Translations under genes and position numbers: made by a program
In this document: positions 1 to 64,000 of the stretch, in pieces
How positions within the stretch are numbered: position 1 is the first letter of the stretch
How the letters are laid out: the number at the start of each line of letters is the position of its first letter
The notes under the pieces: generated by a model
What the model was told of the DNA's origin: nothing
The model's database searches: none
Seen by the model: only the letters and a program-made list of their open reading frames with translations
Origin: a bacterium
GTDB lineage: Archaea; Thermoplasmatota; E2; JACPAO01; JAHFTW01
NCBI GenBank assembly: GCA_040390065.1
Contig: JAZJZE010000001.1
Span: 186,068-250,067 of the forward strand
DNA length: 64,000 bases
Direction: 5' to 3'

Positions 1-2
1 CG

Positions 3-1151
3 ACGTTCTTCGCGGCCGCGACGCTTGCGGAGGCGGCCATCGGGAACTATCCGTTCACGACCATCAACGCGAACCACGGCGTCGGCTACGTCCGCGTCCC
101 CGACCCCGGCGCCTCCTTCGGCGTCCACAGCACGCCTCGCCATGGCAAACTCGTCGGCGCGACGCGCTACGTGCCCGTCGAACTCGTCGACGTCGCCGGC
201 CTTGTCCCCGGAGCCCACGAAGGCCGCGGCCTTGGCAACAAGTTCCTCTCCGACCTGTCGCAGGCGGACGCGCTCATCCACGTCGTCGATGCCGCCGGCG
301 CCACCGACGCCGAAGGAAACGTGCTTCCCCAACGCGGGCACGACCCGCTTGCGGACGTCGCGTTCCTGGAGGACGAGATCGACTGGTGGATCGAGGGCAT
401 CCTCGAGGACGGTTGGGACCGCATGGCCAAGCGCATCCAGATGGAGGGCCGCAAGCTTGAGGTCGCAATCGCGGAGAAACTCGGCGGCATCGGTGTCGGC
501 GAGGCGTTGGCGGCGAAGGGCCTGCGAGAGGCCGGGTTGTTTGGCAAGAAGCCGACGGAACTGCACGCAGAAGGCCTGTTGGCATTGGCCCGCGCCATCC
601 GGAAGGCGTCCAAGCCCATCGTGCTGGCGCTCAACAAGGCGGACCTGGCCACGCCCGCAGAACTTTCCGCCATCGAGTCGAAGCTCTCGCTGCCGCACGT
701 GCGAACGAGCGCGCAGTCGGAACTCGCGCTGCAGAAAGGCGCCCAAGCCGGCCTCATCGACTACGCGCCGGGCGCCGCGATGTTTGCAGCGAAAGGCACG
801 CTCACGGCGGCGCAGCAGAAAGGCCTCGACTACATCCGCGACCACGTCCTCGGGCCGCTCGGCTCCACCGGCGTCGTGCCGGCCATCGAAGTCGCGGTCT
901 TCCAACTCCTGCAACGCATCCCCGTCTTCCCCGTCGAGGACGAGGCGAAGCTCACGGACAAGGAAGGCCGCGTCCTGCCCGACTGCCACCTCGTCGCCCC
1001 CGGCACGACGGCGCGCCAGCTTGCGTACAAGGTGCACACGGACCTCGGCGAGCACTTCATCCGGGCGATTGACTGCAAGACAAAACGGGCCATCGGGCAT
1101 GACCACGTCCTTGCGGCCGGCGACGTGGTGAAGATCGTGGCGAAGGCGTGA
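3..1151 (+). CDS. ychF: YchF/OLA1-family redox-regulated ATPase/GTPase, archaeal type (5'-partial)
   Basis: Frame is open from position 3: TFFAAATLAEAAIGNYPFTTI...DVAGLVPGAHEGRGLGNKFL, an NKAD motif and a C-terminal TGS-like region (AYKVHTDLG). Confidence 0.93.
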   Translation, partial: TFFAAATLAEAAIGNYPFTTINANHGVGYVRVPDPGASFGVHSTPRHGKLVGATRYVPVELVDVAGLVPGAHEGRGLGNKFLSDLSQADALIHVVDAAGATDAEGNVLPQRGHDPLADVAFLEDEIDWWIEGILEDGWDRMAKRIQMEGRKLEVAIAEKLGGIGVGEALAAKGLREAGLFGKKPTELHAEGLLALARAIRKASKPIVLALNKADLATPAELSAIESKLSLPHVRTSAQSELALQKGAQAGLIDYAPGAAMFAAKGTLTAAQQKGLDYIRDHVLGPLGSTGVVPAIEVAVFQLLQRIPVFPVEDEAKLTDKEGRVLPDCHLVAPGTTARQLAYKVHTDLGEHFIRAIDCKTKRAIGHDHVLAAGDVVKIVAKA

Positions 1152-1241
1152 CGGCCCTGGCCTGCGGTAAAAACCCTCCTGTTGCCCTCCTGGCCCTGGG
1201 CGAGAAACCTTAATGGCCCGTAGGCCTGCCCCGCACCGTCC

Positions 1242-1607
1242 ATGAGCACGCCGCTGGCCGCATCCCGGCGCGTCAAGGAGAACCGCTTTTTCCAGAACCG
1301 CGTGGAAATCGCGCCTCCCGCGCCGCCGGCACTCCCAGGTTCCGCCTCGCCTACCAAGCGCCTCGAAGACGAGGACGAGATCAAGGTCTTCCTGCACGAC
1401 GAGGGCCCGGTCGCTGACGGCGTCCGCCGTGTCCTTGCTGCCGTGAAGGCCAAGCGCGCCGAGCTCGGCAACGAGTGGGACGTCCGCGGCGCCGTTGCGC
1501 ACTTCGTCCAGGCCTACCACCACGCGGTGCCGAAGGCGGACAAGGAGTACGTCCGCGGCATGAACCTCGCGCTCAAGGTCTACTTGGGACAGAAAGAGGG
1601 ATTGTGA
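1242..1607 (+). CDS. hypothetical protein
   Basis: 121-aa ORF with genome-like codon use, a TATA-like CTTAAT about 30 nt upstream, and a stop that overlaps the next ATG. Confidence 0.7.
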   Translation: MSTPLAASRRVKENRFFQNRVEIAPPAPPALPGSASPTKRLEDEDEIKVFLHDEGPVADGVRRVLAAVKAKRAELGNEWDVRGAVAHFVQAYHHAVPKADKEYVRGMNLALKVYLGQKEGL

Positions 1608-2239
1608 TGGCGACGCGAAAGGCAAGCACGACGAAGCACGCCAAGACCGCGCCTGCCCCGCACACGGCGAAGGAGATCCTCGCCGCCGTGAAGGGCAAGA
1701 AGCTCAAGGTCGACGCACACGTCGACGCGCCCACGAAGCCGCGCGGCAAGAAGGAGCCGCTGCGCGCCAAGGAGATCCTGAAGAACGCCAAGGCCGGCAA
1801 AGTCGAGACGAACCAGGACGCCCTCGAACCGCAACTGCGCCGCGCCGCCGACATCCTCAAGGAACTCCGCAAGGAGCACTTCGAGTTCCACCACGCCGGC
1901 GCCGCCAAGAACGCCTTCGACCCGAACGCCTTCAACGAGTTCTTCATGGCGGAAATCGAGGCCGAGATCGCCAAGGTCGCCACCATCTACAACGACCGCT
2001 TCGCGCGCTGGCGCTGCCAGTGCTGCGACGTCATCATCCCCGTCCCCCGCCGCACCACCGTGTACCACGGCGACTACGTCCTCGAGCACGACGACACCCT
2101 CGGCCTCATCGTCAACGGCGAGCGCTGGGTGCCGAAGGCCGAGACGCCCCTCGAAGTCGTCCAGCCGGGCCGCCTCAGGAACCCGTGGACCGGCCGCACC
2201 ATCGAAGGCAAGGACGCCGGAACGACTGGCGCGTACTAG
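1607..2239 (+). CDS. hypothetical protein with a Lys-rich N-terminus and a CxCC motif
   Basis: ATG at 1607 overlaps the upstream TGA (TGATG); MATRKAS...RWRCQCCDVIIP. Confidence 0.75.
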   Translation: MATRKASTTKHAKTAPAPHTAKEILAAVKGKKLKVDAHVDAPTKPRGKKEPLRAKEILKNAKAGKVETNQDALEPQLRRAADILKELRKEHFEFHHAGAAKNAFDPNAFNEFFMAEIEAEIAKVATIYNDRFARWRCQCCDVIIPVPRRTTVYHGDYVLEHDDTLGLIVNGERWVPKAETPLEVVQPGRLRNPWTGRTIEGKDAGTTGAY

Positions 2240-2958
2240 CGCCGGCGCCGTTTCCCGGGCAGCGGCACGGGTCGCTGCGCATCCGGCCCCAAGCGCAAAG
2301 CCACGAGCGGAGCGAGGGCCAGGAGCACCTTCCCCTCGGCCTTGCGCACGTGCTCCTCCATCGTGGTGCGCGGCCGGCCAAGGCGTCGCGCGATGTCCTG
2401 CATCGTCGCCGTGCGCGGGACGTCGTAGTAGCCCGCGGCCATCGCGGCCAGCAGCGCCTCGGATTGTTTCCCCGTGAGGCTGCCCAGGATGTCGGCGGCC
2501 GTGAACATGAACTGCTCCTCGACGACGGGGGCTTCGAGCTTGCGCTTGGAGAGGATCTCGAACTCGCCCATCGCGCGCAGTTTGCGGAAGAAGCCAGGCA
2601 GCAGGGCTTCGTCGAAGCAGAAGACGCGAAACGTGTCCCACCCGGCCTGCAGGACAATGGGCGGGATGAGGAGGCAACCGTGGTCCTCGACGAGCCGGCT
2701 CACGGACGGCGCGGTTCCATGCGGGCAGTTGAACACCAGCGTCCGAGGCGGCGCCCGTTCGTCGCCGAGGCGGCGCACACCATCCAGTTCCCGCGCGAAG
2801 CGGCCTGCAATCGCGGTCGTTTGTGCGGCGTCGCGTGCTTGGATCTCGACGACGTCGTTTTGCAGGTTGCACCACAGGACGAGGCGGGCATCCGGGTGCG
2901 CCGCCGCGATGCGCGTCATGGGGCGGTCCCGCCGCAAGCGGAAGACGACGTGGATCAT
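2236..2958 (-). CDS. HTH-10 (bacterio-opsin activator-type) transcriptional regulator
   Basis: C-terminal LTGKQSEALLAAMAAGYYDVPRTATMQDIARRLG...EEHVRKAEGK is the HTH_10 pattern; divergent from the MFS gene. Confidence 0.88.
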   Translation of the reverse strand: MIHVVFRLRRDRPMTRIAAAHPDARLVLWCNLQNDVVEIQARDAAQTTAIAGRFARELDGVRRLGDERAPPRTLVFNCPHGTAPSVSRLVEDHGCLLIPPIVLQAGWDTFRVFCFDEALLPGFFRKLRAMGEFEILSKRKLEAPVVEEQFMFTAADILGSLTGKQSEALLAAMAAGYYDVPRTATMQDIARRLGRPRTTMEEHVRKAEGKVLLALAPLVALRLGPDAQRPVPLPGKRRRR

Positions 2959-3062
2959 GCGCGCGCCAAGGTCTCCGCCCTCATGAAACGATAGCCGTCA
3001 CATGACGGTTCCGGCAAAGCCCGTCATTTGACGGCATCGGGCTCTTCCCATGCGGCTGGCTG

Positions 3063-4346
3063 TTGGCCCTCGTGCCTCACTCCAAGCGACCAATCCACCC
3101 GGCCTGGCTCATCCTTGCCGTGGCCTTCCTCGCGGTCATCCTGCCAGCCGCCATCCGCGGCCTGCTGTCCATCCTGGCCGTTCCCCTCGAGTCGGAGTTT
3201 GGCTGGGGCCGCTGGGTCGTCTCGGCCGCCGCCGGGACCAGCATGCTCCTGTTCGGTATCCTCGGCCCCTTCGTCGCCGCAGCCGTCGACCGGTATGGAG
3301 GCCGGCGCGTCATGGTGGCGGGCCTGGTCCTCCTGGTGGCTAGCACGGCGGTGGCCCCGTGGGTTCGCGACCCCTGGGGCTTCATCCTCTTGTGGGGCGT
3401 CATGGGCGGCCTCGGTTCGGGTCTCTTGGGGATCGTCTTCGGCGCCTCGGTCGTTGACCGCTGGTTTGCCAAGCGGCGCGGTCTTGCCATGGGCATCCTG
3501 AGCGCGGCCATCGCGACAGCCCAGCTCGTCGTCTTGCCGCCGGCCGCCCTTCTCGTCCACGCCTACGGATGGCGGGCCGGTGCCATCGTCGCCGCCCTGC
3601 TCGCCTCCGTCGTCCTCACGGCAGCGCTTCTATGGATGCGAAACCGCCCCGGCGACGTCGGCCTCGGCCGCTACGGCGAGTCGGCGGAGGCGACGCAGAG
3701 TCAGCCGGCCCGCATGGGCGCCCTCCCGGTCCTCCGCGAGGTGATCGGCCGGCCCGCATTCTGGATGCTGGCCTTCCCGTTCTTCGTCTGCGGCCTCACG
3801 ACGGGGGGCCTCATCGCCGTCCATCTCGTGCCCGCGTCGCTCGAGCACGGCATGCCCGAGATGGCGTCGGTCATGCTCCTGTCCACGATTGGCATCTTCG
3901 ACTTCGTCGGCTCATTGTCCTCCGGCTGGTTGTCCGACCGCTGGAACAACGCCCACCTCCTCGGAGCCTACTATGGCATCCGGGGCCTCTCTCTCCTTGC
4001 GCTTCCGGCCGCCTTGAACGCGGGCGCGCCGGCCATGGTCATTTTCACGCTCGTCTACGGCCTCGGTTGGGTCGCAACGGTTCCGCCCACGGCGAGGCTC
4101 TGCACGGCGCTCTTCGGCGCCCGCGGCCCCGTCGTCTTTGGTTGGGTCTACGCGGTCCACCAGGTCGGCGCTGCCGTGGCCGCCCTCGGCGCTGGCGTGG
4201 TCCGAGACGCAACGGGTTCGTACTCACCGGCCTTCATGGCGGCGGCCATCATGGCCCTCGGGGCCGCTGCGATGTCATTGTCCATCCGGGTGCCGGCCGC
4301 AACTGCCAACCCTGCACCAGCACCGATCGCTTCGGAGGCGGCATGA
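3063..4346 (+). CDS. MFS transporter
   Basis: About 12 hydrophobic segments; motif A-like VDRYGGRR and GWLSDRW. Confidence 0.92.
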   Translation: MALVPHSKRPIHPAWLILAVAFLAVILPAAIRGLLSILAVPLESEFGWGRWVVSAAAGTSMLLFGILGPFVAAAVDRYGGRRVMVAGLVLLVASTAVAPWVRDPWGFILLWGVMGGLGSGLLGIVFGASVVDRWFAKRRGLAMGILSAAIATAQLVVLPPAALLVHAYGWRAGAIVAALLASVVLTAALLWMRNRPGDVGLGRYGESAEATQSQPARMGALPVLREVIGRPAFWMLAFPFFVCGLTTGGLIAVHLVPASLEHGMPEMASVMLLSTIGIFDFVGSLSSGWLSDRWNNAHLLGAYYGIRGLSLLALPAALNAGAPAMVIFTLVYGLGWVATVPPTARLCTALFGARGPVVFGWVYAVHQVGAAVAALGAGVVRDATGSYSPAFMAAAIMALGAAAMSLSIRVPAATANPAPAPIASEAA

Positions 4347-4690
4347 GCGAAATGGCCCGGCCCCGCGCCTACGTCTTGATCGACGTGGACGTGCACGACG
4401 CGGCGCAGTACGCCAAGTACCTGCCCCTCGGTGACATCGCGGCCGCAGCCAACGGAGCCAAGTTCCTTGCACGGGGCGGCCAAGTCGTCCCCCTCGAAGG
4501 CGGATGGCAGCCGCGCCGCGTCGCCGTCCTAGAGTTTGCGGACGTCGATGCCGCGCGGCGTTGGTACGATTCGCCCGAGTACAGGAAGGCCAGGGAGGCC
4601 CGCGCCGGCGCCGCCACCTTCCGGGCCGTCATCGTCGAAGGCATCCCCCCTGATTGGCGGCAACCGGTCCGCCCGGCGGCTGTTAAATAG
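4343..4690 (+). CDS. DUF1330-family protein
   Basis: ATGA overlap with the MFS stop; AYVLIDVDVHD...GAKFLARGG...LEGGW...VLEF...ARRWYDSPEY. Confidence 0.88.
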   Translation: MSEMARPRAYVLIDVDVHDAAQYAKYLPLGDIAAAANGAKFLARGGQVVPLEGGWQPRRVAVLEFADVDAARRWYDSPEYRKAREARAGAATFRAVIVEGIPPDWRQPVRPAAVK

Positions 4691-4814
4691 GGGTTGTTCG
4701 TCGCAAATCTTGCAAGAGCGGCTTCGGCCGCACTGGCTCTGGAATGTGGCCTTCGGGCTGAACCGGAAAAACCGCGCCCCCCTGCTCATGCAGGGATGCA
4801 CGAAGGTGCACCAC

Positions 4815-5450
4815 ATGCCCAACGCGTACCACTACATCGGAGAAGCCTGGAAGAACCACGAGAACGGCTACGGCACGGCCCAATGGAGCCGCCTCGTGGA
4901 ATGGCGCGCCGGCGACTCGTTCGTCCGCGTCGACCGCCCCCTGCGTCTCGACCGCGCCCGCAGCCTGGGATACAAAGCCAAGCAAGGCATCGTGATCGTC
5001 CGCGCCCGCGTCCGCCGTGGTGGCCTGCACAAGGTCCGCCCGGTCCAGGGCCGAGTCCCCTCCAAGATGGGTGTCAACAAGATCACGATGCGCGAGAACA
5101 TCCAGTCCATCGCGGAGATCCGCAGCTCCAAGCACTTCCCCAACCTGGAGGTCCTCAACTCCTACTGGATCGGCGAGGACGGCAAGCACCAGTACTACGA
5201 GGTCATCATGGTGGACCCGCACCACCCGTCCATCATCAACGACAAGGACCTCGGCTGGCTCGCCACGACGCCGGCGACGAAGCGTGTCCTGCGCGGCCTG
5301 ACGTCGGCCGGCAAGAAGCACCGCGGCCTGCGCTACAAAGGCAAGGGCTCGGAGCACACGCGCCCGTCCGTCCGACAGTCCGGCGTGCGCGCCAAGGACA
5401 AGCTCCTGTGGAAGAAACAGGACCAGGCGCGCAGAATCCGCGTCAGCTAG
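4815..5450 (+). CDS. rpl15e: 50S ribosomal protein L15e
   Basis: RPLRLDRARSLGYKAKQG, NLEVLNSYWIGEDG, YEVIMVDPHHP, RGLTSAGKKHRGL. Confidence 0.98.
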   Translation: MPNAYHYIGEAWKNHENGYGTAQWSRLVEWRAGDSFVRVDRPLRLDRARSLGYKAKQGIVIVRARVRRGGLHKVRPVQGRVPSKMGVNKITMRENIQSIAEIRSSKHFPNLEVLNSYWIGEDGKHQYYEVIMVDPHHPSIINDKDLGWLATTPATKRVLRGLTSAGKKHRGLRYKGKGSEHTRPSVRQSGVRAKDKLLWKKQDQARRIRVS

Positions 5451-5619
5451 GCGAAGCCTGCGACACGCCTGATTCTGAGCGGCCTGCCGCTGCGGTCCGA
5501 CTTGCTCGGGCCGCAGCGCCAGGCGTGCCGCATGCGTGTCATCCAGCCGCCCTCGACCGTCGATGGCGCAGCTCACGTCGCTGCGCAATGGCTAAGCGAA
5601 GCGCATGCCATTGCGCCGC

Positions 5620-5805
5620 GTGGCATTCACCCACAACGGCTACACCCTGCACGCACGCGAGGTCGCCTTGAAGGGCGGCCACAAGCAGGTCATCTATTTC
5701 TTCAGCCAGCGCAGGCCTCAAAGCGGCATGCCGGTCGAGATGCCCGAAGGGTACGACGTGGCCGTCAACAAGCGCACGGGGCTGCCGTACCTGAAGAAGA
5801 AGTAG
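5620..5805 (+). CDS. small basic conserved-looking hypothetical protein
   Basis: GTG start (alternative ATG at 5605); GYTLHAREVALKGGHKQVIYFFS...PEGYDV..NKRTGLPYLKKK. Confidence 0.75.
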   Translation: MAFTHNGYTLHAREVALKGGHKQVIYFFSQRRPQSGMPVEMPEGYDVAVNKRTGLPYLKKK

Positions 5806-5968
5806 TGCGGCGCGACGGTTTCGCCTCGCTCACCCATCGCGCCGGGGGCCGCCGTCGGCGACCCGCACGCGCTCGCCTGCGGCTCGCGCGTCGCGCCTGT
5901 TGGGCCACAACCTCTTGCAAGTTGTTTGCGGCGACGAGCCTTAACTCGCGCCGTGTCCTGCCACCAAC

Positions 5969-6313
5969 ATGGACCGCAGGCTGTTGTTGGCGTCCGCCGC
6001 GTTGCTCCTGACTGTGGCTGCCTTGTCCCATCTGATTGCTGCCATGTCCGGAGGGGTACCAAGTTTTGCCCTCGCGGTCGCGGCCATCGCGGGCGCCGGC
6101 CTCGTTGCTCTCGTGGCGGCAATGCCGGACGGGGGCCGCCTGACGATGGGGGGTATCGGCGGGCTGGGTGCCCTGCTCGTGATGGTGCCGTTTGCCACCT
6201 CATGGCCGGCTGTCGTGACGAGCGAAGCCGGAATTGTCCCTCTTGTTCTCGGCGCGGCCGGCTGCGGGCTGCTGGCCCTTGCCCTGGTCCGGGCCCGTGT
6301 GCGCGCGGCCTAG
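5969..6313 (+). CDS. small membrane protein (about 4 TM)
   Basis: Hydrophobic 114-aa ORF with a CTTAA TATA-like element about 28 nt upstream. Confidence 0.6.
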   Translation: MDRRLLLASAALLLTVAALSHLIAAMSGGVPSFALAVAAIAGAGLVALVAAMPDGGRLTMGGIGGLGALLVMVPFATSWPAVVTSEAGIVPLVLGAAGCGLLALALVRARVRAA

Positions 6314-6348
6314 CCAACCCTTTTTCCGTTAGGCGTTGTGGCCGGGCC

Positions 6349-7077
6349 ATGGAGGACGACACCGAGGACGACGACTTCGAGGACGAGGAAGAGGAAGGCG
6401 TCGACCTCGACTGCCCGACGTGCCGCGAGGTGCAGACCCACGAGGTGCTGCGCGCTGCAGCCGCAGGATGGACGGTGCGCTGCATGGAGTGCCAGACGAC
6501 GCGCACGCTGCCCGCCCCACCGAAGGAGCGCACAATCGAGGTCCCCGTGATCCTGAGCGAAGGCGCCACGGCGCGCACGGTTCGCCTGGCCATTCCCCTC
6601 GACGGGCCGGTGTCCCCGGACGACGAATTCGACCTCGAGGGTCACCGCGTCCGCATCACGGCGGTCGAACTCCCCAACGGCGAACGGCCCAAGAAGGCGC
6701 TCGGCCGCAACGTGCGCACGCTCTACGCCGTCATGTTCGACACGGTTCCCCTGGATTACACCCTCAACGAAGGCGAGACGACGCGCTCCTTCCGCGAACA
6801 AGTCGCCCCGGAGGAAGAGGTGCACGTCGGCACCGTCCGCGAAGTGCAGGGCGTCAAACTCGTCGTGAAGACCCTCAAGTCGGACCAGAACCGCACCCTC
6901 CACAGCGGCTACCTCCTCGCCCGCAACGTGCGCCGCGTCTTTGCCGACGTCGCCAACCCGCGGGCCCGGCATGGCCAGCGGCACAGGGCCCGCAAACGCG
7001 GCCCGCCCCCAGGTGTGCGCGGCAAGCCAAAGAACCGCGTCAAGAAGCCCGGTCCAAGCCGGCCCCGCCGCTCCTGA
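6349..7077 (+). CDS. HVO_0476-family archaeal zinc-finger protein
   Basis: CPTC...THEVL...VRCMEC Zn ribbon, acidic N-terminus, basic C-terminal tail. Confidence 0.82.
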   Translation: MEDDTEDDDFEDEEEEGVDLDCPTCREVQTHEVLRAAAAGWTVRCMECQTTRTLPAPPKERTIEVPVILSEGATARTVRLAIPLDGPVSPDDEFDLEGHRVRITAVELPNGERPKKALGRNVRTLYAVMFDTVPLDYTLNEGETTRSFREQVAPEEEVHVGTVREVQGVKLVVKTLKSDQNRTLHSGYLLARNVRRVFADVANPRARHGQRHRARKRGPPPGVRGKPKNRVKKPGPSRPRRS

Positions 7078-7123
7078 GGCCGTCACCCCAAGGGCTTAAG
7101 CCCTCCTGGGTTCCGGGCTGTCC

Positions 7124-7549
7124 ATGGCCTCCGCCAAGAAGACCGCCCCCGCGAAGAAGAGCGCCCCGAAGCCGGTGGCGAAGGCCCCCGCAAACGCCCC
7201 GGCCAAGATGCCGGCCAAGCCTGCAGCGCAAGGCGCGAAGCCGTCACCTCAAGGCGGAAAGTCCGCGGGCAAGCCCATGCCGGCCCCCAAGGGCACCCTC
7301 GCCGCATCCGCCGGCGCCAAGATGCACGCCGCCGACGAAGAGGCCCCCGTCGTGCTCCCCAAGTTCAAGCTCGAGAAGCACGCCGGCAAGGACACCCTCT
7401 GCCAGATCGAGATCGTCAAGGACGGCCACTTCTTCATCGCCCGCACCGTCACCGAAGGCGGCGCCGCCAAGGAATACAAGAACACCGTCTTCGAAGACCT
7501 CCTCACGGAGATGGTGATTACGCTGCAGGAACAACTCTCCGACCACTGA
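7124..7549 (+). CDS. hypothetical protein with a K/A/P-rich N-terminal half and a small globular C-terminal domain
   Basis: CTTAAG about 27 nt upstream; genome-like codon bias; followed by hairpins. Confidence 0.75.
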   Translation: MASAKKTAPAKKSAPKPVAKAPANAPAKMPAKPAAQGAKPSPQGGKSAGKPMPAPKGTLAASAGAKMHAADEEAPVVLPKFKLEKHAGKDTLCQIEIVKDGHFFIARTVTEGGAAKEYKNTVFEDLLTEMVITLQEQLSDH

Positions 7550-7628
7550 ACGGGTTCGCTTCGCTCACCCGTTCAGTGGCTGGCTGAGGAACCCGCCGCT
7601 GGGGGCCCTCCGGGCCCCCAGACCCCCT
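7547..7628. repeat. REP-like palindromic hairpin cluster
   Basis: TGAACGGGT-tcgcttcgctc-ACCCGTTCA and GGGGGCCC-tcc-GGGCCCCC-AGACCCCC; related copies near 5810, 34555, 34745 and 47751. Confidence 0.6.
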
Positions 7629-8130
7629 CGGAGGAAAGGGCGGCCGCTCACACCGCGCGGCTCGTCGCCGCGCGTGTTCCTGCGCGCCGGGCGCCCGCCT
7701 TCGGGGCGCCAAGGCACGCCTGCTCGCTGCGCTCGCGAGCGGCCGCCCAGGCCGGCCGCGCAGGATGGTCGCCGATACGGAATCGCTAAGGCCCGCTGAG
7801 GGCGCTCGGCTCCTACCATCCGGGTCCGCGTTGGCAAGCCGGCCGCCGAGGCCGGCCCCGCAGCATGGTCACGGACGCCGGGCCGCTTCGCTGGTGAGAC
7901 GGCTCGGCTCTTGCCGTCCGGCGCCGCGTTGACACGTCGGTCGCCGCGGCCAGCCGCGCAGGGAGAACGTGGCCGTGAAGCTCGGCTGCGCCTGTTGCTT
8001 CGGTTGATGGTTGGGCGTCGGCGCGGCAGCTAGTCCGTCGCTTCCCGTTCGCCAATGGGCAAGACGGGCAGCGGGCGCATGGGCCTGACGGCTCGGAACC
8101 ACGAGATGCTGACGGTGACCATGCGTCACC

Positions 8131-9177
8131 TCAGATGGCGTCGCGAATCCCTTGTTCGGTCACATTGACCACGGCTTCGCCTTCGGGCAGGTGCGGGCTG
8201 TCGACGAGGCGGCAGATGCGCTTTCCGCCCTTGCTCTTGCGCAGGTAGATGCGGAAGGTGCTGGTGTGGCCGACGATGTGGCCGCCGATGGGGCGCGTCG
8301 GATCGCCGAAGAAGGCATCCGGCTTGGCGCTCACTTGGTTCGTGACGACGCAGGCGGCGTTGTTGATGCCGGCCAGGCGCTGGAGGTCGTGCATGTGCTT
8401 GTTGAGTTTGCCTTGGCGGTCGGCGAGTGTGCCGCGGCCGACGAACTCGGCGCGGAAGTGCGCCGTCAAGGAATCGACGATGATGAGCTTGATCGGGAAC
8501 TCGCGGCAAAGTTCCGCGGCGCGTTCCGCCAGCAGCATCTGGTGGTTGGAGTTGAAGGCGCGGGCGACGTGGATCTTCTTGAGGGTCTCCGTCGGGTCCA
8601 TGCCGAGGGCCTCGGCCATCTGGGTGATGCGCTCGGGGCGGAAGGTGTTCTCCGTGTCGATGAAGAGGGCGTGGCCCTCGAGGCCGCCGTCCGCTTGGGA
8701 GCGCTGCACGTTGACCGCGAGCTGCATGGCGAACTGGGTCTTGCAGGAGCCGAACTCACCGTAGAACTCGGTGATGGCCTGCGTCTCGATGCCGCCGCCC
8801 ATGAGTTCGTCGAAGGCCTTGGCCCCGGTGCCGATCTTGGTGACGGTCTTGCGGCGCTCGGCCACTTCGAGGCCGGTCTCGAAGCCGCCGACGTCGGCAA
8901 GCTTGCGGGCCGCGTTGATGATCTTCTGGGCGATGCCTTCGCCGATGTCGCACTTCTCCGCGATGTCGCCGGGGGACGCAACAGCGATGGCCATGAGGTC
9001 CTCGTAGCCGGCCTCTTTCATCTTCTCCGCGGTGGCGGGGCCGACGCCGGGGAGGTCCTCCACGGTCATGCGGATGTGCCCCTCGCGCTTCGGGTCGTTC
9101 GTGATGTTCGCGTCGTTTTCCAAGGTTGCGTCGTAGTCTTCTTCCATGGCAACCGATTCCTTCTGTTTTCTGGCCAT
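8131..9177 (-). CDS. radA: DNA repair and recombination protein RadA
   Basis: N-terminal HhH ([13 protein letters not shown]), Walker [31 protein letters not shown]. Start codon uncertain (9177 or 9147); no intein. Confidence 0.97.
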
Positions 9178-9288
9178 TTGAGGCACCAGCCGTCTGGAGC
9201 CTTGGCCCGGAGTTAGCCATGAAAGCCCAGGTGGATGAAAGTACTGGTGCAGGCCGCGGCCTGGACAGGAGCCAGAAGGCCCCGGCCG

Positions 9289-12200
9289 TTACTTGCCCTT
9301 CTTGGCCCGGGCGTCGTGCAGCTTCAGCAGGGCGTCGATCTTGGCTGCGTCGTAGCCCGGTGGGCCGGTGGGCGCCTTGGCCCCGATGCGTTCGACCAGC
9401 TTGCCTGCGGCGGGGCGGGCAGCCGGCGGCGGGATGGGCATGCGCGGCGGCGCCGGTGCGGGCGGGGTCGGCCGCGCAGGGGCTGGGACGCCACGCGGCT
9501 GGATCGCGACGCGCGCCGCGGCTTGCACGGCCGGCGGCTCCCACGCTGGCACGGCGGCGGCTTCGCGACGCGCCTTCTCGGCGGCAGCGGCCGCCGCGCG
9601 GGCCCTTGCCTCCTCCTCGTCGCGACGCTTGGCCTCGGCCTCTGCCTGCGCATCCTGGCGGGCGATCTCGTCGCGGTGGGCTTTCTCGGCGTCCTCGCGT
9701 TCGCGGTCGCGGGCAAGCCGGGCGGCTTCCTTGGCCTGCTCCTTGGCTTGCCGTTCCGCTTCCTTCTCGGCGGCGGCCTGAGCCTTGGCCTGCTCCTTCT
9801 CGCGAGCCGCGCGCTCCTTCTCTTCGCGGCGGCGCGTCTCCTCCGTTTCCCGCTGGGTTTCCTTGGCCTTGTCGCGGGCAAGCGCCTGCGCGGCGGCCTG
9901 AGCCTCGGATTCGGCGGCATCGCGGGCCGCCTTCTCCTTCTGCTCGCGGCGGCTGAGGTCGGATTCCACCGGTTTGGCGTCAGCCTCGATGGTCTTCTCC
10001 TTGCGCAGTCGTGAGAGGAAGGCCTTCTTCTCGGGGGCCTCGGCAGTTGCCGCGGCAGGAGTGTCGGGCTTGGCGCGGCCGAAGCGACCCAAGAGGCCCT
10101 TCTTGGTCTCCGCGGGCTCCTCAGGCTCGGGCGTCGCGGTGATCTCCACGACCTTGCCAGCCTTGCCCTTCTTCACGACGACGACGGGCTCGGCGGGGGG
10201 CTCAGGTTTCGTCTCCGCCGGGGGCGCGTCGTCCGCCTTCTTGGGCTTGAATCGTGACAGGAATCCGGGCTTCGGCGCCTCTTCGGTAGCGGGCGCGGAC
10301 GGGGGCTCGACGACGATGACCTTGCCGGCCTTGCCCTTCTTGGGCGCTTCGAGGACCGCGGGCGGCGCCGCCTCGGCGTCCGGCTTGGCCTTGCGTGCGA
10401 AGCGGCCGAGCAGGCCCTTCTTCGGCTCCTCTGCGGGGGAAGTCTCGACCGGGGCGGCCTTGGATTTCTTGCCGTCCTTGACGACTTCGACCTTCGCGGC
10501 CGCCTTGGGCTCGTCGGCGCCCTTCTTCGAGGCCTTCTTTGCCTCTTTGGCGGCGAGTTTGGCTGCGGCCGCTTCCTCCTTGGCCTTCACTTTGGCGGCC
10601 TTCGCGGCCTCTTTCTTCTGGCGCTTGAGGTCGCGCCTGGAGAGTGCGGGCGCTCCGGCAGGCGCTTCGGCCTTGGCCTTGCCGCGCAAGCGCGACAGCA
10701 ATCCAGCTTTCGTCTCCTCGGGCTTGGCCTTCTTGCCCTTGGGCGTCGCGTCGGCCTGCTTGGCCTTGTCGGCCTTCCCTTTCTTGCCTTTCCGGAAACG
10801 CCCCAACAGGCCGGCCTTGGGCGCTTCCTTGGCCGCCTTCTTCTCGGCCTTCTTGGCGGCGGCACGCTCCTTCCGCGAGAGCTTGGGCTCGGCTGCGTCC
10901 TTCTTGCCACGGCGCAGGACACGGGCCAGCAACCCGGCCTTGGCGTCCTCGGAGATGGGCTTGTCGGCGGCCGAAACAGGGGGCGCGGCGGGGGCAGCCT
11001 CCTGCACCTTGGCGGCCTTCCTGGTTGGGATTGGCGCGACGGCAGGAGTCGGCTCCTCCTCGCCCTTGCGCCGCAATCGGCCGAGAAGCGACGGCTTGGC
11101 CGGGGCCACGGTTTCCTCGCCGCGAGCTTCGGCCTTCGCCTTCTGCTTGGCAAGCCGGGCCGTCTCCTTGGCCTTGGCAAAGTCCGCCTTGCGCTTGGCT
11201 TCGGCGGCCTTGCGTTCCTCCTTGAGGCGTTCCTTCTCTTCACGGCGCAGCGCGCGCAGGTCGGCAGGCTTCTCCTCGACGGGGGGCGCCTCGACGGGAA
11301 CGAGGGCCTCGGTGACGTGGAAGCCGGCGGGCGTCGTGTACTCCCGGCCCGCGCGGTGGCCGAAGGCGTAGACGCGGCCGTGCTCGCCACGCTCGTCCTC
11401 CGGCAGCTTCTCGAACGGGCTCACGTCGCCGGGCAGCCGCGGCTTCGGGTGGCTGTGCTTGTCCTCGGGCAGGACCTCGAACGGGCTGCGGCCGTCGGGC
11501 AGGCGGGGCTTCGGGTGCGGCGCGTGCTCGTCGTCGGGCAGGCGCGCAAACGGACTCGTGCCATCGGGCAGGCGCGGCGCGTCGTGGATGTGGCGGTCCG
11601 CGTCGATGCGGGCAAACGGGCTGCGGCCGTCGACGAGCCGGACCTTCTCGTGGGCGGCGGCCTTGCGATCGGCCTTGTCGGTCTTCTCGTCCCAGTCGTC
11701 GCGACGAGCCTCTTGGGATTGCTGCCAGACGGAACCCTCGTACGGGCTGGAGAGCGGCTTCGCGATGGCTTGCTCCCACAGCGAGGAGGACTTGCCCGCG
11801 AGTTTGTCTTCGCGTTCGCGGCGGCGTGCCATCTCACGTTCGCGGCGCTCCAGTTCGCGGCGGTGGCGCTTGTCGGCCCGGGCCGCGGCGCGGGGATCTG
11901 GCGCCTTGGATTCGTCCTTCTTGGGTTTCGCTTCGGCGGGCTTGCCTCTTGCCTCGAGCTTGGCGGCCTTGGCCTTTGCCTTCGCCGCCTTCTTGGCATC
12001 CTTGGCGGCCTTCTTCGCCAGCTTGCGAGCCAGTTTTTCCTCGCGCTTGCGCAGGGCGGCGGCCTGCTTGTCGGTCGCCTCGCCAGGGAACGGCTCGGTG
12101 GTCTTGGCCTTCTTGCCGAACGGGATGAGGCGACCGAGTCCGGCGCCTTCCGGCTTCTCCTTGCCCTTCCCGGCCTTGGCTTTCTCCGGCTTGTCGGGCT

Positions 12201-13917
12201 TGGCCGCGGCCTTGTCATCCTTGCGGCCGAACGGCAGCGCGAAGCGGGATGCCTTCTCCGGCTCCGCTTTCGCAGGCTTTGCCTCCTTCGTGTCGCCCTT
12301 GCGTCCGAAGGGCAGCGCGAAGCGCGACGGTTTCTCGGCCTCGCCCTTTGGCGGCATCTTCGCCGGCTTGGCGTCCTTGGCGTCCGTCGCGGGCTCGACC
12401 ACGGTCTTGCGGCCGAACGGCAGGCGCAAGCGGCTCTCGGCCTTGTCCTTCGGTACCGCGACCGGCGGCGCCTTCTTGGGGCCCTCGTCACCGGCGTCCA
12501 CGACGACTTTCTTGCCGAAGGGCAGGCCGAAGCGGCGACCCTTGGCCTCGTCGACGTCGGGTTTGGCCGGCTTGTCCTTGCGGCCGAAGCGCAGGAGGCC
12601 GGCCTTGGCGGGTTCTTCCGGCTTCGCGGTTTTCGCGGCTGGGGCGGGCTTGTCCTCCCTCGTCCGGCGCAAGCGCGCAAACAGGCCGGGTTTTGCCTCG
12701 GCCTTTGGCTTGGCGCCGCCCTTGGGCTTGACGGGCTCGGCCTTTGGAGCCTCTTCCTTCGCGCCGCGCCCGAACCTTAGCAGTGAGCGCTTGGCTGCCG
12801 GGTCCGTCGCAGCAGGTTTCGCGTCGGCCTCGGCGGCTTTCGCCTGCTTGGCCGCGAGCTTGGCAGCGGCCTCGTCCTCTTTGGCTTGGCGCTTGGCCTC
12901 AGCCTTCGCGGCTTTCATCGCCTTCTTGTCGGGCGCGGGGGCCCCCGGTGTCTGGCCGGCGAGGCCGAGGAGGGACTTGCACTTCGGGCAGGTTGCCTGG
13001 ACGGCATCGCTTGGCGCTTCGAAGACGTGGTTGCACTGCGCGCACTCAACAACCTGCTTGCCCGCTGACGGTGCAGGAAGGGCTGGCGCGACCGGAGGTG
13101 TCGGAATCGTCACCTTGGCTGGCCGGCGGGGCGGCGCAGCGGCCGTGGTTGCAGGAGGCTCGGGTTCGGGCGGCGCGTCGGATTTCGCCTTGCCGCGCAG
13201 GCGGAACAGCAGGCCGCGCGTCTTGCGGACCGGATGCGTCTCGGCGGCCACGTCCACTTCGACGCTGGCTTTGGACTTGCGGCCGAAGCGGTGCAGGAAC
13301 CCGCGTTCGGCCTCGTGCTTGGCCTCGGCGGCGTGCTCCTTGGCGTCGACGGCCTCGGCCGGATGGTCCTCGTCGTCCTTGTCGGCCGAATCCGGCTTGG
13401 CGATGAGCTCCTTGCGGAGTGCTTCTGCGCCGGGGTCGGCGTGCCGCGGCTTGAGCTTGCGGGCCGCCTTGATCCACTTGGCCGTGAGCTTGGCCGTGAC
13501 GGGGACGCCGATGACGTTCTGCTCGAGGCTGTCGAGGTACGCTTGGATCTTGGCCGCAAGCGCCTCGGCTTCCTGCTGGGCGAGCTCGTAGATCGAGTTG
13601 ATCTGGACGCGCACCAGCACTTCGGCAAACTGCGGGCCCACACCCTTCAGGCGGATGAGTTCCGCCATGTCCTGCCAGCTGCGGATGCGCGCCGCAGGGA
13701 TGCCGGTCTTCTTGGCGAGCTCCTCGGCGTCCGCGGCCACGAGTTGTTCGCTGTTGTCCACGCCCTTCTGCCGGAGCTTCAATGTGAACGTCGGCCCGAT
13801 GCCCTCGATGTCCAGGATGGGGATGCCGGCGCCCGTGGCGGGAGTGCGGTCGCGCCAGCGTAGGAAACGGCGGCGCGCCGAGCCGGCTGCGGCTTCGTCG
13901 GTGGAGGGCTTCGCCAT
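9289..13917 (-). CDS. 1542-aa protein: DUF4332-like HhH domain, Zn ribbon and long K/A/E/P-rich repeat region
   Basis: ILDIEGIGP...IRLKGVGPQFAEVL (HhH pair), CAQC...CPKC, repeated GLLxRF/LPFGRK motifs; coherent codon use over 4.6 kb. Confidence 0.85.
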   Translation of the reverse strand: MAKPSTDEAAAGSARRRFLRWRDRTPATGAGIPILDIEGIGPTFTLKLRQKGVDNSEQLVAADAEELAKKTGIPAARIRSWQDMAELIRLKGVGPQFAEVLVRVQINSIYELAQQEAEALAAKIQAYLDSLEQNVIGVPVTAKLTAKWIKAARKLKPRHADPGAEALRKELIAKPDSADKDDEDHPAEAVDAKEHAAEAKHEAERGFLHRFGRKSKASVEVDVAAETHPVRKTRGLLFRLRGKAKSDAPPEPEPPATTAAAPPRRPAKVTIPTPPVAPALPAPSAGKQVVECAQCNHVFEAPSDAVQATCPKCKSLLGLAGQTPGAPAPDKKAMKAAKAEAKRQAKEDEAAAKLAAKQAKAAEADAKPAATDPAAKRSLLRFGRGAKEEAPKAEPVKPKGGAKPKAEAKPGLFARLRRTREDKPAPAAKTAKPEEPAKAGLLRFGRKDKPAKPDVDEAKGRRFGLPFGKKVVVDAGDEGPKKAPPVAVPKDKAESRLRLPFGRKTVVEPATDAKDAKPAKMPPKGEAEKPSRFALPFGRKGDTKEAKPAKAEPEKASRFALPFGRKDDKAAAKPDKPEKAKAGKGKEKPEGAGLGRLIPFGKKAKTTEPFPGEATDKQAAALRKREEKLARKLAKKAAKDAKKAAKAKAKAAKLEARGKPAEAKPKKDESKAPDPRAAARADKRHRRELERREREMARRREREDKLAGKSSSLWEQAIAKPLSSPYEGSVWQQSQEARRDDWDEKTDKADRKAAAHEKVRLVDGRSPFARIDADRHIHDAPRLPDGTSPFARLPDDEHAPHPKPRLPDGRSPFEVLPEDKHSHPKPRLPGDVSPFEKLPEDERGEHGRVYAFGHRAGREYTTPAGFHVTEALVPVEAPPVEEKPADLRALRREEKERLKEERKAAEAKRKADFAKAKETARLAKQKAKAEARGEETVAPAKPSLLGRLRRKGEEEPTPAVAPIPTRKAAKVQEAAPAAPPVSAADKPISEDAKAGLLARVLRRGKKDAAEPKLSRKERAAAKKAEKKAAKEAPKAGLLGRFRKGKKGKADKAKQADATPKGKKAKPEETKAGLLSRLRGKAKAEAPAGAPALSRRDLKRQKKEAAKAAKVKAKEEAAAAKLAAKEAKKASKKGADEPKAAAKVEVVKDGKKSKAAPVETSPAEEPKKGLLGRFARKAKPDAEAAPPAVLEAPKKGKAGKVIVVEPPSAPATEEAPKPGFLSRFKPKKADDAPPAETKPEPPAEPVVVVKKGKAGKVVEITATPEPEEPAETKKGLLGRFGRAKPDTPAAATAEAPEKKAFLSRLRKEKTIEADAKPVESDLSRREQKEKAARDAAESEAQAAAQALARDKAKETQRETEETRRREEKERAAREKEQAKAQAAAEKEAERQAKEQAKEAARLARDREREDAEKAHRDEIARQDAQAEAEAKRRDEEEARARAAAAAAEKARREAAAVPAWEPPAVQAAARVAIQPRGVPAPARPTPPAPAPPRMPIPPPAARPAAGKLVERIGAKAPTGPPGYDAAKIDALLKLHDARAKKGK

Positions 13918-14106
13918 GTCAGCCCCCCCCTTGCCCCAGGCTCATCCGAGGGCAGGGTCTGCTTTTGCGTTCGGGCAAGACGACGGCTCCTCCAGAGGCA
14001 ATGCCGCACAGTCCGGCTATAAATAAAGGGGTTGGCGCGAGTCTTGGATTGGGCGGGATGGTCCGATTGTCGCGGCCAGCCTGCCCATCCGCCCGGGTCC
14101 CGGCCG

Positions 14107-14886
14107 ATGTCGCAAGCCTTTTGCCGTCCCACCCCGCGTTCACCGTCCGTGTTCCTGCGTGCCCTGGTCCTCCTGGTGGCCCTCACCGCCACGGCATTCG
14201 CCTCGACAGGTTGGGCACAGGCGCAGTCGTCGCCGACCGATTCCGACCAGGACGGCATCCCCGACACGGCGGACAATTGCATCAGCCTCTCCAACAACGA
14301 CCAGGCGGACCTCGACCAGGACCACTTGGGTGACGCCTGCGACGACGACCGCGACGGCGACGGCGTGAAGGACCAGTTCGACAACTGCCCGACGACGCCG
14401 AACGGCAACCAGACCGACGACAACCACAATGGGCAGGGGGATGTGTGCGAGCCGGTGGACCAGCACACAACCACGAGCGGCCCGCCGCCGGACAGGGACG
14501 GCGACGGTTTCTCGGACGCCAAGGACGTCTGCCCGACGATTGCGAACCACGACCAGTCGGACATCGACCACGACGGCATCGGCGACATGTGCGACATCGA
14601 CGCCGACGGCGACGGCATCGTCGACTCCGGTGTGGCATTCCCCGACAATTGTCCGACGGCGCCCAACCACGACCAGAAGGATTCCGACGAGGACGGCACC
14701 GGCAACGTCTGCGACGCAACGCCCCTGCCGCTGTCGTGCGCGACGTGCACGACCTCGCCGCAGGTCCAGGACAACACCAAGAAGAGCGAGGACCAGGGGC
14801 CTTGGATGCTCATTGGGGCGGGCCTGCTTGCTGGAACCGTCGTCGGCGTGGCGGCGGCGGCCCTCCTCCTGCGCAAGGGCAAGTAG
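14107..14886 (+). CDS. thrombospondin type-3 repeat surface protein
   Basis: Signal peptide, DxDxDGxxDxxDNC / DxDxDGxGDxCD repeats, C-terminal TM followed by RKGK. Confidence 0.85.
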   Translation: MSQAFCRPTPRSPSVFLRALVLLVALTATAFASTGWAQAQSSPTDSDQDGIPDTADNCISLSNNDQADLDQDHLGDACDDDRDGDGVKDQFDNCPTTPNGNQTDDNHNGQGDVCEPVDQHTTTSGPPPDRDGDGFSDAKDVCPTIANHDQSDIDHDGIGDMCDIDADGDGIVDSGVAFPDNCPTAPNHDQKDSDEDGTGNVCDATPLPLSCATCTTSPQVQDNTKKSEDQGPWMLIGAGLLAGTVVGVAAAALLLRKGK

Positions 14887-14887
14887 C

Positions 14888-15355
14888 CTACGGTCGCGCC
14901 GCTAGCATGGCCGAGACCGCCGCGATGGCGGCCGCCCGCGTCGAGGGATAGACTTCGAGCTTCAGCCGCACCTGGATGGCGTCTTCCCCGTCGAGAAGGC
15001 GCAACTCGCCAGCGGCCGCGGCCTGTTTGTCGAGGCGGAGGTAGAACACGCCATCGTCGTCGGTGCGCGCCGCCACGGTGCTCTGCAAGGTTGCAAGCGC
15101 GTCGGGAATCGCGACGATGCGTTCAAGCAGGTCACGGATCGCTCGCGAGCGCTCCAGGGTCTCCTGCGCGATGACGAGCGGCAGGCCATGATGCGTCTCC
15201 ATCGTCGTGGACACGAGGCCTGCTGCGTACTCCTCGTCGGCCACGCCGGCGACGAAGCGCAGCGCGGCATCCACCCTGGCCTGGTCCTCCGTCGGGTGGC
15301 AGGCAGCGCGCAGCCGCAGCCAATGGTACCGCGTCACGGCCGGCCTTTGCGCCAC
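14888..15355 (-). CDS. archaeal RNA-binding domain protein (DUF54/COG1325-like)
   Basis: CHPTEDQARV, THHGLP, FYLRLDKQAA, DAIQVRLKLEVYP. Confidence 0.82.
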   Translation of the reverse strand: MAQRPAVTRYHWLRLRAACHPTEDQARVDAALRFVAGVADEEYAAGLVSTTMETHHGLPLVIAQETLERSRAIRDLLERIVAIPDALATLQSTVAARTDDDGVFYLRLDKQAAAAGELRLLDGEDAIQVRLKLEVYPSTRAAAIAAVSAMLAARP

Positions 15356-15401
15356 GCGCCTGGCAGTGGCGCGGCCCTCTTAGAACCGGCGAGGCGCCCG
15401 A

Positions 15402-16913
15402 TCAGACGGCGTCGACGGTGATGGCTTGCGGCGTCGTGCGCACGAGGGCGAAGGCTTCCTGGCGCGGCATGATCCGCTGGGCCCCCGCCGAGGTCACGCG
15501 GTCGATGAGGCCGGCGCCCTGGAATTGGCGCAAGTGGTAGGCGACGAGCGACGGGTCGCAGCCGAGCCGCAGCGCGATGTCGTTGGCAGTCGAGCCGGGG
15601 AAGCCGAGAATCTGTTCGAGGATGGAGCGCGCCGTCTCGGAGCGCAGCGTGTCGTGACCCGGGACCGCTTCCGAGCCTTCGGCGTAGTAGCCCACGGCAC
15701 CCTTCCATTCATGGCGGTGCACGAAGCCGGCGCGCACGAGGACTTGCAAGTGGTACTGCACGGAGGCGGAGCCGGTGCCGACGGCGCGCTGCAGGGCGCG
15801 GAAGTGGATGCCCGGCTGTTCGCGGATGAGGGCAATGAGGGTCTTGCGGTTCGGATGCTCCAGGAGCTCGTCGCCGGAGATGCGACTGAAGCCGGCGGCA
15901 AGGCCGCCGAGCCCAATCCACTTGCCGCCGGTTGCGACGCGCGCTCCGCGGGAGGCGATGCGCCGCCACGAGACGACAACGGCTCCGGCCACGCCGGCGG
16001 CCGCGATGGCGACGCCGACCGTGGACGGCGTGCCGCCTCCTGGCCTGTCCTGGACGGGGATGACTCCGGTCGAGGCCGGCAGCGCGGCGGTCTGCAGCCC
16101 AGAGGGCGCCGGCACGGCCGACAGGATCGCGCAGGCGTCGCCGTGGCCGTCATGGTCCGCATCCGCTTGGTCCTCGTTGGCCGTGCGGGGGCAGTTGTCC
16201 GCGGCGTTCTGCACGTGGTCGCCGTCGATGTCGTTGTCGCAGGCGTCGCCGATGCCGTCGCCGTCTTGGTCGGATTGCGTCGGGTTGCGGATGCCCGGGC
16301 AGTTGTCGCCGACGTTCAAGACGAGGTCCGCGTCGAGGTCCGTGTCGCAGGCGTCGCCGGCGGTGTCGCCATCGGAGTCGACCTGCGTGGGATTGTAGAC
16401 TGTGGCGCAGTTGTCCGCGTTGTCCGGCATGCCGTCGCCGTCGGCGTCGCCGCTTGCGGCCTGGGGATCCGAGCCGTCATGCGGCTGCGAGTTGGAGGGT
16501 TCGGTGCTGCTGGACGAGCCAGATGGGCAGGGAGGATCGTTGGTGGCGTGCACCACGGCCTTGTAGGTCGTGGTCTGGCCGCGCGAGTCGGTCTCCTTGA
16601 AGACCACGGGGTAGTCGCCCGATGCGCCGTACGCGTGCTGCGGGTTCTGCTCGGTGCTGCTCGTGCCGTCGCCGAATTCCCAGGCCCAGGAAACGACCGG
16701 GTAGCCTGCTGGCGTCCACGACCCGTCGAAGGACAAGGTCTCGGGCCCGCAGCCCACGGTTGTCTCGCTCCAGGAGAATCCCACCGCGCTGCCGTCGGCT
16801 TGCACGCCAGGCAACAGGCTGGACCCTGCCATGGCACAGACCACCAGGAAGGCCCCAAGATGGAAGGGGGTGCGGGAGTGGCTTCGGGGCAGGGACGGGA
16901 CCACGTGGACCAA
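15402..16913 (-). CDS. PKD + TSP3 repeats + TM + double winged-helix DNA-binding protein
   Basis: SWAWEFGDG...QNPQHAY (PKD), TSP3 repeats, TM ([16 protein letters not shown]), LLEHPNR..LI...PGIHFRAL and [13 protein letters not shown]...VAYHLRQF. Confidence 0.85.
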
Positions 16914-17056
16914 CCGGCCGGGATTCGGGCCAGGTGGCCCATCCTGAACCGCCTTCTAAAGGACTTTGGCGCATTTTTTCTTGTACAATCCTTTGCCAGT
17001 ATCGTAAGATTGCAGGAAAACGGGGAACGTTGCGCCTTGCAACCGGCTTGGGGGGC

Positions 17057-17182
17057 CTAGACTTCGAAAGCGGCCACGACGGGCCAGGAATCGTCGTCCT
17101 CGTCGCTCCCGGCATACGTCCAAGCCCCCGTGGCGTGGATCAGAAGCAGCGGTGAACCGGACCCTGGAATGCGCAGATGCAT
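17057..17182 (-). pseudogene. possible alpha/beta-hydrolase N-terminal remnant
   Basis: MHLRIPGSGSPLLLIH resembles the GxGxPLLLxH start of alpha/beta hydrolases, but the frame ends after about 41 codons. Confidence 0.3.
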
Positions 17183-17243
17183 GGTGGTCACAAGCCGCCG
17201 CATGGGCATGACGTTTTCAGGGGGCCAAGTGAAACGATGGCGC

Positions 17244-17760
17244 TTACCTGGCGCGTCGTTGACGGGCGGCGGCCACCTTCGCCGGAGCTGCCATGACATC
17301 GGGGCGCGGCGTCCGGCTCTTCGTCGGCTTGCTCTCCCCCTGGGCGACCCTCGCAGCGATCGCCTCGTCCAGCCATGCCTCGGAGGCGCGCACCATGTTC
17401 GGGACCAGGACCGCCGCGCAGGAGACGCCGGCCAGCGATTCGGCCTGCAGCCGCACCTCCTCGGCGTCGCCCATGGACGGTGCGGCCATCATGAAGTCCA
17501 TGCAGCGCTCCTCGGCGTCGGGCGGCGAGTACTGGTGCATCCACGAATCGTCGATGCTGCGCGAAATCAGCAGGCGGTCATCCTCGTCCGCATCCGCCGC
17601 CAGCTCCAGGTGCAGGATGAATGGCACGGCGCCCACGATGCGGCTTGGCCAGACCGCCGGCACGACGTCGAGCTCCCCGTGGGTCCACATGCGCTCCAGG
17701 CGGCGCTTGACGGTGCGTGCGCTCACGCCGATGCGTTGCGCGACGTCCTCCGGCCGCGTC
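17244..17760 (-). pseudogene. 5'-truncated Lrp/AsnC-like HTH regulator
   Basis: RPEDVAQRIGVSARTVKRRLERM begins directly after the neighbouring stop codon, with no plausible start codon of its own. Confidence 0.55.
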
Positions 17761-19128
17761 CTACGTGTCGCAACCCGTGAAGTCGTGCGTGGTAAACAGG
17801 GGGTTGTCGCGGAAGTCGACGCGCGTGTCCAGCTTGTAGGCAAGGCCAAGGGGTGCCACGACCTGTTGCGGGACGGAGTACACGATGAAGTCGAGGCCGC
17901 CGGAGCGGACCGGGCAGAGGTCCTTGGACGGCACCGGGAACATGGTCTCGGTCACGCCGCCGTCGAATGGGCCCTCCTGCGAATCGAAGATTTCGTCCGT
18001 CTGCAGGCTTCCGCCGGCCACCTTGTAGCCGACCCAGAGGTCGCCCCACGCCGTCGGGGAATTCGTCCAGGACATCGTCGTGAAGGAGATGTAGGAGAGC
18101 CGCGACTGGTAGGCGGCCGAGACTGCGTCGTCTGCATTGAAGCGAAGATGAGTCGCGACCTGGTCGTTGGGCAGCATGATGGTTCCCGTCAACGTCGGAT
18201 TCAGTTCGTCGTGCAGGACTGGGACTGTCCAGACGGCGCCGGACGACACGACTTGGTCAGCCAGCACTTCGCCGCCATGGTCCTGGAGGAACGCCGGAGG
18301 CACTGCAACCATGACCTTGGCGCCCGCCGGCAGCCAAAGCCTCGCCACACCGTCCGCGCCGGCCTGTGCGCTGGCAAGGACGCACGAGGTGAAGAAGCGG
18401 TCCATGTCGAACGTCGCGTCGAAGGGCGCCTGCGCTGACGCGTCGAGGATCGCCACTTCGGCCTTGGCAACCGGGCCCCCCGTTGGCGTCTCCCACCGCA
18501 CGCGGACATTGACGGGGACGAGGTCGACCGCGAAGGCCTGCTCGTCGGGGAGGCCGGCCGGGTCGTCAGGCTGTCCGCATTCCCCGAGTCTGGCACCGGC
18601 GGGGTCGTACCAGAATGCTTCGAGCGTCAGTCCCGCCTTGGCGACATGCACGGCGCTCGTGGGCCTTTTCCCGATGAAGCTAGGGGATTCCATGGCGACG
18701 CGGAATTCCTGGCCGTCGACGAGTTTGAGCCGGGCAGTGCCATCCGTGCCCGTCGTGGCGGAGGCGTAGGAGCACGGGTTGAAGAACGCCCGGACATCCG
18801 CAAACGACGACGCGTTGCCCTGCGATGTCGCCACGGCGGCAACATCCTTTGCGCTGACGGGGGCGCGCAAGGAATTCCCATACAGTTGGATGGTCACCTC
18901 CACGAGGGGGCTTCCGACCGCCTCGCCATCGGGTTGGCCCGTGGGCCGGTCCGGCAGGCCGCACGAATTCAGGCGCGGGGCTGTCGTCGGTGCAGTGAGG
19001 GGGTGCGACACTGGGGGCGGCGCGCTCGACGTTGACGGCGCGGCGTGGTCTTCTGGAGCGTACGCGCGGGGCGACGAGCACCCAGCCAAGGCAACGAGCA
19101 ATGCAGCGGCAACCACCCAAGGGCGCAC
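17761..19128 (-). CDS. lipoprotein with an internally duplicated domain
   Basis: GTG start, lipobox LAGC; two related segments FFNPCSYASATTGTDGTARLKL and FFTSCVLASAQAGADGVARLWL. Confidence 0.75.
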   Translation of the reverse strand: MRPWVVAAALLVALAGCSSPRAYAPEDHAAPSTSSAPPPVSHPLTAPTTAPRLNSCGLPDRPTGQPDGEAVGSPLVEVTIQLYGNSLRAPVSAKDVAAVATSQGNASSFADVRAFFNPCSYASATTGTDGTARLKLVDGQEFRVAMESPSFIGKRPTSAVHVAKAGLTLEAFWYDPAGARLGECGQPDDPAGLPDEQAFAVDLVPVNVRVRWETPTGGPVAKAEVAILDASAQAPFDATFDMDRFFTSCVLASAQAGADGVARLWLPAGAKVMVAVPPAFLQDHGGEVLADQVVSSGAVWTVPVLHDELNPTLTGTIMLPNDQVATHLRFNADDAVSAAYQSRLSYISFTTMSWTNSPTAWGDLWVGYKVAGGSLQTDEIFDSQEGPFDGGVTETMFPVPSKDLCPVRSGGLDFIVYSVPQQVVAPLGLAYKLDTRVDFRDNPLFTTHDFTGCDT

Positions 19129-19331
19129 GAATCGTCGAGTGCTTTTGTGATATGATAAAGGCTTGGTCGGGCGCCCGCCCGCGTGCCCCGGGCTTCGTGC
19201 AGGACGCCGGACCAGCACCCAAAAGGCGCAGCAAGGAGGCACGCAACGCCAAGACGGCACCCGCGGCGCGCGGCATGCCGACCGAAGGGACGTGGCGCGC
19301 CGGCCGTGACTGTTGTCTGGGGGCCATCACG

Positions 19332-19811
19332 TCACGGCGCCTTCGCCATGAGCGCCTGCATGAGCGTGATGCCGGCATTGATGACGGGCTTGCCGACGGC
19401 GTCCCCCGCAATCTCTTCCATGGGGCCCTGGCCAAAGTGGCGGCCGCGCTTCGTGAAGACGCTGATCCGGATGTCGCCAGCCTGGAAGTTGGGCACGGGT
19501 TCGCCCGCATAGAGACCGACTTGGCTCGCCATGCGCCGGCCCGCCGTCAGCAGGGCGTCGATTTGCGGTGCGAGGTCGCCGCGCAGGTTCCAGACCACGG
19601 CGCGCCCGCTATGGTTGTAGTACCTAGCGCCGTCGTCCCCAGGGAATGCCGCGATGAGGTCCATGCCGCCGTCAATCATGTATTCGAGCGTCACGGCGAG
19701 GACGTCGGCGTCGTTGCCCGCCGGGCTCGCCTGCTTTGACAGATGGGCAAACAGCGCGTCGCGAATCGGCGCGGAGACCGGCGAGGCCTTCGGCTTGGAG
19801 AACCAAGCCAT
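19332..19811 (-). CDS. hypothetical protein
   Basis: 159-aa ORF starting 6 nt after the atpB stop; does not resemble ATP synthase subunit D. Confidence 0.65.
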   Translation of the reverse strand: MAWFSKPKASPVSAPIRDALFAHLSKQASPAGNDADVLAVTLEYMIDGGMDLIAAFPGDDGARYYNHSGRAVVWNLRGDLAPQIDALLTAGRRMASQVGLYAGEPVPNFQAGDIRISVFTKRGRHFGQGPMEEIAGDAVGKPVINAGITLMQALMAKAP

Positions 19812-19817
19812 GGAGTC

Positions 19818-21245
19818 TCAGTGCGCCTTGGCGACCATCGGCTTCGGCGCCGTCTGTGCGCCTGCCTTGCGATATTTCGGATGGAACTGTTCCAGCGTCT
19901 TCTTGTCGATGCGGGTCAGGATGGACTCGTCGACGGTGGCCAGGAGGTCCCAGCCGAGGTCCAACGTGTCCTCGATGGTGCGGTCGTCGTCGCGGCCTTG
20001 GCGGACGTACTTGTTCTCGAACAACTCGGCGAAGTCGAGAACCTGCAAGTCGCGCTTCGACAGGGCGTCCTTGCCGACGATGGCCACGAGGCCACGCAGG
20101 TCGCGCCCTTCGGCGTACAGGGCGTAGCACTGGTCGGAGACCTTCTTGTGGTCGTCGCGGGTCTTGGCGCCGCCGATGCCGGCGTTCATGAGGCGCGACA
20201 GCGATGGCAGGACGTTGATGGGCGGGTAGATGCCCTTGCGGTGCAGTTCACGCGAGATGACAATCTGGCCTTCGGTGATGTAGCCGGACAGGTCGGGGAT
20301 CGGGTGCGTGATGTCGTCGCCCGGCATCGTCAGGATGGGGAACTGCGTCACGCTGCCCTTCTTGCCCTTGATGTTGCCGGCACGCTCGTAGAGGTTCGCC
20401 AGGTCCGTGTACATGTAACCCGGGTAGCCGCGGCGGCCGGGCACTTCTTCACGGGCGGCGCCGATCTGGCGCAATGCTTCGCAGTAGTTCGTGACGTCGG
20501 TGAAGATGACGAGCACGTGCATGCCGAGGTCGAAGGCGAGGTACTCGGCCGCCGTGAGCGCCAGACGCGGGGTGAGGATGCGTTCGACGGCGGGGTCGTC
20601 GGCGAGGTTCTGGAAGATGACTGCACGCTTCAGGGCGCCCGTCCTCTCGAACTCGTTCATGAATTTCTTCGCTTCCTCGTTCGTGATGCCCATGGCGGCA
20701 AACACGACGGCGAACTCCTCGCCCTGGCCGCGCACCTTGGCTTGGCGGGCAATCTGCAAGGCAATGTCATTGTGCGGGAGACCTGCGCCCGAAAAGATCG
20801 GGAGCTTCTGGCCGCGCACCAGCGAATTGTTGCCGTCAATCGTCGAGATGCCGGTCTGGATGAAGTCGTGCGGCGAGGCGCGCGAGTACGGGTTGATGGG
20901 GAAGCCGTTGATGTCGCGGTAGTCGTCGGGGATGATCTCGGGCCCGCCGTCGATGGGGGACCCGGCGCCGGAGAAGACGCGGCCAAGGATGTTCTTGGCG
21001 AGGCCGAACTTGATGGTCTCGCCGAGGAACTTCACCGTCGTCTTGTCGTTGTCGATGCCGGTCGTACCCTCGAAGACCTGGACGACGACCTGCTTGCTCG
21101 ACGTGTCGAGGACTTGGCCGCGGCGAATCTGGCCGTTCGGCAGGCGCAACTGCACGAGTTCGCCGTAGCCGACTTCATGGGTCTTCTCGACGAAGACGAG
21201 CGGGCCCTTGATCTGCGTGATGGTGCGGTATTCCTTCTGCGCCAT
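19818..21245 (-). CDS. atpB: A/V-type ATP synthase subunit B
   Basis: [51 protein letters not shown]. Confidence 0.98.
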
Positions 21246-21269
21246 GGCAGGTCGGCGACGGGAGCGCGG

Positions 21270-21275
21270 TATAAA
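21270..21275 (-). promoter_or_regulatory. TATA box for a separate, near-leaderless atpB transcript
   Basis: TTTATA on the minus strand about 25 nt upstream of the atpB ATG. Confidence 0.5.
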
Positions 21276-21346
21276 GACTGGACCTCCGGAAAAGGGACGA
21301 AATAGGACCGCTCTAACAGAAGCGAAAGCCACCGGAACACTGAAGA

Positions 21347-21364
21347 CCTATAGGGGCCTATAGG
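21347..21364. promoter_or_regulatory. putative toxin-antitoxin operator (tandem palindrome)
   Basis: CCTATAGG-gg-CCTATAGG ends 5 nt before the MNT start codon. Confidence 0.55.
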
Positions 21365-21369
21365 ATATC

Positions 21370-21807
21370 GTGCAGGAACCGGCGACCACGCTCTGGGTCC
21401 CCACGGCGCTGCGCGACCGCCTCAACCGCCAACGCGTGCATCCGGGTCAGCCGTACCACCAAGTGATTTCCCGCCTTCTGGATGCGTCCGAGCGGGCTCC
21501 CCAACTACCGCGCGCTGGCGGGATGGATGGTTTGGTCGCCGTCCATCGGGACCAGTTGCTGGAAGCGGCCCGAGCCAATGGTATCAACCGGTTGTGGCTG
21601 TTCGGTTCTCGCGCGCGAGGCGAAGCCGGCCCGGACTCGGACGTCGATCTTCTTTACGAAGCCCGCCCCGGCAAATCCCTGTGGGACATCTGCCCCTTCA
21701 TCGAGGACGCAAAAGAAATCCTCGGCGTCAGCGTGGACCTGGTGGACCGCGCCGCGCTGCGGGGCGCATTCCGGGACCGGGTCGCCCGGGAGGCCATCCC
21801 GCTGTGA
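21370..21807 (+). CDS. MNT (minimal nucleotidyltransferase) antitoxin with an N-terminal RHH-like domain
   Basis: LFGSRARGEAGPDSDVDL motif; N-terminus TTLWVPTALRDRL...YHQVISRLL. Confidence 0.9.
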   Translation: MQEPATTLWVPTALRDRLNRQRVHPGQPYHQVISRLLDASERAPQLPRAGGMDGLVAVHRDQLLEAARANGINRLWLFGSRARGEAGPDSDVDLLYEARPGKSLWDICPFIEDAKEILGVSVDLVDRAALRGAFRDRVAREAIPL

Positions 21808-22130
21808 CGCCGCACGACGACATCCTGTCGGTGGCCCAGATGCTCCAGTTCGCCAACGACTTGCGGACTTACACGAAGGGCCGGCGCCGCGAAGTCACCA
21901 AGGAGGGCATACTCCGGGACGCGGTCCTGCGCAAATTCGAGGTCTTCGGGGAGGCCGCAACCCGGATCAGTGCGGACTTCCGGACTCGTAATCCTGACGT
22001 TCCGTGGAAACGCATCATTGCCTTCCGAAATGTCCTGATCCACGCGTACGACCGCCTGGTCGGGGACGAGTTGCTTGTGGCGTTGGATGCCCTGCCGGGC
22101 GTCGTGGCCCAGCTGAAGGTCGCCAAGTGA
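21804..22130 (+). CDS. HEPN/DUF86 (HepT-like) toxin
   Basis: GTGA overlap with the MNT stop; DAVLRKFEVFGEAA, PDVPWKRIIAFRNVLIHAY (Rx4HxY). Confidence 0.9.
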   Translation: MTPHDDILSVAQMLQFANDLRTYTKGRRREVTKEGILRDAVLRKFEVFGEAATRISADFRTRNPDVPWKRIIAFRNVLIHAYDRLVGDELLVALDALPGVVAQLKVAK

Positions 22131-22341
22131 TCCGCCCCGTCGGGGTCGGCGAGGAATGCACGGCCCCGCTACGACAGTGCAATGGCGCAACGTCACGGCG
22201 TTTCGCAACCGCCTCATCCATGGCTACGACGAAATCGAGATGGACCGCGTCTTGGAAGCAGTGCCGGGGACAGTCAAGCAGGCGTTGCCAGAGTTGAAGA
22301 CAATTCGCGACGGGTGACTGGAGGGGCGTCGGGGCGGCCGT

Positions 22342-22644
22342 TCACGCTTTGGTGGGAGCCTGCTTCATCCGAACGCCCCAAGCGACCAGCCAAAGCCCCA
22401 GCCCCGCGGCTGGCAGGCCGAGCATCAGTCCCGGCAGTACATCCAGGTCGCCGGCCCCCGGGCGAAGGCCCGCCCACAACATCAGGGCGCACGCTAGAAT
22501 GAGTGCGCTCCCAATCGTGAGTGCAAGGATGGATGCGGGCCTGGTCCCGGCTTGTTTCGCTTGGCGCACGGCGGCGACCAACAGGTACAAGCCCACGCCA
22601 ATCAGGACGAGGCCGGCCAGGAAGGATTGCTCCCACGGCGTCAC
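22342..22644 (-). CDS. small membrane protein (about 3 TM)
   Basis: Hydrophobic 100-aa ORF lying between atpA and the toxin-antitoxin pair. Confidence 0.55.
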   Translation of the reverse strand: MTPWEQSFLAGLVLIGVGLYLLVAAVRQAKQAGTRPASILALTIGSALILACALMLWAGLRPGAGDLDVLPGLMLGLPAAGLGLWLVAWGVRMKQAPTKA

Positions 22645-22725
22645 GAAGGAGAAGAGGAGGCCACCGACGGCAAGGCATGCACATGCAACCGCAGTCGTGG
22701 CCTGCCACCGGATGGCCGACTCCCC

Positions 22726-24489
22726 CTACGCCATCATTTCCTTCTTCACGGTGACGTTGGCGAAACTGCCTTCGAGTTTCTTCATCGCGGCGTCGTAGAC
22801 GACGTCGAAGTTGGCCTCGAAGCGGGCGCGGGCGAGGTCGGTGACGACGGGCAGGCCCGTGATCTCCTTCGTCGTGGCGCCGGCGGCGAGCGCCTTCTGC
22901 GCCAGGGTCTGGTAGCGCAAGATGGCCTTCCACAGCTTGTAGTCCTTCTGCAAGGACGAGTACGCGTCGACCTTGTCGTAGGCGTTCTGCTGCAAGTAAA
23001 TCTCACGGATGAGGCGGGCGGACTCCAGAGTGATCTGCTGCTCTGGCGGCAAGGCGTCGGAGCCGACGAGTTGCACGATCTCCTGCAGTTCGGATTCGCG
23101 CTGCAGGAGTTCCATGATCTCGGCCTTCGTCTCGTTCCAGTCGGGGGCCGCGTTCTGCGTGTAGTACGGCGCCAGGTATTCCGGGTACAAGGAGTACGAT
23201 TGCAGCCAGTTGATGGCGGGGAAGTGGCGGCGCTGGGCGAGCTTCGCGTCCAGGGCCCAGAACACCTTCACGATGCGCAGCGTTGCCTGCGTGACGGGCT
23301 CGGAGAAGTCGCCGCCGGCCGGCGACACGGCGCCGATGACCGAGATGGACCCCTCGCCGCCGCCCAGCAGCGTGCAGCGGCCAGCGCGCTCGTAGAATTC
23401 GGACAGGCGGGCAGACAGGTATGCCGGGTAGCCTTCTTCGCCGGGCATCTCTTCCAGGCGCGAGCCGATCTCACGCATGGCCTCTGCCCAGCGCGAGGTC
23501 GAGTCGGCCATGAGGGCGACGTCGTAGCCCATGTCGCGGTAGTACTCGGCGATGGTGATGCCCGTGTAGCAGGAGGCTTCACGCGCGGCCACTGGCATGT
23601 TGGAGGTATTGGCGATGAGGCAGGTGCGTGCCATGAGCGGGTTGCCGGTCTGCGGGTCTTCCAGCACCGGGAACTCCGTCAGCACTTCCGTCATCTCGTT
23701 GCCGCGTTCGCCGCAGCCGATGTACACGACGACCTTGGCGTCCGAATACTTGGCCAGGCTCTGCTGCGTGACCGTCTTGCCGGAGCCGAAGGGGCCAGGG
23801 ATGGCTGCGGTGCCGCCCTTGGCGATTGGGAACAGGCCGTCGAGGATGCGCATGCCCGTGTTGAGCGGGATGGTGGGAAGCTGCTTCTCGTCGAAGGGCC
23901 GCGGCATGCGGACGGGCCACTTGTGCACCATCGAGACCTTGGCGCCGTTGTCCAGCGTGCAGATGATCTCGTCGATGGTGAACGAGCCGGCCTTGATCTC
24001 CTTCACGATGCCGCCCTCGACGTTCGGGGGCACCATGATCTTGTGCAGGATGGACTTGGACTCCTGGACGGTTCCCAGAGCGCCGCCGGGGACGACCTTG
24101 TCGCCCTTCTTCGCCGTGGGCTTGAACTCCCACTTCTTCTTGTGGTCAAGTCCCGGGACGTCGACGCCGCGGAGAATGAAGTGGCCCATCTGTTCCTGCA
24201 GGACCTCAAGCGGGCGCTGGATGCCGTCGTAGATGGACGTAAGGAGGCCGGGGCCGAGTTCGACGACGAGGGGCAACCCGGTGTTCTCGACGGGCTCGCC
24301 GGGCTTGACGCCGGACGTGTCCTCGTAGACCTGGATGATCGAGTACTCGCCCTCGATCTGGATGACTTCCCCCATGAGGCGCTCAGTGCCAACGCGTACG
24401 ATGTCGTACATGGCGGGCTTGATGCCGATGGCGGTACAGACCGGTCCGGAGACGCGGTACACGGTTCCCTTCTCGTTTGCATTTACCAT
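22726..24489 (-). CDS. atpA: A/V-type ATP synthase subunit A
   Basis: [40 protein letters not shown]; no intein. Confidence 0.98.
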
Positions 24490-24788
24490 AGGTCGACACC
24501 AACTGCTTGCTTGATCTTCTCGCGAAGAGTGTTGTCCTCTTCGGTGCCCACTGCGACCAGCGTCGGCTTGGTGGCCGACACGAGTTCACCGCGGGTGCGC
24601 GGGCTGACCCTTTGAAGGTCGCCCGTCTGCATGACTAGGATGGAGACACCGTCGTCGCGGCGCGCGGCGGCCACGGCGCGTTCGAGGTCATCCTCGGAGC
24701 CGGCGCCAGTCTCCCAAATCTTGCGGATTCCCGCCAGGCGGAAGCCGAGCGTGAACTGCTGCGAGCCGACGACGCCGATTTCGCTCAT
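24483..24788 (-). CDS. atpF: A/V-type ATP synthase subunit F
   Basis: [18 protein letters not shown]...[14 protein letters not shown]. Confidence 0.95.
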
Positions 24789-24904
24789 AGGAAAGCCTCC
24801 GACGACTCCGACCGGTCAACAGATGCGACAGATGAAACCGATGCGACCAAGCCGTCCACCATCTGGTGGATCTGTTCCATCTGTTGACAAGCATCAGCGG
24901 TCAT
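24785..24904 (-). other. hairpin-forming 120-bp insert that is also a 39-codon ORF coupled to atpC and atpF
   Basis: ATG overlaps the atpC TGA and its TGA overlaps the atpF ATG; inverted repeat GTCAACAGATG (24815-24825) / CATCTGTTGAC (24878-24888). Confidence 0.6.
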
Positions 24905-25977
24905 CAGACAATCAGCTCCTTCAGGCGTTCTTCCGAAAGTCCGGCCGCCTTGCCCCGAGCGACGGCGCGAAGGGTTGCGACCTCGCGGTGTTTGCGGATG
25001 ACGAAGAGCAGGATGGGGATGAGCGACAGCGGGTGGCTGTGGCTGAGGTGGTCGAGTTCCTTCATGGAGGCGCGCCACACGGCCGATTGGAATGTGCCGA
25101 GCATGCGCGTCTGGCTTGCCTTGGCCAGTTCGTCCTTGACGCCCGTGTACGGTTTGAACTCGCCCAGCGCCTCGGCGAGGGCGGCGAGGTCCTTGCTGCG
25201 CGCGAGGGTCATGACCTGCGCGACCTTCAGGGTCTTGCCGCCCGGGATGATGTACGCGCTGAAGTCGCCCTGCTCGCCGGACGCGACCCAGCGGGCTGCA
25301 TTGAGGAGATTGCGGTGGTCGGCTTCGCGGCGCACGAAATCCAGCACGTCGCGCGCGCCCTTCTCCTTGGACGCCCCGAGGGCGGAGATGAGCCGGTCGT
25401 AGTAGACGAAGTCGAGGGCGTCCTCATAGCGCGGCAGCGGCGAGCCAGCCGGAACCTTCTGCAGGATGGCTGCCCAGTCGCGGGCCTGGCGCGTGCCCTT
25501 CTCGAGGGCCGCGAGGACATCCGGGATGGTCTTGACGTCCTCCGCCAGGAGCGGGGCGAAGGTGTCGTAGATGTCCTGGTTCTCGATCAGCATCTCGCGC
25601 AGCAGTTCGTCGCGGCCGGCGCCCGCGTTCTTGCCGCGCAGAAGCGTCTTGAGGTCCTCGAGGTGGTAGCGCTCGAGGAACAAGGCGATGAGTTGGCCGC
25701 CTGGGCCTGAGACCATCTTGCGGATGGCGTCGTAGGTGCGTTCCTCGTTGACCGTGAGTGCCGCCTCCAGCAGGTCGAGGCCGGTGAACTTCGTCGACAA
25801 CTCGTCGACTTCGGACTTGTACGCGGACTCTTCGACAAAGCGCGTGATCTCGGCCACGTCCATCTTCAGGATCTTCTCGTACTCGCCGGGTTGGATGAGT
25901 TTCGAGCGCTTGGCCTGCACACGGGCCACGGCGTAGGGGTAGTTGCTGGTGCCACCCTGGAGGAACGACATGGCCAT
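24904..25977 (-). CDS. atpC: A/V-type ATP synthase subunit C
   Basis: NYPYAVARVQAKRSKL, EVATLRAVARGKAAGLS; operon position. Confidence 0.93.
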   Translation of the reverse strand: MAMSFLQGGTSNYPYAVARVQAKRSKLIQPGEYEKILKMDVAEITRFVEESAYKSEVDELSTKFTGLDLLEAALTVNEERTYDAIRKMVSGPGGQLIALFLERYHLEDLKTLLRGKNAGAGRDELLREMLIENQDIYDTFAPLLAEDVKTIPDVLAALEKGTRQARDWAAILQKVPAGSPLPRYEDALDFVYYDRLISALGASKEKGARDVLDFVRREADHRNLLNAARWVASGEQGDFSAYIIPGGKTLKVAQVMTLARSKDLAALAEALGEFKPYTGVKDELAKASQTRMLGTFQSAVWRASMKELDHLSHSHPLSLIPILLFVIRKHREVATLRAVARGKAAGLSEERLKELIV

Positions 25978-25984
25978 GGATGCC

Positions 25985-26539
25985 TCAGTGGAAGAGGCCG
26001 GCTTCGGCCTTCAGGACGTCGCGCCAGGCCTCGTCGAGGATGGTCTCGTACGTCAGGTCCAACCGGGTGCGCCCGTCCTCGGACTCGACGACGATGCCGC
26101 CAGCCACCGGCAGGCTGCCGCCGTGCTTGTACGACTTCTGCGCGGCAAGCGTCGCGGTGTCCGCGGCGGCGCCCCAGACCGTCCCCTTCGGGATGATGGT
26201 CAGCGCGCGCTTGACGAGAGCCTGGAGGTGCTTCTCACGCGACTTGGCGGGCAGGTCGGCAAGGCCCTTCAGGATCATGGCGCGCATCTGGTCGCGCAAC
26301 TCGGCCTCGGCGGAGAGGAGGCCCTTGCGGGATTCCGATTCCGCGCGGCTTTGCGCTTGGGCCAGGACGGCTTGCGCTTCGCGGCCGGCGCGCGCGATCT
26401 GCGCGGCTTCGTGGGCCTGCGCGTCGCGGCGGGCGGCCTCGAGGATGCTGGCCGCCTCCTTGCGGGCGTCCTGCAGAATCTGCTGGGCGCGGGCTTCGCC
26501 GTCGCGGCGCACCTCGCCGATCACCTGGTCGAGCGACAT
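25985..26539 (-). CDS. atpE: A/V-type ATP synthase subunit E
   Basis: MSLDQVIGEV coiled coil; GGIVVESEDGRTRLDLTYE. Confidence 0.92.
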   Translation of the reverse strand: MSLDQVIGEVRRDGEARAQQILQDARKEAASILEAARRDAQAHEAAQIARAGREAQAVLAQAQSRAESESRKGLLSAEAELRDQMRAMILKGLADLPAKSREKHLQALVKRALTIIPKGTVWGAAADTATLAAQKSYKHGGSLPVAGGIVVESEDGRTRLDLTYETILDEAWRDVLKAEAGLFH

Positions 26540-26553
26540 GGAATCGCCCGGGC

Positions 26554-26790
26554 TTACGCGGAGCCGGTCTTCAGCCAGAGCAGGATCGCCATGACGAAGC
26601 CGAAGATGACCACGGTCTCGGGGATGACGGTCATGACCAGGCCTTTGCCGAAGTTCTTCTCGTCCTCGGCGGTGGCGCCGACGGCCGAGGCACCGATGGC
26701 GCTCTGGGCCAGTCCCGTGCCGATGCCAGCCAGGCCGATGGCCAAGCCCGATCCGATGCCAAGCAGTCCATTTCCAACGTCAACAACCAT
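26554..26790 (-). CDS. atpK: A/V-type ATP synthase subunit K (c, proteolipid)
   Basis: Two TM helices, GLAQSAIG and IPETVVIFG. Confidence 0.95.
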   Translation of the reverse strand: MVVDVGNGLLGIGSGLAIGLAGIGTGLAQSAIGASAVGATAEDEKNFGKGLVMTVIPETVVIFGFVMAILLWLKTGSA

Positions 26791-26850
26791 GTCGTTTTCA
26801 GCTCCTTTTTGGGTGATCTTTCCGCGTGTTTGAAAGAGAGAAAGAGGGTC

Positions 26851-29070
26851 TTAGGCGGCGCGACGGCCAAACGGTAGATAAGGCCGACCCCCGCCCGTGT
26901 AGAATTTCTGGAAGAACTCGACGAACTGCAGACGCAGCGACTGCAATCCGGCGCCGAGGATGGCAAGGGGGATGATGCATGCGAACCCGAGCACGTAGAT
27001 GATCCACCCGACCGGGTTGCCGTCGGCGAGGCCGGGGGCGATGGCGATGAGGGCCACGGCCATGCCGGCCTTGCTGGCGCCGATGGCCGCAAGACGCGTG
27101 TAGGACACGAGGTTGCCAAGCAGGCCGGGTACTTCGAGGAGCGCCACGAACCCGGCACCTAGGACCTTCGTGGCGGCCATCCAAAGGAGGGCCACGCTGA
27201 ACACGGCCAAGCCGACGCCCAGCCAACCCATCCAGGGCGGCAGCATCGCCGTCACCAATCCGAGGACAGCCATCGCCGTACCCGCCATGAGGAACAGCCA
27301 TGCAGCCTTCTCCTGGATGGCAAGCGCCGCGCCGTGCGACACGTAGACGTTGCGGATGCCGAGGACGAAGCCGAGGATGAGGTGCACGAGGCCGATGAGG
27401 ACGCACCAGATGAGAAGCGCCTGGATGTCGTGGATCTTGGAGTAGTAGCCGAGGTTGACGAAGCCGCCGAGGCTCAGGTGGATATCGCTCGAGGGCGCGA
27501 GCATGTTGGCGTGCGTCGCTGGCGCGGCTTCGGTGACGTTGAACCCTGCCGCTCTTTCCGCATCGTTCTCGGTGATGGTGTCGATCTGCTCCTGCGCCGC
27601 CGCACCGCCCGTCTTGTACAGGAAGCCGTGCGCTTCGGTGTCGTACGGCGTGTGCAGGTGCAGGATGTTCTCCCAGGACAAGTCGCCCTCGTGCTGCTGC
27701 TCCGGCGAGACGACGAAGTGGATGCCGAGGGCTTCGCCGAAGACGAAGGCGCCGACGACGATGCCGAGCACACCGCCCATGACGAGCGCGCGGCCGACGG
27801 CGGGGCCGCCGATGCCGAAGACCTTGTGCTTCTTCAGCAGGATGCCGACGAGGACGATGACGGCGCCGACCGCCATGTCGCCGACCATGAAGCCGAAGAA
27901 GAGCGGGAAGAACAGGAGCATGAGCTTCGTCGGGTCGATCTCATGGTAGCGCGGCTTGCCAAGCAGGCCAAGCAGGAACTCGTAGGGGCGCGCGAGCTTG
28001 GGGTTCTCCAGGTGCACGGGGGGTTCGTCCTTGGCGTCGGTGCCATGTTCATGGCCGCCCGCGTCGCCGTGCTCGTCCTTGCCGTGGTGGTTGTTGTCCG
28101 TCGCATGCGCGACCGGCAGCCCTGCCGCTTCCCTGTGGTGGGCCGGCGCATCGGGTGCGTCGCGCAGGTTCTCGATGTACAGCTTGTCGCCGCATGCCGC
28201 GATGAGGGCATTCTCGACGCGCTGCACGCGGCTCGTCGGGACCCAGCCTTCGACGTGGAAGGTCTGGTCGGTGACGGCGAAGCGCAGCGGCACCTGTGTC
28301 CGCTCGACTTCGCCCACAAGGACGCGCTCGAGCCCTGCAAGGCGAGGGCCCCATGCGTCGCTCCGCTTGGCAAGTTCCGCGTCGGTGGCCTCGAGCTTTC
28401 CTGCGAGGTCGGCCTCCTCCGCGGCGAGGCGGGTGAGGCGGTCGCTGGGCGTGCCCATCCCGGGAGGGAGGGCTGCGGGCGAGAAGGCGTTCTCGGCCAG
28501 GATGCGCTCGGCGGCCGAGGCGTCCTTGCTGGCGACGACCAGGGCGACGCCGAAGCCGCCGGGAGCCGCGACGACCTGCATCTCGTTCGACCAGGTGGCT
28601 GCCGCGACCGCGGCCGACGGGTCGGAGCGCGCCGTGCCAAGGAACACGCGGACGGAGGAGAGCGACGACAGGAGGCCCGTGTCGATGTCGAGGCCGGCGA
28701 CGGGGGCGAGGGCCTGCTCTTCGGCGTCGATGGCGGCCAGGCGCGAGCGCAGCGCGTCGGCTTTCTCGACGGCGGCGGCGGTCGCGGCGCGGGCCTCGCC
28801 GAGCAGCCGGGAGGGGTCTGGGACGTGTTCGAGGATGGCAGGAGCGGCTTCTGCGTGAAGCGCCTTCTGCAGGCCGCGCACGGCGACCAAGAGTTCGCTT
28901 GCCTTGTCGCCCGCCTCGAGGGGCGTGCCGATGCGCGTCGTGCCGGTCGGGTCCTTGAAGTCCTCGATGTGGACCGCACCTTCGGCGTGCAGCGTCGCGA
29001 TGACCTTCTCCAGCTGGTCGCGGTGGCCGCCCACCAGCAGGCGGCTCATTCGTGCGGGAAGGAAACTCAT
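26851..29070 (-). CDS. atpI: A/V-type ATP synthase subunit I (a)
   Basis: PRYHEIDPT, FFGFMVGD, SYTRLAAIG, LRLQFVEFFQKFY. Confidence 0.96.
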   Translation of the reverse strand: MSFLPARMSRLLVGGHRDQLEKVIATLHAEGAVHIEDFKDPTGTTRIGTPLEAGDKASELLVAVRGLQKALHAEAAPAILEHVPDPSRLLGEARAATAAAVEKADALRSRLAAIDAEEQALAPVAGLDIDTGLLSSLSSVRVFLGTARSDPSAAVAAATWSNEMQVVAAPGGFGVALVVASKDASAAERILAENAFSPAALPPGMGTPSDRLTRLAAEEADLAGKLEATDAELAKRSDAWGPRLAGLERVLVGEVERTQVPLRFAVTDQTFHVEGWVPTSRVQRVENALIAACGDKLYIENLRDAPDAPAHHREAAGLPVAHATDNNHHGKDEHGDAGGHEHGTDAKDEPPVHLENPKLARPYEFLLGLLGKPRYHEIDPTKLMLLFFPLFFGFMVGDMAVGAVIVLVGILLKKHKVFGIGGPAVGRALVMGGVLGIVVGAFVFGEALGIHFVVSPEQQHEGDLSWENILHLHTPYDTEAHGFLYKTGGAAAQEQIDTITENDAERAAGFNVTEAAPATHANMLAPSSDIHLSLGGFVNLGYYSKIHDIQALLIWCVLIGLVHLILGFVLGIRNVYVSHGAALAIQEKAAWLFLMAGTAMAVLGLVTAMLPPWMGWLGVGLAVFSVALLWMAATKVLGAGFVALLEVPGLLGNLVSYTRLAAIGASKAGMAVALIAIAPGLADGNPVGWIIYVLGFACIIPLAILGAGLQSLRLQFVEFFQKFYTGGGRPYLPFGRRAA

Positions 29071-29080
29071 GGATGGGCCC

Positions 29081-29398
29081 CTACAGCTTGCTCTCGATGA
29101 TGCGGATGGCGCGGTCGGTCACGCCGGCGACGCCGGAGTCGAACGTCTTGCGGATCAAGTCGGCGTCCTTCTGGCCCTTCGCGGCCTGCTTCTTCGCGGC
29201 GGCGTCGGCTTCCTTGCGCGCGGCCTCGAGGCGGCTCTGGTGGGCGAACTCGGCCTGGGCGCGGCCCTCGGCGAGGATGGCGTCGGCTTGGCGCCGGGCG
29301 TCGGCCACGATGGTCTTTGCCTCGGCCTCCGCCTGGGCGATGCGCGTCTTGGCGCCGGTCTCCGCATCCTTCACGCGCAACAGGAGTTCGCTCTTCAA
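29081..29398 (-). CDS. atpH: A-type ATP synthase subunit H
   Basis: 105-aa coiled coil (LLRVKDAE...) at the head of the operon; TTG start. Confidence 0.85.
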   Translation of the reverse strand: MKSELLLRVKDAETGAKTRIAQAEAEAKTIVADARRQADAILAEGRAQAEFAHQSRLEAARKEADAAAKKQAAKGQKDADLIRKTFDSGVAGVTDRAIRIIESKL

Positions 29399-29530
29399 GA
29401 CGGGCCCTAGTCGCGCGAAAACGGTGCGCTATTTCAGGCCTGGGGTGGCCTTCCCGTGGACACCTCGCGCCGCATGGGATACAACCCTTGGACCAGAAAA
29501 CTCAAGTCCGGCGCCCTTCGTGGCGCGGAT

Positions 29531-30556
29531 ATGATGGTCCGTGCCCTTTTCGTCGCCGTCCTGCTCGTCGTCCTTGCGGGCTGCTCCACGCCCGCGCCCG
29601 GCCCGGACCCGGCCCCGCCCCCTGCTCCGGCGGCCGCCCCGACGCCCGTGCACGTCATCGCGCCGCCTGCGGCAAAGAACCTGGACTGGGGGACCGTGAA
29701 GGCCAAGCTGTCCGGCCACGCCGGCGACTGGTTCGTCGGCTACCAGGACCTCAACCTCAGTTCCGACCACCTCTCGTGGAGCGCCGAGTTCCACGCCTCG
29801 GCCACGAACAGCACGGGTGGCCCGGTGACCCTGTTCGCGTGGGCGCCATCGCTTCTCTATTCCTTCGGCAAGGACCGCAGCGTCCAGAACGCGCCCTTCA
29901 ACGGCCACGTGATGCAGCACTCCGCGACGGGGCACGCCAGCATCGATTACGTGATTCCCGGTGCCGGCTCCGGTCTGGGCGGCGAAGACCCGCAATTCGT
30001 CGGCGTCCTGTTCGCGGTGGCCGCCGACGGCCCGTGGAACGCGACCGTTTCCTTCTCGGTCGGCGACGGTCCGGATGTCGGCCCGCGCTTCACGCTGCAG
30101 GGCACCGGAGCGTCCATCCATTTCGGCGGCACACACTTGGCGCAATTGCCGACGGCGCCCGTCGGCCAGACGACGTTGGACGCCGACATCGCAACGAGTG
30201 GCTGGACGCACATCGAAGTCGTCCGGGCCCCGCTCGAGCCGGACGAAGTGCGCGACTACGACTTCAAGCTCGCCAACGGGTACGCCATGACGGGGCCGGC
30301 GTACGGCGAGGGCTACTTCGTGCCCATGGTGGGCGGCAGCGCCGGGACGGGGGCACTCGACGGCTTCGGCAGCCTCCGCGACGGCCCGGGGAAACTGCAT
30401 GCCGCGTTGACGTACGCGGAGACCGACCTGGGGGCGGAACTGGCGTACTGCCACATGCCGCTGCCGAGCCCGATGCCCGAGTATCTCGGCGACGGCAACT
30501 ACACTGCGTTCAACTGGCCATTCCCCGAAGGTCTGCCCCCAGTCGCCAACCCGTAG
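29531..30556 (+). CDS. lipoprotein, unknown function
   Basis: Hydrophobic leader, LAGC lipobox, Pro/Ala linker, beta-rich body. Confidence 0.8.
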   Translation: MMVRALFVAVLLVVLAGCSTPAPGPDPAPPPAPAAAPTPVHVIAPPAAKNLDWGTVKAKLSGHAGDWFVGYQDLNLSSDHLSWSAEFHASATNSTGGPVTLFAWAPSLLYSFGKDRSVQNAPFNGHVMQHSATGHASIDYVIPGAGSGLGGEDPQFVGVLFAVAADGPWNATVSFSVGDGPDVGPRFTLQGTGASIHFGGTHLAQLPTAPVGQTTLDADIATSGWTHIEVVRAPLEPDEVRDYDFKLANGYAMTGPAYGEGYFVPMVGGSAGTGALDGFGSLRDGPGKLHAALTYAETDLGAELAYCHMPLPSPMPEYLGDGNYTAFNWPFPEGLPPVANP

Positions 30557-30978
30557 CACAGGACGGCTGCCGCGACGACGAGCGTCAGGTGGAAGCCCAC
30601 GACGATGACCAAGAGGCCGTCCATGTTGAGGCCGTTGACGTAGTGCAGGTTGTCGTGGATCCACCAGTTGCCGAGCATCCAGGCGGCGCTTGCGTACTGC
30701 GCCACGGCCATGGGCCGCGACGGCCAGGTGCGGCGCACGGCGGGCCAAGCGAACGCCAGGAATGCGACCGCCAAGCCAAGGGCCGCGGCTTCGGCCAGTC
30801 CGACGCCAGCCGCGACGACGAGGGCGGCGCCCTGCGGTCGACTGCCCGCCATCGCGCCCTGCCACGGCCACACGTGCCACCAACCGCCAGCGGGTGAGCC
30901 GGCGCTCCACAGGAAGGCCGGCACTGCGACGCTTGCGGCAAGGATGGCGGCTTCGGCCGAGCGGCGCATCGTCGTCAC
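30499..30978 (-). CDS. membrane protein (WxxGNWWxHDNLH motif)
   Basis: About 4 TM segments; start overlaps the upstream lipoprotein stop; 58-bp convergent overlap with 29531-30556. Confidence 0.65.
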   Translation of the reverse strand: MTTMRRSAEAAILAASVAVPAFLWSAGSPAGGWWHVWPWQGAMAGSRPQGAALVVAAGVGLAEAAALGLAVAFLAFAWPAVRRTWPSRPMAVAQYASAAWMLGNWWIHDNLHYVNGLNMDGLLVIVVGFHLTLVVAAAVLCYGLATGGRPSGNGQLNAV

Positions 30979-31496
30979 GACCTCGTTCCGACCAGGTCAA
31001 GCACGCCCGTCACGGAGACGAGTTCGCTCGTGCCCGACGCAGCATCGAGCTCCGGCTGCCAGGCGTCAAGTTCCAGGCTGGCCCCGGGCAGGGTCGTGGT
31101 GTTGGACATGAGCCGTAGCGGCAGCGGGCCATCGGCCATGGCGATGACCTTCGTGGGGCATGTCTTCTCGCTCAGGCAAAGGAGTTCGGCGTGCACCTTG
31201 AAGGTCGAGCCGACGCCGGAGAAGTAGCGGATCGTGAGGTCGGTGCCGACGAGGGCCTGGCTTTCGTTGAGGCCGATCTCCAACAGGCGCCCGTCGCCGT
31301 TGAAGAAACAGGAGCTGGCGACACAGCGGCCGGGGCCGGGAAGGTTGCCTGCCTCGTCGACGGCCTGCGTGGTCGACACGTCGGACGGTACGGAAGCGGC
31401 GGCGGGTGGGGCGGTTTCCGGCGGCGCGGCGGGGGCCGAGCATCCGGCGAAGGTGGCCAGAATCAGGCAGACTGCAGGGGCGGCAAGGAAGCGCAT
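30975..31496 (-). CDS. lipoprotein, unknown function
   Basis: FAGC lipobox and two Cys pairs. Confidence 0.7.
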   Translation of the reverse strand: MRFLAAPAVCLILATFAGCSAPAAPPETAPPAAASVPSDVSTTQAVDEAGNLPGPGRCVASSCFFNGDGRLLEIGLNESQALVGTDLTIRYFSGVGSTFKVHAELLCLSEKTCPTKVIAMADGPLPLRLMSNTTTLPGASLELDAWQPELDAASGTSELVSVTGVLDLVGTRS

Positions 31497-31553
31497 GGTG
31501 GACGGAACGAAAACGGGCCGGGCGCACGGATAAGTTGTTTGGCGGCCGTGTCG

Positions 31554-33962
31554 TCATTCCGGCAGGACGTAGCGCCGCACCTGGATGAACCGGCGGCCCA
31601 GCCAACTCGACTTGCGCTTCCCAGGGACGCCGCCGCTGCGCACGATGAGCACGTTCCCCGCGACGCGATCCGTGATCTCCTGCGTCTTCGGCCCGAGCAG
31701 TCCCTTGCTCCACAACTTCGGCGGTGCGCTTGCCCCCACGACGACGAGGTCGTAGCCGCGCGACTTGTCGAGGACTTTGCGTACCGGCTGACCCGCCTCG
31801 GAACCGACTTCACTGGGGACTCCGGCTACGGCGCTTGCGCCGAGCTGTTGTTGGCCCCAAGCGGCAAACTCCTCGGCCGTCTCCGTTCCCTTGAGGACGT
31901 GGAAGAGGGTGACCTTGCCGCCGCTACCGCGTGCAAGGGCCGTGGCGAGCCGGATGCCAAGGGGCGCCGACGGCGTGCGCGCACCGGCCACGAGGACTCG
32001 GCGCGCCGTCAGTTCTGGCGTCTTGAGGCGCAGCACGGCGACGTCGCATGGCGGGTACGCCAAGAGCGGGCTCGTCGGCTGGCCGACCGTCAGGCGCGCC
32101 TGGCCACTCATGAGCAGGAGCGTCGCGCCTTCTTCGGCGACCACTTCGCGGACGAGGGCGTCGAGGCTGTGGCCGATGCGCACCAGCATCGAGGACGGGA
32201 CGTCGGCGGGCACCGCGGCCCGTGCTTGCTGGATGAGCGAGCGGTCACGGTAGAACGCCTGGCCTTCGGAAAGCGGCGTGACCTCGGGGACGAGGATGGG
32301 ATGCAGGAGGACGACTTCGCCTTCGATGGCTTGGGCGATGAGGCCGCCGGCCTTGGCAAGTCCGCGCGCCGTGCTCGGGGCAGGGCTCGACAGGAGCACG
32401 AGGATGCGGGTCGCGCGGCGCGGTCCTGCACTCGCCATGGGCAGCGGGGCGGCAAGCGGCACGAGCGGCGGAAGCGGTTCGGGTTCGCGGCGCTTGACCC
32501 AGAAGAAGTACACCATCATGCCGATGGCGATCCAAAGTCCCGTCACGTACCACGCGACTTGGCTGTACTTCCACAGGTAGATAGCGAGGAAGAATTTCGT
32601 GAAAATGCCGATCATTGGCAGGTACGGGAAGAAGGGCGCGCGCTTGCCGAAGCGCTCGGCGGGGATGACCTTGCGCAGTTTGATGTAACTCGTGTTGACG
32701 AGAAGGAACAGGAGCAGGAACATGACGTCCGCCGCCGTCGCCACCGTTTCGATGGGCAAGAGCGCCATGGTGAGGATGAGGACCCCCGAGCCGAGCACGG
32801 CGTAATGCGGTGTACGCCGCGTCTTGTGGATGCGGCCGAAGACGCGCGGCAGGTCGCCGAGACGGCCCATGGCAAACGACACGCGCGAACTGGAGTAGAT
32901 GGTGGCGTTGAGCGCCGTGATCTGCAGGAGCAGTGCCGCGCCCGTGATGACGATGGTGCCGTACGGGATGATCTGGTCGGCCACCTTGAGAAGACCGAGT
33001 TCCTTCTGCGCCCCGATGAAGCTCCAGGCTTGGCCCACCGGAGCGCGCGTGCCCGCGAGCGCGATGAATGCGATCAGGAGCATGATCGCCCAGACCACGA
33101 GGAAGCTGTACCAGTGCGCCCGCGGTACGTTGCGGCGGGGATTCTGGATCTCCTCGCCCGTCTGCGCGATGATCTCGTAGCCTTCGAACGCGATGAACAT
33201 GATACCCATCGAGAGGAAGACGTTCGACAGGTTCGTGAGCGTGCTGGAGTCCTTGAAGAAGGGCGTCAGGTTTGTCTTGGCAAGCGCCGGGTTGCTCCAG
33301 ATGTGCCACAACCCGGCGCCGATGAACACGGTCACGGCGACGAGGACGAGGCTGTTGATGACGTTCTCCGCCTTGATGCCGATCTTGACGCCGAGATAGT
33401 TGAGAAGCAGGAACAGGCCGGCGACGAAGAGGGCCAGACCACGAACCAGCGCGGCGTTGTCCCCGTGTGCAAATCCTGCCATCTGGACGAGGAGGAAGAT
33501 GAACGCCGCGCTGGCCAGCGCGTACAGGCTGCAGGCGATGACGTGGCTGAACCAGCCCAGCCAGCCGCCGAGAAATCCAAGCGACCTCCCGAGCGCTTGC
33601 CGCACCCACAAGTAGCCGCCGCCGGCGTCGTCGGAGACGGCACCGAGGTCCGCGTAGACCATCAGCGTGGGGATGGTGACGAAGCCGTTCAGGATCAGCG
33701 CGAGGATGACGCCGTTGCCGGAGACGCTGGAGGCAAGGCCGAGCAGGACGAAGACGCCGCCGCCCATGAGTGCCCCGATACCCATGAGGGTCGCATCGGC
33801 CAACGTGATCTCGCGCGCCAGCCGGACTTCGCCGCCCTTGGCCTCGACCTTCGCGTCCGGTGTCGGTGGCACGGCCAATGCGGGCGGCAGGTCGCCGGCG
33901 GGCGTCGGCGGCCACCTCGGCGCAGCGCCGTCCGACTCAGGAGAGGGTCCGGCGGCGTCCAC
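31554..33962 (-). CDS. APC-family amino acid permease fused to tandem universal-stress-like domains
   Basis: GIGALMGGGVF, AFEGYEIIAQTGEEIQNPRRN, about 12 TM; C-terminal YDLVVVGAS...LLG...VLIVR. Confidence 0.9.
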   Translation of the reverse strand: MDAAGPSPESDGAAPRWPPTPAGDLPPALAVPPTPDAKVEAKGGEVRLAREITLADATLMGIGALMGGGVFVLLGLASSVSGNGVILALILNGFVTIPTLMVYADLGAVSDDAGGGYLWVRQALGRSLGFLGGWLGWFSHVIACSLYALASAAFIFLLVQMAGFAHGDNAALVRGLALFVAGLFLLLNYLGVKIGIKAENVINSLVLVAVTVFIGAGLWHIWSNPALAKTNLTPFFKDSSTLTNLSNVFLSMGIMFIAFEGYEIIAQTGEEIQNPRRNVPRAHWYSFLVVWAIMLLIAFIALAGTRAPVGQAWSFIGAQKELGLLKVADQIIPYGTIVITGAALLLQITALNATIYSSSRVSFAMGRLGDLPRVFGRIHKTRRTPHYAVLGSGVLILTMALLPIETVATAADVMFLLLFLLVNTSYIKLRKVIPAERFGKRAPFFPYLPMIGIFTKFFLAIYLWKYSQVAWYVTGLWIAIGMMVYFFWVKRREPEPLPPLVPLAAPLPMASAGPRRATRILVLLSSPAPSTARGLAKAGGLIAQAIEGEVVLLHPILVPEVTPLSEGQAFYRDRSLIQQARAAVPADVPSSMLVRIGHSLDALVREVVAEEGATLLLMSGQARLTVGQPTSPLLAYPPCDVAVLRLKTPELTARRVLVAGARTPSAPLGIRLATALARGSGGKVTLFHVLKGTETAEEFAAWGQQQLGASAVAGVPSEVGSEAGQPVRKVLDKSRGYDLVVVGASAPPKLWSKGLLGPKTQEITDRVAGNVLIVRSGGVPGKRKSSWLGRRFIQVRRYVLPE

Positions 33963-34072
33963 CGCCGCGGCGAGATGCCGGACTCACTTCAGCCCTTTGG
34001 TAGCGCTCCAGGAGAGGCGTCGAGCGCCCGTGAGCCCGGCCGCTTGGCCGCGTCGTGCCTTGGGGCAGGCGG

Positions 34073-34345
34073 TCACGACGTAATGGTCAGGTCCGTCGGG
34101 CAGTTGCCGACGCCGTAGATGTACAGCGTCGAGCACACGCGGACGCGCGGGCCGTGGGGCTGCACGCAGGCGCCGGCGCCCTGAAGGCCGAAGCCGACGA
34201 CGGCGCAGATGCCTTGGGAACCGTAATCCCCGCCGCATGCAGCGACCGTGTTGGGGTTGCCGACGCAGACGGGTTTGGCATCCGTCGCCGGGACGATGGA
34301 CAGTGCGGCAAGGAGGAGGGCGGCGACGGCGAGCAGGGTCTTCAT
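34073..34345 (-). CDS. small secreted Cys-rich protein
   Basis: MKTLLAVAALLLAALSIVPATDA signal peptide; 6 Cys in the roughly 67-aa mature part. Confidence 0.7.
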   Translation of the reverse strand: MKTLLAVAALLLAALSIVPATDAKPVCVGNPNTVAACGGDYGSQGICAVVGFGLQGAGACVQPHGPRVRVCSTLYIYGVGNCPTDLTITS

Positions 34346-34554
34346 GGACGGAATCCTGGCCCATTCGGGCCGCGGCGGCATGGGGCGTGCGGCTCTTAAT
34401 GCGCGCGGCGGCGCCTGCGGGCACCCGTCGAGGAGGGCGTCTCGATGCGCTGTCCATGATGTCCACGCGCGGCACGAGTCGGCATTCCACCTGGCGGGGG
34501 TCCGGAGGACGGGCGTCTGGCCTGGGCGGTCGCCGTGCGACCGCCCCGTCCGCT

Positions 34555-34765
34555 AGGGGGTCTTAGGGGGCGCGCAGCGCCCCCTAGTGCCCTCGCGACG
34601 ACCGAAATGGGTACAGTCGGCGGGCGAGCGGCCGAGCGAAGCCCGCCGCACATACCCATTTCGGATGCGGGAAATCGGATTTGAACCGATGAACCACAAA
34701 TGCTTGCCCCCGAAGGGGCTCCGCCCCTTTCGAAACCCCGAGGGCGGCTTCGCTTCGCTCAGCCA
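34555..34765. repeat. cluster of REP-like hairpins with a copy of the tRNA-Leu 3' end
   Basis: TAGGGGGCGC/GCGCCCCCTA, CCGAAATGGGTA/TACCCATTTCGG, GGCT-tcgcttcgctc-AGCC; 34666-34700 matches 34791-34825 at 34 of 35 nt. Confidence 0.7.
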
Positions 34766-34790
34766 CCCCATCGTCCCGACCCGTCATGAG

Positions 34791-34874
34791 TGCGGGAGAT
34801 CGGATTTGAACCGATGAACCACAAAGGACTAGCCCCTCAAGCTAGCGCCGTTGACCAGGCTTGGCAACTCCCGC
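34791..34874 (-). tRNA. tRNA-Leu (GAG)
   Basis: GCGGGAG/CTCCCGC acceptor stem, anticodon arm CTAGC-TTGAGGG-GCTAG, long variable arm, GGTTCAAATCC T loop. Confidence 0.95.
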
Positions 34875-35028
34875 ATGGGGACGGGTCGGGGCGTGTGAAC
34901 GGGAATTTTGGCAACTCCCGCGGGTGGATGGAAAGAGGTTGGGGAAAAGGGCGGGCCGCCCCGGCAGCGGCCCAGGCGGCACCTTGCGGCGCACGCCACG
35001 CCGCAGACGCCGAAGCGTCCGCGGCTGA

Positions 35029-35111
35029 CGCGAGGGGTGAGATTTGAACTCACGCGGGAAAATCCCACCGCCTTAGCAGGGCGGCGCGCTACCGGGCTAT
35101 GCGACCCCCGC
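35029..35111 (-). tRNA. tRNA-Ser (GCT)
   Basis: Anticodon arm CCGCC-CTGCTAA-GGCGG, variable arm GGGATTTTCCC, GTTCAAATC T loop, G discriminator. Confidence 0.93.
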
Positions 35112-35180
35112 ATTCCGGCACGATCAAGCGCGCCGTCAGCGTTGCGGCCGACTTGAGGGTGCCATTTAATGGTTTAGGGG

Positions 35181-35897
35181 TCAGGCGCGGGGGCCAAGGC
35201 GGGACAGCGCCGGCACCCGGACGCGGCTCGCAAGCATGACTGCGGCTGGGTTGGCTTCCCTGCGAAGATTGGCGCCATCCGGCCAAACCTTTGCCTTGCG
35301 GGCCGCAATCTTGGGCCCGATGTGTCGGGTGCGGTAGGCCAAGGCGACCGTCTGGAACGTGTGGTAGACCCAGGGCCCGTCCGGATTCTCGAGCTTGGAT
35401 TCGTCCAGGGCGGCCTGAATGAATGGCTCGAAGTTGTTGTACCACATGACGATGGGCCAGCCATAGAGTTGATCCGTTGGATTCTCGTGGATGATGCCCT
35501 TCTGCAATGCTACGGCCACAATTTCCAGGTGGTTCAGGATGATGTTCAGGTCTTCCGCCGCGTTGACGTCATGAGCGAAGAGGGCGTCAAGATAGCCCCT
35601 GGTGTACTTGGCGTTGGCGTCGTAGAGTACCGTCTTGCGGAAGCGCTGACGCTTGTCGGCAATCTCGCCATCGTTCCACCGGCTTGCAAGGTCGATGGTC
35701 GTCTTGTTGCGGTTCCATTCGTCGAGCTTCAACCCCACGATGATGGTCCCATACGCCAAGAAAACCGTCGACTCGACCAGAAGCGCCGTCGTGAACGCGG
35801 CGTCTTCCGGGAAGGCGAAACGAAGTCCGTACCCGGCGGCCCCGGCAACCGCGAAGACGAGGGCGAGGTGCAAGGCGTTGGCAATCCAGCGACGCAT
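35181..35897 (-). CDS. membrane-anchored protein, DUF4760-like
   Basis: Two N-terminal TM segments, then TIDLASRWN...ILNHLEIVAVALQKGII; visibly more AT-rich than its neighbours. Confidence 0.6.
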   Translation of the reverse strand: MRRWIANALHLALVFAVAGAAGYGLRFAFPEDAAFTTALLVESTVFLAYGTIIVGLKLDEWNRNKTTIDLASRWNDGEIADKRQRFRKTVLYDANAKYTRGYLDALFAHDVNAAEDLNIILNHLEIVAVALQKGIIHENPTDQLYGWPIVMWYNNFEPFIQAALDESKLENPDGPWVYHTFQTVALAYRTRHIGPKIAARKAKVWPDGANLRREANPAAVMLASRVRVPALSRLGPRA

Positions 35898-35909
35898 CGC
35901 CAGCCCTCC

Positions 35910-36335
35910 TCAGGCCTGGTTTCTTGCCAGTCGCAATCCGCTGCGTCCCTTCATCGAGTTGCCTGGTTCGGCCCACAGCCTTGGGTCGGGGGCGCCGAAC
36001 GTGACTGTGTACAGTTCGACGGTGCGCTGGAACTGGGCGTGCATGCCGGCGCCGGTCGCGTCGGGGATGTGGTCGATGAACTCGCCGAACACGGCGGCGC
36101 ACCACTGCCGGTAGAGTGGGGTGTCGAGCACCGCTTGGTGCCAGAATTCGTCGACGACCTTGGACGGCGACAGCGACTCGTCCGGGTGGTTGAAGCAGAG
36201 CGCCGCGAACCGGCGAAATTCTTGCTCGACCGCGGCCGCGTCGCGTTCGCCCGATTTGGCGATGCGCTGCGTGACGGGGCTGAGGTCGAAGGACCAAATG
36301 GCCTGTGAGCCGGAGAGCGGGGGCATGTGTTGCAC
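35910..36335 (-). CDS. glycine-rich-domain-protein (GRDP)-like protein
   Basis: EFRRFAAL...PSKVVDEFWHQAVLDTPLYRQWC...FGEFIDHIP. Confidence 0.75.
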   Translation of the reverse strand: MQHMPPLSGSQAIWSFDLSPVTQRIAKSGERDAAAVEQEFRRFAALCFNHPDESLSPSKVVDEFWHQAVLDTPLYRQWCAAVFGEFIDHIPDATGAGMHAQFQRTVELYTVTFGAPDPRLWAEPGNSMKGRSGLRLARNQA

Positions 36336-36384
36336 CTTCGCTTGGGAGTCGGGGCGGCGCTAGTTAAGGTTCCCGGACGGCGGC

Positions 36385-37176
36385 CTACGTCATTCTCCTG
36401 AACCGCCAAACCGCAAGCGGCGCAAACACGGCGATAATTCCCAAGCACCACAGGATGGCGATCCACCACGCGTCGCCGGCTGGCGTGCCTAGGGACCAGG
36501 CGCGTACGGCGTTGGTTCCCTGACTGACGGGTTGGCCGCCGGCGAAGCCCCGCAGCCAGTCGGGCATGGTCGTCGTGGGCACGAAGATGCTGCTCATGAA
36601 GACGAGCGGGAACACCCAGGTGAAGCCGACCATTTCGGCGGCTTGAGCGTTCTTCACGATGATGCCAAGAGTCGCAGCGATGCACGAGAAAGCAAGGGAG
36701 AAGAGGATGCTGAGGCCGACGGCGCAGAGGGCCCCGATGGCGTCGCCGTGGAAGCGGTAGCCGACGGCGAAGCCGACGCCGACCATGATGAACATGGCGA
36801 CGACGTTCCACAACGTGTCGGTCAGGACGCGGGCCACGAGGACGGTGCCGCGCGTGATGGGCAGCGAGCGGAAGCGGTCCATGACGCCTTTCTGCACGTC
36901 CTCGGCGATCTTGATGCCGGTGCCGGTCGCGCCGAAGATGACGGTCTGCAGGACGATGCCCGGGATGGCGTAGTCGGCGTAGGAGCCGTTCTGGGTGGTG
37001 GGTCCGATGGCGCCGCCGAAGACGAAGACGAACAGAAGCGTGAACATGATGGGCTGGATGACGGTGTACACGATGAGCTGGGGGACGCGGACGTAGTGCA
37101 GCAGGTTGCGCCGCGTCATCAGCATGGCATCCGCCGCCGCCCAGCCGGCGCGGCGCATCAGGCTCGCTTCGCTCAT
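36385..37176 (-). CDS. ABC-2 transporter permease (DrrB-like)
   Basis: QPIMFTLLFVFVFGGAI, GVMDRFRSLPI, TMPDWL. Confidence 0.92.
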   Translation of the reverse strand: MSEASLMRRAGWAAADAMLMTRRNLLHYVRVPQLIVYTVIQPIMFTLLFVFVFGGAIGPTTQNGSYADYAIPGIVLQTVIFGATGTGIKIAEDVQKGVMDRFRSLPITRGTVLVARVLTDTLWNVVAMFIMVGVGFAVGYRFHGDAIGALCAVGLSILFSLAFSCIAATLGIIVKNAQAAEMVGFTWVFPLVFMSSIFVPTTTMPDWLRGFAGGQPVSQGTNAVRAWSLGTPAGDAWWIAILWCLGIIAVFAPLAVWRFRRMT

Positions 37177-38159
37177 GGGCCGGCCCCCTTTGGCGTGCGG
37201 CCTTTTCTCCCGGACTTGACCGTCTCGTCGATGGCGGCGTGACCGGTGATGGCAAGGAACACGTCGTCGAGGGTGGGGTGGCGAAGCGACACGTCGAGGG
37301 CTTCCACTTTGGCCTTGTCGAGGAGGCGCACGGCGTCGGTGAGCGTGCTGGTCCCCTTCTTCGCCGGCAGGGACAGCCGCAGGCGGGAGGGGTCGGCTTT
37401 GGGGGACAAGGAGGTCAGTGCAGCCGTGCCGGACTTCATCGCCTTGGCATCCGCAAAGGTGACCTCGACGACGTCGCCGCCGACGCGGGCCTTGAGTTCG
37501 GCGCTCGTGCCTTGCGCGATGACGCGGCCGAGGTCGACGACGGCGATGCGGTCGGCGATGCGGTCGGCTTCCTCGAGGTACTGCGTGGTCAGTAGGATGG
37601 TCTTGCCGCGGCGGCGCAGGTCCTCGATGATGCCCCACATGGCCAGGCGCGACGGCGGGTCGAGACCGGTTGTCGGTTCATCGAGGAAGATGACGTCAGG
37701 GTCGCCAATCAGGCCGGCCGCGAGGTCGAGCCGCCGCCGCATGCCGCCGGAGTACGTGCGGGCGGGGCGGTCGGCGGCCTCCTCGAGGTCGAAGCGGCGC
37801 AGCAGGTCGGCGGCGTTCGCCTTGGCCTGGGCCTTGGGCTGGTGGTAGAGACGGGCGACCAGGATGAGGTTCTCGCGGCCGGTCAGGTTTTCGTCGACGG
37901 CGGCGGATTGGCCGGCAAGTCCGATGATGCGGCGGAGGGCGGCGGGCGAGTGGCGCACGTCGTGGCCTGCGACGATGGCGGTGCCGGAATCGAAGCGAAG
38001 CAACGTCGTCAGGATGCGCACCAGGGTCGTCTTGCCGGCGCCGTTTGGCCCGAGAAGGCCGAGGACCGTGCCCTGTTCGACCACGAGGTCGACGCCGCGG
38101 AGTGCTTCCACCTTGCCGAAGGATTTCTTGACAGCCTTGACGTCGATGGCGGAGGGCAC
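37173..38159 (-). CDS. ABC transporter ATP-binding protein (DrrA-like)
   Basis: GPNGAGKTT, YSGGMRRRLDLA, FLDEPTTGLDP. Confidence 0.95.
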   Translation of the reverse strand: MPSAIDVKAVKKSFGKVEALRGVDLVVEQGTVLGLLGPNGAGKTTLVRILTTLLRFDSGTAIVAGHDVRHSPAALRRIIGLAGQSAAVDENLTGRENLILVARLYHQPKAQAKANAADLLRRFDLEEAADRPARTYSGGMRRRLDLAAGLIGDPDVIFLDEPTTGLDPPSRLAMWGIIEDLRRRGKTILLTTQYLEEADRIADRIAVVDLGRVIAQGTSAELKARVGGDVVEVTFADAKAMKSGTAALTSLSPKADPSRLRLSLPAKKGTSTLTDAVRLLDKAKVEALDVSLRHPTLDDVFLAITGHAAIDETVKSGRKGRTPKGAGP

Positions 38160-38216
38160 ACGGCGGCGACAGCCGAAACGTGGAAAGGCGTTGCCCCGCG
38201 GGCAGTGAAACCTTCC

Positions 38217-39251
38217 CTAGCCCCGTACCATTGGCTGGCCCGGCATGTCGTGCGGCGCCAGCGGGGCCCGCAGCGAGCCATCCCGCAGCCCCACGACGAC
38301 TTGGCCGATGGCCTGTGCATCGATGCCGTAGTGGCGGTACAGTTCCTTCGGGTCGCCGCTTTGCGTAAATCCGTCTTGCACGCCGACGCGCCAGAGTTTC
38401 GCGGGCACGCCTTCGCCGCTCAGACACTCGGCGACGGCGGAGCCGAGGCCGTTGTGGATGAAGTGGTCCTCGGCCGACACGACGAAGCCCGTCTCGCGCC
38501 CGGCCTTGGCGATGAGCGTGCGGTCGATGGGCTTGACGCTGCCCATCGCGATGACGCGAACGCCGAGCCCCTTGGCCTTGAGCGCCTTGGCGGCGTCGAG
38601 GGCTTCCGTGACTTGCGGGCCGTTGGCGATGATGCTCGCGTCGTCGCCTTCGTGCAGGACATGGCCCTTGCCCCACTGGAACTCGTAGTCCTCGGGAAAG
38701 ATGACTGGTACCGCGGCACGCGTCGAGCGCATGTAGGCCGGGCCGCGGCGGAGGTACATCGCCAGCACGGCGCTGCGGGCTTCGACTGCGTCACACGGGG
38801 CGACGACTCCCATCGTTGGGAGCGTGCGGAAGACGCCGACGTCCTCGAGGGCGTGCGCCGAGCTGCCGTCTTGTCCCGTCATGAGTCCGCCATGCGAGCC
38901 GCAGAACTTGACGTTCAGGTTCTGGCGCGCGACACAGTTGCGGATCTGCTCCCAGCCGCGCTGCAGGAAAATCGCGAAGGAACTTGCGAACGGGACCTTT
39001 CCCATGTGGGCGAGTCCCGCCGCCGTGACGACCATGTCCTGCTCGCTGATGCCCATCTGGTAGAAGCGGTGGGGGAACTCCTTGGCGAACCAGTGGCTGC
39101 GCGTTGATTCTGCGAGGTCGGCGTCGAGGGCGACCACTTCGGCGTGCGTTTGGCCGAGGCGCAGAAGGCCGCGGCCGTAACCGTCCCGGACGGAGATCTT
39201 CTCGCCAATCTGCCAGCGCGCCGGCTGCATCGTGGCCACGGGGGCGGACAT
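38217..39251 (-). CDS. transketolase, C-terminal subunit
   Basis: LDADLAEST, MGISEQDM, GQDGSSAHALED, SVKPID, AEDHFIHNGLGSAV. Confidence 0.93.
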   Translation of the reverse strand: MSAPVATMQPARWQIGEKISVRDGYGRGLLRLGQTHAEVVALDADLAESTRSHWFAKEFPHRFYQMGISEQDMVVTAAGLAHMGKVPFASSFAIFLQRGWEQIRNCVARQNLNVKFCGSHGGLMTGQDGSSAHALEDVGVFRTLPTMGVVAPCDAVEARSAVLAMYLRRGPAYMRSTRAAVPVIFPEDYEFQWGKGHVLHEGDDASIIANGPQVTEALDAAKALKAKGLGVRVIAMGSVKPIDRTLIAKAGRETGFVVSAEDHFIHNGLGSAVAECLSGEGVPAKLWRVGVQDGFTQSGDPKELYRHYGIDAQAIGQVVVGLRDGSLRAPLAPHDMPGQPMVRG

Positions 39252-39565
39252 CAGGCACCCCGGTAGTTGCGCGCGTTGTACTGCGAGACCTGGAAATACG
39301 CCAGGACGCCGCTGCCGACGCCGCAGGCGAGTACCAGGGGCCACGACCACGCCATGAATGCGTACGGGAACAGGCCGCAGGCGATGCCGACGAGGCCGCA
39401 ACCGGCCAGCAGGAGCTGCTGCGTCGTCGGGGGTCCGTCCGACGCCGGGGCGGGATTGGCGGGGACCTTGGCCGATTTCCGCAACTGGGCGTCCAGCCGC
39501 ATCAGGCATGCGATGCCGAGGACGCCGAGGACGACGGCGACGACCGTGAGGGGCATGTTGGTCAT
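39251..39565 (-). CDS. small membrane protein between the transketolase halves
   Basis: 104 aa, about 3 TM; start and stop overlap both neighbours. Confidence 0.65.
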   Translation of the reverse strand: MTNMPLTVVAVVLGVLGIACLMRLDAQLRKSAKVPANPAPASDGPPTTQQLLLAGCGLVGIACGLFPYAFMAWSWPLVLACGVGSGVLAYFQVSQYNARNYRGA

Positions 39566-40431
39566 GCCTTCGCCTCCGTCGGCGTCTCGCCCAGTTCGGC
39601 CAGCGCCTTCGCCATCTCTTCCTTCGTGAGAGCGCGACCGTGGAATTCCGGCTTGCCGATCATGAAGCTGACGCCGTGTCCTTTCTGCGTGTCCATGACG
39701 AGGCACTGCGGCTTGCCGACCACGTGCTCGGCGTCCTCGTAGGCGGCCAGGATGGACTTGAGGTCGTGGCCGTCGAGGGTGCGCGTCCAGAAGCCGAACG
39801 CCTTGAATTTCGCCTCGATGTCGGCGACGTCCTTCACGTCCTTCGTCCAGCCGTCGATCTGGATCTTGTTGGCGTCCACGATGACGCAGACGGTGTCGAG
39901 TTTCCGGTGGCTTGCCGTGAGGGCCGACTCCCAGATGTTGCCTTCCTGCAACTCGCCGTCGCCGAGGACGACGTAGACGCGCCCCTTGCGGCCGTCGATG
40001 CGCTTCGCCAGGGCGCAACCGTTGCCGTAGCCAAGACCCATGCCGAGACTTCCCGTGCTCATCTCGATGCCGGGAATCTTGCGGTCGGCGTGGCCTTGCA
40101 GCAGGCCGCCGAACTTGCGCAGCCGGGTGAACTCGGACTTCGGGAAGAAGCCCAAATCGCCAAGCACCGCGTAGAGGCCGGGCGCGCAGTGTCCCTTGCT
40201 GAGGATGAACAGGTCCCGGTCCGGGTCCTTCGGGTTCTGCGGGCTCACGTTCATCTTGTTGTAGTACAAGGCGACGAGCAACTCCGCCATCGAAAACGAG
40301 CCGCCGGGGTGCCCCGAGCCGGCACCAAACGTCATTTTCAGGACCTCCACCCGCAGGAGCCGAGCCTTCTCCGTCAACTCGGCGATGGACAAGGGCGTTC
40401 GGGCGACGCTGGCGGTGGTCGTCTCGGGCAC
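39562..40431 (-). CDS. transketolase, N-terminal subunit
   Basis: SGHPGGS, ILSKGH, STGSLGMG, TPP motif GDGELQEG...N; start codon (GTG) uncertain. Confidence 0.94.
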   Translation of the reverse strand: MPETTTASVARTPLSIAELTEKARLLRVEVLKMTFGAGSGHPGGSFSMAELLVALYYNKMNVSPQNPKDPDRDLFILSKGHCAPGLYAVLGDLGFFPKSEFTRLRKFGGLLQGHADRKIPGIEMSTGSLGMGLGYGNGCALAKRIDGRKGRVYVVLGDGELQEGNIWESALTASHRKLDTVCVIVDANKIQIDGWTKDVKDVADIEAKFKAFGFWTRTLDGHDLKSILAAYEDAEHVVGKPQCLVMDTQKGHGVSFMIGKPEFHGRALTKEEMAKALAELGETPTEAKA

Positions 40432-40534
40432 AATCGGGCGACCCCTGGCCGCCGGATAAGGATTGGGCGCGGGGCCTCCTGTGCGGCGGGACCATCCAGA
40501 ACGCTCTTGAGGCGGGGGGCCTCCACGCCATCCC

Positions 40535-41368
40535 ATGAAGATTCTGGCCGCCCTGGCCCTCCTCGTGGCCGTCACGTTCGCAGGCTGCTCGTCCACGAAG
40601 ACCGACGACACGCCGGCTTGCCCCGACATCCATGCCGTGACGAACTCGACGGTCTTTCCCGCGGGCTGCCCGATGCCCGTGGCGCCCAGCATCCACCTCG
40701 GCGCTTCGTCCTACACGGTGGCCGTCTTTGGCTCGCTGCCCATCACGTGGAGCATCGCCAACGGCACTCACAGCGGCGGCCACGCCATGATCGCAATCGC
40801 CAAGCTCAGCCACCACTCGGTCCCCACGGCCGAACTCGCAGGACCTGGCACATACGGCGTCAAGGACCTTGCCGGCGGCGAGGTCCACCAGAACCTGCCA
40901 CAGTCGTTCAACTACACGTCACCGGCCGGCGCCTTCACCAAGGACTTGATCGGCACGCGCTACATGCGCATCTACGCGCAGATCCGCGCCGACGACCTGC
41001 CGCTGCGCGACTACTGGAGCGACGAGGTCACGGTCACCGTGACGCCGGTCCAGCCGACGAACGTCGTGCGCACCATCATTCATGGCGCTGGTGGTTTCCA
41101 AGGAGGACTCACACCGCCGTCCCCCGTCTCCGCGAACCTCGGCGACACCCTCGTCTTCGAAAACGACGACGCCATGGCGCACACCTTCACGCTTGTCAGC
41201 CACCCAAGCTGCGCGCCCCTCGTCAACCCCGTTGCGCTCGCAGCCGGCGTGCCATCGCACACGAGCGGCCCGAGCCCCGGTATCTTCCTCGACTGTCCGG
41301 GAGACTACAAGTTCGACAGCGACGACCAGCCCACGAAGCTGTCGACGACGATCACCGTCAACCTGTGA
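40535..41368 (+). CDS. lipoprotein with a C-terminal cupredoxin-like domain
   Basis: FAGC lipobox; GDTLVFENDDAMAHTFT...PGDYKF. Confidence 0.7.
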   Translation: MKILAALALLVAVTFAGCSSTKTDDTPACPDIHAVTNSTVFPAGCPMPVAPSIHLGASSYTVAVFGSLPITWSIANGTHSGGHAMIAIAKLSHHSVPTAELAGPGTYGVKDLAGGEVHQNLPQSFNYTSPAGAFTKDLIGTRYMRIYAQIRADDLPLRDYWSDEVTVTVTPVQPTNVVRTIIHGAGGFQGGLTPPSPVSANLGDTLVFENDDAMAHTFTLVSHPSCAPLVNPVALAAGVPSHTSGPSPGIFLDCPGDYKFDSDDQPTKLSTTITVNL

Positions 41369-41404
41369 GTCAAAGGCTACAAGCCCGGGCCCCTTGACCG
41401 CATC

Positions 41405-42244
41405 GTGCACACGACCCTTGTGCCGTGCGAGGAAGCCATCCACCACCTCGACCACGCCGACTGGCTCTTCGTCGATTGCCGCTTCGAGCTTGCCGACCCG
41501 AACAAGGGAGTGCGCGAGTACGCCAAGGGCCACATCCCGGGTGCCTTCTACGCCGACCTCGGGCGCGACCTGTCGGGTCCCGTCGGCGACGGCCACAAAG
41601 GGCGACATCCCCTCCCGATGGTGGGTGCCTTCCAGCGCTGGGCCGGCCAGCAAGGCATCACGCCGACGACGCAGGTGGTCTGTTACGACGATGTCGCTGG
41701 CCAGTGGGCAAGCCGCCTGTGGTGGCTGCTGCGCTACTACGGCCACAAGAACGTCGCCGTCCTCGACGGCGGACTCACCCGCTGGAAGGCGATGGGCTTG
41801 CCCTTGCGAACGCAGCACGAGAAGGCGCGCAAGGCCACGACGTTTCTCGGCCAGCCAGGGCAAATGCTGACGGTCACGGCCGAAGAGATTGCGACCGGCT
41901 CCGTCGTCCTCGTCGACGCGCGGGCTCCGGAGCGCTTCCGTGGCGAGGTCGAACCCATCGACAAGCGCGCCGGCCACATCCCCGGTGCCCGCAGCGTGCC
42001 GTTTGCGGGCAACGTGGGGCCCGACATGCGCTTTCTCTCCGCCGAAAAACTTCGCGAGCGCTATGCGGGCATCGAGGGAAAAGTCGCATGCTACTGCGGC
42101 TCCGGCACGACGGCGACGCTCGACGTCTTGGCCTTGGAGGTCGCCGGGCTGCCGACGCCTGCACTCTATCCTGGCTCGTGGAGCGAGTGGAGTTACCCCG
42201 AGGCGGGGCGGCCGATCGAGACGGGTCCTGTGCCGCCCGCTTGA
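41405..42244 (+). CDS. sulfurtransferase (tandem rhodanese, SseA/MST-like)
   Basis: GHIPGA twice, VLDGG, active-site YCGSGTTA, LYPGSWSEW. Confidence 0.95.
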   Translation: MHTTLVPCEEAIHHLDHADWLFVDCRFELADPNKGVREYAKGHIPGAFYADLGRDLSGPVGDGHKGRHPLPMVGAFQRWAGQQGITPTTQVVCYDDVAGQWASRLWWLLRYYGHKNVAVLDGGLTRWKAMGLPLRTQHEKARKATTFLGQPGQMLTVTAEEIATGSVVLVDARAPERFRGEVEPIDKRAGHIPGARSVPFAGNVGPDMRFLSAEKLRERYAGIEGKVACYCGSGTTATLDVLALEVAGLPTPALYPGSWSEWSYPEAGRPIETGPVPPA

Positions 42245-42349
42245 GGCGCAAAGTCGTGGCCGGCGCCAACCGAGCAAGCCAACCACCGCTTCCGCCGAGA
42301 CCCCTTTGTTGGTGCTGGTGAGCTCTTGCACGTCCGGCAAGCCCACCGG

Positions 42350-42442
42350 CTGGGAGCAGATTCCGCCGATTCTGCCGTACCGGTTTGTTCAATCTGCGGG
42401 GCATCCAGGTGGACGACCAACTGGAAGGCATCTGCGGAATGC
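42350..42442 (+). repeat. dispersed palindromic element, copy 1
   Basis: 42389-42442 is the exact reverse complement of 51382-51435; weaker similarity extends to 42350. Confidence 0.9.
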
Positions 42443-42483
42443 CACACCAAAACCCTGAAGCGCGACACTTGGTGGCCCCGTCG

Positions 42484-43401
42484 ATGGCGAAGCACGCGGT
42501 CGCAACGGAGGCCACGGGCGGTCCGCGCGGCAAGTCGCCGCAGCACATCGTCAAGGTGGCCGTCGTGCAGACGCATGCCTCGGACGACGCCGCCGACAAC
42601 TTGGCGCGCACGCTCAAGCTCATCGATGCGGCGGCGAAGAAGGGCGCCAACATCGTGTGCACCCAGGAACTTTTCCTGACGCCGTACTTCTGCCAGGAGG
42701 AGGACCAGGCCAACTTCGACCTCGCCGAGGCGATTCCTGGTCCGACCACGAAGGCCCTGGCGGCGAAGGCGAAGCAGCACGGCATCGTCATCGTCGGCAG
42801 CCTGTTCGAGAAGCGGGCCCGTGGCTTGTACCACAACACGGCCGTCGTCCTCGACGCGGATGGGGCCCTTCTCGGCAAGTACCGGAAAATGCACATCCCC
42901 GACGACCCGCGCTTCTACGAGAAATTCTACTTCGCGCCCGGCGACCTCGGCGTGCAGGTCTTCGACACAAGGTTTGGCAAGATCGCCCCACTCATCTGCT
43001 GGGACCAGTGGTACCCCGAGGCTGCGCGGCTTGCGGCCCTCAAGGGCGCCGAGATCCTGCTCTACCCGACGGCAATTGGAACCTGGGTGGGCGAAATGGA
43101 ATACAAGCCGAGCCAGCACGACGCGTGGCACACAATCCAGCGCAGTCATGCCGTCGCAAACGGCTGCTTCGTCGTCGCGGCAAACCGCATCGGCAAGGAA
43201 GGCGAACTGCAGTTCTGGGGCCACTCCTTCGTGGCGCGCCCGATGGGCATCGTGGCCGCCGAAGCCGGCGAGAAGGAGGAAGTCCTCGTCGTCGCCTGCG
43301 ACCTCGGCGAGATCGAGAGCGCGCGTCGTGGCTGGCCGTTCCTTCGCGACCGCCGCGTCGACGCGTACGAGAACCTCCTCAAACGCTACGTCGACGCGTG
43401 A
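42484..43401 (+). CDS. aguB: carbon-nitrogen hydrolase, probable N-carbamoylputrescine amidase
   Basis: QELF, YRKMHIPDDP..YEKFYF, ICWDQWYPE; agmatine deiminase nearby. Confidence 0.88.
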   Translation: MAKHAVATEATGGPRGKSPQHIVKVAVVQTHASDDAADNLARTLKLIDAAAKKGANIVCTQELFLTPYFCQEEDQANFDLAEAIPGPTTKALAAKAKQHGIVIVGSLFEKRARGLYHNTAVVLDADGALLGKYRKMHIPDDPRFYEKFYFAPGDLGVQVFDTRFGKIAPLICWDQWYPEAARLAALKGAEILLYPTAIGTWVGEMEYKPSQHDAWHTIQRSHAVANGCFVVAANRIGKEGELQFWGHSFVARPMGIVAAEAGEKEEVLVVACDLGEIESARRGWPFLRDRRVDAYENLLKRYVDA

Positions 43402-44150
43402 AACTCCGGCGGCCGCATGCGCCGGCCCAGGATGATGGTGATGATGGCGAGGCCGCCGATGCCTGCGGGCCACATCCACCAACGTGATTCGCTCCATGAC
43501 AAGGGTGCAGGATTGGGGCCCAGCGAGGTCCCGACCGAGGCGCCCGGAGGGGGCAACGGCGTACCATCTGTGTTCTGGTAGAAGTGGTCGCCCACCAGCT
43601 CGTCGAAAGTGCAGCCAGCAGGACAACCCATGGACCCCGAATCTGTCTCCACCATCCCCTCGATGGAGTACGCAGTCGGTACGAAGTAGTCGCCGCGGTG
43701 CGCGTGCAGGAGGGTGGCCGGGACGATGACGGTGACGCTGGAACCCGACACGTCGCCCGTGACCGGCGTGAGGCTCGTCCCATCGTAGACCGTGAAGGAC
43801 CAGCCGCGCTCCGGACCGCCGTATCGGGCGCCGGGTTCCATCTTTGTCAAGTTCTCCGAATCGTACCTGGCGACCAGAAGAATTCCCTGGCCCGCCGCCG
43901 GCAGAGCGCCCAGGTCGGCCACCGTGAAGGTAAAGCGGACGGTGTCTGGGGCATCAGTCACTTGCAGGTCCACGAGGTCGGCTGCCGAGAACGGCAGCAT
44001 GGCGGGCGCTGCGCTGGGCGGGGTCGGGCCGAGCGACCAAGCCGCGTCTCCCCGCGGATCGGAGAAGGAATCCTGGCCTGCGTCGGCCAGCGGCGCCAAG
44101 ACCACGAGGAAAAATCCCGCGACGAGCGCGGATCCGACGGCCACGGGCAA
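43386..44150 (-). CDS. secreted protein with a C-terminal membrane anchor
   Basis: Signal-like N-terminus, DPRGD motif, beta-rich body, C-terminal TM followed by RR; start uncertain. Confidence 0.6.
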   Translation of the reverse strand: MPVAVGSALVAGFFLVVLAPLADAGQDSFSDPRGDAAWSLGPTPPSAAPAMLPFSAADLVDLQVTDAPDTVRFTFTVADLGALPAAGQGILLVARYDSENLTKMEPGARYGGPERGWSFTVYDGTSLTPVTGDVSGSSVTVIVPATLLHAHRGDYFVPTAYSIEGMVETDSGSMGCPAGCTFDELVGDHFYQNTDGTPLPPPGASVGTSLGPNPAPLSWSESRWWMWPAGIGGLAIITIILGRRMRPPEFHAST

Positions 44151-44244
44151 GCAAGACCGGATGGCCCCAATCAAGCTTGTCGTGGCACGGGTGGACAGAC
44201 GGGGGACCACAACCGCTAAACCGGCGCTTGGCTGAGTCGGCCGC

Positions 44245-45639
44245 ATGCGAAGCCTCGCCATCCTGTCCACGGCCTTGTTCGTGGGCGCCATCCTTGCCGG
44301 TTGTTCCGGCAGCACACCGGCCCCGACCACGACCACGCAGCCGCCGGTCCAACGGGGCATCCCGGCAATGACCTTCGCAAAGCCGGTCACGGTCGACGGG
44401 GCGCGCATCGCGAGCGAGCCTTCCATCAAGGTCGCCAAGGACGGCACCATCTTCGTCACGGCGCCCACGGGGACCGTCAAGTACGCGACCCGGCCCTTCG
44501 ACTTGCCCGTCATGGCCGGCAAGGGCGCATTCCAGAGCGCAATCTGGTCGAGCCGCGACAACGGCACGACTTGGGCCTTCGCCGACACCCTCGGCGTCTT
44601 GCCGTACCACAGCGCGCTTCCGGGCGGCGGCGACGCAGACCTCGCCATCGACGCGGCGGGCACCATCTTCATGGCCGACCAGGAAGGCTTGGCCAACGAG
44701 GCCGTCTCCACGAGCCACGACAACGGCGCCACGTGGGAAGCCGCGGGTCCGCTTGGCTCGGGCGTGCCGGACACGGACCGCATGTGGCTCTGGCCTGACC
44801 CGACGACGCCGGGCACCGTCTACATGAACTACGATATGAACGGCCGCCAGATCAACGTCGCCAAGACCACGGACGACGGCAAGACGTGGACCGCAGTGTT
44901 CACGCCCGCCGCCTCGACGGCGCCCGGCCCCATCGTCGCCACCAACCAGACCGTCGCCTTCAGCTACAACAACGGCGCGGCCCTCGAGTTCGTCCACAGC
45001 GAGGACAAGGGCCTCACCTGGAAGCAGGATGACCTCAAGGACAACGGCACGGCCATCCAGTCCGGCGCCATCGACCTGTTCCCGCAGACCTTCGCCGACA
45101 CCAAGGGCACGCTGTACATCGCGTGGCTCGAGGCGGGCACGACGGCCAACGGCACGAAGGGCAACGCCGTGGCGTACATCTTCAGCCACGACGCCGGCAA
45201 GACGTGGAGCCCGAAGACGGTGGCCTTCACGCTCCCGGGCGCCGCCATCTTCCTGTGGGGAACTGCGGGCTCGAGCGGCCGCATCGGCTTCTCCTGGTAC
45301 GAAGCCCCCAAGCCTGCAGGCGCCTACTACATCCACGCGGGCATCGTCATCGACGCCGACACGGACGAGCCGATGATGGTCGACGCGCGCGTGCAGACCA
45401 TGCCGGCCCGCCCGGACCCGCCGTGCACGAACGGAGTGGGCTGCACCTCCGGCCGCGAACTCGGCGACTTCCAGCAATGCGCCATCACGCCCGACGGTAC
45501 GCTCGTCGTGTCCTACGTCGTCGTCTCCGGCTTGAACGAGGCCGGCCAACCCAACGGCGGCCACATCACGTTCGCGCGCCTGGCAGAAGGCCCGAAACTG
45601 CTTGACGGGACGGACACGTTCACGCCGTGGCGCGTCTGA
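44245..45639 (+). CDS. BNR/Asp-box (sialidase-like beta-propeller) lipoprotein
   Basis: LAGC; repeats SRDNGTTW, SHDNGATW, TDDGKTW, SEDKGLTW, SHDAGKTW. Confidence 0.88.
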   Translation: MRSLAILSTALFVGAILAGCSGSTPAPTTTTQPPVQRGIPAMTFAKPVTVDGARIASEPSIKVAKDGTIFVTAPTGTVKYATRPFDLPVMAGKGAFQSAIWSSRDNGTTWAFADTLGVLPYHSALPGGGDADLAIDAAGTIFMADQEGLANEAVSTSHDNGATWEAAGPLGSGVPDTDRMWLWPDPTTPGTVYMNYDMNGRQINVAKTTDDGKTWTAVFTPAASTAPGPIVATNQTVAFSYNNGAALEFVHSEDKGLTWKQDDLKDNGTAIQSGAIDLFPQTFADTKGTLYIAWLEAGTTANGTKGNAVAYIFSHDAGKTWSPKTVAFTLPGAAIFLWGTAGSSGRIGFSWYEAPKPAGAYYIHAGIVIDADTDEPMMVDARVQTMPARPDPPCTNGVGCTSGRELGDFQQCAITPDGTLVVSYVVVSGLNEAGQPNGGHITFARLAEGPKLLDGTDTFTPWRV

Positions 45640-45886
45640 TTGGGGCATCGCAGCGCTAGGGCCCAATCCAACGATGGTTTGGTCGGGTTGTGACCCTCCA
45701 ACGTGCGGGGTCATTCTCGACTGTCTGAATACGCGGGCGGGCAAGTCATACTCGGTTGGCGCCCGGTGGAGAGGAAGCACTTTAAGCGGGGGATCGGGTG
45801 TCCAAGTTGATGGCTTCGAAGGCGAGTCGTGCCGACTGTGCGGCGGGGCGTCAATACGCCTGCGGCATTCCAGCCACTGATCCCCC

Positions 45887-47191
45887 ATGCCCTTCCTGAG
45901 CAAACGTTCGCGGGTTTGGGCCGTATTCCTTTCGGCGGCATCGTTCGGCGCAATTCTTTCAGGGTGTGCGGCGCCAACGCTTGAAACTGGGGGGTGCCAG
46001 ACCGGGTCGTCATCGGCGGCGAATCTGCCTGCCTTCAGCGACGTTTCCTACTTGGTATCGGGATCCTACCTCGACGACGCCCTGCTTGACTTCTCGCTGC
46101 ATTATTCTGGCGGTGGGCATCGAATCGATGTCACGGCGGGCGGCGTCGGAGTGGCATCGTTAAGCATGGATGAGGGGAGTGGCCTGCCCGCCACCTTGCA
46201 GGCACAAATGCTCCTGGAGCGCGATGGGCATTGGATTCCGGACCCCAGTCGGACCCTTATCATCACGCCAAGCTACGGAAACCCAGTCCTGGGGACCATC
46301 TACCTGGACCTTTTGCTGCTTCCGTACAACCCCCTACCGCCCCCGTCGTGGTTGTACAACACTGGATTGCAGGCCAGTTTTGGGTTCGATGGCCGGGTGT
46401 GGACGAACGCCACATCCGTGCTTCTGCATGCCAATCCGTACGCCGACCGTTTCGGTGTCAACGTCACCGAGTCATGGTCCCTCGACGACCCCGTTTTCCC
46501 GGCCACACACCGCATCCAATCGAGGGTAGCCGAAGGCCTCCAGTGGAGCATCGTCCTGCAGCGGCTTACACCGGCGTCGTCGTTGCCGCACTGGCCGGTG
46601 TTCTGCGCAGCGGCGCCGCTTGAGCTGCCAAAGGGGGAACGCTTTGCTTGGACGGGGGTGCCTCCCCTTGGCGATGGTGAAGTGGGTCGGGAGTTTGATT
46701 CGTTCCGCCAGGCGATTGAACACGACAATCAAGACCTTAATTTCGAGGCCGGGACCGCGCTTTGGGGAACTGGCAGCATCTGGAGGATCGACTCCAATCC
46801 CATTCCTAATTCTCCGATCCCTTGGTACTTCGGCTACGTCCGTGTCGAGATTCCGAAGGGTGGTTCGGCCGGCGTGATTGGGGAACACCGGGCGGTCGCC
46901 GGAGTCGCCACCCCGTGGCAGACGACGCGGGACAACCATCCGAGCGGCCTGCAACTCCCGGTGCATGGGCCGTTGCCGGAACTCTTCACGCTCACGGATC
47001 TTTTCCAACGTTGGAATGTCTCGTTGACGGACGACTATGTCTTACTCGTCAACTACGACTTCCTCACATCTGAACCCGCGGTTGGGGTGGTGCTCGGTTT
47101 TGCGGGCCCATGCGAGGGCGGCACGGCCGTTTCCAACTATGTATCCGCTTGGACCGGCGAGGTCCTGTACCGCGAACCGTACCCGTGTTGA
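45887..47191 (+). CDS. putative lipoprotein, unknown function
   Basis: LSGC lipobox-like motif; 434-aa ORF with atypical, more AT-rich codon use. Confidence 0.6.
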   Translation: MPFLSKRSRVWAVFLSAASFGAILSGCAAPTLETGGCQTGSSSAANLPAFSDVSYLVSGSYLDDALLDFSLHYSGGGHRIDVTAGGVGVASLSMDEGSGLPATLQAQMLLERDGHWIPDPSRTLIITPSYGNPVLGTIYLDLLLLPYNPLPPPSWLYNTGLQASFGFDGRVWTNATSVLLHANPYADRFGVNVTESWSLDDPVFPATHRIQSRVAEGLQWSIVLQRLTPASSLPHWPVFCAAAPLELPKGERFAWTGVPPLGDGEVGREFDSFRQAIEHDNQDLNFEAGTALWGTGSIWRIDSNPIPNSPIPWYFGYVRVEIPKGGSAGVIGEHRAVAGVATPWQTTRDNHPSGLQLPVHGPLPELFTLTDLFQRWNVSLTDDYVLLVNYDFLTSEPAVGVVLGFAGPCEGGTAVSNYVSAWTGEVLYREPYPC

Positions 47192-47334
47192 GGCCAGGCG
47201 CATGGTACTGTGAAAGCGATGCTTTCACCTGATGCGACGCGCTCAAGGTTCGCGCCTCCCGGGATTGGTCCGAAGGCGCAACGTGCATCCGAAGGCCACT
47301 GTTGCGTTGATGGCTGGGCACGCATCGCCGTCGC

Positions 47335-47673
47335 TTACTTCGCCGGCAGCGTGGCCACGAACTTGCGTGACCTCTCAATCCATTCGCGCAACTGGTCGTC
47401 GTCCGCGATGACCTCGGCGTCGACGAGGACCCAGCCCTTCATGGCTTTCCCGCGTTGCTCGAACGGTTTCACGCCTTCCTCCTTGAGGATGGAGGCCGTC
47501 TTTTCCGGGGCGCAGCGGATGATGATGCACGGGTCCGGCATTCCAGCTTCGCTCATCACGGCCGTGACGAGGTTGCCGCGTTCCATCCAGCCGACGCCGC
47601 CGAACATCTTCTTCTCCTTGGCTTTGGGGAGAACGTCGCGGATGCGTTCGGCGAGACCCTCGTCGTAGGCCAT
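47335..47673 (-). CDS. TfoX N-terminal-domain protein
   Basis: MAYDEGLAERIR...EKKMFGG...MKGWVLV...LPAK. Confidence 0.9.
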   Translation of the reverse strand: MAYDEGLAERIRDVLPKAKEKKMFGGVGWMERGNLVTAVMSEAGMPDPCIIIRCAPEKTASILKEEGVKPFEQRGKAMKGWVLVDAEVIADDDQLREWIERSRKFVATLPAK

Positions 47674-47750
47674 GCACGGGCATGCGGGTGGCCTCCCTGA
47701 ACGTTTCGCACAATTGCAGCGGTGGACCGAGCGCGTCAGCGCGAGGCCGC

Positions 47751-47815
47751 GGGGGGTCTCGGGGGCAGCAGGCCCCCGCGCGGGGGGACAGGGGCGGGGG
47801 GCAGAGCCCCCCGCC
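47751..47815. repeat. REP-like GC hairpins
   Basis: GGGGGTCT-CGGGGGC-agcag-GCCCCCG and CGGGGGGC-aga-GCCCCCCG; same pattern as 7601-7628 in reverse. Confidence 0.6.
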
Positions 47816-47899
47816 GCGCGGCCGCAGGTCGCGCAGCGGATCGACCGAGCTTTCGGTCGAAGGCGAACCCTTCAAGTCGCGCCTTTCCATCGTCGCCAC

Positions 47900-49057
47900 G
47901 TGAAGGCCGCCCTGCGCATCGCCCTTCGTGGTCCTGTCCCGACGCCCAAAGAGCAGGGCTACCACATGCCCGCCGAGTGGGAGCCGCAGGATTCCGTCTG
48001 GCTCGTCTGGCCGCGCGACCCGCTCACGTGGCCCGACCGCATCGACGCGGCCCGCAACACGTTCCTCTCCGCGATGAAGGTCATCACGCCGCGGCAACGC
48101 GTCGACCTGGTCGTGCACCACGAACTCATCGCCGAGTGCCGCAAGACGGTCACGGGCGCCGGCATCAAGAACGTCTACTTCCACGGCGTCGACCACCAGG
48201 ATTCCTGGATCCGCGACTATGGGCCGCTCTACTTGGTGAAGGGGCCGCCGGAGAAACGTGAGCGACTGGCCGTGCGCTTCCAATTCAACGCCTGGGGGAA
48301 CAAGTACAAGTCGCTGCTGAAGGACCGCAAAGTCATCGGCCAACTCGAAGGCGCGCTGCGTGCCCCCCTTGCGTCGGTCGACATCGTGCTGGAGGGCGGC
48401 TCCGTCGACGTCGACGGCCAGGGCACCGTGCTCACGACCAAGCAGTGCCTGCTCAACAAGAACCGCAACCCAGACATGGCCCAAGGCGAGATCGAGCGCC
48501 ACCTCGAAGAGTATCTGGGTATTCAGAAAGTGCTCTGGCTCGGGGATGGCATCGAGGGCGACGACACGGACGGCCACGTCGACGACGTCGCCCGCTTCGT
48601 CGGCCCGACCCTTGTTGCGGCCTGCGTGGAGGAGGACGAGAACCACCCCAACCACGAGCCGCTGGACACCAACCTGCAGATCCTGCGCAACGCGACGGAC
48701 GCCCACAACCGCCCCATCCGCGTCGTCGAGTTGCCGATGCCGAAGGACGTGATGGGAGACGAAGGCAAGCCGTTGCCCGCAAGCCACGCAAATTTCCTCA
48801 TCACGAACGCCGCCGTGTTGATGCCGACGTTCGGCGGGGCCTCCGACGAGGTGGCGCGGCGCCGGCTGCAGCAGTGCTTCAAGGACCGCCCTGTCGTCGG
48901 CCTTGACTGCCGCGACTTGGTCTGGGGAATGGGCACCATCCACTGCCTGAGCCAACAGGTCCCGGCGGCAGCCGTTGCCGATGCGTCCGCCCTGGAGCAG
49001 TTCGTCTCCGGCGTCAAGGTCGACGGCATGCGGACCGACCGCCTGGCGCGCGACTGA
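47900..49057 (+). CDS. aguA: agmatine deiminase
   Basis: MPAEWE, WIRDYGP, EGGS, DTDGHVD, GTIHCLSQQ; start uncertain. Confidence 0.93.
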   Translation: MKAALRIALRGPVPTPKEQGYHMPAEWEPQDSVWLVWPRDPLTWPDRIDAARNTFLSAMKVITPRQRVDLVVHHELIAECRKTVTGAGIKNVYFHGVDHQDSWIRDYGPLYLVKGPPEKRERLAVRFQFNAWGNKYKSLLKDRKVIGQLEGALRAPLASVDIVLEGGSVDVDGQGTVLTTKQCLLNKNRNPDMAQGEIERHLEEYLGIQKVLWLGDGIEGDDTDGHVDDVARFVGPTLVAACVEEDENHPNHEPLDTNLQILRNATDAHNRPIRVVELPMPKDVMGDEGKPLPASHANFLITNAAVLMPTFGGASDEVARRRLQQCFKDRPVVGLDCRDLVWGMGTIHCLSQQVPAAAVADASALEQFVSGVKVDGMRTDRLARD

Positions 49058-49126
49058 AAAGGCCCATGATTGGGCCGATAAAGCTTGCCCAGCACCCACT
49101 TAACCTGCCCAGGCGGACGTGCAGGC

Positions 49127-49573
49127 ATGGACGCCATTCTCATAGCCTCCAACCAGGCCGTGGTCGCGCCGATGCCGGCCCGCCCGGCCACCCGAGCCCT
49201 CCGCATCCTCCTCGCCGACGACAGCCCCCTCGACCGTCGCATCATCCAGGAACTCCTGCGGCGCTTGGGCGCCGTCGCTGACGTCGCGGCCGACGGCAAC
49301 GAGGCGGCCGACGCCGCCAGCGACAAGCCGTACGACCTCGTCCTCATGGACATCCTCATGCCCCACCTGGACGGTCTCGAGGCAGCCAAACGGATTATCG
49401 CCAGGCTCCCGCCGGGCAAGGCGCCGCGGATCGTCGCCATCACTGGGGATCCCCTGCTGGCCAGCCCCGAGCGGTGCCGCCAGGCCGGCATGGCAGCCTA
49501 CCTCGCCAAACCCGTGCGCCCCGAACAACTCAAGGCCATCCTGGACGCCGCCGCTGAAGCGCGCCGGCCGTAG
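49127..49573 (+). CDS. stand-alone response regulator receiver
   Basis: ILLADD, DLVLMDILMPHLDG, AITG, YLAKP. Confidence 0.9.
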   Translation: MDAILIASNQAVVAPMPARPATRALRILLADDSPLDRRIIQELLRRLGAVADVAADGNEAADAASDKPYDLVLMDILMPHLDGLEAAKRIIARLPPGKAPRIVAITGDPLLASPERCRQAGMAAYLAKPVRPEQLKAILDAAAEARRP

Positions 49574-49618
49574 GCCCCCGGTCGCAAGGCTCATGACCCC
49601 GCCGCTTGTGTCGGATGC

Positions 49619-49858
49619 GTGCAGCGCAAGACAAGGATTCTGATCCTCTGCGTCGCGGGCCTCCTCGTGGCGTCGGCCGCCGTGACCATCGCCGTCGTCG
49701 CCCGCGGCCCCACGGATTCGGGATGCCGCGGCGACCCCGCGACGGATCCCGCCGGCTGCCCGTCGCACGAGCGCCTGCGCCGCTACTGCGCCGAGCACCC
49801 GCGTGACGCCAAGTGCCACCCGTCGGACGCGTCGCGGCCGCAGCGCGGCACGCCGTAG
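49619..49858 (+). CDS. small membrane-anchored or secreted Cys-containing protein
   Basis: N-terminal hydrophobic helix followed by 4 Cys in about 45 aa. Confidence 0.5.
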   Translation: MQRKTRILILCVAGLLVASAAVTIAVVARGPTDSGCRGDPATDPAGCPSHERLRRYCAEHPRDAKCHPSDASRPQRGTP

Positions 49859-49921
49859 TCCTTTCGCCACCAGAACCGCCATCGGACGGTTTCAAGACCC
49901 CTACGGGCGTGCGGCCGGTCC

Positions 49922-51382
49922 ATGGCCCATCTGAGCGCCTCGTACAGCATCACGGTCCGGCTGCAAATCGACAACAAGCCGGGCATGCTGGGCAAGATCG
50001 CGACCCGCATCGGCGAGCTGGGTGGCTCCATCGGCGCCATCGACATGGTGCGCACCGAGCAGGGCGGCAAGGTCCTGGTCCGCGACATCTCCATCGACTG
50101 CAGTTCGGAGGAGCACGTCGAGACGATGCGCAAGGGCCTGCAGGACATGGATGGCGTCAACGTCGTCGCCGTCTCGGACCGCGTCTTCCTGGCGCATCTG
50201 GGCGGCAAACTCACGACGCACTCCAAGATTCCCCTCAAGACGCGCGACGACCTGTCCATCGCCTACACGCCCGGCGTCGCCCGCATCTGCTGGGCCATCG
50301 CGAAGGACAAGTCCGCTTCGTTCAACCTCACCATCCGCAAGAACTGTGTCGCCGTCGTGTCGGATGGGTCCGCCATCCTGGGCATCGGCAACCTCGGCCC
50401 CGAAGCTGCCATGCCGGTCATGGAGGGCAAGGCGCAGTTGTTCAAGGAATTCGGCGGCGTCGACGCGTTCCCCATCTGCATCGACGTCCATACCGCCGAC
50501 GAGATTGTCGCGTTCGTGAAGGCCATCGCGCCGACGTTCGGAGGCATCAACCTCGAGGACATCGCGGCGCCCAAGTGCTTCGAAGTCGAACGCCGCCTGA
50601 AGAAGGAACTCGACATCCCCGTCTTCCACGATGACCAACACGGCACGGCCATCGTGATGCTTGCGGCCCTCACCAATGCGGCGAAGATCGTCAAGAAGGA
50701 CTTCAGCACGCTCAAGATCGTCGTCTCCGGCGTCGGCGCCTCCGGCACGGCCTGCACCAAGATCCTGCTTGCCGCTGGCGCCAAGGACATCGTCGGCTGC
50801 GACTCCAAGGGCGTCGTCTCGAAGTCCCGCACGGACCTCAACGACGAGAAGAAGGAGTACGCCAGCATCACGAACCCGCGCAACGTGTCAGGGACGCTGC
50901 AGAGTGTCCTGAAGGGCGCCGACGTCTTCATCGGCCTCAGCGCGAAGGGCCTGCTGAAGCGCGCCGACATCCTCACGATGGGCAAGGATCCCATTGTCTT
51001 CGCGATGGCGAACCCGGACCCGGAGATCACGCCCGAGGAAGCCGGAGACACCGTCGCCGTCATGGCCACGGGGCGCAGCGACTACCCGAACCAGATCAAC
51101 AACGTGCTCGCCTTCCCCGGCGTCTTCCGCGGCGCCCTCGACGCAGGAGCGACGGACATCAACGAGGCCATGAAGGTCGCAGCCGCGCACGCGCTTGCCG
51201 GCCTCATCTCGGACTCGGAGCGCAGTTCCGAATACATCATTCCCAGCACGTTCGACCCACGTGTTGGGAAGACCGTCGCGGCGGCCGTCAAGGAAGCCGC
51301 CATCAAATCGGGCTGCATCCGCAAGAAGACGCCCGGCTCGGTTCCCATCTTCGAGGAACACGTCAACGCGATGCACCGCTAG
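49922..51382 (+). CDS. NAD(P)-dependent malic enzyme with an N-terminal ACT domain
   Basis: NKPGMLGKI (ACT), AYTPGVA, PVMEGK, NLEDI, HDDQHGTA, GRSDYPNQINN. Confidence 0.95.
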   Translation: MAHLSASYSITVRLQIDNKPGMLGKIATRIGELGGSIGAIDMVRTEQGGKVLVRDISIDCSSEEHVETMRKGLQDMDGVNVVAVSDRVFLAHLGGKLTTHSKIPLKTRDDLSIAYTPGVARICWAIAKDKSASFNLTIRKNCVAVVSDGSAILGIGNLGPEAAMPVMEGKAQLFKEFGGVDAFPICIDVHTADEIVAFVKAIAPTFGGINLEDIAAPKCFEVERRLKKELDIPVFHDDQHGTAIVMLAALTNAAKIVKKDFSTLKIVVSGVGASGTACTKILLAAGAKDIVGCDSKGVVSKSRTDLNDEKKEYASITNPRNVSGTLQSVLKGADVFIGLSAKGLLKRADILTMGKDPIVFAMANPDPEITPEEAGDTVAVMATGRSDYPNQINNVLAFPGVFRGALDAGATDINEAMKVAAAHALAGLISDSERSSEYIIPSTFDPRVGKTVAAAVKEAAIKSGCIRKKTPGSVPIFEEHVNAMHR

Positions 51383-51473
51383 CATTCCGCAGATGCCTTC
51401 CAGTTGGTCGTCCACCTGGATGCCCCGCAGATTGACTCTACCCGCTTGGTCAATCCGTGGAATCTGCCCCCAG
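51382..51473 (-). repeat. dispersed palindromic element, copy 2
   Basis: Reverse complement of 42350-42442, with a 54-bp identical core. Confidence 0.9.
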
Positions 51474-51642
51474 TCCGCGCCATTGCAGGACGTCCAAGAG
51501 CCCACGCGGGCGATGCCCAAAATCTCAGCGAAATCTGTGGATGAGGGGGGCGGGAACCCGGGAGAAGCAAACCGTGGCCAGGCGCCCCCATTCGAGGCTT
51601 GTGCGGCGTGCTTTATATGTGATGAAGGCGGATGCCAGAGTC

Positions 51643-51655
51643 GTCCCTGGAGGAC
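51643..51655 (+). promoter_or_regulatory. shared leader motif GTCCCTGGAGGAC (copy 1), containing a GGAGG Shine-Dalgarno
   Basis: Identical to 52353-52365; about 30 nt after TTTATAT. Confidence 0.7.
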
Positions 51656-51660
51656 CAATC

Positions 51661-52194
51661 ATGAACACTTCCGCCAAACTGACCCTCGCAATCATGGCTA
51701 CGGCCTTCCTGGCCTTCGCCGGCTTGGCCACCACCGTGGCCGCCGACCCTGGCCAGAACGCCCAAGACCGCAAGGACGCCGCCAAAGACAAGATGGAGGC
51801 CGCCAAGGAGCGCATGCAGGAGGCCCGCGACCACGCCAAGAAGGACCGCCGCCACCTCGCCGGCCTCGAGATGGCCATCAAGGTCCACGAGCGCATCCTC
51901 AACCGCACCGAGGAGCGCATCACGAAGCTCACCGAGAAACTGCAGTCTGGCAACCTCACCGGAAACCAGACGCAGGCCCTCGAGAAGCGCATCGAGAAGC
52001 TCAACGACCGCGTCGACAAACTCGAGGCCAAGATTCAGACCCTGAAGGACAAGCTGGCCGAGCTCAAGGCGAAGTGGCAAGCCCACCGCGCCCAGGCCGA
52101 ACTCAAGCGCGGCGAAGACGACCTCGACGAGGGCGACGCCTCCGAGGGCTCCTCGACGTCGGAGTCGAGCTCCAGCACGAGCGGCTCGGCCTAA
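51661..52194 (+). CDS. secreted coiled-coil protein
   Basis: Signal peptide ending TVAA-D; heptad-rich body with a QSGNLT turn; Ser/Glu-rich tail. Confidence 0.85.
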   Translation: MNTSAKLTLAIMATAFLAFAGLATTVAADPGQNAQDRKDAAKDKMEAAKERMQEARDHAKKDRRHLAGLEMAIKVHERILNRTEERITKLTEKLQSGNLTGNQTQALEKRIEKLNDRVDKLEAKIQTLKDKLAELKAKWQAHRAQAELKRGEDDLDEGDASEGSSTSESSSSTSGSA

Positions 52195-52352
52195 GCGGCC
52201 CATTCCCACCTCCTCCCTTCCACCCAACCCCCTTTTCTTGCGGCCGGCTTTCTGAAGTGGCCCGGCACGCCATATTCCAGCTTTTCCACTGGGGCCAACC
52301 GTTTGATGGCTGTCCGGCGGCGCTTAAGTATCCCGCCCGGACCTGCACGGCT

Positions 52353-52365
52353 GTCCCTGGAGGAC
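52353..52365 (+). promoter_or_regulatory. shared leader motif GTCCCTGGAGGAC (copy 2)
   Basis: Identical to 51643-51655; about 30 nt after CTTAAGTA. Confidence 0.7.
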
Positions 52366-52369
52366 TCGC

Positions 52370-54337
52370 ATGACCCGCCAACCAACAGCCCGGAGCCTCG
52401 CCATCCCCCTCGCCGTCGTCCTCTTCATGGGCGCACTGGCGGGCCTCGCGACGGCCCAAGAACCCGGATCGTCGCCGTCCTGCACCGACACCAACTCCTG
52501 CCCGCCCCCGTGCGGCACCGATGCGACGGACCCGTGTCCTGCCCCTTGTGGTGAGGGCACCGACCATCCCTGCCCACCGCCTTGCGGCGACGGGACCGAC
52601 CACCAATGCCCGGCCCCTTGCGGCCCGGACACCGACAAGCCATGCCCTCCGCCGTGTGGCCCCGACACGGACAAACCGTGCCCGCCGCCCTGCGGCCCCA
52701 ACACGGACCACCCGACCTGTCCTCCCCCCTGCGGTCCGGGGACCGAGCACCCCGAATGCCCCTGCCCCACCGCCGGTGGCTCGAACTGCCCGCCGCCCTG
52801 CGGCCCCGGCACGGACCACCCGACCTGTCCTCCCCCGTGTGGCCCGAACACCCCACACCCGACGTGCCCGCCGCCATGCGGTTCGGCCGAAAAGCCCTGC
52901 CCGCCGCCCTGCAAGCCGGGCAGCGACCACCCGTGCCCGCCTCCGTGCGGCCCGCAGGCAAACCACCCATGCCCCCCGCCCTGCGGACCCAAGACCGAGC
53001 ACCCCTGCCCGCCGCCTTGCGGCCCGCAGACGGACCACCCCTGCCCGCCGTGCGGCAAGCCCGCCCCGGCCGGCAACAACACGGCGCCACCCGCCAAGCC
53101 GTGCCCGCCTCCCTGTGACAAGCCGATGCCGCCTCCGGGCGAGCCGGCGCCGGGCAACGGCACCCAGCAACCGCCTCACCCGGATCACCCGTGCGGCCCA
53201 CCGCCGTGCCCGGGCGTGACGATTGGCGCCGGTGAAGGCGCCGGGTTCCACGCCGGCGACGGCAACGAGAGCATCGGCGCCGGCGAGAACGCAGGCCTGC
53301 ACCTGGCCCTCGGCCGCTGCGGCCCCTGCCCGGCCTTCCACTTCGAGGAAGGCGCCGGCGTGCACGTGCAAGCCGGTGAAGCACAAGCCGGCGCCGGCGA
53401 GCACCTCGCCGACCACATCAAGGCCGTGTGCGGCCCGTGCGCCCCGCTGCACCAGGACATGGGCGCGGGCGTCCACGCAGGCAACGCGTCCATGGGTGCG
53501 CACGAGCACGCCGCCGTGATGCTCTGCCACCCGCCGCCGCCCTGCCCGCCGCCCACTGGCGTCCGCGAAGCGGCGGCCATCAAGGCCAAGGCTGGCGACG
53601 TCGGCGCGGAGATGCATGAAGGCATGATGATCCACGCCGTGGGTTGCATCCCGCCGCCCTGCACCCCGGCCCCACAGCCGGGCCTGCATGAAGGCGCAGG
53701 CGCCCACGCGAACGCCGACGGCATCGACGTCCACGCCGGCGAGCATGCAATGGTCCGTCCGATGCCCCCGCCGTGCGGGCCCTGTGGCCCTCAGCCCGGG
53801 GTCCACATCGGCGCCGCTGAAGGTGCCGGCGCGCACGTCCAGGCCGGAAACGTCAGCGCCGGCGTCCACGAGGATGCTGGCCTGCATGTCGGCGACCGCA
53901 TGCTGCACCCGTGCCATCCCCCCTGCCCTGGCCCCGGTGGCCCTGGCGGCGCTGGCGTCCATGAGGGTGCTGGCGTGAAGGTCAAGGACGGCAACGAGAC
54001 CATCGTCGCCATCGGCGAGCGCGCCGACGTGAAGCTGCGTCTTGGCGAAGGCTGCCGCGACCACCCCGGCGACCCGAACGGCGACGACATGAAGCTCGGC
54101 CGCCGCGTGCACGCCATCGAGCAGGCCTTGGATGCAATGGGGCACCGCCTGGACCGCCTCAATGCGACCCTGAACCGCCTCATCGACCACCTGTCGGACG
54201 GCAACCTGACGACGGAGCAGATGGACAAGCTCAACGAGCGCATCGGCCACCTCCTCGACGAGATGGACAAGGTCTCCCAGAAACTGCAGGACCTGACCGA
54301 CGACCTGGACCAGATCCTCCAGCACCTCGGCGGCTAG
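52370..54337 (+). CDS. secreted CPPPC-repeat, His-rich-repeat, coiled-coil protein
   Basis: Signal peptide ending ATA-Q, about 16 CPxPC units, about 7 GAGVH-type repeats, C-terminal heptads with SDGNLT. Confidence 0.88.
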   Translation: MTRQPTARSLAIPLAVVLFMGALAGLATAQEPGSSPSCTDTNSCPPPCGTDATDPCPAPCGEGTDHPCPPPCGDGTDHQCPAPCGPDTDKPCPPPCGPDTDKPCPPPCGPNTDHPTCPPPCGPGTEHPECPCPTAGGSNCPPPCGPGTDHPTCPPPCGPNTPHPTCPPPCGSAEKPCPPPCKPGSDHPCPPPCGPQANHPCPPPCGPKTEHPCPPPCGPQTDHPCPPCGKPAPAGNNTAPPAKPCPPPCDKPMPPPGEPAPGNGTQQPPHPDHPCGPPPCPGVTIGAGEGAGFHAGDGNESIGAGENAGLHLALGRCGPCPAFHFEEGAGVHVQAGEAQAGAGEHLADHIKAVCGPCAPLHQDMGAGVHAGNASMGAHEHAAVMLCHPPPPCPPPTGVREAAAIKAKAGDVGAEMHEGMMIHAVGCIPPPCTPAPQPGLHEGAGAHANADGIDVHAGEHAMVRPMPPPCGPCGPQPGVHIGAAEGAGAHVQAGNVSAGVHEDAGLHVGDRMLHPCHPPCPGPGGPGGAGVHEGAGVKVKDGNETIVAIGERADVKLRLGEGCRDHPGDPNGDDMKLGRRVHAIEQALDAMGHRLDRLNATLNRLIDHLSDGNLTTEQMDKLNERIGHLLDEMDKVSQKLQDLTDDLDQILQHLGG

Positions 54338-54357
54338 GCTCCGCACTCCCGGCCTCG

Positions 54358-54411
54358 TCTCCTCCTTCTCCCCTTCTTCTCCCCTCCTTCTCCTCGCCCT
54401 TTTCATCCCCC
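54358..54411 (+). terminator. polypyrimidine tract, putative terminator
   Basis: Almost pure C/T run containing CTTTT after the stop; a similar tract follows 52194. Confidence 0.5.
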
Positions 54412-54430
54412 TGACCATCCGGTGTCCAAC

Positions 54431-54943
54431 ATGCGTACTCTCTCCCTTGTCGTGGCCGTCCTTGCGCTTGCCCTCCCGAACGCCGTGCATGCCCAGGAAG
54501 GCTGCGACCAAGCCAGTCCGTGCGACCTCGTCGTCGACGTGTCCGACTCCGGCTTCACGGATGTTTCCGTCTCCAACTTCACCCTCAACGACTGGTACAC
54601 GATCGACGCATCCAACGGCGGCGAGACGCCCCACACGCTGACGATCGAAGGCTACGGCGTCTCCATGGCGTTGGGCCTGGACGAAAGCAAGACGCAGACC
54701 ATCCAGTTCTCCAAGCTTGGCTGCTTCGACCTCAAGGACTCGCCAAGCGGCGCCGTCCACAAGCTGCGCGTCGTCACCAGCGACAGCATCGACTTCTCGC
54801 AGCACGTCGCCGCCGAGAAGGACCCGTGCACAGGCCTCCCCGTCGGCCCAACCTCGTCGTCAAGCGGCAAGATGCCGGGCCTTGAACTGCCACTACTGGC
54901 CCTCGCCATCGTCGGCGTTGTGGCCTGGCGCCGCAGGGCGTAG
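54431..54943 (+). CDS. cupredoxin-like surface protein with a PGF-CTERM-like tail
   Basis: Signal peptide; SNGGETPHTLTIEG; C-terminal MPGL-hydrophobic-RRR. Confidence 0.7.
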   Translation: MRTLSLVVAVLALALPNAVHAQEGCDQASPCDLVVDVSDSGFTDVSVSNFTLNDWYTIDASNGGETPHTLTIEGYGVSMALGLDESKTQTIQFSKLGCFDLKDSPSGAVHKLRVVTSDSIDFSQHVAAEKDPCTGLPVGPTSSSSGKMPGLELPLLALAIVGVVAWRRRA

Positions 54944-55026
54944 GTCAACGGACGGCTGCCTTTTACCGGGCGCGCTGCGTCCTGGTCCAATCACCTTTAG
55001 AACGCCAAACTTCTCTCCTGTCAGGA

Positions 55027-57447
55027 ATGGCCCCAGACCAGGGCGATCGGGTGTCGTTGCGGGCCATGGTCGGCGTGCGCCTCGCAGGCGTCGGTTTTGT
55101 CGCAGTGCTCCTCGTCCCGGGTGCCGCCGCCTTGTTTGTCGCGGCCGGCCATTTTCACGTCTATGCGAGCGAGGACGGGACATCCTGGGCGCCCCAAACC
55201 GTTCTCGACGAGTTTTCCCCCCGTGACCTAATCTCCCTGGGAGGCCTCTGGGTCATAGTCGGTCCGGGCGGGGTCCACTTCACATCCGATTTGGCTGCGG
55301 GCTGGACCACCGCGGCCGCTACCGGCGGCTACCAACTCTCCGGCGTCGCGACCGATGGCACCAACCTCGTGGTCGTCGGGTCCGCTGGATGGGTCGGCCG
55401 CAGTGCAGACGTTTCGTCCTGGAACTTTGCGCACGTGACGACGACAAGCCTGGAGGCCGTGGCCACGGATGGGTCCACTTGGCTCGCTGTCGGTGGCGGC
55501 GGGGAGGTCCTGCGCAGCTCGGATGCGGGAGCCTCATGGGTGGAGCAGCCCCAACTGGGCACCGCGGACCTCCATGCCGTGCTCTGGAATGCGCAGGCCG
55601 GTCTCTGGGTCACCGGCGGCGAGAACGTCTACGAGAGTCCGGATGGCACGACGTGGACATGGATTGGTGGCGTCGCCGACGCCAACGACCTGGACGTGGT
55701 CGGTGGGCGGGCGGCCTTGGCTGGGGGCTCCGGAAACATCGGCATCTGGACGGGCGCCGTGTCCTCAGGCTGGCATTGGCAACAGGCGGGCACGGAGGCG
55801 TTCAACGGGTTGGCGTCGTGTGCGGGCGTCACGGTCGTGGTCGGCAACGGCGGCAAGATTCTGACGGATGCCGCCGCGGATTCTGGCGTGCCCAGCTTCG
55901 GCGTCCAGCCGAGCGGCACGACGGACGACTTGGGCGCCGTCGCCTGTTCACAGCACCCTCTTGCCTGCTATGCCGCTGCCTCGAGCGGCGCAATCGGTGC
56001 GCCCTTCGTGTTCGCCGCCTCGGGAGGCACGCCGCCGTACAGTTGGGCGGCGCCGGGCAGCAGCAATCCCGGCCCAACGGAAGGTCCAGCGCTCTCGGCC
56101 GCGTTCGACGAGCCGGGGACGCACTCGATCATCCTGATGGATTCCGGCGCGGGCTTCGCGCAGCAGACGGCCGAGTGTGTCGTCACAATCCAACCGTCGC
56201 CGCCGCCAACCGCGCTCGCCTGCACCATCCCGATCCAGGTCGTCGCATCCGGCACGCCCGCTAGCTTGAGTGCAGCGGGCGGCCAGGCGCCCTACACCTG
56301 GATGGCGCCGGGGTCCGACCAGTCCGAAGCCGTCCAAGACGGTGCGTTCTCCCCGTCGTTCCTCGACGCCGGTGCGCACTTCGTGACGGTGCAGGACGCC
56401 GCCGGCGCCGTGGCCCATTGCGAAGTCGACGTGGTGGTGGCCCCAGTGCCACCGCTGGCCGAACCGTGGAGCGTCCCCGCTGCGTGCGCGGTGGCCGGGT
56501 CGGGGCCTGACCCGGTGTCAGTCGACGGCGCCTGCCCCGTACCGACGCAGGGTGACGACGCGCCTCCAGCCCCGGACGCCGCCGTCCCAGGGGCGCTCAG
56601 TCCCACCATGAAACTGGAGGCGTCCAGCCCGACGGCAATGAGGTCCGGTTTGGTGGGCAACGGCGAGTTGGGTTTCGGCGATGCCTGCCCCGCCGGCCGC
56701 GCACCGTGCGCATTGGACGCGTCGGGGTTGGCCCCGGTGCCGCTCGTCGCCACCGGGTGCGACGGAGCCAGTCGCGCGTTGTCGAGTTGCACGCACACCC
56801 CGTCTGCCGCAACGCCGCTCGGCTCGGCGGTGCCCGCCCCTCGGGACACGGCATTCTCGCCGCCAGCGTTTCTCAGTGGCCTTGCCACTGGATGCCTGCT
56901 GGTCATCGTGGGCTTCCGAGGGATCCGCTGGTGGTTCCTGGCCCTGTTTACGCGGCTGCGCCGCAACGACCTGCTGGACCACCCGACGCGCGCCGCCCTA
57001 TTTGCGCGCGTCGAGGCCGAGCCGGGAATCCACTTCCGCGCGCTCATGCGCGCGGTCGGCAAGGGCCAGGGCACGGTGCGGCACCACCTGGAGGTGCTGG
57101 TCGCCGGCGGCTTGCTGGAGGACATGGACGTCCACGGCTTCAAGGGGTACCGCCTGGCGGGGCCGTGCGCAGCAGGGCCGCCGCTTCCTGCAAGCCGCGT
57201 CTTGGGCACACGCCACGCGCGTCGGCTCCGGGAACTCCTTGAGGGGCGTCCACCGACCAGCGTCCGCCAACTCGCTGAGGCCGTGGGTTTGTCCTATGGC
57301 GGTACGATGCACCACCTCCGGCGCCTGCAGAAAGCCGGGCTGGTGCGACTGGCCGAAGTTCCGGGGCAGGGATTGCGGGCCAGCTTCGTTCCAGCGATGC
57401 CCTCAGAGCGGGCAGGGCTGCTTGCCGGAGAACGGACATCGTCCTAG
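55027..57447 (+). CDS. beta-propeller + Ig-like + TM + double winged-helix protein
   Basis: SEDGTSW, SSDAGASW, SPDGTTW repeats; GGTPPYSW and GGQAPYTW Ig-like domains; TM; LLDHPTR...PGIHFRAL and SVRQLAEAVGLSYGGTMHHLRRL. Start may be 55066. Confidence 0.82.
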   Translation: MAPDQGDRVSLRAMVGVRLAGVGFVAVLLVPGAAALFVAAGHFHVYASEDGTSWAPQTVLDEFSPRDLISLGGLWVIVGPGGVHFTSDLAAGWTTAAATGGYQLSGVATDGTNLVVVGSAGWVGRSADVSSWNFAHVTTTSLEAVATDGSTWLAVGGGGEVLRSSDAGASWVEQPQLGTADLHAVLWNAQAGLWVTGGENVYESPDGTTWTWIGGVADANDLDVVGGRAALAGGSGNIGIWTGAVSSGWHWQQAGTEAFNGLASCAGVTVVVGNGGKILTDAAADSGVPSFGVQPSGTTDDLGAVACSQHPLACYAAASSGAIGAPFVFAASGGTPPYSWAAPGSSNPGPTEGPALSAAFDEPGTHSIILMDSGAGFAQQTAECVVTIQPSPPPTALACTIPIQVVASGTPASLSAAGGQAPYTWMAPGSDQSEAVQDGAFSPSFLDAGAHFVTVQDAAGAVAHCEVDVVVAPVPPLAEPWSVPAACAVAGSGPDPVSVDGACPVPTQGDDAPPAPDAAVPGALSPTMKLEASSPTAMRSGLVGNGELGFGDACPAGRAPCALDASGLAPVPLVATGCDGASRALSSCTHTPSAATPLGSAVPAPRDTAFSPPAFLSGLATGCLLVIVGFRGIRWWFLALFTRLRRNDLLDHPTRAALFARVEAEPGIHFRALMRAVGKGQGTVRHHLEVLVAGGLLEDMDVHGFKGYRLAGPCAAGPPLPASRVLGTRHARRLRELLEGRPPTSVRQLAEAVGLSYGGTMHHLRRLQKAGLVRLAEVPGQGLRASFVPAMPSERAGLLAGERTSS

Positions 57448-57505
57448 AGTGCTCGCTGCGCCGTGGTCCACTCTCCTTTAGGCCATCCCACCGTTGCTTC
57501 GGCCC

Positions 57506-59293
57506 ATGTCCGCAATCGTCGTGGGGCTCGTCGGTGCGAGCCTGGTGGCGTTGTTCGTCCCGGCAGTCGAGGGCCAGATTCCTGCCGGTTCGTTCGAGTT
57601 TCCCGTCGGCCTGACAGGACGCCCCGTGGACGAGCACAGCGCGGTCTGGGCGCGCAGCGGAATCTACATCTTCGGCGGCTGGGACGTGTACCCGACGAAC
57701 GCCATCCTGCGTTGGACGCCGGCTCCGGGGGTCCCGGTGGCGACGCAGGTCTCGGCCTTGCCGTGCGGCCTCACGGTCCAGACGAGTGCGGTCATGGTCG
57801 GCCCGTTCGCCTACGTCGTGGGACTCGGCTGCATCGTCCGCTTTGACCCGGCCACCAACGGGGCGACGGTGCTGCCCATCACGCTTCCCCACCCGGTGCG
57901 GTGGCCTGGCCTCGTGTGGACCGGCCGGTACCTGTACGTCTTCAGCGGCGACTTCGCGTCCGGCGTCATCCAGAAGGTGGATCCCGTGGCGATGACCGCC
58001 GTCGTCCTGGGCGTGTCGTTGCCGCGCGGCAGCATCGCTTTCAACGCCGGATGGGACGGGACCTACGCGTACGTCACCGGTGGCGGCGGAAGCGAGATCT
58101 ACCGCTTCGACCCGCAAGGCGGCGGTTCGGTCACGACGCTGCCCGTGGCGCTGCCCATGGCCGTCGGCGAGGCGGCCAGCGTGTGGGACGGCCAAGCCCT
58201 GTGGATTTTCGGCGGCGCGTGGGACTTGGCGGTCGTGCAGCGCTTCGACCCGGTGGCCATGGCCGTGACGACGGAGAATCCCGTCATGCCGGCCGCCGAC
58301 GACGCGGCGGTGTACGATGGCTGCAACAGCGCTTACATCATTGGCTCCGATCCGCAGTTGACGCCCGAGGCGGGCGGACTCATTCGGCGGTATGGGCTCC
58401 CGACCTCATCCACTTCGGCCTGCGCGGTCACGTCGGAGCCGCCACAGGCGTCCGCGAAATGGATCGTGGCCAACTCCGCATGTGATGGCACGACCGTCCA
58501 GTTCAGCGACGCCTCCACTCCAGGGTCGTTCCCGATTGTGGGTTGGAGCTGGGCCTTCGGCGACGGCGGGACGAGCACCGACGCGGACCCCGCGCATATG
58601 TATTCCGGGCCTGGCGACTACGGCGTCACCGAATCCGTCGAGGACGCCAACGGCACGGTTTCGACGTTCGCCGTGACCATCACGACGAGCTTGCCGGGGC
58701 CGTGCATCGCGCCGACGTTGTCCCAGGACAACCCGCGTGCCCCGCGGCCGCCCCATGACGGCGTCGATGCCGGCCTCGCGAGCGGGGACATGGACGGCGA
58801 CAGCGTCGCAGACCGGCGCGACGACTGCCCTTTCATCGCCAACTCGGGCCAGGCCGACGCGGACGCAGACCTGGTGGGCGATGCCTGCGACGGCGACATC
58901 GACGGCGATGGGCTCGCAAACGCGCAGGACAACTGTCCAGACGCGTCGAATCCGGAGCAACCCGACGGCGACGGCGATGGCGTGGGGGACGCCTGCGACG
59001 GCGACATCGACGGCGACGGCGTGGCCAACCTTGTGGACGACTGCCCGACATTCGCCGACCGGGGCCAGTCGGATGCGGATGGCAACGGCGTCGGCGACGC
59101 GTGCCAAGTCACGAGTCTCCAGGCGGGCGCGGGCCCAGACACGTCGGCAAGCCGCATCCCGCTGGAACGGAGGGTCGTGGCGGTGCAGCCCCCGGCAAGC
59201 GATGCTGGGCATCCCGACACTGGGGGACTTGCTGCGGCCTTGCTCGCGGTGGCCGGGGCGTCTGCCCTTGTGGTCTGGCGCCGCAGGGTCTAG
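57506..59293 (+). CDS. Kelch + PKD + TSP3 surface protein with a C-terminal anchor
   Basis: IYIFGG / YVTGG / WIFGG Kelch repeats, WSWAFGDG (PKD), TSP3 repeats, TM followed by WRRR. Confidence 0.87.
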
Positions 59294-59490
59294 TCCGCCG
59301 GACCGGGCGCGCCGCCGGTCGCCCCTCCATCGGTCCCATTGGTTTCACTCGCCCCTGGCCCATGCTTTCAACTGTTGGGGTGGCATGGTGGAACTGGGAC
59401 GCATTCTGGCCTGAGCGACGCAGGTCAACAAGGCAGGGTGCTTCCGACCACTTGCGGCCACGACAACCACCGGCCGCGGAGACAACCAAC

Positions 59491-60861
59491 ATGCCAGCCA
59501 ACCTGCAAACCGCCCATCCGGCCCCCGGCGCCCGCGCCGACCTGGCCGCCCACCTCGAGACCATCAAGAAGGCCATCGGACCCAAGGCCGCGGACCTCGA
59601 CGAACAGGACCTCAAGGACGAACTCGCGAAGTACCTCGAATACGGCGTCCCGATCGACCAGGCCGTGAAGACCATCCTGCGGCATCACGGCGTGGCGCCG
59701 ACGGCCACGAGCCGGCCGACGGGTCCGGTCTCGCAGGAGCGCCTCGCCCTCGCCAAGCTGCCGCCGCAGAGCCCGTTCGTCAACCTCAAGGTGCGCATCA
59801 TCACGCTGCAGTCCAAGCCCGTCACGGCGCGCGGCGAGCAGAAGGACATCCTTTGGGGCCTTCTCGGCGACGAATCCGGCACCGCCCCGTACACGTCATG
59901 GCGCCCGCTGGAGGGTCTTGCCAAGGGTGACGTGATCGAGATCCAAGGCGCCTACACGAAGGAGTTCAACGGCCAAGTCCAGGTCAACTTCGGCGACCGT
60001 ACCCGCATCCAGAAGGTCGCAGACGACCTGCCGCGCTCGCCCGTGACGTATCAGGACATGGCCATCGGCGAGCTTCGCGAAGGCTCGCGCGGCATCCGGA
60101 TCACGGGGCGCATCCTCGACGTCGCTCCCCGCCAACTCACCGTGCAGGGCCAACCCAAAACGGTCTACAGCGGCGCCGTCGCGGACGCGTCGGGCAAGAT
60201 CGAGTTCACGTCCTGGGCCGACCACTCGCTCGCCGCCGGCCAGGCCGTGACCATCGAGGGTGGCTACGTGCGCGCCTACCGCGGTGTCGCCTCGCTCAAC
60301 TTCGACGCCGACGCCAAGGTGACGCCGGCCGCGATCGACCTGCCCTCGGCCGACATCCTGGCCGTCCGGCCGCCCCTGGCCATCCGCGAGCTCCTGGCAC
60401 GCGGTGGCGGGTCCGACCTCCTCGTCGTCGGCAGCCTGCTCGAAGTCCGCCCCGGCTCCGGGCTGGTCCTGCGCTGTTCCCAGCCGGGCTGCACGCGCGT
60501 GCTGGCGGCGGGAATGTGCCGTCTCCACAACAAGGTGGATGGCGTGCCCGACATCCGGTTGAAGGCCATCGTCGACGACGGCACTGGCGCCCTCAACGTC
60601 GTGGCTGGCCGCGAAGTCACCGAAACCCTCCTTGGCAAGTCCCTCGAGCAGTGCAAGAAGGAGGCGCAGGATGCGTTCCGCCCCGACCTCATCCAGGAAC
60701 AACTCAAGGAGAAGCTCACGGCCCGCGTCTTCGCCGTGCGGGGCAACGCGTTGTCCGACGATTTCGGCGTCACGTTCATCGTGCGTTCCATGACGCCGCA
60801 CACCGAAGACCGGACCGCTGCCGCCCAGGCCTTGGCCGTCACGCTGGAGGCGCTGGCATGA
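59491..60861 (+). CDS. replication protein A (multi-OB fold with Zn finger)
   Basis: GLLGDESG, ADASGKIEFTSW, C..PGC...C..H Zn finger, LKAIVDDGTG. Confidence 0.9.
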   Translation: MPANLQTAHPAPGARADLAAHLETIKKAIGPKAADLDEQDLKDELAKYLEYGVPIDQAVKTILRHHGVAPTATSRPTGPVSQERLALAKLPPQSPFVNLKVRIITLQSKPVTARGEQKDILWGLLGDESGTAPYTSWRPLEGLAKGDVIEIQGAYTKEFNGQVQVNFGDRTRIQKVADDLPRSPVTYQDMAIGELREGSRGIRITGRILDVAPRQLTVQGQPKTVYSGAVADASGKIEFTSWADHSLAAGQAVTIEGGYVRAYRGVASLNFDADAKVTPAAIDLPSADILAVRPPLAIRELLARGGGSDLLVVGSLLEVRPGSGLVLRCSQPGCTRVLAAGMCRLHNKVDGVPDIRLKAIVDDGTGALNVVAGREVTETLLGKSLEQCKKEAQDAFRPDLIQEQLKEKLTARVFAVRGNALSDDFGVTFIVRSMTPHTEDRTAAAQALAVTLEALA

Positions 60862-61838
60862 GCGACGTTGCCGGGGACGCGGAGAAACCCGTCCGCATCG
60901 CCCGGGAAGCCGCCCACCGCGTCTTTGCCGTCGAGTTCAATGCCAGCCGCCAGGAGATGAAGGGCCAAGGCGAGAAGGACCCAAGCTACCTCGTCACGCC
61001 CCTCGGGGCCAAGATCAACCGCCTGCACGTCGTCGGTGTCTGCACCGACATCGAGCCGGTGGGCGAATCCGGGGAGGTATGGCGGGCCCGCGTCAGCGAC
61101 CCGACAGGCATCTTCACGGTCTACGCCGGCAACTATCAGCCGGAGGCCGCACAGGCGCTGTCGCAGCTCAAGCCGCCGCAGTACGTTGCGGTCACGGGAA
61201 AGGCGCGCACGTACGAACCCGAGCCGGGGTCCGTCTTCGTCTCCATTCGACCGGAATCCGTGACGGTCGTCGACCAGGCGACCCGCGACCAGTGGATCCT
61301 CGACACGGGTCGGCGCACGGCCGACCGCCTGAAGGCTGCCGCCGCGGCCGCAACGGGGGCAGAGGCCGACGCCATGGTGGCGCAGGGGATCTCCAGGCCC
61401 GCCGCGGAAGGTGCCGTCCTCGCCCGCGGCCACTACGGGCCGGCCGACACCGCCAGGTTCCGGGACATGACGCGCAAGGCCGTTTCGCACTTGTTGCCGG
61501 GTGGCGAAGTGCCGGTCCATCGCCTCGAGCCGGTCCCCGGCCGCGACGCGACGGCGGCAGTACCGGAGCCGAGCCAGGCCTCGTGGAAGCCGCCCGCGGG
61601 GCCGGTCAAGCCGAGCGCGGAACAGGAGGCGGCGACGGAGGCGTTGGACAACGCGGTCCTCGCGGCAGTGCAGCGCCTGGAGGGAGCGAAGGGCGCCCGC
61701 TGGGATGACGTCCTGTCGACCGCGACCGGCGCCGCCGGTGCCGGCGTGTCCGCCGAAGACGTCGAGGAGGCCCTCAACCGTTTGATGGACAAGGGCCTCG
61801 TCTACGAGCCGACGTTGGGCGTCCTGAAGACGACGTAG
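60858..61838 (+). CDS. RPA-associated protein (RPA32-like/COG3390)
   Basis: REAAHRVFAVEF, VTPLGAKINR, RVSDPTG.F.VYAGNYQP, C-terminal winged helix GLVYEP; ATGA overlap with RPA. Confidence 0.9.
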   Translation: MSDVAGDAEKPVRIAREAAHRVFAVEFNASRQEMKGQGEKDPSYLVTPLGAKINRLHVVGVCTDIEPVGESGEVWRARVSDPTGIFTVYAGNYQPEAAQALSQLKPPQYVAVTGKARTYEPEPGSVFVSIRPESVTVVDQATRDQWILDTGRRTADRLKAAAAAATGAEADAMVAQGISRPAAEGAVLARGHYGPADTARFRDMTRKAVSHLLPGGEVPVHRLEPVPGRDATAAVPEPSQASWKPPAGPVKPSAEQEAATEALDNAVLAAVQRLEGAKGARWDDVLSTATGAAGAGVSAEDVEEALNRLMDKGLVYEPTLGVLKTT

Positions 61839-61846
61839 GGCGCCTT

Positions 61847-62446
61847 CTACTCCCCTTTCTCCAACTTTCCCTCGATGTCGAACACGTGGGCACCGACCTT
61901 CAGGCCCTCCGCCTCGTCGTCCGGGATGGCTTCCTTCTCGGCGCGTTCACCGAGGATGGCGGAATTGCCGAACGGATCCTCGAGCACCACGGTGACGGGC
62001 CCCGTGCGGCCGTCCCGCAGGCCACCGAGGATGTCCTGCAGGTCCATGATGCGCACCTTCATCGCATCGTCGTCGGCGTCACGGCCCAACTGGTCGAGCA
62101 CGCGTTCGACGCGCACCAGGATGCCTTCGATGTTGGAGACGAACGCCTCCGATGCCACCCCGGGCTCGATGAGGATGCCCAGTTCGGGGATGCGGATCGT
62201 GCCGGAGGATGACCGCACGACGCGCACCATCATGTCGTCCGCGACCCGCACGATGTAGCGGTACCGCATGGGGGCCTTGTGGTCGGTGAGGACGAAGTCG
62301 GTGTGCCGGTAGCCGCAGGCGAGGCACCGCAGCATCGTCTCGAGGGATTGGCCCAAGTACGGAAGATCGACCGGCTCCGCCGTGTATTCGAGGCCCCGCC
62401 CGCCGCAGGCCGGGCAGAGGGCGTCCTCGAGCAGGGTCCGGACCAC
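61847..62446 (-). CDS. ZPR1 zinc-finger protein
   Basis: CPAC...CLACGYR, VVRSSSGTIRIPELG, SNIEG, EDPFGNS. Confidence 0.93.
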   Translation of the reverse strand: MVRTLLEDALCPACGGRGLEYTAEPVDLPYLGQSLETMLRCLACGYRHTDFVLTDHKAPMRYRYIVRVADDMMVRVVRSSSGTIRIPELGILIEPGVASEAFVSNIEGILVRVERVLDQLGRDADDDAMKVRIMDLQDILGGLRDGRTGPVTVVLEDPFGNSAILGERAEKEAIPDDEAEGLKVGAHVFDIEGKLEKGE

Positions 62447-62514
62447 GGCTACCGCCCAGTGGAGCGCTTAGAAAAGATTTGGGACGGGCCCGCTGCCCGC
62501 CCGATGTGCGGGAA

Positions 62515-62892
62515 CTACTTTCCGCCGCGCGCCTTGTGCCGGTCGATGCGCACGCCGGTGGGGGCGATGATGAGCATCGTCTTGCCGAGGCCGGCGATGT
62601 CGCCGTTGATGTCGGTGACCAGCTTCTTGAGGTCGCCCGTCACGCGGCGCAGCACGATTTCGTCCTGGGCGATGGGGGAGAAGTCCAGGAGCAGGAGGTT
62701 GCCTTGGTAAACGTAGTTGGCATACTCGCGCAGGTCCTCGTATTTCTGGATCTCCGCGACGCGCACCATCATGGTGGACGTGGCGTCAAACAGTTCCATC
62801 CCCGCGGTGGCCTCCTCGAGGTCAATGTAGTCCTTGCCGTCGGAGCGCGTCTTGGCGGCCGGCTTGGAGCTGAAAAGCGACTTGAGGCCCAT
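62515..62892 (-). CDS. sepF: cell division protein SepF (archaeal)
   Basis: N-terminal amphipathic MGLKSLF; DYIDL; VYQGNLLLLD; GDIAGLG..LIIAPTGVRIDR; usual position beside ZPR1. Confidence 0.9.
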   Translation of the reverse strand: MGLKSLFSSKPAAKTRSDGKDYIDLEEATAGMELFDATSTMMVRVAEIQKYEDLREYANYVYQGNLLLLDFSPIAQDEIVLRRVTGDLKKLVTDINGDIAGLGKTMLIIAPTGVRIDRHKARGGK

Positions 62893-62969
62893 ATGCATCC
62901 CTAGGTGTTGGACCTCGAGCCATCTGATAAAAGTTCGGACTTGCGCACGGCGTCGCCGCGGCCGGTTCG

Positions 62970-63476
62970 CTACGGCTCCAGGGTCCAGATCTTGTCTCCG
63001 AGATAGTGAATGGACTTCACGGCCTTGCCCTTGCCTCGCACCATGGCCGTTCCGGCGACGATGCACTTGCCGACCGCAAGCGGCTGCCCGTTCTTCTCGT
63101 CCTTGATCCAGCACCAGTCGCCGGGTTGAAGCTCGGGGTCGGCCGCCACGATGCCAGGCGCCATGATATCGGCGCCGTTCGCGACGAATCTCACGGCACC
63201 CATGTCGACGGTGACGGCTCGCGCCGTCGGCCGGTAGGCAAGCAGGCCACGCACCGTCAGGAACGCAGGTCCGGTCGGCCCGGGGCCATCCCAAAGTCCC
63301 AGCAGCTTGTTGTCGACGAGCAAGAGCGCCCGGTCGGCGAACTCGCCGCTCTCCAGGACTGCGCCCTCGGGCCAGAGTTTGGCTCCGCCGAGCGCAGCGG
63401 CGACTTGGGCCGTGAGGTCGCTGGATTCCTTGTTGCGCAGGCGCGCGCGGCGGCGGATGCGAGGCTCCTCGGACAC
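62970..63476 (-). CDS. PUA-domain RNA-binding protein (Tma20/DUF1947-like)
   Basis: VTVDMGAVRFVANGADIMAPGIV, GKAVKSIHYLGD. Confidence 0.9.
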   Translation of the reverse strand: MSEEPRIRRRARLRNKESSDLTAQVAAALGGAKLWPEGAVLESGEFADRALLLVDNKLLGLWDGPGPTGPAFLTVRGLLAYRPTARAVTVDMGAVRFVANGADIMAPGIVAADPELQPGDWCWIKDEKNGQPLAVGKCIVAGTAMVRGKGKAVKSIHYLGDKIWTLEP

Positions 63477-63558
63477 GAGTTGCGGCACGCCCCAAACGGT
63501 TATCAACACCCCCCTTGTCGCGCGAACTGCTTCGGGCTTCATGCCCAGGTGACTTCCC

Positions 63559-63720
63559 ATGGGAACCGGAACCCCCTCCATGCGCGGCGGACGCCGCACG
63601 CACATCCAGTGCCGCCGCTGCGGGCGCCACTCCTACCACCTCCAGAAGAAGGCGTGCTCCTCCTGTGGCTACGGCCGCATGGCGAAGCTACGCTCGTACA
63701 ACTGGGCCAAGTCCCACTAG
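63559..63720 (+). CDS. rpl37e: 50S ribosomal protein L37e (absent from the ORF track, 53 aa)
   Basis: [39 protein letters not shown]...SYNW. Confidence 0.96.
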
Positions 63721-63767
63721 TCCGGGCCGGTCCAGTCTTAACATCCGCCTAGCGTAGCGGCCGCTGC

Positions 63768-63851
63768 GCAGAGGTAGCCAAGTCTGGTCAACGGCGCAGG
63801 ACTTAGGATCCTGTCCTTCGTGGTTCCCAGGTTCGAATCCTGGCCTCTGCA
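63768..63851 (+). tRNA. tRNA-Leu (TAG)
   Basis: GCAGAGG/CCTCTGC acceptor stem, CAGGA-CTTAGGA-TCCTG anticodon arm, GGTTCGAATCC T loop. Confidence 0.95.
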
Positions 63852-64000
63852 CTGCCGCGAGGCGCAGCCGCGGCCAGGGCGAGGACAGGTTCGCCGAGGG
63901 CCGCAGGCGCAAGGAATCCCCGAGGCCGCCGCAGCGACCTTGGGGTCGAATCCTGGCCTCTGCACTGCCGCGAGGCGCAGCCGCGGCCAGGGCGAGGACA
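63833..64000 (+). repeat. direct repeat including the tRNA-Leu 3' end (113-bp spacing, runs off the window)
   Basis: 63833-63887 is identical to 63946-64000. Confidence 0.9.

Follow-up and report, generated by a model that had tools for sequence, protein, structure and literature searches.

An open reading frame on the minus strand at 9289..13917 of the window (the whole 64,000-nucleotide stretch of contig JAZJZE010000001.1 that was analysed) encodes a protein of 1,542 amino acids, here called the DUF4332 giant, in an archaeon known from metagenome-assembled genomes alone. The frame carries a coding signature (GC3 of 0.86 versus GC2 of 0.52) and has orthologues of 1,178-2,084 aa. Its product is rich in alanine (20.6%), lysine (13.9%), glutamate (10.2%), proline (10.1%) and arginine (8.8%), has a net charge of +111 and lacks a transmembrane (TM) segment, the top Kyte-Doolittle 19-mer score being 0.91. 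A previous interpretation made from the letters of the DNA (the sequence-only reading) had described this frame as a helix-hairpin-helix (HhH) head with a K/A/E/P-rich tail and no TM segment, and our results agree on each of these points. A TATA-like candidate element, TTTATTTATA, was recognized by eye in the divergent intergenic region about 100 nt upstream of the ATG (14018..14027, minus strand). The archaeal Rad51/RadA recombinase gene radA (8131..9177; Pfam Rad51, E 1e-86) lies downstream on the same strand, and an ORF beginning MGLKSLF at 62515-62892, also on the minus strand, was confirmed as the SepF already named in the sequence-only reading (PF04472, 53.4 bits versus a cut-off of 27). 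Tails rich in lysine, alanine and proline were also seen on other proteins of the genome, namely a 141-aa ORF (7124-7549) and an L31e-HhH fusion.

The N-terminal region opens with a basic-hydrophobic stretch, RRRFLRWRDR (aa 15-24; 13846..13875, minus strand), which is kept as RxRFLxRxxRT in orthologues, another genus included; R6, F9, L10, R15 and T16 are invariant or nearly so in the alignment, and the AF2 model shows the stretch as a short, low-confidence helix. The domain that follows, with two HhH pairs (aa 34-160; 13438..13818, minus strand), was assigned to DUF4332 from its Pfam match, its AF2 model and its invariant hairpins, in agreement with the paired HhH domain proposed before. The match to PF14229 spans aa 38-155 and profile positions 1-122 of 122 (E 6e-17; 62.4 bits versus a cut-off of 23.2), and HHH_5 is matched at 42 bits versus a cut-off of 27. 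Across 10 orthologues neither G-h-G hairpin varies (G30, G32, G83, G85 and P86), and the AF2 model has pLDDT above 90 across the domain. Foldseek comparison of the N-terminal model with the PDB gave 0 matches with E <= 0.001, the HhH units being matched locally only; the best of these local matches were the N-terminal domains of RadA/Rad51 and HhH units of polymerases. One HhH unit superposed on the RadA N-terminal domain 2z43_C with an rmsd of 1.1 over 54 columns at 30% identity, and a weak NCBIfam RadA match was also recorded. A search of solved structures with aa 1-330 yielded nothing below E 0.01; ribosomal L32e and topoisomerase V gave weak HhH matches, and a cytochrome c3 match over the candidate zinc ribbon, again not below E 0.01, was rejected as due to chance. 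The HhH class of these hairpins suggests that the tandem domain is of the DNA-backbone-binding type; within the library searched, the literature on DUF4332 consisted of one paper that mentions the name once. The candidate zinc ribbon itself, CxxC-x16-CxxC (CAQC...CPKC; aa 292-313), was found at exactly 12979-13044 on the minus strand, where it had been reported, and its four cysteines are retained in every orthologue read; Pfam zinc-ribbon models scored it below cut-off (14.7 bits versus 27).

Our analysis also revealed three conserved parts that were absent from the sequence-only reading: a central repeat array, a candidate ER/K-type helix and a C-terminal helix, all of them encoded, like the rest of the protein, on the minus strand. 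The conserved central module (aa 711-880; 11278..11787) includes two invariant tryptophans, four (R)LPDGxSPFxxLP(E/D)D repeats with the consensus S-(P/L/A/M)-F-x-x-(L/I)-P-E-D, and the sequence FGHxxGxxYTTxxGF. It is unique in the ORF set of the genome, a protein-atlas search with aa 690-900 returned no usable match, and RLPDGxSPFxxLPEDE appears to be a new conserved peptide repeat. The DNA beneath it is itself repetitive, with a period of 66-69 bp in about 3 copies (11391-11632), and its AF2 model reached a pTM of 0.23, implying that the module is without a predicted globular fold. It is preceded by a K/A/E/R-rich, helix-prone segment of strongly positive net charge (aa 613-707; 11797..12081), mostly without proline or glycine; aa 613-657 contain neither, and combine 17 K+R with 6 D+E. 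Further along, a 140-aa E/R/K/A-rich stretch without proline or glycine (aa 1317-1456; 9550..9969) is nearly balanced in charge (36 K+R, 38 D+E), and in this composition resembles the known class of ER/K single alpha-helix spacers, of which it is a candidate member. The C-terminal segment (aa 1504-1542; 9292..9408), with the ending (Y/F)DxxKIDAxLxxH, is conserved in orthologues of five genera, and together with the central array of short linear motifs it forms the most conserved part of the protein outside its domains.

The tail, whose long charged spacers are either helix-prone or proline-rich, carries 18 short basic-hydrophobic motifs, 13 of the type G(L/F)(L/F)xR(F/L)xRK (class A) and five of the type (L/I)PFG(R/K)K (class B), and the set listed in the sequence-only reading was recovered in full. 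All are internal (aa 206 to 1306), with none at the extreme N- or C-terminus. The first two class-A motifs, GFLHRFGRK (aa 206-214) and GLLFRLRGK (aa 235-243), lie at 13189..13302, and the next three, SLLRFGRG, GLFARLRR and GLLRFGRK (aa 378-447), at 12577..12786. The five class-B motifs, in the form (R/G)x(x)(L/I)PFG(R/K)K, follow at aa 462-603 (12109..12534), part of which is a 78-bp DNA tandem repeat (12209-12386, 2.3 copies). Class-A motifs 6-13 (SLLGRLRRK, GLLARVLRR, GLLGRFRK, GLLSRLRGK, GLLGRFARK, GFLSRFK, GLLGRFGR and AFLSRLRK) occupy aa 943-1306 (10000..11091), where the DNA contains no long-period tandem array and a single 12-bp array of 2.8 copies (10828-10860). The position of the class-A motifs outside DNA tandem arrays indicates that they are not recent duplications.

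These motifs are far in excess of chance. Nearly all of the large hydrophobic residues of the tail are inside them, and the tail holds 16 basic-hydrophobic islands versus 3.5 +/- 1.7 (maximum 9) in 2,000 shuffles. When an approximate proteome (2,492 ORFs, 706,107 aa) was scanned with regular expressions, the giant accounted for 13 of 106 class-A matches, with 2 each in the next best ORFs, and for five of the six matches to LPFG[RK][RK]. The sole other LPFGRR belongs to a V-ATPase subunit I homologue, at its C-terminus. We discarded the idea that the motif serves as a general membrane tag, since the other matches in the proteome are single and mostly in folded proteins or beside TM segments of HTH proteins, and likewise the idea of MIT-interacting or PIP-box-like peptides, which fitted the patterns known to us poorly.

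The sequence-only reading had taken all of the motifs to be amphipathic and MinD/SepF-like; the amphipathic character holds for most of class A. Ranked by 9-mer hydrophobic moment within the giant, nine of the 13 class-A motifs reach the 96th percentile or higher and 11 reach at least the 91st. Their moments are 0.36-0.63, versus 0.35-0.38 for the N-terminus of the genome's SepF, and their net charge is +2 to +4. The class-B motifs, in contrast, fall at the 67th-87th percentile, none of the five reaching the 90th, and contain both proline and glycine; they are not amphipathic helices. The membrane-targeting sequences of MinD, FtsA, SepF and the archaeal MinD4 and SepF are described in the literature as short amphipathic segments, about 7-12 residues long, in which basic residues flank a hydrophobic face. 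Class A is similar to these in hydrophobic moment and charge, and is composed like in-plane membrane anchors. However, the targeting sequences so described are single, terminal and carried by folded ATPases or SepF domains, whereas the motifs of the giant are internal, five of the 18 are non-helical and contain proline and glycine, and neither Pfam nor NCBIfam matched a MinD/ParA ATPase or SepF domain in the protein; the likeness to MinD and SepF is therefore one of analogy. The genome as a whole gave no MinD above cut-off, the best MinD_arch match scoring 47.6 bits versus 201.75.

Judged from its sequence, the giant appears to be a lineage-restricted, largely non-globular scaffold protein. 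Its family is very small: a set of 1.84 billion proteins contained 5 representative clusters of it, every one from a single Thermoplasmatota family. In that archaeal family, 18 of the 31 other genomes searched gave no member, although many of these are incomplete. Homologue searches with aa 1-330 and with the domain alone returned 4 proteins each, through a word index that probably misses distant DUF4332 proteins. In the two closest relatives, G004 and P0002, 13 to 14 of the 18 motifs can be aligned with a counterpart, and identity is higher in the motifs than in the spacers (0.52 versus 0.42 and 0.51 versus 0.30, respectively). The first motif is strongly conserved, reading AERGF(L/M)xRFxR in the 10 giants of the genus g1 type that were read (including G002, P0002 and P0005) within the conserved context DAKxEAERGFLxRFxR, but it is missing from the giants G024 and G015 of other genera.

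The number of motifs, by contrast, varies strongly. A looser class-A expression, which also counts stretches beyond the 13 listed motifs, gave 15 for this genome (G000), 12 for G004, 10 for P0002, 5 for G002, 4 for G007, 2 each for G005 and P0005, 1 for G008, 0-1 for G017 and G041 and 0 for G024. The giant of G007 has 12 FGFGRK motifs besides its 4 class-A motifs, and that of G045, from another genus, contains KGLFGRLRRGK and SGLLGRFKLRSRK. Motif number across the orthologues thus ranges from 0-1 (genera g4 and g6) to about 18, and no TM segment substitutes for the motifs, the maximum 19-residue Kyte-Doolittle score being below 1.5 in every orthologue. Membrane anchoring through the motifs therefore cannot be a conserved core function of the family. 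The sequence-only reading had looked to related genomes for the tail, the radA linkage and the motif number: the first two do occur in orthologues, while the third is not constant.

A link between this type of domain and the membrane is suggested by the paralogues. An N-terminal TM segment before a C-terminal DUF4332 domain was predicted in three of the five paralogues in the genome and in 13 of 23 sampled from relatives, a non-random sample from the top of the hit list with TM calls from a simple hydropathy threshold. The paralogues share the domain with the giant at 30-45% identity, and in most of them it is predicted at the cytoplasmic face of the membrane by way of an N-terminal TM hairpin. 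They differ from the giant in being 250-700 aa long with the domain at the C-terminus and true TM segments, whereas the giant has an N-terminal domain, no TM segment and, in addition, the candidate zinc ribbon, the central repeat module, the long helices and the C-terminal helix. Two paralogues without a TM segment each contain one similar motif (RRRFGFFGRRKPK and GLFSRFRK). In this lineage DUF4332 would thus mostly be a membrane-anchored cytoplasmic HhH module, going by predicted TM segments, and a membrane-proximal HhH domain appears to be a theme of the lineage.

The interpretation that we prefer, to which we give a probability of roughly 40%, is that the giant is a multivalent peripheral tether or scaffold between DNA and the membrane. 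Each class-A motif would fold, on the cytoplasmic side of the membrane, into an amphipathic helix of two turns lying in the membrane plane, with its leucines and phenylalanines inserted and the flanking arginines and lysines touching acidic head groups, and the LPFGRK motif would bind as an unstructured basic-aromatic patch. Single contacts would be weak, and 13-18 of them per chain could produce a strong but reversible avidity. The HhH domain, perhaps along with the K/A-rich stretches, would hold DNA without sequence preference and so bridge nucleoid and membrane, while the central repeats and the C-terminal helix would recruit some partner. The evidence for the membrane link is circumstantial. 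The nucleic acid-membrane linker proposed in the sequence-only reading thus draws support from the amphipathic character of class A and from the TM-anchored paralogues, but loses some from the variable motif number, the class-B motifs and the wider gene block around radA.

The closest functional parallel is Noc of Bacillus subtilis, which is reported to combine DNA binding with a short, weak amphipathic membrane helix, many copies being needed to bring DNA to the membrane (PMC4331003). The proposed giant would resemble Noc in pairing DNA binding with individually weak anchors that act in number. Noc differs in being a ParB-family CTPase in which each subunit has a single N-terminal helix and multivalency arises by spreading on DNA, whereas the giant has a DUF4332/HhH module and 13-18 internal motifs in one chain, with no Pfam or NCBIfam match to a ParB/Noc DNA-binding or CTPase domain. 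Our literature searches found no protein in which weak in-plane anchors form a long array in cis with a DNA-binding head; should the motifs prove to bind lipid, the giant would be the first such protein known to us, and a simple physical coupling of nucleoid and membrane in an archaeal group for which, to our knowledge, nothing is known of chromosome organization. DUF4332 also gains a context from this family.

Two further considerations weigh against the tether. The conserved context of the first motif is more suggestive of a specific site for protein binding than of nonspecific lipid binding, and basic-aromatic motifs might just as well bind nucleic acid or self-associate. An alternative that we regard as possible, if rather doubtful, is a sticker-and-spacer scaffold, in which the Phe/Leu-Arg/Lys motifs self-associate or bind protein within a polyampholyte of charge +111 and so build assemblies or condensates on DNA, for instance at sites of repair. 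Short aromatic/basic motifs at regular spacing within long, charged, low-complexity spacers would suit such a role, as would the high conservation of the first motif and its flanks, expected of a specific interaction. The strong variation in motif number among relatives is like that of other multivalent scaffolds, and the central module adds a second, peptide-like conserved array with no globular fold. However, the TM-anchored paralogues suggest the membrane, and class A, with its hydrophobic face, basic flanks and glycine cap, has the classical lipid-binding arrangement.

It is unlikely that the giant is instead a nucleoid-associated, chromatin-like protein, coating, bridging or spacing DNA by means of its HhH domain, its H1-like K/A/P stretches and its basic motifs, with no role at the membrane. 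The charge of +111, the K/A-rich segments free of proline and glycine such as aa 613-657, an HhH domain of the RadA N-terminal type and the K/A/P tails on the other proteins noted above would all be consistent with this possibility. Leucine and phenylalanine clusters with helical periodicity, however, are unnecessary for DNA binding, and by composition neither the acidic central module nor the balanced ER/K helix is a DNA binder. Restriction to one archaeal family, and there not found in 18 of 31 genomes (many incomplete), would also be odd for a core chromatin protein.

The neighborhood of radA bears on a further alternative, in which the giant is a BRCA2-like, RadA-specific recombination mediator, the central SPFxxLPEDE or class-A peptides docking on RadA while the HhH domain brings DNA. 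The co-oriented linkage of about 110 bp given in the sequence-only reading was confirmed: on the same strand, 111 bp separate the giant from the radA ATG, and 102 bp separate it from a GTG further upstream. Furthermore, 12 of the 14 genomes that encode the central module, across five genera, have radA immediately downstream of the giant on the same strand, and where genera have two radA copies the giant is beside one of them. The resemblance of the HhH unit to the RadA N-terminal domain and the weak NCBIfam match point in the same direction, as does the overall likeness to BRCA2, a Rad51 mediator that is also very large, mostly disordered and equipped with repeated short peptides (the BRC repeats) and a DNA-binding module.

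This adjacency is weakened as evidence, though, by its context. It is part of a longer conserved block (a PF01877 gene, the giant, radA, a Zn-finger ORF and the 141-aa ORF) that in G005 and G006 is broken precisely at the junction of the giant with radA. An alignment of 7 genus g1 loci shows a conserved intergenic element, AGTACTTTCATCC (9233..9245, minus strand), some 55 nt upstream of the ATG of radA. This element may be a promoter or a regulatory site that belongs to radA itself. Among 30 radA loci of the class, none outside the lineage of the giant, in outgroup families, had a DUF4332 gene within 1.5 kb. The repeats of the giant, moreover, read F-x-x-(L/I), which is neither the FxxA that forms the consensus core of BRC repeats nor the F-E-T-G of the linker of this RadA, and the absence of a Pfam BRCA2 match leaves no sequence relation between the two proteins. 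Co-folding of RadA (12-row alignment) with the central module (9 rows) scored 0.00 in two runs, in which the controls likewise did not fold, and this outcome counts neither for nor against binding. We consider a dedicated RadA mediator quite improbable. Slightly less probable again is a combined arrangement, a recombination-mediator scaffold in which the RadA-like HhH domain sits on DNA, the repeats and C-terminal helix recruit RadA or a repair factor, and up to 18 in-plane anchors pin the whole to the membrane in some lineages; if true, it would be a hub for repair or segregation, tethered to the membrane and made of short linear motifs.

The least convincing explanation, that the giant is a fast-evolving, low-complexity protein and that its motifs, without a specific function, arose incidentally as repeats expanded in a GC-rich genome, could account for the extreme composition, the two segments with DNA tandem repeats and the widely differing lengths and motif numbers of relatives, but it is very hard to reconcile with a frame that is open over 1,542 codons and has a coding GC3/GC2 signature, with five separate modules conserved across genera, with conservation that is higher in motifs than in spacers, and with class-A motifs that lie outside the DNA repeat arrays.

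Our analysis of the gene upstream of radA revealed an open reading frame of 1,542 aa (9289-13917, minus strand), hereafter the giant, whose coding status is supported by full-length relatives and which has the coding signature of the adjoining radA (GC3 0.86 vs GC2 0.52). Its product is rich in alanine (20.6%), lysine (13.9%), glutamate (10.2%), proline (10.1%) and arginine (8.8%) and carries a net charge of +111. Pfam placed a DUF4332 domain at aa 38-155 (E 6e-17; 62.4 bits vs a cut-off of 23.2) and also matched HHH_5, NCBIfam added only a weak match, between aa 34-78 and the N-terminal portion of its RadA model, and family tests assigned the protein to DUF4332 and to none of MinD, SepF, Noc/ParB and BRCA2. 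AF2 modeled the N-terminus with pLDDT above 90 over the DUF4332 domain. Foldseek searches with this model gave no significant whole-domain match; locally the HhH pair matched best to RadA/Rad51 N-terminal domains (2z43_C: 30% identity and rmsd 1.1 over 54 columns), with HhH units of polymerases and NusA next. A sequence-only reading had placed a CAQC...CPKC ribbon at 12979-13044, which proved exact (spacing CxxC-x16-CxxC); the zinc-ribbon Pfam matches at aa 290-315 were all sub-threshold. The reading had also proposed the absence of transmembrane (TM) segments, and the maximum Kyte-Doolittle 19-mer score was indeed only 0.91.

The same reading had proposed that some 18 amphipathic motifs punctuate the tail. 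All 18 are present, 13 of class A (G/S/A-(L/F)-(L/F)-x-R-(F/L/V)-x-(R/K)) and five of class B ((L/I)PFG(R/K)K); throughout, TM segments and motifs were counted with our own simple thresholds and regular expressions. Nearly all Leu, Ile, Phe, Met, Trp and Tyr residues of the tail lie within the motifs or the central module (aa 711-880). When islands were defined as at least three of these residues plus at least two Lys/Arg and no acid within nine residues, aa 166-1480 contained 16 of them, compared with 3.5 +/- 1.7 in 2,000 shuffles (maximum 9). In an approximate proteome (2,492 ORFs, 706,107 aa, retained from 17,289 ORFs of 60 aa or longer after filtering on GC3/GC2), the giant held 13 of the 106 class-A matches, the next ORFs having two each, and five of the six class-B matches. 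The sixth, LPFGRR, ends a V-ATPase subunit I homologue (PF01496; 26851-29070, minus strand) and is probably unrelated.

Helical hydrophobic moments (100 degrees, 9-residue windows, ranked as percentiles within the giant) upheld the proposed amphipathicity for class A but not for class B. Nine of the 13 class-A motifs reached at least the 96th percentile and 11 at least the 91st, with two at 78-81; the N-terminus of the same genome's SepF (PF04472 confirmed) scored lower than they did (0.35-0.38 vs 0.36-0.63), and their net charge is +2 to +4. The class-B motifs, which contain Pro and Gly, fell between the 67th and 87th percentiles. On these percentiles and charges, class A is amphipathic in the classical sense, whereas class B consists of basic-aromatic patches, not helices.

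Side-by-side comparison of ten orthologues, together with alignments, revealed a conserved plan. Often opened by an extra N-terminal Zn ribbon, it continues with a conserved basic-hydrophobic stretch (RxRFLxRxxRT), DUF4332 with both G-h-G hairpins invariant, the first class-A motif (AERGF(L/M)xRFxR; the end of a low-confidence helix in the N-terminal model), a Zn ribbon with four conserved Cys, long K/A/E-rich stretches, the central module, a spacer, an ER/K-rich stretch and a C-terminal (Y/F)DxxKIDAxLxxH. The central module, the ER/K-rich stretch and the C-terminal segment had gone unnoticed in the sequence-only reading. Residues 1317-1456 of the giant (140 residues, 36 K+R, 38 D+E, no Pro or Gly) are, on composition, a candidate for a single alpha-helix roughly 20 nm long. 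The central module contains two invariant Trp, FGHxxGxxYTTxxGF and, across orthologues, two to four copies of (R)LPDGxSPFxxLPEDE, which appear in the DNA as a 66-69-bp repeat. AF2 with a nine-row alignment gave no globular fold for it (pTM 0.23, mean pLDDT 67), only a small hairpin and helices of one turn within each repeat, and we take the module to be a series of short linear motifs. No second copy occurs in the ORF set of its genome, and its profile recovered only five representative proteins among 1,835,955,588. Of 38 genomes of the order, many of them fragmented, 14 contain the module, namely this genome and 13 of 31 others of its family, and none of six from two sister families does. The public annotation of one relative reads only 'DUF4332 domain-containing protein'.

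Some orthologues depart from this plan. In genus g6 the giant is divided into two or three ORFs in a row, the break falling at the same position in G017 (L023 7820-13499) and G041 (L049 9700-12437), and its DUF4332 follows the central module rather than lying at the N-terminus. The giant of G045, from another genus (L047 5444-9676), has two copies of DUF4332, and class-A-like motifs come after each. Cys/His-rich inserts (QCxAxTxDGxQCRNSAxxGSxFCxSH), absent from the window's giant, occur in the tail, twice in the G024 giant (L020) and once in the C-terminal half of that of G011 (L050 2-1849).

The number of motifs, whose conservation had been put forward as a check on the membrane proposal, is not conserved. 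The closest relatives (G004 and the protein P0002, 64-68% identical over the head, the DUF4332-bearing N-terminal part) have aligned counterparts of 13-14 of the 18 motifs. Elsewhere the giants carry 12 FGFGRK motifs (G007), three GSFLSR(L/F)KR motifs (G002), about six class-A-like motifs (G045), one to four (G005, G006, G008, G012, P0005), 0-1 (genus g6) or none by regular expression (G024), and no orthologue has a TM segment. The many-motif state is thus a sublineage trait superimposed on a core that is conserved.

DUF4332 is expanded in this archaeal family, most genomes with any match to the head having three to nine. Of the five paralogues in the window's genome, three carry a pair of strong TM segments at the N-terminus and DUF4332 at the C-terminus, where the positive-inside rule would place it on the cytoplasmic side; one TM-less paralogue carries RRRFGFFGRRKPK, and another of the five resembles L31e and has an HhH tail. 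The latter, a weak DUF4332 paralogue outside the window (C1:301094-301783, plus strand), fuses an N-terminus that we take to be ribosomal-protein-L31e-like with an HhH unit and a tail rich in K/A/P. Among 23 paralogue ORFs at 22 loci of relatives, a non-random sample from the upper part of the head-match list, 13 have at least one predicted TM segment ahead of DUF4332, and one TM-less ORF has GLFSRFRK. The TM-anchored paralogues are the best independent hint that DUF4332 works at the membrane in this lineage.

The architecture, amphipathic pattern and conservation would be consistent with a multivalent peripheral DNA-membrane tether whose anchors lie in one chain, a reading to which we give a probability of about 0.4. 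On acidic lipid each class-A motif would fold into an in-plane helix of two turns, and class-B motifs would insert as unstructured basic-aromatic patches, avidity arising from many weak contacts within the chain; the HhH head, perhaps with K/A-rich stretches, would hold DNA, the central repeats and C-terminal helix would bind a partner, and the ER/K helix would act as a spacer. Functionally, the closest precedent is Noc, whose single amphipathic helix is weak and draws DNA to the membrane only upon assembly of many copies (PMC4331003); membrane-targeting helices are also documented in archaeal MinD4 and SepF (bioRxiv 10.1101/2020.04.03.021790, PMC8187382). In the literature searched, one paper mentioned DUF4332, once, and none of the titles listed described a comparable archaeal HhH/amphipathic-helix membrane-tether protein. 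If the membrane reading is true, the giant would be a peripheral DNA-membrane bridge, built on amphipathic anchors, whose in-cis multivalent architecture and conserved repeat module are both new.

We keep the tether at this level because the motif count is not conserved, because the first motif resembles a specific binding site, and because basic-aromatic motifs are also able to bind to nucleic acid or to one another. Binding to each other would suit a sticker-and-spacer assembly scaffold, rather unlikely beside the helical amphipathicity of class A, and binding to nucleic acid a chromatin-like DNA coat, which the high positive charge would also suit and which we consider less likely again.

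A role as RadA mediator is still more doubtful. The RadA gene (Rad51 Pfam, E 1e-86; 8131-9177) lies on the same strand, 111 bp past the giant's stop codon, as the sequence-only reading had estimated (about 110 bp), and is its immediate same-strand neighbour downstream in 12 of the 14 genomes that have the central module, an arrangement spanning five genera. However, synteny extends over a whole block (PF01877 gene, giant, radA, Zn-finger ORF, 141-aa ORF), and in G005 and G006 this block breaks exactly between giant and radA, which lies on another contig, translation-factor genes following the giant instead. We consider the linkage suggestive, not evidence of joint function. Outgroup radA loci had no DUF4332 gene within 1.5 kb. 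A 13-nt element, AGTACTTTCATCC (9233-9245, minus strand), about 55 nt before the radA ATG (9177), is kept in all seven aligned giant-radA intergenic regions of genus g1, as is GGTGCC just ahead of the ATG, while flanks vary; the element is a candidate radA promoter or regulatory site, and this conservation suggests a separate promoter for radA. Several genera have two radA copies, 74-83% identical to the window's RadA (loci of G013 (C31, tandem), G015, G017, G018, G022, G024 and G047), and genus g1 has one; where the giant was located (G017, G018 and G024), the copy that it adjoins is no more similar to the window's RadA than the second copy is.

That the giant is functionless low complexity is very improbable: column conservation is higher in motifs than in spacers (0.52 vs 0.42 for G004, 0.51 vs 0.30 for P0002, gaps counted as mismatches), and no class-A motif falls within a DNA tandem array.

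The organism is known from metagenome-assembled genomes alone (89% complete, 50 contigs). Beyond radA, the 141-aa ORF (7124-7549, plus strand), whose N-terminal tail is rich in K/A/P and whose C-terminal part is small and conserved, adjoins a 246-aa CxxC...CxxC ORF (6337-7077, plus strand); neither matched Pfam or NCBIfam, and both are syntenic with radA across genera. On the other side of the giant, 14032-14886 (plus strand) and 15402-16913 (minus strand) encode proteins with thrombospondin type-3 repeats, the second also having PKD, a TM region and cytoplasmic HVO_0163-type/MarR-type HTH domains, which make it a putative membrane-spanning regulator. Similar TM/HTH proteins elsewhere in the genome carry a GLFSR(L/I) stretch just past the TM segment.

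Follow-up and report, generated by a model that had tools for sequence, protein, structure and literature searches.

A secreted helical-hairpin gene and a cupredoxin-fold gene form a conserved cassette in one family of uncultured Thermoplasmata

A 64,000-nt stretch of archaeal DNA, referred to here as the window, carries two tandem genes, A and B, that encode secreted coiled-coil proteins of similar layout. The locus raises the question of whether these genes form a matched pair, as an earlier note had proposed, and how their products might be held at the cell. Gene A (51661–52194, plus strand) encodes a protein of 177 residues and gene B (52370–54337, plus strand) one of 655 residues, both ORFs being present as that note had described them. 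The A product consists of a signal peptide (about residues 1–28), a charged helix, a helical hairpin (about residues 58–135) with a double NLT/NQT sequon at its tip (98–104), and an acidic Ser/Thr-rich tail. In B, the signal peptide (residues 1–29) is followed by 16 repeats of about 12 residues with the pattern CPPPCGPxTDHP (residues 30–285; 37 Cys and 36% Pro), which have a 36-nt period at the DNA level, and then by about seven Gly/Ala/His modules with Cys-Pro linkers between them (residues 286–560; 24 His and GN[EAV][ST] sequons). A conserved linker, GEGCRxHPGDP, joins the modules to a C-terminal helical hairpin (residues 561–655) with GNLT at its turn. The complete protein contains 50 Cys (7.6%) and 42 His (6.4%). 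Its frame has a GC3 of 0.83–0.95 over the whole length and aligns with orthologues in three other genomes (G004, G007 and G010); the public gene call shortens B to 373 residues and omits the signal peptide, and the full protein is easily overlooked. No hydrophobic segment follows the signal peptide in the sequence of either A or B. The absence of a membrane anchor is thus borne out, as is the common layout of the two genes (signal peptide, TATA-like box, leader and a tract after the stop codon).

A and B are true paralogues that have one specific helical-hairpin domain in common. A profile of the hairpin core, built from 19 relatives with the genome carrying this locus (G000) excluded, was searched against the 23,933 six-frame ORFs of that genome and matched only A (E = 2.6e-25) and B (E = 6.4e-12), the next ORF having E = 0.93. 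Direct comparison by BLASTP gives 33% identity over 95 residues (E = 1e-10), in agreement with the alignment around GNLT pointed out previously; tblastn with compositional adjustment reported no A–B match at E ≤ 1. Membership of B in the hairpin family is also consistent with its predicted model, in which two helices (287–324 and 330–368 of the modelled part) flank a turn at GNLT, with a pLDDT of about 70–78 in the hairpin and low values in the remainder. GNLT is an N-glycosylation sequon, and 19 of 20 family members carry N-x-S/T at the tip of the hairpin, mostly doubled as N-x-T-x-N-x-T. The A sequence alone as query detected A-like genes in 21 of 24 family genomes, and the profile did so in 27 of 31; the acidic Ser/Thr tails of A-type members vary in length in the alignment. 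Pfam scores of A for PspA/IM30 (26.1 bits against a cut-off of 33.9), Tropomyosin (28.2 against 38.6) and DUF7310 (22.4 against 40) all fall below the cut-offs, and each of these models matches only 1 of 20 members; all three assignments were rejected. The A profile retrieved only generic coiled coils from the PDB, none below E = 0.01.

The transcription signals of the two genes are also similar in arrangement. The A promoter (51591–51621, plus strand) reads TTCGA-N5-TGTGCGG followed by the TATA box TTTATAT (51614–51620), and the B promoter (52302–52332, plus strand) reads TTTGA-N5-TGTCCGG followed by the TATA-like box CTTAAGTA (52324–52331). The boxes lie 22–24 nt upstream of the identical 13-nt leader GTCCCTGGAGGAC, which is located on the plus strand at 51643–51655, 5 nt before the A ATG, and at 52353–52365, 4 nt before the B ATG; in A, the leader probably begins at or close to the transcription start. 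It includes the Shine-Dalgarno core GGAGG, and the 3′ end of the 16S rRNA is ...GGATCACCTCCT. The two copies in the window are the only exact ones in the whole 2,677,426-base genome, and the 13-mer does not precede many unrelated genes. Allowing one mismatch adds eight sites, a number equal to that obtained with the reversed control pattern (5+3), and the leader is thus not a genome-wide motif. Among relatives, GTCC-N0-2-(A/T)GGAGGAC is kept, and the promoter architecture aligns in 24 A/B-type genes of 22 genomes with invariant or near-invariant TTCGA, GTCCG and TATA columns; promoter and leader are conserved across genera and the spacer between them is not. A promoter matrix derived from relatives only gives the B promoter a score of 26.5, the third highest in the genome. 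With about 70 nt of promoter plus leader in common, the proposed co-regulation of A and B is plausible.

A pyrimidine-rich, terminator-like tract follows the A stop codon (52199–52243, plus strand, identified from sequence), and a 68-nt polypyrimidine tract, the longest in the genome, separates B from the next gene, C (54346–54413, plus strand), where it may act as a terminator or an attenuating spacer. Such tracts are a general 3′-end feature of this genome, as in 42 of 62 cases an ORF of 120 residues or more ends no further than 80 nt upstream. No TATA box is seen before C, and CT-rich spacers occur upstream of C in most relatives. Each hairpin gene would be equipped with its own strong-looking promoter, short Shine-Dalgarno leader and terminator-like tract, and C, having no visible promoter, may be transcribed by read-through.

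Which genes are inherited together is evident from comparison across one Thermoplasmata family. In 25 of 32 genomes, C is immediately preceded by a hairpin gene in the same orientation, whereas long B-type copies were found in only four (G000, G004, G007 and G010). The conserved unit is therefore a hairpin gene with C, and not the matched pair of A and B. Tandem hairpin genes occur outside G000 in G004, G007, G010 and G015, and G044 has two complete hairpin–C cassettes. In genus g11, three genomes have A-like genes and no strong C match (two have none, and the third has a weak one on another contig, 3.3e-4). The cassette is vertically inherited across the family and is flanked by a malic enzyme gene and an RPA-like gene, the latter directly after C in 11 of 14 loci. 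The conserved neighbourhood comprises the malic enzyme, RPA-like, winged-helix and ZPR1 genes and includes no transporter, permease or metallochaperone gene. The earlier note had also listed a membrane-tethered regulator among the neighbours. The product of this gene, D, indeed has two winged-helix domains behind transmembrane segments (Pfam), but D is not conserved at the locus: together with its neighbour E, it is an insertion found only in G000, and a D-like gene is present in G004.

Gene C (54431–54943, plus strand; an in-frame GTG at 54422 is a possible alternative start) encodes 170 residues arranged as a signal peptide, a conserved C-x5-C loop, an ectodomain (about residues 30–118), a Ser-rich linker and a C-terminal tail, in keeping with its description as a small, anchored, cupredoxin-like protein. 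The AlphaFold model of the ectodomain (core pLDDT 93–98) is a Greek-key β-sandwich that superimposes on solved cupredoxins. Foldseek matches the model to the Cupredoxin_1 structure 4hci (E = 4.6e-07; TM 0.77 by target) and to CuA domains, with FtrB ranked 6 and EfeO 34. The best match of the C profile among PDB sequences is 4hcf (E = 0.046), and proteins with multiple Cupredoxin_1 domains are distant profile matches (hhalign to one such protein gives a probability of 17%, E = 0.0015). C has no Pfam match at E ≤ 0.1, and PF13473 (Cupredoxin_1) matches none of 18 C members at E ≤ 0.01. Residues C25, P30, C31, G41, W55 and H68 are invariant in the family alignment. Assignment as a type-1 blue copper protein was rejected, since H68 is the only invariant His, C98 of the G000 protein is not shared by the family and the C-terminal loop has PSGD in place of C-x-x-H-x-x-M.

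The tail of C (PGL, a transmembrane helix and RRRA) resembles PGF-CTERM, and a PG[FL]-TM-RRR tail is visible in most C members in the alignment. An archaeosortase A homologue is encoded in the same genome (TIGR04125, 106.6 bits against a cut-off of 75; contig C9, 52619–53509), as are 24 ORFs that end in PG...TM...RR. For the PGF-CTERM model TIGR04126, C is not listed at E ≤ 0.1 and the best match in the genome reaches 22.4 bits, below the cut-off of 24.5; PF18204 matches 1 of 18 C members (E = 0.003). In G004, the C orthologue is without a C-terminal anchor, and its N-terminus resembles a lipobox instead.

A predicted complex links the two products of the cassette. The model of A residues 29–150 with C residues 22–128 scores 0.82, compared with 0.01 for the best of three controls; of 80 solved complexes, 58 attain this mark, as do 2 of 110 mismatched pairs, and these counts are a rough guide here as custom alignments were used. 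At least 87% of contacts agree between runs, and partner pLDDT is at least 85. The predicted interface on A (residues 61–86 and 110–128) spans its most conserved motif, and conservation is higher at the interface residues than elsewhere in 29–150 (permutation p = 0.007), with weak enrichment within the hairpin alone (p = 0.10). The predicted interface on C is not more conserved than the remainder of C (p = 0.88). A is thus predicted to bind C. The B hairpin has diverged at the docking motif, where it has Gly opposite Glu77 of A, a residue invariant in the family, and binding of B to C is accordingly putative. With C predicted to bind its conserved face, the hairpin seems to be an anchoring module instead of, or in addition to, a self-assembly module.

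The reading that we favour, with confidence and doubt about evenly balanced, is that the tandem paralogues A and B encode secreted hairpin proteins that dock on membrane-anchored C at the cell surface. A and B would be N-glycosylated α-helical hairpin proteins specific to this family of uncultured Thermoplasmata, and the ancestral cassette would have been a hairpin gene followed by C. In C, the cupredoxin-fold ectodomain would stand on the Ser-rich stalk, held by the PGF-CTERM-like tail as an archaeosortase-type, possibly lipid-attached, membrane tether. The conserved hairpin face (K-A-R-R-x-A-H-A-L-x-x-A-I-x-A-x-E and the opposing helix) would dock on C, which would supply the membrane anchor missing from A and B, and A would display its acidic Ser/Thr-rich tail, probably glycosylated. 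B would be a later duplicate in a few species, with an arm of roughly 530 residues ahead of the same hairpin; the composition of this arm suggests that it may form disulfide cross-links, bind metal or both. General traits of the proteins may point to a role in a surface coat, and the cupredoxin fold and the Cys/His content of B fit a metal role equally well. A more elaborate version, which we consider possible but rather doubtful, is a new plug-and-socket display: lipid-anchored C would be the socket and the hairpins interchangeable plugs, A bearing an acidic glycan brush and B a disulfide-stapled Cys-Pro rod with His-rich β-hairpin modules, to form an outer coat or metal-binding matrix.

The idea that A and B, as co-regulated subunits, use their hairpins to assemble into a filament, coat or matrix, with B contributing cross-links or metal sites, draws on the domain, promoter and leader that they have in common, on the secretion of both without an anchor, on the Cys and His content of B and on the tandem hairpin genes of four other genomes. 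We consider it unlikely, as B-type genes are too scarce for the hairpin to need B in its conserved role and the conserved hairpin face is predicted to bind C, although such assembly is compatible with anchoring on C. A copper- or iron-handling module, in which C is a non-classical cupredoxin that binds or oxidizes metal, the hairpins are a partner or buffer and B is a Cys/His sponge, is to our minds similarly improbable. The best structure and sequence matches of C are the Bacillus anthracis Cupredoxin_1 protein (solved with Cu and with Zn), FtrB and EfeO, and C retains H68 and conserved Asp residues. FtrB also lacks the classical His-His-Cys ligand set, yet it binds Cu2+ through Asp118/His121, as described in PMC11966278. 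B is rich in Cys and His, Pfam Metal_resist matches 1 of 20 A-type members (1.1e-4), and some A-type members are rich in His at their ends and contain a C-H...HGD...C module. However, no conserved ligand set can be identified in C, Pfam Cupredoxin_1 matches no C member, the G010 orthologue of B has Arg in place of His residues of the modules and the conserved neighbourhood lacks metal-transport genes of the kinds named above.

A Spy/CpxP/ZraP-type extracytoplasmic chaperone or stress-sensing hairpin, with C as client or receptor, would fit the size, charged helical hairpin and extracytoplasmic location of these proteins. It is nevertheless highly improbable: the L-T-x-x-Q motif is found at the tip in 7 of 20 members and the single Metal_resist match is the one already mentioned, but the conserved tip feature is N-x-S/T, the LTXXQ family is absent from Pfam matches at E ≤ 0.001 and the generic coiled coils among the PDB profile matches include no such chain, and A and B were not assigned to this group. 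We give hardly any credence to the view that nothing specific is present, only generic coiled-coil likeness, a ribosome-binding site repeated by coincidence and neighbouring genes with no relation to one another. The 13-mer does contain an ordinary GGAGG site, many genes in this genome are followed by pyrimidine tracts and tblastn was silent on the A–B match; against this stand profile matches specific to A and B, just two exact 13-mers in 2.68 Mb, the retention of leader and promoter across genera without the spacer between them, and synteny in 25 of 32 genomes.

How does docking of hairpin proteins on anchored C compare with known systems? Pfam, PDB profile and literature searches revealed no described family matching the hairpin proteins or C, neither family has a Pfam or NCBIfam model or a named homologue, and the earlier note had likewise recognized no described system. 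C has the same Greek-key β-sandwich, by its model, as the non-classical Cupredoxin_1/Cup-II proteins (B. anthracis 4hci/4hcf/4hcg, Brucella FtrB 8vuk and the EfeO N-domain 7wgu) and, like FtrB, is without the classical ligand set, but it has neither a Pfam match nor an identifiable conserved metal site, is anchored via a PGF-CTERM-like tail, and has a secreted hairpin rather than an Ftr1/EfeU permease as its putative partner. C likewise has the Ser-rich linker, PG[FL], hydrophobic helix and RRR of PGF-CTERM/ArtA surface proteins of Haloferax and methanogens; the curated models score below their cut-offs on C, whose processing and lipid attachment are putative. Known substrates of that pathway are large S-layer glycoproteins, as opposed to the putative 12-kDa adaptor domain of C. 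The two-component SlaA/SlaB S-layer of Sulfolobus offers a working analogy only, in that an anchored subunit retains an anchorless glycosylated one with the involvement of a coiled coil. The coiled coil of SlaB serves as the anchor, whereas here, as far as genes and models tell, the roles would be reversed, the β-sandwich being anchored and the helical hairpin free. The 16 CPPPCGPxTDHP units of B recall, with no homology implied, the repeated Cys-Pro-Pro-Cys units of the IgG3 hinge. The IgG hinge is a rigid polyproline rod with inter-chain disulfides; B differs in being archaeal, in its C-x3-C spacing and in having His or Asp in each unit.

Very little is known of the cell envelope in uncultured Thermoplasmata, and the cassette gives a concrete prediction, the docking of a hairpin on an anchored cupredoxin-fold protein. 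If confirmed, this would explain how secreted proteins without an anchor are retained on these cells and would give the cupredoxin fold a structural adaptor role. The B array of 16 repeat units and His-rich modules is an unusual extracellular design, and plug-and-socket display, if true, would represent both a new mode of archaeal envelope construction and a new, non-redox structural role for the cupredoxin fold. An abundant surface antigen with a strong, conserved promoter and leader would then also provide a handle to study or enrich these archaea.

Two questions bear on the tandem hairpin genes A (51661-52194, + strand, 177 aa) and B (52370-54337, + strand, 655 aa): (i) which part of the locus is conserved as a unit and (ii) what the encoded proteins are likely to bind. 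For the first question, profiles of two families, the hairpin family (defined by the helical hairpin common to A and B, with GNLT at its turn) and the family of the cupredoxin-like gene C (54431-54943, + strand, 170 aa), were searched against 38 genomes of the order. Among the 31 other genomes of the Thermoplasmata family to which the source genome belongs, the hairpin family is present in 27 and C in 28. Beyond this family the profiles gave only marginal matches in the 38 genomes, and single-sequence searches matched none of 16 genomes. A hairpin gene lies directly 5' of C on the same strand in 25 of 32 family genomes (source genome counted), and one relative carries two complete hairpin–C cassettes on different contigs (G044:C47:6128-7468 and G044:C79:6203-7424). 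The linkage of A with B that the earlier note expected in related genomes does not hold in the same way: long B-type copies occur only in the source genome and in three relatives, G004 (split across two contig ends), G010 (623 aa) and G007 (shorter, 261 aa). B is a copy of the hairpin gene, duplicated in particular lineages, to which a large N-terminal arm has been added. We regard the paralogy of A and B and the synteny of the hairpin gene with C as established.

The source genome is a metagenome-assembled archaeal genome of 2.68 Mb and 66.8% G+C, whose contig C1 contains the window, and the cassette has housekeeping surroundings, with a malic enzyme gene upstream (49922-51382, + strand) and an RPA-like OB-fold gene, a winged-helix gene and ZPR1 downstream; no functional clue was found in these conserved neighbors. 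The RPA-like gene is directly 3' of C in 11 of the 14 loci with sufficient flank. In the source genome alone the two are separated by genes D (55027-57447, + strand, 806 aa; transmembrane segments, a propeller-like ectodomain and two ArsR/HVO_0163-type winged helices) and E (57494-59293, + strand; Kelch, PKD and thrombospondin-3 repeats, with a C-terminal transmembrane helix and RRRV), and in G004 by a D-like gene. Together D and E form an insertion of ~4.3 kb (55027-59293) that is not in the 11 other loci; D also carries BiPBP_C-like domains. The membrane-tethered regulator of the earlier note thus exists as a gene, D, but lies outside the conserved system.

A and B share 33% identity over 95 residues (BLASTP, E 1e-10). 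A hairpin-core profile built from 19 orthologues from other genomes, with the source genome excluded, retrieved A (2.6e-25) and B (6.4e-12) from the 23,933 six-frame ORFs of that genome, the next ORF scoring 0.93. The proposed relationship between the two coiled coils is therefore significant under a profile that contains neither sequence. A compositionally adjusted tblastn of A and of the B coiled coil against the genome (E ≤ 1) did not report the paralogue, unlike the HMMER-based searches, which recovered both. In a low-confidence model of the C-terminal 370 residues of B, two long helices meet in a turn exactly at D-G-N-L-T, where pLDDT is ~70–78. The hairpin tip reads G-N-[LF]-T-x-N-x-T across 20 family members, with N-x-S/T in 19 of the 20, which identifies GNLT, from its sequence, as a conserved N-glycosylation sequon, usually doubled, on an exposed turn that would be glycosylated. 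For A, the top feature score in an ESM Atlas search was 0.80, short of the level of a lead, and the structural neighbors there were long helical hairpins of a generic kind, the flagellin N-terminus among them; in the PDB the A profile matched only generic or designed coiled coils (best E 0.012).

Beyond the hairpin, the Ser/Thr tails of A-type proteins vary freely between species in length and composition, as expected for a surface brush. Many A-type C-termini in the alignment finish in small residues past the Ser-rich stretch (...SSSAAA, ...SSAPA, ...TSPAA, ...TSGSA), with no transmembrane segment after. In long A-type variants (loci L029 of G024, L035 of G015 and L014 of G020) the hairpin is succeeded by a further module, in which V-C-H and A-H-x-x-H-G-D-x-x-G-A-C are conserved some 20 aa apart, and then by extended acidic or GDGS repeats; this module could be a small metal- or disulfide-stabilized domain.

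In an alignment of 18 C orthologues one sees a signal peptide and a C-x4-P-C loop whose C25, P30 and C31 are invariant, as are G41, W55 and H68; a linker rich in Ser leads into a C-terminal (K/S)-x-PG[FL]-hydrophobic helix-RRR tail. The core of the AlphaFold model has pLDDT 93–98, and Foldseek assigns it to the non-classical cupredoxins, with matches to B. anthracis Cupredoxin_1 (4hci, TM 0.77 by target, E 4.6e-07), FtrB (8vuk), EfeO and CuA domains. The relationship is fainter at the level of sequence: the best PDB match of the C profile is 4hcf, of the same entry family as 4hci (E 0.046), the hhalign link to Cupredoxin_1 is weak (probability 17%), and Pfam Cupredoxin_1 was detected in none of the 18 members. 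At E ≤ 1e-10 the C family comprises 112 representative clusters in a library of 1.84 billion representatives, nearly all of 145–200 aa, and proteins with multiple Cupredoxin_1 domains appear there as distant matches of the profile. An archaeosortase A homologue encoded in the source genome clears the cut-off of its family, and 24 ORFs of that genome end in PG...TM...RR; the curated PGF-CTERM models score below their cut-off on C. In the closest relative, the G004 orthologue (L038:6091-6522) has a lipobox-like L-A-G-C after the signal sequence and the PG...TM...RRR tail is absent; it seems to have swapped its mode of anchoring. C thus looks to be membrane-tethered, by the PG...TM...RRR tail or, in G004, by a lipobox-like N-terminus.

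Binding of A to C was suggested by the conserved adjacency of their genes and by the duplication of the whole cassette, and the pair was therefore modeled. The complex prediction for A(29–150) and C(22–128), with both family alignments supplied, scored 0.82, compared with 0.01 for the best of three controls. Of 80 solved complexes 58 attain this mark, as do 2 of 110 mismatched pairs; these figures are approximate, since custom alignments were used here. At least 87% of the contacts agreed between runs, and partner pLDDT was at least 85. The predicted interface on A (61–86 and 110–128) involves both arms of the hairpin and covers the most conserved motif of the family (R63, R64 and A72, with E77 between contact residues), and that on C is formed by the Cys loop and one sheet edge (23–25, 31–36, 43–47, 59–63 and 83–86). 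The A interface is more conserved than the rest of 29–150 (p 0.007), an excess that is only weak when the hairpin alone is considered (p 0.10), whereas interface residues of C show no extra conservation over the rest of that protein (p 0.88). Conservation consequently offers partial independent support. The complex model supports, rather than demonstrates, binding of A to C, and we consider this docking probable.

The layout that the earlier note described for A and B was borne out in every observed item. The gap between the 13-mer GTCCCTGGAGGAC and the ATG is 5 nt at A and 4 nt at B, and the genome contains exactly these two copies, with no enrichment of one-mismatch variants (8, compared with 8 for a reversed control). 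Among 41 genomic sites of a relaxed leader, GTCC-N0-3-GGAGGA, only those at A and B combine an upstream TATA box with a downstream signal-peptide ORF. Part of the 13-mer is an ordinary Shine-Dalgarno site, since its GGAGG is complementary to the 16S 3' end, ...GGATCACCTCCT (contig position C1:25525). For 24 genes of type A or B in 22 genomes, whose products are only 24–59% identical to A, the aligned upstream regions have the consensus TTCGA - N5 - TGTCCGA - N5-6 - TTATATA, continued by a spacer of ~22 nt without conservation and then by (T)GTCC - N0-2 - (A/T)GGAGGAC, 4–6 nt and the ATG. Archaeal transcription starts at a usual distance from the TATA box, so that transcription of the hairpin genes should begin approximately at GTCC, giving a leader of ~18 nt. 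The whole ~70-nt promoter is duplicated along with the hairpin gene, which makes co-regulation of A and B plausible.

A matrix of the upstream half alone, built without the source genome and scored across it, ranks A first (35.8), a third gene (G000:C5:97280-98869) second (28.1) and B third (26.5). The third promoter (G000:C5:97225-98869 together with its gene) lies outside the window and matches TTCGA-N5-TGTCCGA-N6-TATA; the 529-aa product is secreted and combines thrombospondin-3 repeats and a Cys-rich stretch with a C-terminal TM+RRR anchor tail. The ranking hints at a small group of surface-protein genes with similar promoters, perhaps a regulon. Two other readings of the leader were not adopted. 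Single-sequence folds draw a small GTCC/GGAC hairpin in all 24 leaders, but their alignment contains no two-sided changes and 75% of its cells are paired, compared with 77.9% after shuffling, in a covariation test that is weak because MAFFT loses the register of the stem where loop length differs. A dimeric operator of fixed spacing is argued against by the variable GTCC-to-GGAGG gap (0–2 nt).

Pyrimidine tracts do follow the stops of both A and B, and the 68-nt tract after B (54346-54413) is the longest in the genome, but they are a general 3'-end feature and not specific to the pair: of 62 tracts with at least 27 pyrimidines in 30, 42 lie no more than 80 nt past an ORF end, counting ORFs of 120 aa or longer. 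In this high-G+C archaeon such CT-rich tracts, which include the anti-Shine-Dalgarno core CCTCC, probably mark terminators. C genes have no A/B-type promoter and are preceded in most genomes by a CT-rich spacer, and we infer from this fit that C is expressed by read-through from the hairpin gene.

The arm of B begins, after the signal peptide, with 16 units of ~12 residues, CPPPCGPxTDHP (37 Cys, 36% Pro; a 36-nt DNA period with 73–76% matches). It continues with ~7 modules of G-V-H-E-G-A-G-A-H-V-x-A-G-N-[VAE]-[ST]-x-G-V-H-E-x-A-G, each with a central sequon, separated by C-P-P-P-C or C-G-P-C linkers, and is joined to the hairpin by a conserved linker, GEGCRxHPGDP. A model of B 286–655 from a four-row alignment has a mean pLDDT of 52, with only the C-terminal helical hairpin reaching ~70–78; at this low confidence it hints that each of the seven modules may be a beta-hairpin. 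The public gene call for B (P0038) is a 373-aa protein with an internal GTG start (53216-54337), lacking the signal peptide and the Cys-Pro repeats. GC3 is 0.83–0.95 along the entire 655-aa frame and B orthologues retain the arm in frame; the 655-aa reading is therefore correct and the 373-aa call truncated. A 900-aa open frame antisense to all of B (52103-54805, minus strand) is Arg/Ala/Gly-rich, as expected opposite a high-G+C gene, and was taken as spurious because GC3 and orthologue conservation favor the plus strand.

In the arrangement that we propose, hairpin proteins would be exported by the Sec route, in keeping with their signal peptides, would be glycosylated at the sequons of the hairpin tip and, as the complex model predicts, would be captured by C on the outer face of the membrane. 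A would then expose an acidic Ser/Thr tail and B its long arm rich in Cys, Pro and His, with cross-linking or metal binding as possible roles. Proline lies between the members of each Cys pair, so that chelation or disulfide formation within one chain would be unlikely, whereas disulfides between chains would be likely, as they are in immunoglobulin hinges. That the cassette serves as a surface coat is a tentative reading, with chances slightly below even.

Two main rivals are each improbable and each partly compatible with anchoring on C. One is the model of the earlier note, in which A and B assemble with each other through the hairpin into a filament, coat or matrix; it draws on the kinship of the two hairpins. 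The other is metal handling, for which the 24 His of the B module region might speak, but Arg replaces many of these in the G010 orthologue, weakening a strict metal-site reading of B. For C, type-1 copper ligands are not conserved among the 18 orthologues. As FtrB shows, cupredoxins of this kind can nevertheless take up Cu2+ via Asp/His (PMC11966278), so C may or may not have a metal site.

No Pfam or NCBIfam family scored above cut-off on A, B or C, and no named homologues of the three were found among 5.8 billion proteins. Public homologues of proteins in the window are labelled only 'Thermoplasmata archaeon' or 'Thermoplasmatota archaeon, hypothetical protein'. Among the 5.8 billion proteins B 286–655 matched solely its own truncated gene call, B had no match below E 0.5 among PDB sequences, and the exact 655-aa B and 177-aa A sequences are absent from a 15-billion-protein collection. 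A listing-level search of the literature on archaeosortase/PGF-CTERM, Thermoplasmata and archaeal S-layer/surface proteins did not find the hairpin/cupredoxin-like pair. Of the systems already described, it comes closest to archaeosortase-anchored surface glycoproteins, to two-component S-layers (as an analogy in which the hairpin protein and C have swapped roles) and, through the fold of C only, to FtrB/EfeO-type cupredoxins. We file the system as a putative anchored archaeal surface-protein complex from two undescribed families. If the hairpin proteins do fit C as a plug fits its socket, and if the chemistry proposed for B is true, the cassette would represent a new envelope design.
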